Shown piece by piece: positions 1-12,287 of a DNA stretch of 12,287 bases. Numbering within the stretch: the stretch's first letter is position 1; every line of letters begins with the position of its first letter. The stretch is from a bacterium. GTDB lineage: Bacteria; Sysuimicrobiota; Sysuimicrobiia; Sysuimicrobiales; Humicultoraceae. A program made the position numbers and the translations under genes. The notes beneath the pieces were generated by a model. It searched no databases. It was not told where the DNA came from and saw only the letters and a list, made by a program, of their open reading frames with translations. Where the stretch lies: contig JBGQGY010000111.1 in the NCBI GenBank assembly GCA_041497675.1, positions 1 to 12,287 of the forward strand, read 5' to 3'.

Positions 1-1087
1 CGCCGCCGATGCCGTCCAACACCTCGCCCGCGCGTAGATGACGTTTGGCCGCGGCCAGGCACTCGGCCACGGGCGCGCCGATCGCGCTCATTGTCGACTC
101 GCCAAACAATGCGGCCCGTGCGACCGAGATGGGCGCCTCCAAGCTGGCCAGGTGATACGGGCGGTGCAGGAGGTAGTATGGTCCCGCGCCGGCCTTGAGA
201 TACGCCAGATCGCGGCGCACCGATTCGCTCGATGATGTCACGACGACGAACACGCCCGGTGCCACGTCGCCGACGGCGTACTCAACGGCGCCCCGCCGCC
301 GCAGGATGCCACCATCTCCATGCGGGACGAAGACTGTCAGCAGATCCGCAAGGTTGGCCCGCGGCCCGTGCATACCCAGCTGATCGGGCTGGAGACCGGT
401 GGCGTTGGCCAGCGACGCCATCTCGGCCATGGTTTTGGTCCCATCGACGAACGCGGCCAGCATCCGCGGGCTCATCCCGCGCGCGATCGCCTCGGCTTCA
501 ACGGTCTTCATCGTCGCGGCGCGGTCGAGACGATTGTTCTTCCCCTTGCCCGCACACACGATCTCGAGACCGATCGCCCGCGCAAACTCGACCATCTCGC
601 ACAGCACCGACGGCTCGTCACCGGCGGCGACGGTGTAGATCGTCCCTGCCGCTCGCGCCATCCAGGCGAGCAGCGGGCCAACGGTGACATCGGCTTCGAT
701 GTTCATCGTGATGAACGGTTTGCGCCGGCCGATCGCGGCCAGCGCTAGACGCGCGCCGGCGTCGGGATCTCCGGTGGCGTCGAGGATCGCATCGACCGCG
801 GGTGCATCTACGATCCACCCGGCGCGATCGCTCAGCGCGGCGCGGCCCTCGCGCACGATCCGCGAGACGTCTGCTGAAGTACCGGCCGGCTCCGCGCAGA
901 TCCCCGCGGCGGCGGCCGCGGCCACGGCGCGGTCGACCACGATGTCGCCGACCGCGGCGACCCGCATGCCCGGCAGACCGGCCACCTGGCGCACGAGCCC
1001 GCTGCCCATCTGCCCGGCGCCGATGACGGCGACCCGGATGGGACGACCCTCCCGTTCGAGGGACTGGAGCCGCGAGAGTATCGTCAT
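1..1087 (-). CDS. NAD(P)-dependent oxidoreductase, homoserine-dehydrogenase-like with C-terminal SAF domain (COG4091 type); 3' end runs off the window
   Basis: Not in the ORF track because it has no stop in the window. Manual translation from ATG at 1087: MTILSRLQSLEREGRPIRVAVIGAGQMGSGLV (Rossmann GxGxxG)...DAILDATGDP...MNIEADVTVGPLL...YTVAAGDEP...CAGKGKNN...FVDGTKTMAEMASLANATGL...GMHGP...APGVFVVV...GPYYLLHRPYHLASLEAP...AKRHLRAGEVLDGIGG (start of SAF domain). These motifs are characteristic of the family. Confidence 0.9.
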   Translation of the reverse strand, partial: MTILSRLQSLEREGRPIRVAVIGAGQMGSGLVRQVAGLPGMRVAAVGDIVVDRAVAAAAAAGICAEPAGTSADVSRIVREGRAALSDRAGWIVDAPAVDAILDATGDPDAGARLALAAIGRRKPFITMNIEADVTVGPLLAWMARAAGTIYTVAAGDEPSVLCEMVEFARAIGLEIVCAGKGKNNRLDRAATMKTVEAEAIARGMSPRMLAAFVDGTKTMAEMASLANATGLQPDQLGMHGPRANLADLLTVFVPHGDGGILRRRGAVEYAVGDVAPGVFVVVTSSSESVRRDLAYLKAGAGPYYLLHRPYHLASLEAPISVARAALFGESTMSAIGAPVAECLAAAKRHLRAGEVLDGIGG

Positions 1088-1119
1088 GAACAAATGTTCG
1101 TGATTGAATAAATGTTCAT
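1086..1119. promoter_or_regulatory. Tandem palindromic operator (two TGAA-N6-TTC[G/A] sites, 18 bp apart) directly upstream of the oxidoreductase
   Basis: ATGAACAAATGTTCGT (1086-1101) and TTGAATAAATGTTCAT (1104-1119) lie in an AT-rich patch within otherwise very GC-rich DNA. Each site is an imperfect palindrome and the two form a direct repeat. Confidence 0.7.
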
Positions 1120-1240
1120 CTCGTACATACCCTTACTCTGTTGTCCCCGCGAATCCTGCTGGATCGGCGGCGCCGTGTGGGGGCCGGTATGGGTGAGCTA
1201 CGTTGCGGCGGGGGTCAGGTGTGCGGTAATGTGCGGGGCT

Positions 1241-2608
1241 TCACACGGTCTCGGCCTGGCCGACCACCGGCACAGACGCCGGAATGCCGGCTGCCGTCAA
1301 TGCCGCTGCGTACGCCGTCGCGGGCGCCTCGTCGCCGTGGACACAGAACGCGCGGCCGATCCGCGGCACGCGCCGGGCCCAGGCGAGTAGTTCGTGACGA
1401 TCGGCGTGCGCGCTGAACGCATCGGCGCGCTCGACCCGAATCTTTACCTCGTACGGCTCGCCGTAGATCCGCACCGGGGAGACGCCGTCTTCCAGGCGGC
1501 GCCCCAGCGTGTGTTCGGCCTGGTAGCCGACGAAGAGCACGGTCGACCGCGGATCGCCGATGTGATGCCGTAGATGATGGAGGATGCGGCCGGCCTCGGC
1601 CATCCCCGACGTGGCCACCACGACAAACGGCCCGGTCTTCTCGTTGAGCGCCTTCGAGTCTGCATCGGCGCGCACGTAGTGGAGCCCTTTGAACCCGAAC
1701 GGATCGTGCTGCTCCAAGTGCTCGCGCACGTCGTCGTCAAAACATTCGGCGTGCACACGAAAGATGTCCGTCGCATCGATCGCCATCGGGCTGTCGACGT
1801 ACGCGTCAATGCGCGGTAGCGCCCCCGCCTCGCGCTGCGTATGCAATACGTAGACGACCTCTTGCGTCCGGCCGATCGCAAACGCCGGGATCAGCACCAC
1901 GCCGCCGCGCGCCGCCGTTTCCTTGATCACGGTGGTCAGGTGGGCGACGGCGCCGGCCCTCGGCAGGTGCTCGCGATTGCCGTACGTCGATTCGGTGATC
2001 AGCACGTCCACGTCAGGCATGACCTCCGGGTCGCGGATGATCGCGCTGTCCGGCCGGCCCAGGTCGCCGGTAAACCCCAACCGGCGGCCCTCGGCCTCCA
2101 CCAGCACCATCGCGGAACCGAGGATATGCCCCGCGTCGCGATACGTGACGGTCATAGCCCCGAAGTGGAAGGGGTGATCGTAGGGGATCGACACCAAGCG
2201 TCTGATCGCGCGTTCCGCCGCCGGCGCATCATAGAGCGGCTCGACCGCGGGCTCACCTTTCCGACGGCGGATTCTGTTGACGAAGTCGGTGTCCTGCGCC
2301 TGGACCTTCGCGGCGTCACGAAGCACCAGCGCGGTCAGGTCACGGGTGGCCGGCGTGCAGTAGATCGGCCCGCGAAACCCCGATGCCACCAGCGTCGGCA
2401 GGTTGCCGCAGTGATCGAGGTGCGCGTGGGAGAGAATGACCGCGTCGACGTCCGCCGCGGCGGTTGGAAACGTCCGATTGCGCTCGGCCGACTCCGCGCG
2501 CCGGCCCTGGAAGAGCCCGCAGTCGAGATACACCCGTTGGCCCGCGGTCTCGACCACGTGCAGGGATCCCGTAACCGTCCGGACGGCGCCGTGAAATGTG
2601 AGTCGCAT
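1241..2608 (-). CDS. Metallo-beta-lactamase fold / beta-CASP ribonuclease (YSH1/TTHA0252-like), 455 aa
   Basis: Start MRLTFHGAVRTVTGS at 2608, a typical N-terminus that overlaps the upstream stop (TGATG). Motifs: LDCGLFQG, SHAHLDHCG (HxHxDH), AGHILGS, FTGDLG, ESTYG, PAFAIGRTQE, SGMAEAG, GYQAEHTLGR, FSAHAD, VHGD. Confidence 0.93.
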   Translation of the reverse strand: MRLTFHGAVRTVTGSLHVVETAGQRVYLDCGLFQGRRAESAERNRTFPTAAADVDAVILSHAHLDHCGNLPTLVASGFRGPIYCTPATRDLTALVLRDAAKVQAQDTDFVNRIRRRKGEPAVEPLYDAPAAERAIRRLVSIPYDHPFHFGAMTVTYRDAGHILGSAMVLVEAEGRRLGFTGDLGRPDSAIIRDPEVMPDVDVLITESTYGNREHLPRAGAVAHLTTVIKETAARGGVVLIPAFAIGRTQEVVYVLHTQREAGALPRIDAYVDSPMAIDATDIFRVHAECFDDDVREHLEQHDPFGFKGLHYVRADADSKALNEKTGPFVVVATSGMAEAGRILHHLRHHIGDPRSTVLFVGYQAEHTLGRRLEDGVSPVRIYGEPYEVKIRVERADAFSAHADRHELLAWARRVPRIGRAFCVHGDEAPATAYAAALTAAGIPASVPVVGQAETV

Positions 2609-4251
2609 CAGGCCGCCGGTTTGCGCAGGCTGCCGACCAGGAAGCCTGCGGCGACCCGGCTCCCCAACCAGGCGAGCCACCGTGTCAGAAACCAGGCCTG
2701 ACCCGGCAGGATCAATCGATAGAGTTGATCCGCAAGACGCCGGCGCAAGAGGGGTGGGGCGTCGGCCGGGATGTCACCCGGGCCCACGTGGCTGAAGTCA
2801 CCGGCCGGCACATACGCGGCCTCGGCGTCCGGCACATACGCGAGACTCGGGCATTCTTTGGTCAACTGCTCGATCACCACGCGCGCGTCCGCGCGGCCAC
2901 GGCGCCAGTCGTGCTCGCGCCACCGCTCATCGAAAAATCCGCCGAAGTTGCCCAGAAAGTCGCCGGCCAGGCTGCCGTATGCCGGCGCGATAAGATGCAG
3001 TTTCATCTCGACCTTCTTTCGCAGCCCGGCGACGTTTTCCAGCACGTAGGCCAGCGTAAGGAACAGATCGGTCTTGGCAGGATCGTCGCGAATACGGTCG
3101 AGCGCCGCGCTGCCGGTTGAGAGCATTGGGCCCAAACGGCCGATGTTCGCTTCGAGGTGCCGGCGGGCCACCTCGGGGTGGGCCGGCACGCCGGCATGGT
3201 CGTACTCGCCCTTGACGGCCCCAATCTTCGCCGCCACGGCGCCGAGCCGGCCCGCAATTGCCGCGCCGTCTGACGAGGGAATTGCCGCGACGATCTCGGC
3301 CAGCGCCGCGATCAGACCGTCCTGCCATTCGAGGCGCGAGTTGGTGCGCAGGGCGCGGATCCAGTCGCGTTTGGATGATTCGCCGAGCACCGCGCTGACC
3401 AGGCGATCGAGTACCAGTCGCGCGCCCAGCGGGTCTGGGAGATTGACCTCAGGCGCGGCCGGGGCCACGTACGGGTCGATGAGGACGTAGTAGCGGCGGT
3501 CGCCGATGATCGCGGGGTCTTCGGCTTCGAGCTGGTCGACCATGTCCCTCGCCAGACCCACGGGCTCGTTGTTGAACATCCCACCGTCGACGTAGGTGAA
3601 CGCGCGGGTGCCGGCGTCCCTATAGATCTCGGAACGACGATAGTCGGCCAATCGTCGCTCCAGACGGACAGGAGCGAACGCAAACGGAAATGCGCCGCTC
3701 GCCACGGCGGCCCGTGCAACCGCCTGCCAGTCGGGCGCGCCGCCCGTCCGAGCGCCGGGGCGTGCCTGGAACACGATCCAATCCGAAAAGATCGTCGTGT
3801 CAAACCCGTTGCGGGCATTCGCATACCCGAGTTGGTACCTGACGCCGTTGAGATTCGACAGGGCAAACGCCATGCGCAGCAGCGGCGGGCTTGCCGGGTG
3901 CGGGGAGGGCACGGCGGGTGCCCGCTCGATCACCTCGCGCGCGAGCGACCAGATGTAGCGAGACGAGAGCAGGCCGGCCTCGGGATCCCCTTCGATCAGA
4001 CGCATGAAACTGATGTCGCGCACCCAGGCGCGATGGAGTTCGTCGACGCGCGTGGCGTCATCATACAATGCGCGGGCCGTCACCGCTGCGGTCATCGAAC
4101 CGGCCGACGCGCCGGTCAGCACGTCGATGATCACGGGCTCGGCCGCGTCACGACGATGCGACAGCGCCCACAACACCTCATACACTGCGCCGGCCTGGTA
4201 GGCGCCCAGCGAGACCCCGCCGGCCAGGGTGAGCGCAAGACGGGTGGTCAT
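2608..4251 (-). CDS. Patatin-like phospholipase family protein, 547 aa
   Basis: Start MTTRLALTLAGGVSLGAYQAG (Gly-rich oxyanion loop) at 4251, with an ATGA overlap with the sppA stop. GASAG nucleophile elbow, ASGAFPFAF, YVDGGMFNNEP (catalytic Asp DGG). The C-terminal FGGFFDERWREHDWRRGR resembles the DUF3376-type tail. Confidence 0.9.
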   Translation of the reverse strand: MTTRLALTLAGGVSLGAYQAGAVYEVLWALSHRRDAAEPVIIDVLTGASAGSMTAAVTARALYDDATRVDELHRAWVRDISFMRLIEGDPEAGLLSSRYIWSLAREVIERAPAVPSPHPASPPLLRMAFALSNLNGVRYQLGYANARNGFDTTIFSDWIVFQARPGARTGGAPDWQAVARAAVASGAFPFAFAPVRLERRLADYRRSEIYRDAGTRAFTYVDGGMFNNEPVGLARDMVDQLEAEDPAIIGDRRYYVLIDPYVAPAAPEVNLPDPLGARLVLDRLVSAVLGESSKRDWIRALRTNSRLEWQDGLIAALAEIVAAIPSSDGAAIAGRLGAVAAKIGAVKGEYDHAGVPAHPEVARRHLEANIGRLGPMLSTGSAALDRIRDDPAKTDLFLTLAYVLENVAGLRKKVEMKLHLIAPAYGSLAGDFLGNFGGFFDERWREHDWRRGRADARVVIEQLTKECPSLAYVPDAEAAYVPAGDFSHVGPGDIPADAPPLLRRRLADQLYRLILPGQAWFLTRWLAWLGSRVAAGFLVGSLRKPAA

Positions 4252-5234
4252 ATCAGCAGGTACTGCACGCTGAACGGCTCGCGCAATCCAGGATAGAGAT
4301 CCGCGGGGGTCCACAGCCATCCGCGGACGCGGTTCGCGGTGCCCCCGAGCAGCGACCGCAGCAATCCCTCACCACCATATTCCACGACCCGCGCCTGAGT
4401 GAGCCCTGCGAGCTTCATCGCGGCGTCGATGGCCTCGGGCAGATGCCCCATGGCGTCGACGAGACCGGCCTGCATGGCCTGCTGGCCCGTGTAGATGCGC
4501 CCGTCCGCCAGCGCCAGCACTTTGGCCCGATCCATCTTGCGGCCCTGTGCGACGATCGTGACAAACCGCGCGTACGCCTCGTCGACGAGCCGCTGGAAAA
4601 TCGCGCCCTCTTGCGGCGTCATAGGACGGTTCGGGTTGCCGAGATCTTTGAAGGCGCCGCTCTTGAAGATGATCGTGCGGATCCCGATCTTGTGGCTCAG
4701 ATCCTCCAGATTTGGCAGCGCCACGATCACGCCGATGCTGCCGGTGACGGTCGTCGGGTCGGCCACGATCTGTTCCGCGGCGGCGGCGATGTAGTACCCG
4801 CCCGAGGCGGCGGTCTGAGTCATCAGGGCCACCACGTGCTTCCCCGCGCGGCGCAGCGCCGTCACCTTCTGGTGCACCTCGTCGCTGGCCACGACCGACC
4901 CTCCGGGCGTGTCGAGTTCGAGGATGACCGCCTTCACCGCACCGTCACGCATGGCGCGGTCCAACAGCTGCACGACCGCGCGGCTCGCCGCGCCGGACGC
5001 AAAGACCGAGAATCCGGCGCCCTCGCGTGTGATCGGCCCAACGATCCGGACGATCGCAATCTTGTTGGGTCCGTCACCGCTGATCGGGCGCTCCGGCCCG
5101 GGCGAGAGCCCGCTGCCGGCCGCGCCGCCCGCCGCACCGGCCAGAAACCCCATCACACCGCCGAGTAACGCGGCGACCGTCAGGGCTGCCACCGACAGGA
5201 CGATGCCCACAGTGACCCATACCGCTTGTTTCAT
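4248..5234 (-). CDS. sppA: Signal peptide peptidase SppA, short form (peptidase S49), 328 aa
   Basis: ATG at 5234 with GGGAGG Shine-Dalgarno upstream. N-terminal transmembrane helix. Motifs KIAIVRIVGPI, LELDTPGGSV, AASGGYYIA (catalytic Ser), TGSIGV, KSGAFKD (Lys), LADGRIYTGQQA, GLVD. Confidence 0.93.
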   Translation of the reverse strand: MKQAVWVTVGIVLSVAALTVAALLGGVMGFLAGAAGGAAGSGLSPGPERPISGDGPNKIAIVRIVGPITREGAGFSVFASGAASRAVVQLLDRAMRDGAVKAVILELDTPGGSVVASDEVHQKVTALRRAGKHVVALMTQTAASGGYYIAAAAEQIVADPTTVTGSIGVIVALPNLEDLSHKIGIRTIIFKSGAFKDLGNPNRPMTPQEGAIFQRLVDEAYARFVTIVAQGRKMDRAKVLALADGRIYTGQQAMQAGLVDAMGHLPEAIDAAMKLAGLTQARVVEYGGEGLLRSLLGGTANRVRGWLWTPADLYPGLREPFSVQYLLI

Positions 5235-5260
5235 CGGGCTCAGCCTCCCAGAAAATGTTC

Positions 5261-6292
5261 CTATCTCAAGATGAGAAACATCAAGACGAAATACGCCACC
5301 AGCATGACAACACCAATGGGGACGGCGGCCACAGCCCACTCCTTGCTGCGGATCTTCAGCTTGCCGGCCGCGATGATGTTTGGGATGTTGCCCGGGATCA
5401 GCAGGCCGCCGCTGACAAGCAATCCCATCAACACCGCCCTGACCTGCTCTGCCGACATGCGGGGGCTGATCTCCGCCGCGGTCAGGGTGGCGTTGTCGAG
5501 GATCGCCGACACCATGTTGATCCAATAGAGAATGCGCGCGTCCAAGCCAATCACGTACCGATCGATCATCGGCTTGAACCCCTCGCCCAGGAACGTCAGC
5601 GCCATCACAAACACGTAGACGCGGACCGCGCGCTCGGCGACGTCCCGCAGGGACGCATACGGCGCCGGTGCGGTCAGCCCTCGATCGTGAGGCGGGAGCG
5701 TCACGCCACGAACGAACAGCAGGCCGCCAAGGACCACCACCCCCGGCACGACGTACCAGCCGAGCAGCCGGGCCAGGTACCAGAAGTCCTGCCCGAGCTT
5801 GGCGATCGCGATGGTGCTGAGTGGCTCGCCGATCGGCGTGAGGACTGCGCCCAACCCAATCGCATAACACGCGATCACGACAAAGCGCATCTCGTCCTTG
5901 CGCTCCAGACGCAGGATCGACGCAAACTCGACGAGCACCAGGGCGGCGATGATTGCCGTGATGACGCTCGACGCCAACCCAAGGATGATGACGGTCGCCG
6001 CCAAGAGCGCGCGAGGGCCGATCCGCCCGACCAGCCAGGTGACGCCGGACGCCAACCGCCGCTGACTCCGTGCGAATACCACGCCGGCGACGAAGACGGC
6101 GACCGTGATAGGGAGGGGGTGTGTGAGCGCGTCACGGATCAGGTGCGCGGTGAAGGCGTGGGAGGCCAGCGCCGAGAGGACGCCCATCACAAACAGGAAC
6201 GCCTCGAGGTTGTGCTCGATCCGCCGGTCCAGGAAGGGGGCGGCGAGGACGATCAGCAGGATGATGAGGTTGGCGGTCACGTCAAACGGCAC
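5261..6292 (-). CDS. DUF1646 family polytopic membrane protein, putative cation transporter of the IT (ArsB/NhaD-like) superfamily, 343 aa
   Basis: GTG start. Highly hydrophobic. Motifs IEHNLEAFLFVMG, LTPIGEPLSTI, SAILDNATLTAAEI and GGLLIPGNIPNII; the paired hairpin motifs are typical of the IT-superfamily internal repeat. Confidence 0.85.
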   Translation of the reverse strand: MPFDVTANLIILLIVLAAPFLDRRIEHNLEAFLFVMGVLSALASHAFTAHLIRDALTHPLPITVAVFVAGVVFARSQRRLASGVTWLVGRIGPRALLAATVIILGLASSVITAIIAALVLVEFASILRLERKDEMRFVVIACYAIGLGAVLTPIGEPLSTIAIAKLGQDFWYLARLLGWYVVPGVVVLGGLLFVRGVTLPPHDRGLTAPAPYASLRDVAERAVRVYVFVMALTFLGEGFKPMIDRYVIGLDARILYWINMVSAILDNATLTAAEISPRMSAEQVRAVLMGLLVSGGLLIPGNIPNIIAAGKLKIRSKEWAVAAVPIGVVMLVAYFVLMFLILR

Positions 6293-6301
6293 GGCACACC
6301 G

Positions 6302-6307
6302 ATTATA
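6302..6307 (-). promoter_or_regulatory. Sigma70-type -10 element (TATAAT) for the minus-strand operon
   Basis: ATTATA on the + strand is a perfect TATAAT on the - strand, 9 nt upstream of the GTG at 6292. No convincing -35 element. Confidence 0.6.
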
Positions 6308-6338
6308 CCGGACGCGCCGGCTTCACCGGGTCGCGACG

Positions 6339-6347
6339 TGATAGGAT
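6339..6347 (+). promoter_or_regulatory. Extended -10 promoter element (TGnTAGGAT) for tRNA-Ser
   Basis: TG-A-TAGGAT ends 8 nt before the mature tRNA 5' end and matches TGnTAnnnT. Confidence 0.5.
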
Positions 6348-6355
6348 ATTGGATC

Positions 6356-6444
6356 GGAGGAGTTCGGGAGCCTGGTACCCGGACGGTCTCGAAAACCGTT
6401 GGGCGTTCTGCGCCTCGTGGGTTCGAATCCCACCTCCTCCGCCA
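6356..6444 (+). tRNA. tRNA-Ser (anticodon CGA), class II with long variable arm, encoded CCA
   Basis: Cloverleaf folded by hand: acceptor GGAGGAG/CTCCTCC, D stem CGGG/CCCG, anticodon stem ACGGT/ACCGT with loop CT-CGA-AA, variable stem GGGCG/CGCCT, T arm GTGGG-TTCGAAT-CCCAC, discriminator G, then CCA. 89 nt. Confidence 0.96.
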
Positions 6445-6501
6445 TCTTCACACAGAACCGCGGGCGATTTCCTTTGCGATCGTTCTCTGCGGAGGCACCG
6501 T

Positions 6502-7971
6502 ATGCATCGGGCGTTCCCGATCCTGGCTCTGGTCGTGCTCGCCGCGGTCGCAGCGGCCACCGTGCCGGCGCTCGGCCTGCTGGCCGCCCCTGCGGCCGTG
6601 GCATGGGGCCGCGGCTTCGCGGCCGGCGGTCTGGCGGCGTTGCTGGCCACGCTCCTTGCGCTGCGCTCCACGCCCTCCGACCGTCTGAGCGCCGTCGTCG
6701 CGGTCGCCGCCATGCAATTCGCCGGGCTGGCGGCGGTGGTCGCCGCGGTCCACTGGTCGGGCACCGCGATCCTGGACGGGCTGGCGGGGATCGCCGCCGG
6801 CTGGCTGGTCACCTCGCTCGTTCTGCACCGCGGGGCGCAGAGTGTGGCGGCGTCCGGCGTGGGATTCGTGACGGCGCTCTGCGCGGCGGCGGCGCTGGGA
6901 CACTTCCGCCAGGCGGCCGCGGCCGTCACGCCGCCGTGGATATCCGCGGCGCTGGTGTTGGGCGCGCTGGGCGCGCTGACGCTGCTGGCGATCGGCATCG
7001 CGGCCGCGTACTCCGAGCGCCGGCGGGTCGCCCCCGAGTCGCCCCGCGTCACGCGAGACGTAGTCCTGATCGTCCTCGCATGTGTGATCGCCGCCGGCGC
7101 CGCATACGCTGTGGCCACTCGTACGCTGCATGAACCACGGTTCCTCGCGGCCGCCGGGATCGGGCTTGCGCTTCCTCTGGTGCTGGCGTGGCTGCTGCTC
7201 GACGATGAGCATCTGCAGGCGCCCGGCGGCTTTTCGCTGGACGCCGCGCTCGGTGTGCTCGTGACGCTCGGCGCCGCCATCGCGGCCTTCTACGCGCTGG
7301 CGGGCTACGGCATCGGTATCATGCTCATCGCCGCGTCGCTGCCGGCAGGGCTCATCCTCGCGCTGGGGGTTCCCCGCGGCGCCACCGCGCCGGGCGATCG
7401 CCTCGTGCAGTTGCTGCTCTTTGGCGCCGTTTTGGTCGTCTATCGCGTCTTCGTGCAGCGGTTCCAGGACGATCTGGGCGCCGCGGCGCTGACCGATCAT
7501 CTCGCGATGTTCAGCATGATCGTCGGCGCCGTCCTCCCCTCAATCCTAGGCGGCATTCTTGGACGCCCGTCCGACGCGCAGTCCGATCCCACCGCCGAAA
7601 CGTCGATCCGGCTCGTCCTGACGTTCGCCGGCGCGACCGCCTTCGGCGCCGCGCTGCTCGGGCTGTGGGGACCGAGGGCCGGGCTGGGATTCTTGAACGG
7701 TCTGTTGCTCGGTGCGGCGTTGCCCGGAGGAGGCTCACGGACCGGGCTGCTGGCGCTGGCGGCGGCGCTGCCGCTGATCCAGTGGTCGCACACGCTGCTG
7801 GCCTTCTCTGCACAGACCCGCGCCGAGAAGGCCCGCGTGGTGATGTGGCTCGTGGGGATCGCCATTGCCGTCGTTGCGGGAGCCGATCTCTGGGGACGCC
7901 TGACCCGCCGCGCGAGACCCAACGCCGCAGGTCAGCTCATCCAGCCCAGCGGCGAAGGAGGAGAGCGATGA
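6502..7971 (+). CDS. Polytopic membrane protein (about 15-16 predicted TM helices), 489 aa; possible non-catalytic membrane pyrophosphatase (HppA)-fold homolog
   Basis: GGAGG Shine-Dalgarno at 6491-6495, ATG at 6502 (MHRAFPILALVVL...). Nearly continuous hydrophobic segments. Stop overlaps the next start (ATGA at 7968-7971). The gene itself is well supported; the fold assignment is inference (see findings). Confidence 0.85.
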   Translation: MHRAFPILALVVLAAVAAATVPALGLLAAPAAVAWGRGFAAGGLAALLATLLALRSTPSDRLSAVVAVAAMQFAGLAAVVAAVHWSGTAILDGLAGIAAGWLVTSLVLHRGAQSVAASGVGFVTALCAAAALGHFRQAAAAVTPPWISAALVLGALGALTLLAIGIAAAYSERRRVAPESPRVTRDVVLIVLACVIAAGAAYAVATRTLHEPRFLAAAGIGLALPLVLAWLLLDDEHLQAPGGFSLDAALGVLVTLGAAIAAFYALAGYGIGIMLIAASLPAGLILALGVPRGATAPGDRLVQLLLFGAVLVVYRVFVQRFQDDLGAAALTDHLAMFSMIVGAVLPSILGGILGRPSDAQSDPTAETSIRLVLTFAGATAFGAALLGLWGPRAGLGFLNGLLLGAALPGGGSRTGLLALAAALPLIQWSHTLLAFSAQTRAEKARVVMWLVGIAIAVVAGADLWGRLTRRARPNAAGQLIQPSGEGGER

Positions 7972-10900
7972 ACCGGCGCCGTTGGCCCACCGCCGTTGTC
8001 GCGCTGCTGTGCTTGGGCGCCGCGCTCGTCTACGCCACGTGGCAGGAGCCGCCCGTGGGCCGTATCGAGGGCCGGGTGGTCGAGGCGGGTAAGGGCCTGC
8101 CGGTCGCCCGGGCCACGGTCGTCCTGACCTCGTTGGACGCCGATGGAGCGGTCACATCCCCGGTCCGCTACGTCCGGGCCGGACCGGACGGCCGGTTCTT
8201 CTTCACACAAGTGCCGACGGGTTCGCAGCAGGTGTCGGCGTTTCTCGACGCCTCCTCGGTCCAAGAAGCAGAAGTGACCGTCCAGGAGGGCGTGACGGCG
8301 GTTGTCACGCTCGCACTCGAAGCTGCGCGGCCATCGCTGCAGATGGCCGGCCCAACCCGTCACTTCACGACCGCCGAACGGCTCGTGCTCCCGGTCCGCG
8401 GATATGTCGAGAAAGGCGCGGCCAAGCGCGCTGTGCGTGTGCGAGTCTACCGGACCCGGATGTCGCATCTGCTGAGCCACCGGGTGACCGCGCAGGCGCT
8501 GGCGCAACTGGGCGCCGAGTGGGCGACGAACACCAAAATCCCCGACGTGCTCTTGAAGCCGCCGGCAGGTGATCGCCCGAGGCTCGTCCTCGAGCGCGAT
8601 GACGCGATCACCGAGGCGGGCGCGGAAGGTTTCTACAACAAGGTCATCGACCTTGGCCGGCAGGGAACCGGTCTGTATCTGGTCGAGGCCGCGTATGCCG
8701 ACACGACCGTCGCGACATGGCTGCTGGTGTCAGACACGGCCCTGGTGATCAAGAGCGCGCCGGGCGAGATGCTGGGGTTCGTGACCGACGCGGCGACCGG
8801 CCGGCCGATCGAGGCAAGCGCGGTGACGATCTTCCAGAACGGCAAGGCACTGGCGCAGGGCAAGACCGACACCAACGGTCTGGTCACGCTCGCCGTCGCC
8901 AAAGACCTTCAGGAGTTCTTCCTCGTCGCTGTGGCGCAGCGCGGCGACGACGAAGCCGTCGTCGGCCGGACCGAGTATCGTTTCGAGCACTCCGGCGAAT
9001 TCACGATCTACGCGTACACCGACCGGCCGGTCTACCGGCCGGGGGATCGCATCCACTACAAGGCGATCGTCAGGAAGAACGGCGCCCGGGGATTCGACTA
9101 CTCGGTGCCGTCGGGACAGACCGTGACGATCGAGGTGCGCGACCCCAACGGCGAGCCGATCTTGCGCGAGCAGCGCCGCACGAGCGCGCTCGGCACATTC
9201 TCCGGTCAGGTGGATCTGAGCCCCGAGGCGCGCACCGGCGCGTACGCCATCGTGCTCGTGACTGGCGGCACGACCGCCACGTACGATGTCGCCGTCGCCG
9301 CGTATCGCAAGCCCGAGTTCGCGGTGACCGTCACGCCGCAACGCACCGTCTACACACGGGGTGACACGATCACGCTCAACGTGTCGGCGCAGTTCTACTT
9401 CGGCGCGCCGGTCGCCGGCGGCACGGTCGAGTATTTCGTCTACCGATCGCCGGACTGGGCGTACGAGTATCTCGACCGCTCGGATGTCGAGCCCGAAGAC
9501 GCCTCGATCCTCTTCCCCGGCTATCGCGGCGACGGCCAGCCCGTGACCCGCGCCCAGGCGCAACTCGACGCGCAGGGCAAGGCGGTCATCACGTTTCCCG
9601 CCGACGTCCCAGACGAAGCCGACGCCCCACAGGCGCAGGTGTTCACCGCGTCCCTCGTTGTGCGCGATCCGGCGGGCCGGGAAGTCACCGCGGATCAGAC
9701 GGTGCGGGTGGCGGCCGGTGATGTCCGGCTGGCCGTGGAGACGGACGGATATCTCGCCGCGCCCAACACCCCGGTCGGCATTACGGTGACCTCGCAGGAT
9801 CATCAGCGGAAGCCCGTCGCCAATCTTCGGCTCGAGCTGGAAGTGCTCTACTGGACATGGACCCCCGGACGGTCCGGCTACTCGCTGGAGAAGGTCCAGA
9901 CGGTGCCGGCCGTCACCGGACCCGACGGCCGCGCGCAGGTGAGAGTCAATTTCCCGCGCCAGGGTTCGGTGCAGCTTCGCGCCAGAGCGGTCGATGGGCG
10001 TGGCCGCACGGTCCGCGCTTCCACGTACCTGTGGGTCGCCAGCGACGCCGCCGCAGACCTCGGAGGGCGTTATGCTGACCTCTCGCTGGCGACCGACAGG
10101 CGTCAGTACCGTTCCGGTGATGTGGCCAGGGTCTTGATCAATACTCAGCAGATCGGTCAGACGGTATTGCTCACCGTCGAAGGATCGCGCATCTATCGGG
10201 CCATCGCCATCCCGATCACGCGGCCCAGCACGGTCGTGCGGCTGCCGATCGAGCGCGAGTTCGGGCCGAACGTGTCCATCGAGGCGCTCTACGTCAGCGG
10301 GAAGCGTCTGTCGTCCAGCAGCGTCGGCATCCGAGTGGCGACGCCCGAGTCGGAGTTGCAGGTGTCCATCCGGTCGGATCGGGCACGGTACGGGCCGGGC
10401 GATCGGGCGACATACACCGTGGAGATCCGCGACGCGGCCGGCAAACCGCAGCAGGCTGAATTCTCGCTCGGTGTCGTCGATGAGGCCATCTACGCCATCC
10501 GCGAAGACGACCCGAAGGCGCTGCGCGAGGCATTCTACCCGCGGCGGTCCAACCGGGTACGCACCAGTTTCTCCTTCGCGTTGTTTTACCTGGGCGACGC
10601 CGACAAGGCGGAAGCCCGCATCGCCACGCGGTCCAGGTTCCGCGACACGGCGTTCTGGCAGCCCGCGCTGCAGACCAATCCTCTCGGCCGGGCGACGGTG
10701 TCGGTCACGCTGCCCGACAACCTGACCACATGGCGGGCAACGGTCGTGGCACACACCACGGACACGCGTCTGGGGCGCGCCACCCATACGCTCGTCGCCG
10801 CCAAGGACTTCTTCGTCCGGCTGGACACCCCACGGCTGCTCACGGAGCACGATCGCTCGCGCATCCTGTTAACTGTTCACAACGACACCGCCGCGGCTCA

Positions 10901-12287
10901 GCAGGCGACCGCCCGGTTGCAGATCGAGGGTCTCGTCGTGGAGGGCGGGGAGACGCACACGCTCGCCCTGGCCCCGCGCGCGTCGGGGCAGGTCGCCTGG
11001 CCGGTGACCGCCCGGCAGGCCGGCACCGCGAAGATTCGCGCCACCGCCTGGACGACCGGCGGTAGCCGTCAATACACCGACGGCGTCGAAATGTCGGTGC
11101 CGGTGCGTCCGCACGGCCGGCTGCAGGTCGAAGGCCGGGCCGGGGACGTCACCGCCGACCTGCCGGCGACCGAAACGTTCAACGTGGAGGCCGCGGCACA
11201 CCCCACGGGGAGTTCGTTGACGCTCCGGATCAGCCCCTCGGTCATCTCCTCGGCGGTCGGCGCGTTGGACTACCTCATTGGATATCCGTATGGCTGCGTG
11301 GAGCAGACGATGAGCCGGTTCTTGCCCACGGTGCTCGTGCAGCGAACGCTGCGTGTGGCCGGCATCCCCAACCCGGCTCTTGCGGCGCAGATCTCGCAGA
11401 TGGTCCGCGACAGCGTAGCGCGTCTGTATCGTTTCCAGCACGAGAGCGGCGGGTGGGGATGGTGGGAGTTCGACGAAGATCATCCGTGGATGACGGCCTA
11501 CGTCCTCTACGGGCTGGCGGTGGCCAGGGCCGACGGTCACCCGGTCAGTACCGACGTCCTGGAGAAAGCCCAGAAGGCCGCGCTGGAGTTGACCAAGCTG
11601 GCCGACCCCGATACGAGGATGTTCCTGCTCTACGCGGTGGCGCTCTCGGGCCGGCCCGACGCCGTCCGGAGCGAGTTGACCGGGCCCAGTCCGGCGGAGT
11701 TGGGTCCCCACGGTCTGGCCTACCGCGTCCTGCTGGCAAAGAGTCTGGGTCAGAATCCGCGCCCGGCGCTCCAGGCGCTGCTCCAGCGGGCTGTGGCGAA
11801 GGACGGGATGATCCACTGGGGCACGGCAGATCTCTGGGACTGGGATGCCTCAATGGCCACCGCGCTGGGTCTGCGCGCGATGCTGGCGGTCAACCCGCAG
11901 GATGTCCGCATCCCGCAGGTTGTGCGGTGGTTGATGCACAACCGGACCGGCCAGTATTGGTGGAGCACCCGGAACACGTCGTGGGCGCTGGCTGCGCTCG
12001 CCGACTATGCCGACACAGAACGTCGGGCCGCGGCCGAGCGCGGTACGACAGTCGAACGCGGGGCCGCGTCACTGGGGGGCGAGCTGCGCGTGCGGCTCAA
12101 CGGCCAGGTGATCCAGACGTATCCCCTCACGCGGGCGGCGGCGGGTGCCCCCGACCTCATGCTGCGAATCCCCGGCTCGTCCCTACGCCCGGGACGCAAT
12201 ACCGTGACGCTGGAACGCTCGGGCGGCGCCAGCCGGGTCTTCTACACCATGCAACTGCGGCAGGTCGTCGCCATGGACGAGATTCCG
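7968..12287 (+). CDS. Bacterial alpha-2-macroglobulin (MG2 / A2M / thioester domains) with N-terminal carboxypeptidase-regulatory-like domain; 3' end runs off the window (at least 1440 aa)
   Basis: Not in the ORF track because it has no stop in the window. AGGAGG Shine-Dalgarno. MNRRRWPTAVVALLCLGAALVYATW signal/anchor. Motifs in the same frame: YTDRPVYRPGD (~9015), AYRKPEF (9300), GVVDEAIY (10470), FRDTAFW, LPDNLTTWR, YPYGCVEQTMS (CVEQ at 11295-11306), QHESGGWGWW, WWSTRNTSWAL. Confidence 0.95.
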   Translation, partial: MNRRRWPTAVVALLCLGAALVYATWQEPPVGRIEGRVVEAGKGLPVARATVVLTSLDADGAVTSPVRYVRAGPDGRFFFTQVPTGSQQVSAFLDASSVQEAEVTVQEGVTAVVTLALEAARPSLQMAGPTRHFTTAERLVLPVRGYVEKGAAKRAVRVRVYRTRMSHLLSHRVTAQALAQLGAEWATNTKIPDVLLKPPAGDRPRLVLERDDAITEAGAEGFYNKVIDLGRQGTGLYLVEAAYADTTVATWLLVSDTALVIKSAPGEMLGFVTDAATGRPIEASAVTIFQNGKALAQGKTDTNGLVTLAVAKDLQEFFLVAVAQRGDDEAVVGRTEYRFEHSGEFTIYAYTDRPVYRPGDRIHYKAIVRKNGARGFDYSVPSGQTVTIEVRDPNGEPILREQRRTSALGTFSGQVDLSPEARTGAYAIVLVTGGTTATYDVAVAAYRKPEFAVTVTPQRTVYTRGDTITLNVSAQFYFGAPVAGGTVEYFVYRSPDWAYEYLDRSDVEPEDASILFPGYRGDGQPVTRAQAQLDAQGKAVITFPADVPDEADAPQAQVFTASLVVRDPAGREVTADQTVRVAAGDVRLAVETDGYLAAPNTPVGITVTSQDHQRKPVANLRLELEVLYWTWTPGRSGYSLEKVQTVPAVTGPDGRAQVRVNFPRQGSVQLRARAVDGRGRTVRASTYLWVASDAAADLGGRYADLSLATDRRQYRSGDVARVLINTQQIGQTVLLTVEGSRIYRAIAIPITRPSTVVRLPIEREFGPNVSIEALYVSGKRLSSSSVGIRVATPESELQVSIRSDRARYGPGDRATYTVEIRDAAGKPQQAEFSLGVVDEAIYAIREDDPKALREAFYPRRSNRVRTSFSFALFYLGDADKAEARIATRSRFRDTAFWQPALQTNPLGRATVSVTLPDNLTTWRATVVAHTTDTRLGRATHTLVAAKDFFVRLDTPRLLTEHDRSRILLTVHNDTAAAQQATARLQIEGLVVEGGETHTLALAPRASGQVAWPVTARQAGTAKIRATAWTTGGSRQYTDGVEMSVPVRPHGRLQVEGRAGDVTADLPATETFNVEAAAHPTGSSLTLRISPSVISSAVGALDYLIGYPYGCVEQTMSRFLPTVLVQRTLRVAGIPNPALAAQISQMVRDSVARLYRFQHESGGWGWWEFDEDHPWMTAYVLYGLAVARADGHPVSTDVLEKAQKAALELTKLADPDTRMFLLYAVALSGRPDAVRSELTGPSPAELGPHGLAYRVLLAKSLGQNPRPALQALLQRAVAKDGMIHWGTADLWDWDASMATALGLRAMLAVNPQDVRIPQVVRWLMHNRTGQYWWSTRNTSWALAALADYADTERRAAAERGTTVERGAASLGGELRVRLNGQVIQTYPLTRAAAGAPDLMLRIPGSSLRPGRNTVTLERSGGASRVFYTMQLRQVVAMDEIP
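12018..12071 (+). repeat. Degenerate in-frame 18-bp tandem triplication encoding ERRAAA-ERGTTV-ERGAAS
   Basis: Units GAACGTCGGGCCGCGGCC, GAGCGCGGTACGACAGTC and GAACGCGGGGCCGCGTCA. Units 1 and 3 match at 14 of 18 positions. Confidence 0.4.

Follow-up and report, generated by a model that had tools for sequence, protein, structure and literature searches.

Can the fold of a membrane pyrophosphatase (mPPase) be kept by a protein that has lost the means to hydrolyse pyrophosphate (PPi), and if so, what might such a protein do? The mPPases are ancient primary ion pumps whose sixteen transmembrane helices form two concentric rings, six inner and ten outer, and which need the cytoplasmic motifs DVGADLVGKVE, DNVGDNVGD, EYYT, DNAGGIAE, GNTTAA, GGAWDNAKK and GDTVGDPxKD. 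The question is raised by a 489-residue protein, hereafter P0001, encoded in the window (the whole stretch of 12,287 nucleotides analysed), for which an earlier note had proposed an mPPase fold stripped of its catalytic loops.

The gene and its family

The reading frame is unbroken over 489 residues plus stop and specifies a protein rich in Ala (22.7%), Leu (16.8%) and Gly (11.5%) that contains a single Lys. Its TGA stop codon (7969-7971) overlaps the ATG (7968-7970) of the following gene, which encodes a macroglobulin. A longer frame starting at TTG 6349 was rejected as the gene because it runs through a tRNA-Ser(CGA) that fills 6356-6444. The signals at the start of the gene are as follows.

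6491..6495, forward strand: Shine-Dalgarno-like GGAGG, six bases 5' of the ATG, read from the sequence
6502..7971, forward strand: gene for the 489-residue membrane protein P0001, with a predicted mPPase fold (open frame, model and alignments)

A search of 1.84 billion proteins returned 275 representatives of the P0001 family at E ≤ 1e-3 and 111 at E ≤ 1e-30, and full-length orthologues share 38-98% identity with P0001. No Pfam family matched P0001 at E ≤ 0.1, nor did any NCBIfam entry; a search of the ESM Atlas gave no usable match, and exact-sequence look-up of ten distant family members returned only the name 'hypothetical protein'. Comparison with a 94%-identical orthologue yielded a dN/dS of 0.25 over 488 codons (another value was 0.35), and the gene is under purifying selection. 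Long spurious frames arise in GC-rich genomes, and several overlap this one, as would suit a mis-called ORF or a pseudogene in decay. That reading is refuted by the full-length orthologues, the number of representatives, the Shine-Dalgarno site with the start/stop overlap, the dN/dS value and the conserved gene order of the operon, and we give it practically no chance; a pseudogene is excluded because the family is conserved and dN/dS is 0.25. The earlier note had likewise argued against a pseudogene from the intact frame, the Shine-Dalgarno site and the coupling to the next gene, all of which are present, and had looked to homologues for purifying selection. Its description of hydrophobic helices joined by short loops is borne out by the confident 16-helix model described below.

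Predicted fold and relation to membrane pyrophosphatases

With only 9 sequences, AlphaFold2 produced an unusable model of P0001 (pLDDT 39.1), whereas an alignment of 97 sequences raised the pLDDT to 90.8 with a pTM of 0.92; the fold therefore derives from alignment covariation. The model comprises 16 helices with short connecting loops. Its first 15 helices are the counterparts of mPPase TM2-TM16, and helix 16 is additional; in most relatives there is a further N-terminal helix, aligned by hhalign with TM1. The sixteen-helix, two-ring architecture of mPPases is found in the model, with TM2-TM16 aligned.

Structural comparison led to a single fold. The best Foldseek matches were all mPPases (E 1e-4 to 4e-2, query-normalised TM 0.47-0.58), and the first non-mPPase fold followed at E 0.15 and TM 0.16. 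In a wide VIA-align search of 48,161 chains, Z ≥ 8 was reached by two chains only, both mPPases (Z 26.7 over 435 residues at 3.0 Å, and Z 25.3), with the next fold at 7.6; a second look retrieved 21 mPPase entries at Z 25.3-34.3, against 7.8 for the next fold. Between 415 and 435 residues of the model were superposed on these entries at 2.4-3.2 Å, and the superposition is collinear, residues 1-438 of the model lying on Thermotoga residues 49-726, which span TM2-TM16.

Sequence profiles pointed the same way. Alignment of the family with a narrow mPPase profile of 19 sequences by hhalign gave P 7.3e-5 and a probability of 62.6% over 452 collinear columns, compared with P 0.22 and 0.18 for the reversed controls, and the two profiles share helix motifs (GFLLGG with AFLLGC, ALAGYGIG with ALAAYGIA, GAVLP with GGAVP). 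When the family HMM was run against 94 genomes of the phylum, the sole non-family matches were five mPPase genes (E 3e-6 to 1.2e-4), which count as one observation, since they are 87-88% identical orthologues from a single genus. Collinear sequence similarity to mPPases is thus statistically supported by both hhalign and the HMM scans. This signal emerged only once an mPPase profile was used as the template. Searched by sequence against solved structures, the 9-sequence profile matched nothing, and the 97-sequence profile came no closer than E 0.13. The mPPase of the same genome was not matched by the family HMM, gave nothing significant with P0001 in BLASTP (E 4.8), and as a single sequence reached hhalign probabilities of 0.27% and 0.28%. 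For a putative internal three-fold repeat, hhalign between sub-alignments of TM3-6, 9-12 and 13-16 gave a weak signal (best P 0.0014, 20 columns).

The Pfam H_PPase family (PF03030), in which the earlier note had hoped to find a match, does not recognise P0001: the gathering score is not reached, and none of the 84 other members tested matches at E ≤ 0.01, while the true mPPase of the genome scores 810 bits. P0001 is therefore a superfamily relative and not a family member. Other expectations of that note were borne out: its assignments to TM3, 5, 6, 9, 10/11, 12/13 and 14/15 all agree with the profile-profile alignment, and the structural superposition is collinear with mPPases as the top hits.

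Could the likeness nevertheless be convergence or artefact, a generic Ala/Gly/Leu-rich bundle pushed onto a fold memorised by AlphaFold2? The training data of AlphaFold2 included mPPase structures, Pfam and single-sequence comparisons detect nothing, and identity in the structural alignments is just 12-15%. However, model confidence came only with the deep alignment, two sequence tests that use no structure reach the mPPases and lose their signal when the profile is reversed, and the gap between Z 25-34 and 7.8, over more than four hundred residues in identical helix order, lies far beyond what generic bundles give. The explanation by generic composition was rejected on these grounds, and an artefact is in our judgement very improbable. 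The occurrence of an mPPase-like, motif-free protein of 489 residues is beyond chance, and we hold the fold, the homology to mPPases and the catalytic loss described next, taken jointly, with high confidence.

Catalytic parts, ion gate and conserved outer residues

None of the 97 family members carries any of the seven catalytic motifs, as the earlier note had stated for P0001, while the mPPase of the same genome has all seven. The accompanying claim that the motifs were deleted and not substituted stands in part: in low-confidence columns of the profile alignment, five of the seven sites fall in gaps, but the EYYT and GNTTAA sites are aligned to substituted residues. In the model, the cytoplasmic loops at the motif sites are 5-6 residues long, and about 44 residues are missing from the turn between helices 4 and 5 relative to the mPPase profile. 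In the available part of a review of these enzymes (PMC6882861), the hydrolytic-centre residues, rich in Asp and Lys, are placed on cytoplasmic extensions of TM5, 6, 11, 12, 15 and 16. The equivalent sites in P0001 are three turns, assigned from the model and the profile alignment; they are given here with the two best-conserved motifs of the family.

6814..6864, forward strand: cytoplasmic turn joining helix 4 to helix 5 (residues 105-121), site of the TM5/TM6 extensions with DVGADLVGK and DNVGDNVGD
7357..7392, forward strand: cytoplasmic turn joining helix 10 to helix 11 (residues 286-297), site of the TM11/TM12 catalytic extensions
7711..7743, forward strand: cytoplasmic turn joining helix 14 to helix 15 (residues 404-414), site of GGAWDNAKK and GDTVGDP
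7441..7500, forward strand: best-conserved motif, YRVFVQRFQDDLGAAALTDH (residues 314-333), predicted to occupy helix 11 at its outer end and the outer loop
7780..7830, forward strand: second motif, QWSH...TRAEK (residues 427-443), in the predicted outer half of helix 15 and the start of helix 16

The ion gate appears to have been lost as well. In helices 5 and 15, the counterparts of TM6 and TM16, not one position retains D, E or K in ≥ 70% of the 97 members, and the mid-membrane gate residues D6.50, E6.53/6.57 and K16.50 have no conserved counterpart in the family; hhalign sets the TM6 gate residues at the edge of a gap and K16.50 opposite an Ala, both in low-confidence columns. As judged from the alignments and the model, losing both the hydrolytic extensions and the acidic and lysine residues of the gate would leave P0001 unable to act as a PPi-driven pump, and PPi hydrolysis coupled to H+ or Na+ pumping is expected to be absent.

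Conservation is instead predicted to concentrate on the outer side. In 95 of the 97 members, K+R are in excess on the side corresponding to the mPPase cytoplasmic face, suggesting that the family is oriented as they are. In the cytoplasmic half, the conserved positions are just Gly and hydrophobic residues. The family-specific conserved polar residues are R87, D92, R136, R315, R320, D332, K/R392, Q427 and R440. Within the YRVFVQRFQDDLGAAALTDH motif, R315, R320 and D332 are conserved in 98%, 93% and 90% of the 97 members, and in the second motif Q427, W428 and R440 reach 93%, 86% and 94%. From the helix order, the mPPase topology and the positive-inside count, the polar residues are predicted to lie where the inner-ring helices lining the mPPase exit channel reach the outer face.

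Operon partners and possible roles

The genes downstream provide a functional context. The P0001 gene is the first in a conserved, overlapping operon with a macroglobulin and VanW, and the macroglobulin gene is translationally coupled to it through the overlapping start and stop codons.

7968..12287, forward strand: membrane-anchored thioester alpha-2-macroglobulin, 1440 residues seen, cut by the contig end
11292..11306, forward strand: thioester motif GCVEQ (CXEQ), residues 1109-1113 of the macroglobulin

The macroglobulin begins with an N-terminal anchor (7968-8045), followed by CarboxypepD_reg (8064-8321) and by MG2, bMG3, bMG5, A2M_BRD (bait region), A2M and TED_complement domains, which score above or nearly at their cut-offs; it thus has the MG domains, the bait region and the thioester domain with CXEQ that characterise such proteins. 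Contig C102 of the same genome carries the C-terminal bMG10 portion of this protein and, following it, VanW (146 bits) with a G5 domain. VanW domains are L,D-transpeptidases according to the available part of PMC11348318, so that a peptidoglycan cross-linking enzyme is encoded next to the macroglobulin. A macroglobulin directly follows the family gene in all eight genome loci and in 10 of the 11 metagenome loci with downstream sequence, locus L030 being the one that lacks it, and VanW follows the macroglobulin wherever the sequence reaches that far (6/6 genome and 2/2 metagenome loci). Among the 94 genomes of the phylum, the 12 with a strong match to the family are the same 12 that have a bMG10 domain. 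Exported AMMECR1 (PF01871) had no match in P0001's own genome (98.6% complete) and did not occur among the neighbour genes of the scanned loci.

Operon partnership and the conserved polar residues at the outer ends together suggest a role as platform or partner, and on balance we favour the explanation that P0001 serves an envelope 'trap and repair' module as a non-catalytic partner with an mPPase fold. P0001 would be an inner-membrane, remote relative of mPPases that retains the helix bundle (TM2-TM16 in P0001, TM1-TM16 in most relatives) with one C-terminal helix added, and that has lost the cytoplasmic extensions of the inner ring, about 20 Å long, that bind and hydrolyse PPi. The macroglobulin, a putative protease trap, and VanW, a putative wall cross-linker, would be made together with it, and its outer face may dock or control either or both of them, or bind a ligand. 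The partner role as such we put at about even odds; the macroglobulin has a membrane anchor of its own and therefore no obvious need for a platform. In a complex prediction with the first 250 residues of the macroglobulin, P0001 scored 0.30 and 0.25, against a mark of 0.32, which speaks neither for nor against the pairing.

The same outer residues could be read differently. They are mostly basic (R87, R136, R315, R320, K/R392, R440), the bundle that forms the conduit in mPPases is retained and an operon partner works on peptidoglycan, all of which would suit a transporter or binder of an anionic lipid-linked cell-wall intermediate, such as undecaprenyl-pyrophosphate-linked precursors, with an outward-open, arginine-rich former exit channel feeding or recycling substrate beside VanW. 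Against this, VanW-type enzymes use tetrapeptide stems of the existing wall and not lipid-linked precursors (in the available part of PMC11348318), and no known flippase or phosphatase shows similarity above Z 7.8, so we regard this role as unlikely. Slightly less probable still is an ion channel or an energiser using the proton-motive force, which, with the gate and exit channel of mPPases retained, would use ion flow to drive or sense changes in the extracytoplasmic partners or would signal to a histidine kinase. The six inner helices do carry H+/Na+ in mPPases (PMC6882861), and a HAMP-HisKA kinase follows the operon in P0001's own genome and at two related loci, two genes past VanW in the lineage. 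The kinase is, however, missing from the other scanned loci (for example L024, L033 and L043), helices 5 and 15 conserve neither an acidic residue nor a lysine within the membrane, and the cytoplasmic half conserves none but Gly and hydrophobic positions. A bolder form of the partner reading, to which we give a low probability, would make the family the first non-pump branch of the mPPase superfamily, reduced to the bare membrane core and with a working site that has shifted to the outer mouth of the former channel, where it gates, energises or senses the trap and the cross-linker.

Compared with known mPPases (PF03030; Thermotoga maritima 6QXA/5LZQ, Vigna radiata 4A01/5GPJ, Pyrobaculum aerophilum 8B37), P0001 shares the bundle, the helix order and, as predicted, the orientation, but it has 489 residues against 650-791 and lacks the cytoplasmic hydrolytic domain, the catalytic motifs and the conserved Asp, Glu and Lys of the gate. 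Unlike them, it has the extra C-terminal helix, conserved polar residues that are predicted on the outer and not the cytoplasmic face, and a macroglobulin and VanW as genomic partners. Macroglobulin-like proteins also occur in the Pseudomonas aeruginosa Mag and E. coli yfaS operons, in multi-protein membrane-associated complexes encoded by one operon, and so resemble the present case in having operon-encoded, membrane-associated partners; to our knowledge, these macroglobulins have no thioester, and 16-helix proteins of the mPPase fold are not among their partners. The E. coli yfhM-pbpC pair reportedly goes back to Budd et al. 2004. In the available portion of PMC4498604, this pair (ECAM and PBP1C) appears as a thioester macroglobulin 'defence and repair' pair, and, as described there, it likewise places a membrane-anchored CXEQ macroglobulin beside a peptidoglycan cross-linker. 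Relative to that description, the cross-linker here is a VanW L,D-transpeptidase and not PBP1C, the macroglobulin begins with a transmembrane anchor and CarboxypepD_reg, and the polytopic mPPase-fold leader gene has no counterpart in the E. coli pair. ZmVPP5, a truncated plant vacuolar H+-PPase that is very similar in sequence to its full-length paralogue (the available section of PMC5071666), is also a natural mPPase relative missing part of the complete enzyme. On that account ZmVPP5 is a recent truncation, whereas the P0001 family is an old, separate lineage with its own motifs and no Pfam-level similarity.

The available part of the review PMC6882861 describes the mPPase fold for the pumps themselves only, and a literature search whose scope took in few subscription journals found no catalysis-free mPPase relative and no such family or operon. 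The P0001 family and its operon partners point to a new, non-pump use of the fold, and a selected, bundle-only family would imply that the mPPase bundle can hold together and serve a purpose once the hydrolytic domain is gone. On the bolder reading of a non-pump branch, the family could be a reduced descendant of an mPPase, or it could be a surviving relative of a catalysis-free membrane core ancestral to the pumps. As a minimal scaffold supplied by nature, the family would lend itself to work on the gate, the exit channel and the triplicated origin of the fold, and it would add an unexpected third component to bacterial defence modules composed of a macroglobulin and a wall enzyme.

A search of sequencing runs with the window matched no RNA run; 19 runs labelled as sediment metagenome contain at least half of its words.

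The P0001 gene and its family

P0001, the 489-residue protein under study, is encoded by an open frame preceded by a Shine-Dalgarno-like GGAGG 6 bases before its ATG, and its stop overlaps the ATG of the downstream gene in an ATGA at 7968-7971. A longer frame from a TTG at 6349 was rejected; because it runs through a tRNA gene, position 6502 was retained as the start. The features concerned are as follows:

6356-6444 (+): tRNA-Ser(CGA), 57 bases 5' of the P0001 gene
6502-7971 (+): P0001 gene
7968 to contig end (+): alpha-2-macroglobulin gene

P0001 comprises 22.7% Ala, 16.8% Leu and 11.5% Gly, with a single Lys, and has no Pfam or NCBIfam match at E<=0.1. Nine relatives at 38-98% identity were recovered when 5.8 billion proteins were screened with a word index. 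Their profile, run against 1.84 billion cluster representatives, retrieved 275 sequences at E<=1e-3, of which 191 reach E<=1e-10 and 111 reach E<=1e-30. Among the 150 matches listed, lengths range from 87 to 679 aa and no large fusions were seen; full-length members mostly have 500-610 aa. Most members begin 35-40 residues before the P0001 start, adding one hydrophobic helix. This N-terminal helix, the TM1 equivalent, is absent from the clade P0001-P0006, and the tRNA-Ser(CGA) gene sits where its coding sequence would be. None of 84 further members matches PF03030, the membrane pyrophosphatase (mPPase) family, or exceeds the cut-off of any other Pfam family. Ten distant members examined are annotated as "hypothetical protein" at most, and the titles of named relatives refer to Candidatus Fervidifonticultor quartus, Armatimonadota bacterium, "MAG: bacterium" and "uncultured bacterium".

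Structural and sequence relationship to mPPases

AlphaFold2 modeling with nine sequences gave a pLDDT of 39.1, and with 97 sequences a 16-helix model with a pLDDT of 90.8 and a pTM of 0.92. Foldseek searches of the PDB with this model returned mPPases alone through rank 35 (E 1e-4 to 4e-2, query-normalised TM 0.47-0.58), the first other fold appearing at E 0.15 and TM 0.16. An independent VIA-align search of 48,161 representative chains yielded two at Z>=8, both mPPases. Vigna 5GPJ aligns over 435 residues at Z 26.7 and an rmsd of 3.0 Å (model 1-446 to chain residues 88-766), and Pyrobaculum 8B37 over 415 residues at Z 25.3 and 2.8 Å; they are followed by a chain at Z 7.6. A second look placed 21 mPPase entries at Z 25.3-34.3, led by Thermotoga 6QXA_D (Z 34.3, 2.8 Å, 426 aligned, model 1-438 on 49-726), with the next entry at Z 7.8. 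These superpositions match helix 1 to TM2 and helix 15 to TM16, leaving helix 16 (residues 440-470) as an additional one. For most relatives, hhalign pairs the added N-terminal helix (consensus MERsLLW) with mPPase TM1 (LETLLLW). The mPPase of the same genome, a 791-codon frame at 1369-3744 of locus L001 on contig C81, has a hydrophobic helix after TM16, which hhalign pairs with helix 16 in low-confidence columns, a possible hint at descent of the family from an mPPase type with 17 helices.

This genuine mPPase, encoded on another contig, scores 810 bits to PF03030 and carries all seven catalytic motifs, whereas none of the 97 aligned family members carries any. In the model, helices 4/5, 10/11 and 14/15 are joined by turns of 5-6 residues; at the corresponding sites, mPPases are described as having cytoplasmic helix extensions of ~20 Å plus loops (PMC6882861). 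The earlier note had proposed that the motifs were deleted rather than substituted; in low-confidence columns of the profile alignment this holds for five of the seven sites, which are gaps, but the EYYT and GNTTAA sites are paired with substitutions. The TM5 and TM6 equivalents are separated by some 44 residues fewer than in mPPases. Neither the TM6 nor the TM16 equivalent contains a D, E or K at >=70% conservation, and the ion gate is therefore gone too. Retained features include intrahelical glycines (G36, G38, G42, G96, G100, G221, G268, G270, G342 and G400), P346 and short helix motifs common to the family and mPPases. P0001 thus shares the mPPase fold, but three features that define the family are missing, namely a match to its Pfam model, a hydrolytic centre and an ion gate; it is therefore regarded as a remote relative of the mPPase superfamily rather than a member.

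Newly conserved polar residues comprise R87 (70%), D92 (87%), R136 (89%), R315 (98%), R320 (93%), D332 (90%), K/R392 (75% K, 21% R), Q427 (93%), W428 (86%) and R440 (94%). Helix order and mPPase topology would place them at the outer ends of the TM5, 6, 12, 13, 15 and 16 equivalents, the membrane depth of each being a prediction. The positive-inside rule supports the assigned orientation: 95 of 97 members obey it (median K+R 17 on the predicted cytoplasmic side versus 8 outside).

Direct sequence comparison of P0001 with the own-genome mPPase gave a BLASTP E of 4.8 and, for the family against this single sequence, an hhalign probability of 0.27-0.28%. Against a narrow profile of 19 mPPases (72-100% identical to it), hhalign reached a score of 46.8 (P 7.3e-5, probability 62.6%) in a collinear alignment that spans 452 columns and pairs family positions 33-490 with mPPase 25-669. 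With either profile reversed, this similarity disappeared (scores 20.0 and 20.7, P 0.22 and 0.18, 45-51 columns), and with both reversed it returned (score 43.5, P 2e-4). A family HMM scan of 94 whole genomes of the phylum produced 12 strong matches, all at E 2.4e-65 or below, and five weak matches with E from 3.0e-6 to 1.2e-4; the own-genome mPPase was not among the matches. Two of the weak matches are PF03030 proteins (854 and 863 bits) and three are 87-88% identical to them, so that, all coming from one genus, they count as one observation. That the likeness reflects convergence or a modelling artefact is very unlikely. The family is real and under purifying selection: dN/dS is 0.25 relative to an orthologue at 94% identity (dS 0.12 over 488 codons) and 0.35 relative to one at 54% identity; the probability that P0001 is a pseudogene is negligible.

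Linkage to a macroglobulin and a VanW protein

The downstream protein begins with a hydrophobic anchor, followed by CarboxypepD_reg, MG2, bMG3, bMG5, bait-region, A2M and TED domains, with a GCVEQ thioester motif. The bMG10 domain at its C-terminus is encoded elsewhere in this genome, at the beginning of contig C102; the gene after it, whose start codon overlaps the macroglobulin stop, encodes a VanW+G5 protein, and then come a 307-aa protein without family and a HAMP-HisKA-HATPase kinase. All eight phylum loci that extend downstream of the family member (the window and L023-L029) have a macroglobulin gene next to it, and VanW comes after the macroglobulin in 6/6 that reach that far. Among 15 metagenome loci, which have a GC of 54-67% and are 31-47% identical to the query used, the same macroglobulin type is present in 10 of the 11 with downstream sequence, and VanW follows in the 2/2 long enough to show it. 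In the exception, L030 (2303-5015), a full-length family member is followed by a 326-base gap and a 224-aa ORF without family, with no macroglobulin there. Each of the 18 aligned macroglobulin N-termini has the anchor, CarboxypepD_reg and a motif of the TPVG type. Furthermore, strong family hits and bMG10 occur in the same 12 of 94 genomes (11 and 11 without the unpublished G024), the remaining 82 having neither; the 12 span seven genera and three families but are related and hence not independent.

In three related genomes (L045 1535-4027 on C102, L025 5-2307 and L028 5-1908), VanW is followed by a ~305-330-aa protein without Pfam family (53% identity, L028 versus L025) and a HAMP-HisKA histidine kinase, an arrangement not seen in L024, L033 or L043.

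Proposed role and neighbouring genes

What is established is an mPPase-type bundle without hydrolytic centre or gate residues, strictly linked to an anchored protease trap and a wall cross-linker; VanW domains have been demonstrated as L,D-transpeptidases (PMC11348318). P0001 would accordingly be expected neither to hydrolyse PPi nor to pump ions. With moderate confidence, we propose that it is the outer-face membrane partner of this trap-and-repair module, where it might dock, position or control the macroglobulin and VanW, or bind a ligand. P0001 is unlikely to form an outward-open site that binds or transports an anionic lipid-linked wall intermediate, and quite unlikely to be an ion-conducting sensor or energiser, perhaps tied to the nearby kinase in its own lineage. 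In E. coli, the thioester macroglobulin gene yfhM frequently shares an operon with pbp1C, a pair with a proposed defence and repair role (PMC4498604), whereas here the partners are VanW and an mPPase-fold protein. A search of the P0001 genome for AMMECR1 returned no match. The literature searched contained no account of a family or operon of this kind; the nearest item, ZmVPP5, is a truncated maize pump whose abstract indicates recent truncation (PMC5071666).

Other genes of the window include:

2-1093 (-): DRL-type oxidoreductase, interrupted at the window's edge
1241-2680 (-): beta-CASP metallo-beta-lactamase nuclease
2608-4320 (-): patatin-like phospholipase carrying a short stretch of DUF3376
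4248-5870 (-): signal peptide peptidase SppA (S49)
5261-6292 (-): DUF1646 membrane protein (394 bits)

The DUF1646 gene is oriented divergently to the tRNA and P0001 genes, and its product weakly matches a putative Na+/H+ antiporter family. As the listed SppA frame overlaps this gene by ~600 bases, the true SppA start is probably further downstream; SppA also adjoins the family member in L023. The patatin and nuclease frames overlap by 73 bases, and the top NCBIfam matches of the nuclease, type VII CRISPR Cas14 (406 bits, cut-off 800) and archaeal aCPSF1 (310, cut-off 580), both fall far under their cut-offs.

Follow-up and report, generated by a model that had tools for sequence, protein, structure and literature searches.

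Bacterial alpha-2-macroglobulins (A2Ms) are thought to form a simple immune system of the cell envelope. Two types of A2M operon, yfhM-pbpC and mag/yfa, are described in the literature that we found. The Escherichia coli yfhM-pbpC operon encodes the type I thioester A2M ECAM and PBP1C, which were proposed to act in the periplasm as a protease-trap and peptidoglycan-repair pair (PMC5764988). The mag operon of Pseudomonas aeruginosa contains six genes and encodes, besides the type II A2M MagD, the proteins MagA, MagB, MagC, MagE as well as MagF. MagB determines the stability and membrane location of MagD (PMC5764988).

Here we describe an A2M operon of a bacterium that probably belongs to Ca. 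Sysuimicrobiota (CSP1-3). The analysed stretch of DNA, hereafter the window, is one whole contig of 12,287 nucleotides. The genome from which it originates (G000) encodes Omp85 and LpxC, and the bacterium is therefore a diderm. Similar to yfhM-pbpC, the operon encodes a large A2M with a CxEQ thioester, bait region, TED and bMG domains. As in the E. coli pair (PMC5764988), the A2M of this diderm is presumably tethered to the inner membrane and is co-operonic with a probable peptidoglycan cross-linking enzyme. However, the anchor of the A2M is a transmembrane helix, whereas that of YfhM is a lipobox, and PBP1C has its counterpart in a VanW+G5 protein as the probable wall enzyme. The operon furthermore contains an additional upstream gene, coupled by an overlap, for a protein of 16 or 17 helices with a predicted pyrophosphatase fold. 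No such polytopic membrane partner is reported for yfhM in the literature that we found.

The encoding of a membrane protein as an operon partner of the A2M is shared with mag. Unlike MagD, which lacks the thioester, the A2M described here has both a thioester and an anchor of its own. MagB has a single predicted helix and a large soluble part, whereas the partner described here is polytopic. The six mag genes do not include a wall enzyme, in contrast to the three conserved genes of this operon, none of which is Mag-like according to Pfam.

Organization of the operon

All features of the window described here are on the plus strand. The upstream boundary of the operon is a tRNA-Ser(CGA) gene (6356..6444, identified by ARAGORN), which is outside the module. 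The first gene of the operon (6502..7971) encodes a membrane protein of 489 residues, and a GGAGG ribosome-binding-like site (6491..6495) is located six bases 5' of its ATG. The second gene, encoding the A2M, begins at position 7968 and is open to the window end (7968..12287, the first 1440 codons), where the contig terminates inside it. The gene resumes on contig C102 (positions 1-585), and the two contigs share an exact overlap of 141 nt.

The initial annotation regarded the overlap of the two genes and the strong AGGAGG preceding the second one as signs of translational coupling, and both elements can be read in the sequence. The TGA of the membrane-protein gene (7969-7971) and the ATG of the A2M gene (7968-7970) form an ATGA overlap (7968..7971), and the AGGAGG Shine-Dalgarno motif (7956..7961), inside the 3' end of the membrane-protein gene, is separated from the A2M ATG by six bases. 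An NTGA overlap is present at all eleven orthologous junctions in related genomes, and the orthologues have GGAG-type motifs at the equivalent position. ATGA was also found in 8 of the 11 loci of a distant subfamily from metagenomes; in L058, the A2M frame begins about 140 nt further on. Given its occurrence at 11/11 related junctions, the overlap is not a product of chance, and it probably couples the translation of the two genes.

The two-gene system that was originally proposed is incomplete, since a third gene, encoding VanW and G5 domains, lies beyond the contig end. It is located on C102, 3' of the A2M gene, with which it has a GTGA overlap. Three genes, linked by translational coupling, appear to make up this envelope operon, and the first two of them are in the window.

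Alpha-2-macroglobulin with a transmembrane anchor

The A2M, assembled from the window and C102:1-585, is about 1590 residues long. The Pfam domains identified in the gene product are A2M, A2M_BRD, MG2, bMG3, bMG5, TED and CarboxypepD_reg, and the part encoded on C102 contributes a bMG10 domain. The bait-region domain comprises residues 705-843 (10080..10496; PF07703, E 1.7e-20). The TED (PF07678, E 5e-17) spans residues 1092-1188 and contains the thioester motif CVEQ (residues 1110-1113, 11295..11306), which is intact, as had been annotated. The best relative in the PDB is E. coli YfhM (E 2e-23, residues 346-1235). Judged by these domains and motifs, the protein is a type-I-like thioester A2M. 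Its pairing with a polytopic membrane partner, in an operon without pbpC, agrees with the initial description of the locus.

The translated N-terminus contains a predicted transmembrane anchor at about residues 8-24 (7989..8039), behind which lies a juxtamembrane motif, Q-E-P-P-V-G, that is conserved. Residues P29, G31 and G35 are invariant among 19 aligned A2M N-termini. These N-termini do not share a conserved lipobox cysteine: Cys15 is replaced by phenylalanine in the related genome G002 and is missing in most of the 19 sequences.

Probable cell-wall enzyme encoded behind the alpha-2-macroglobulin

The product of the third gene in G000 contains a VanW domain (PF04294, E 4e-43; its 146 bits exceed the cut-off of 27) and, behind it, G5, and the same combination was found in six related loci. 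A VanW gene is positioned 3' of the A2M gene in all six related loci with enough sequence and in both metagenome loci that reach that far. It adjoins the A2M gene in 10 of the 12 genomes with the operon, and the remaining two loci stop at contig edges. The sequence beyond position 12287 had been proposed as a place to look for a pbpC-type gene. The operon does not contain pbpC, as the gene after the A2M gene encodes VanW+G5 in G000 and in all loci reaching that far. Nevertheless, because VanW+G5 follows the A2M, a probable cell-wall enzyme partner exists, as in yfhM-pbpC. A search of G000, which is 98.6% complete, for AMMECR1 (PF01871) gave no match.

VanW domains function as L,D-transpeptidases and have a catalytic Cys-His-Asp triad, as stated in the publication on Clostridioides difficile Ldt4 and Ldt5 (PMC11348318). 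The operon VanW proteins consist of 262-271 residues and have an N-terminal membrane anchor. Residues C103 (within GGGVCQ), H124, H126 and D138 are invariant in seven of them and are candidates for the published triad. The VanW+G5 protein is likely an L,D-transpeptidase. It shares with Ldt4 and Ldt5 the VanW domain and the N-terminal membrane anchor, and the position of G5 after VanW corresponds to that in Ldt4 (PMC11348318). Unlike Ldt4 and Ldt5, the operon VanW proteins are much shorter and are encoded behind an A2M. PG_binding_4 was not detected in the operon VanW proteins of G000 and the related loci.

Membrane protein with a pyrophosphatase fold

The product of the first gene is a polytopic protein rich in alanine, leucine and glycine, with 16 helices. 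The G000 and G002 copies lack an N-terminal helix that was found in every other orthologue. The protein has no match in Pfam or NCBIfam, including H_PPase (PF03030), at E<=1. The AF2 model of the protein has a pLDDT of 91.4 and a pTM of 0.92, and the top Foldseek matches of the model are all membrane pyrophosphatases (mPPases), with a probability of 1.00 and query-normalised TM values of 0.50-0.63. Superposition onto 6qxa_D by VIA-align gave a Z of 36.6 and an rmsd of 2.7 Å for 426 of the 489 residues, which cover residues 49-726 of the pyrophosphatase chain. The Z values for 21 mPPase entries range from 26.8 to 36.6, and the next unrelated fold has a Z of 7.3. The sequence kinship to mPPases is picked up by profile-profile comparison only: hhalign against 12 genuine mPPases gave a probability of 93.2% and an E of 2.9e-7 over 405 columns, and an hmmsearch with the family profile against the PDB found no mPPase. 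The predicted structure is that of a membrane pyrophosphatase, and the model indicates that the helices equivalent to TM2-TM16 are retained and that one helix is added at the C-terminus. The membrane core has the same fold as the mPPases of Thermotoga maritima (4AV3/6QXA) and Vigna radiata (4A01/5GPJ), which belong to PF03030; however, the protein is about 200 residues shorter.

The cytoplasmic Asp/Lys motifs of mPPases bind Mg-PPi. In the hhalign alignment, the first two of these motifs, including the DNVGDNVGD region, face a deletion that corresponds to the loop of residues 108-114, and the third, C-terminal motif, GDTVGDP.KD, is outside the aligned part. The protein contains a single lysine, and the only conserved acidic positions in the family are D92 and D332 (120 sequences). 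The membrane protein appears to be a pseudoenzyme, because the whole cytoplasmic centre of pyrophosphate hydrolysis is lost. The label of a dead mPPase-like protein, given to it from the sequence at the outset, is supported. A genuine hppA is located elsewhere in the same genome (C81:9647-11755) and was detected in 39 of the 41 relatives searched. In contrast to this separate and near-universal gene, the membrane-protein gene is linked to an A2M, with the exception of locus L052.

The inside and outside of the membrane protein were assigned according to the topology of mPPases, which we take to apply here. With this orientation, 17 lysine and arginine residues are inside and 7 outside. Unlike in mPPases, conservation is on the predicted outer side: the outer half holds 43 of the 70 conserved positions, including R136, R315, R320, D332, Q427, W428 and R440. 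Residues R136, R315, R320 and R440 are near-invariant and lie, as do D332 and H333, on the side predicted to be periplasmic. The polar residues with the strongest conservation form a cluster at the outer mouth, on inner-ring helices. The conserved charges are at a relative depth of at least 0.75, near the outer side, and no conserved charged residue is present halfway through the membrane, the depth of the ion gate in mPPases.

Linkage of the membrane protein to the alpha-2-macroglobulin

The membrane-protein gene is present in 12 of 61 related genomes, and A2M (E<=1e-20) was detected in the identical 12; the A2M gene is directly downstream on the same strand at 11 of 11 other loci. These counts include the unpublished genome G019; leaving it out gives 11 of 60 for the genomes and 10 of 10 for the other loci. 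In the sample of the whole phylum, the gene is present in 12 of 94 genomes. Loci of the distant subfamily, which are about 30% identical, have A2M downstream in 9 of 11 cases. One of the remaining two, L054, retains only 140 nt downstream. These code for an A2M-like N-terminus, but are too few for a judgement by search. In the other, L052, the 1.25 kb downstream of the membrane-protein homologue contain no A2M, and the membrane protein can therefore exist alone. The condition that the initial annotation had set for refutation, homologues mostly without a neighbouring A2M, was not borne out at these loci.

The three genes of the operon are the only ones common to the loci of the related genomes and of the distant subfamily. 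In G000, G001, G029 and G019, genes for a 307-residue exported protein and a HAMP histidine kinase are located 3' of the operon, accompanied in G000 and G029 by a gene for an OmpR-type regulator. The remaining related loci and those from metagenomes lack the two-component genes. A protein in which the membrane protein and A2M are fused was not found, which is weak evidence.

Proposed function of the operon

Fold, missing catalytic motifs, gene order, coupling and strict co-occurrence are shown by the data above, whereas contact between the proteins, their topology and their biochemical activities are inferred. The most probable function of the operon can be proposed as follows. The product of the first gene would be a polytopic inner-membrane protein that serves as a membrane platform. 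Its conserved outward-facing surface may dock and position the A2M, and perhaps also the VanW protein. The A2M is probably tethered in the inner membrane by its N-terminal helix, not by a lipid, and would face the periplasm, where the membrane-anchored VanW enzyme may re-cross-link damaged peptidoglycan. This trap-and-repair logic is the one proposed for E. coli yfhM-pbpC. We consider it reasonably probable that the membrane protein is a docking platform for A2M in a three-gene trap-and-repair envelope operon. Because the A2M carries its own transmembrane anchor, its attachment to the membrane does not obviously call for a dock.

Docking of the A2M had been suggested from the sequence, and the membrane protein was modelled in complex with residues 1-135 of the A2M. 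The ipSAE values of the runs were 0.72, 0.47 and 0.26 (median 0.47), and the best of three controls reached 0.00. The pLDDT of the partner was at least 72, and the runs agreed in at least 91% of contacts. The complex-prediction tool returned the verdict "weak support". Of 157 solved complexes, 116 attain its mark, as do 2 of 215 mismatched pairs; scores up to 0.60 include only 18 of those solved complexes and both passing mismatches. The suggestion of docking thus stands as a weak pass. Separately, we note the wide spread of the three runs (0.26-0.72).

The descent of the fold from an ion pump allows for a more active role, in which a pump-derived ion path or gating would sense or power the conformational change that a protease triggers in the A2M or transmit a signal, for example to the downstream histidine kinase. 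The conserved polar residues on inner-ring helices at the outer mouth, and the kinase and exported-protein genes behind the operon, with or without the regulator, are consistent with such a transducer. However, the depth of the ion gate is devoid of conserved charge, the conserved charges being confined to the outer side, and the two-component genes do not accompany the operon in the other related loci or in those from metagenomes. We consider this role unlikely, and sensing, signalling and ion flux, which had been put forward initially, gained no support. The arginine cluster could instead bind an outer-leaflet lipid that carries pyrophosphate, for example undecaprenyl pyrophosphate or lipid II, so that the membrane protein would serve VanW rather than the A2M. 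Descent from a pyrophosphate-binding protein and the near-invariance of the four arginines beside D332 and H333 fit this possibility, and the partner in the E. coli A2M operon uses lipid II (PMC5764988). Nevertheless, the ancestral PPi site was cytoplasmic and is deleted, so that an outer site would have had to arise anew, the overlap couples the membrane-protein gene to the A2M gene and not to that of VanW, and the substrates of L,D-transpeptidases are mature peptide stems, not lipid II (PMC11348318). Lipid binding is therefore very improbable.

The upstream position and translational coupling of the membrane-protein gene, which would provide for 1:1 co-synthesis, might also be expected of an export or assembly helper that helps the 1590-residue A2M ectodomain to insert into the membrane or to fold, or guards it against degradation, and does not remain bound afterwards. 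Pseudomonas MagB, needed for the stability and membrane location of MagD (PMC5764988), offers a precedent. The sequence data hardly separate such a helper from the docking platform; however, the fold is known for no insertase or chaperone, and the folds ranking after mPPases have Z values of at most 7.3, which makes a helper quite unlikely. A purely transcriptional linkage, in which the membrane protein shares a promoter with A2M-VanW and has an unrelated job such as transport, would explain the family member without A2M in L052. It is the least probable explanation, because presence and absence of the two genes are identical across the 61 genomes, gene order and the 4-base overlap are kept between lineages of only about 30% identity, and nothing beyond the three genes is common to both lineages.

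The docking platform and trap-and-repair operon would constitute a third A2M architecture, in which a helix-anchored thioester trap is combined with a cross-linker of the VanW type, which replaces PBP1C, and with a polytopic partner that is a stripped membrane pyrophosphatase. Our literature search found no description of this three-gene operon, and the conserved linkage points to an undescribed three-part unit of envelope defence and repair. The idea of trap and repair is supported by the independent exchange of PBP1C for a different enzyme that likely cross-links peptidoglycan. To our knowledge, all other proteins with the pyrophosphatase fold are ion pumps, and the operon gives a pseudoenzyme of this fold a genetic context and a concrete partner that can be tested.

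We speculate, as a rather unlikely extension, that the protein is a pump-derived machine, in which a conserved outward Arg/Asp/His pocket at the old ion-exit mouth grips either the A2M, by its acidic juxtamembrane segment, or a pyrophosphate lipid, and couples the capture of proteases in the thioester trap to ion leak, signalling or VanW recruitment. If true, no bacterial A2M system before this one would have had a membrane transducer built into it, and a non-catalytic pyrophosphatase scaffold would for the first time have an assigned function. The membrane-protein gene has a dN/dS of 0.25-0.33. Its family comprises 383 clusters at 50% identity, the members of which, wherever named by a source, are annotated as "hypothetical protein".

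Operon organization and contig join

The 489-residue membrane protein is encoded on the forward strand at 6502–7971, 57 bases downstream of a tRNA-Ser(CGA) gene (6356–6444). It is rich in alanine (23%), leucine (17%), and glycine (12%), and contains a single lysine. The TGA stop codon of its gene overlaps the ATG start codon of a thioester alpha-2-macroglobulin (A2M) gene on the same strand, forming an ATGA sequence at 7968–7971, and is preceded by AGGAGG at 7956–7961. The A2M reading frame stays open from 7968 through the contig end (1440 codons). It contains the Pfam domains CarboxypepD_reg, bMG3, MG2, bMG5, A2M bait-region, A2M, and TED, and the motif CVEQ at residues 1110–1113 (nucleotides 11,295–11,306, forward strand). 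The overlap, the AGGAGG, and the intact CVEQ had all been described correctly in the initial annotation.

The window is one entire contig (C111) of a 3.97-Mb genome assembly, G000, which has a completeness of 98.6%. Bases 12,147–12,287 of the window are identical to bases 1–141 of contig C102 of the same assembly. This exact 141-base end overlap looks like an unresolved assembly-graph join within the A2M gene. The join is supported by the sister genome G002, because it carries all three genes of the operon on a single contig. The A2M frame extends on C102 to approximately base 585 and there encodes a bacterial MG10 domain, so that the complete A2M has about 1590 residues. The gene of a 262-residue VanW+G5 protein (hereafter VanW) begins at base 585, and its GTGA overlaps the A2M stop codon. 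The initial annotation, which proposed a two-gene system and a search for further genes beyond position 12,287, was thus largely right but incomplete: the pair of membrane gene and A2M stands, but VanW follows as a third gene, and this VanW+G5 protein on C102 is a probable wall enzyme. We consider it very probable that the three genes form one module.

A promoter scan found no sigma-70-like site upstream of the operon, a result that is uninformative for this phylum. The stretch occurs in 20 DNA sequencing runs and in no listed RNA run. None of the neighboring genes on the minus strand of the window (2–6292) is related to the module; their products are a DRL-type oxidoreductase, a beta-CASP metallo-beta-lactamase RNase, a patatin-like phospholipase with a DUF3376 part, an S49/NfeD-type membrane peptidase, and a DUF1646 membrane protein.

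Linkage of the membrane protein and A2M

The membrane gene is present in 12 of 61 genomes of the same order, including G000, and A2M (E ≤ 1e-20) was found in exactly the same 12. The number of genomes with the membrane gene remains 12 when all 94 genomes of the phylum are considered. In each of the other 11 genomes, the gene immediately downstream, in the same orientation, is that of A2M, and all 11 junctions contain an NTGA stop/start overlap. One of the genomes counted, G019, is unpublished; when it is left out, 11 of 60 genomes have the pair, and all 10 other loci keep this arrangement. The homologue neighborhoods proposed for inspection in the initial annotation place A2M beside the membrane gene in all 11 related genomes. 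A scan of a genome collection with a narrow alignment returned four loci, all from already known relatives.

A distant metagenome subfamily, approximately 30% identical to the window's protein, was represented by 11 loci obtained with a narrower subfamily alignment (A5). A2M is located downstream of the membrane gene in nine of them, and eight of the 11 contain ATGA overlaps. In locus L054, only 140 bases remain past the membrane gene; judged by eye, they encode a helix and the sequence R-Q-D-T-P-V-G, which is characteristic of the N-termini of these A2Ms. No A2M was found within 1.25 kb in locus L052. Only the membrane gene, A2M, and VanW are common to both lineages. Fused forms of the membrane protein and A2M were not found among longer proteins, which is weak evidence. 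Among 20 clusters of distant members that were looked up, those named by a source are called hypothetical proteins, from Chthonomonadaceae in two clusters and Armatimonadota in one, and the phyla of the distant members rest on these three source names.

Two of the distant loci differ in arrangement. L052, the sole locus without A2M, encodes a solitary 570-residue family member (2303–4015), preceded by a gene for SRAP (SOS-response peptidase) and followed by DNA of lower GC content with a small exported open reading frame. In L058, a spacer of about 140 nucleotides with GGTGTTCA tandem repeats (4376–4520) separates the membrane gene from A2M, the frame of which starts about 140 bases later.

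The membrane protein resembles membrane-bound pyrophosphatases

Searches with the membrane protein gave no match in Pfam and NCBIfam at E ≤ 1, nothing in PADLOC, and no usable match in the ESM Atlas; the family profile had no match in the PDB. A word-index search identified nine relatives, and a second one with a wide profile returned only the same nine close relatives. When 1.84 billion cluster representatives were searched with the profile, 383 clusters matched at E ≤ 1e-3 and 153 at E ≤ 1e-30; most matches were full-length. The dN/dS ratio of the membrane gene is 0.25 relative to the G002 copy and 0.33 relative to that of G001, and that of A2M is 0.19 in both comparisons. The membrane gene is a real, conserved gene.

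An initial structure model calculated from a nine-sequence alignment had a pLDDT of 39 and was superseded by an AlphaFold2 model from 120 sequences, which contains 16 long helices (pLDDT 91.4, pTM 0.92). The significant Foldseek matches of this model were membrane-bound pyrophosphatases (mPPases) only (E about 1e-4, probability 1.00). VIA-align superimposed 426 residues of the model onto the T. maritima pyrophosphatase (6qxa_D, residues 49–726) with Z 36.6 and an rmsd of 2.7 Å; all 21 mPPase entries had Z scores of 26.8–36.6, whereas the next fold reached 7.3. Alignment of the family profile with that of 12 genuine mPPases of related genomes by hhalign gave a probability of 93.2% and E 2.9e-7 over 405 columns. 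In the phylum-wide search, the family profile had a single marginal extra match, the genuine mPPase gene of G021. The predicted structure and the profile comparison thus agree with the initial annotation that the membrane protein is mPPase-like, in both fold and remote homology.

The protein was also described as catalytically dead, and this assignment is borne out by the profile alignment. DNVGDNVGD and the preceding catalytic segment are opposite a deletion, which corresponds to a short loop of residues 108–114. Near-invariant positions among the 120 family members are glycines, P346, R315, R320, D332, R440, and R466, and only two acidic positions are conserved. The membrane protein is accordingly predicted to be dead as a pyrophosphatase. 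A genuine mPPase gene, hppA, is present elsewhere in G000 (contig C81, 9647–11755) and in 39 of the 41 relatives searched; therefore, the window's gene is an addition and not a replacement. Several relatives contain two genuine mPPase genes, of length classes of about 635 and 700 residues, which are in tandem in G003 (C1, 319517–323741).

Predicted topology and conserved surface

In structural and profile alignments, helix 1 of the window's protein corresponds to mPPase TM2 and helix 15 to TM16, and the last helix (440–470) is extra relative to mPPases. All orthologues except those of G000 and G002 contain one additional N-terminal helix equivalent to TM1. The G000 and G002 copies begin past the TM1-equivalent position, and the copy of G001, from the same genus, keeps this helix (6445–6502 compared with loci L013 and L014). 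Upstream of the start codon, the similarity between G000 and G002 ends after about 45 nucleotides, so the 5' end was probably lost from these two genomes through a rearrangement. Purifying selection persists in the truncated copies.

The N-terminus of mPPases is outside, and the inside/outside assignment of the window's protein is built on this mPPase topology. Under it, 17 lysines and arginines are located at inner ends and loops, versus seven at outer ones. Seventy positions are conserved in 70% or more of the sequences, and 43 of them are in the outer half, including D92, R136, a G-Y-G-x-G turn, R315, R320, D332, Q427, W428, and R440. Therefore, conservation appears to have shifted from the pump's active site, on the cytoplasmic side, to the mouth on the periplasmic side, where the ectodomains of A2M and VanW would sit.

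A2M and the VanW+G5 protein

The nearest solved structure to the operon A2M is that of E. coli YfhM (E 2e-23); unlike YfhM, the operon A2M lacks a conserved lipobox cysteine. In all 19 aligned A2M N-termini, a hydrophobic helix precedes the motif [Q/E]-[E/D/Q]-x-P-x-G, and P29, G31, and G35 are invariant. G000 encodes Omp85 and LpxC; therefore, it is a diderm, in which the A2M trap is predicted to face the periplasm.

VanW follows A2M in all six related loci with enough sequence. It also does so in the two metagenome loci that extend to this point, where the genes again overlap by GTGA or ATGA. Of the 12 genomes with the operon, 10 have VanW adjoining A2M, and the contig ends in the remaining two. 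No AMMECR1 gene was found in G000, and the pyrophosphatase-fold protein occupies the third place in the operon beside A2M and VanW. The VanW family is broader, occurring in 35 of 61 genomes, mostly as a longer paralogue elsewhere. C103 (within GGGVCQ), H124, H126, and D138 are invariant in all seven operon VanW proteins. According to a study of C. difficile, the VanW domains of Ldt4 and Ldt5 are L,D-transpeptidases with a Cys-His-Asp triad, and Ldt4 contains VanW and then G5 (PMC11348318), the same order as in the operon protein.

Proposed mechanism

A trap-and-repair mechanism was proposed for the type I pair yfhM–pbpC (PMC5764988, PMC4498604). The operon described here is best read as a new form of this trap-and-repair system, in which A2M has a pseudoenzyme partner not described before. 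VanW would be the repair arm beside the A2M trap, in place of the pbpC product, and a different enzyme for cross-linking peptidoglycan; the polytopic membrane protein comes as an additional, third component. Paper searches found no report of A2M together with either VanW or a partner resembling pyrophosphatases. The main text of the Sysuimicrobiota genome paper mentions neither macroglobulin, pyrophosphatase, and peptidoglycan nor the outer membrane.

The membrane protein may be a physical partner of A2M that docks it, a role to which we give about an even chance. It might instead work as an active transducer, bind a pyrophosphate lipid, or assist assembly, or its gene might merely be co-transcribed with that of A2M. 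Physical partnership is favored by the upstream position of the membrane gene, the conserved four-base overlap, the identical phyletic pattern of the two genes, and the outward-facing conserved surface. The complex modeling proposed in the initial annotation was carried out with the membrane protein and A2M residues 1–135, with a separate alignment for each. The median ipSAE was 0.47, compared with 0.00 for the best of three controls, but the runs spanned a wide range (0.72, 0.47, and 0.26). The partner reached a pLDDT of 72 or more, and contact agreement among the runs was no lower than 91%. Of 157 solved complexes, 116 reached the ipSAE mark, as did two of 215 mismatches; scores of 0.60 or less were obtained for only 18 of these solved complexes and for both passing mismatches. 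The prediction thus lends weak support to a putative physical contact between the membrane protein and A2M.

Genomic surroundings of the operon

The region downstream of VanW on C102 (1535–5437) begins with a gene for an exported protein of 307 residues that belongs to no known family, and a strong terminator-like hairpin (2515–2542) comes next. Past the hairpin are genes for a HAMP histidine kinase, an OmpR-type regulator, and signal peptidase I. The 307-residue protein is also encoded after the operon in three other genomes, G001, G029, and G019, two of which (G001 and G029) have the kinase as well; other lineages have neither. The two-component system was considered as a part of the module and rejected, since it is confined to G000, G001, G029, and G019.

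The same tRNA as in the window is located about 4 kb upstream of the operon in G029 (locus L017, 14457–14546), and a tmRNA is directly upstream of it in G026 (locus L016, 11399–11748). Together with the patchy distribution of the operon (12 of 94 genomes), these neighbors hint that it may be gained and lost as an island at tRNA and tmRNA sites.
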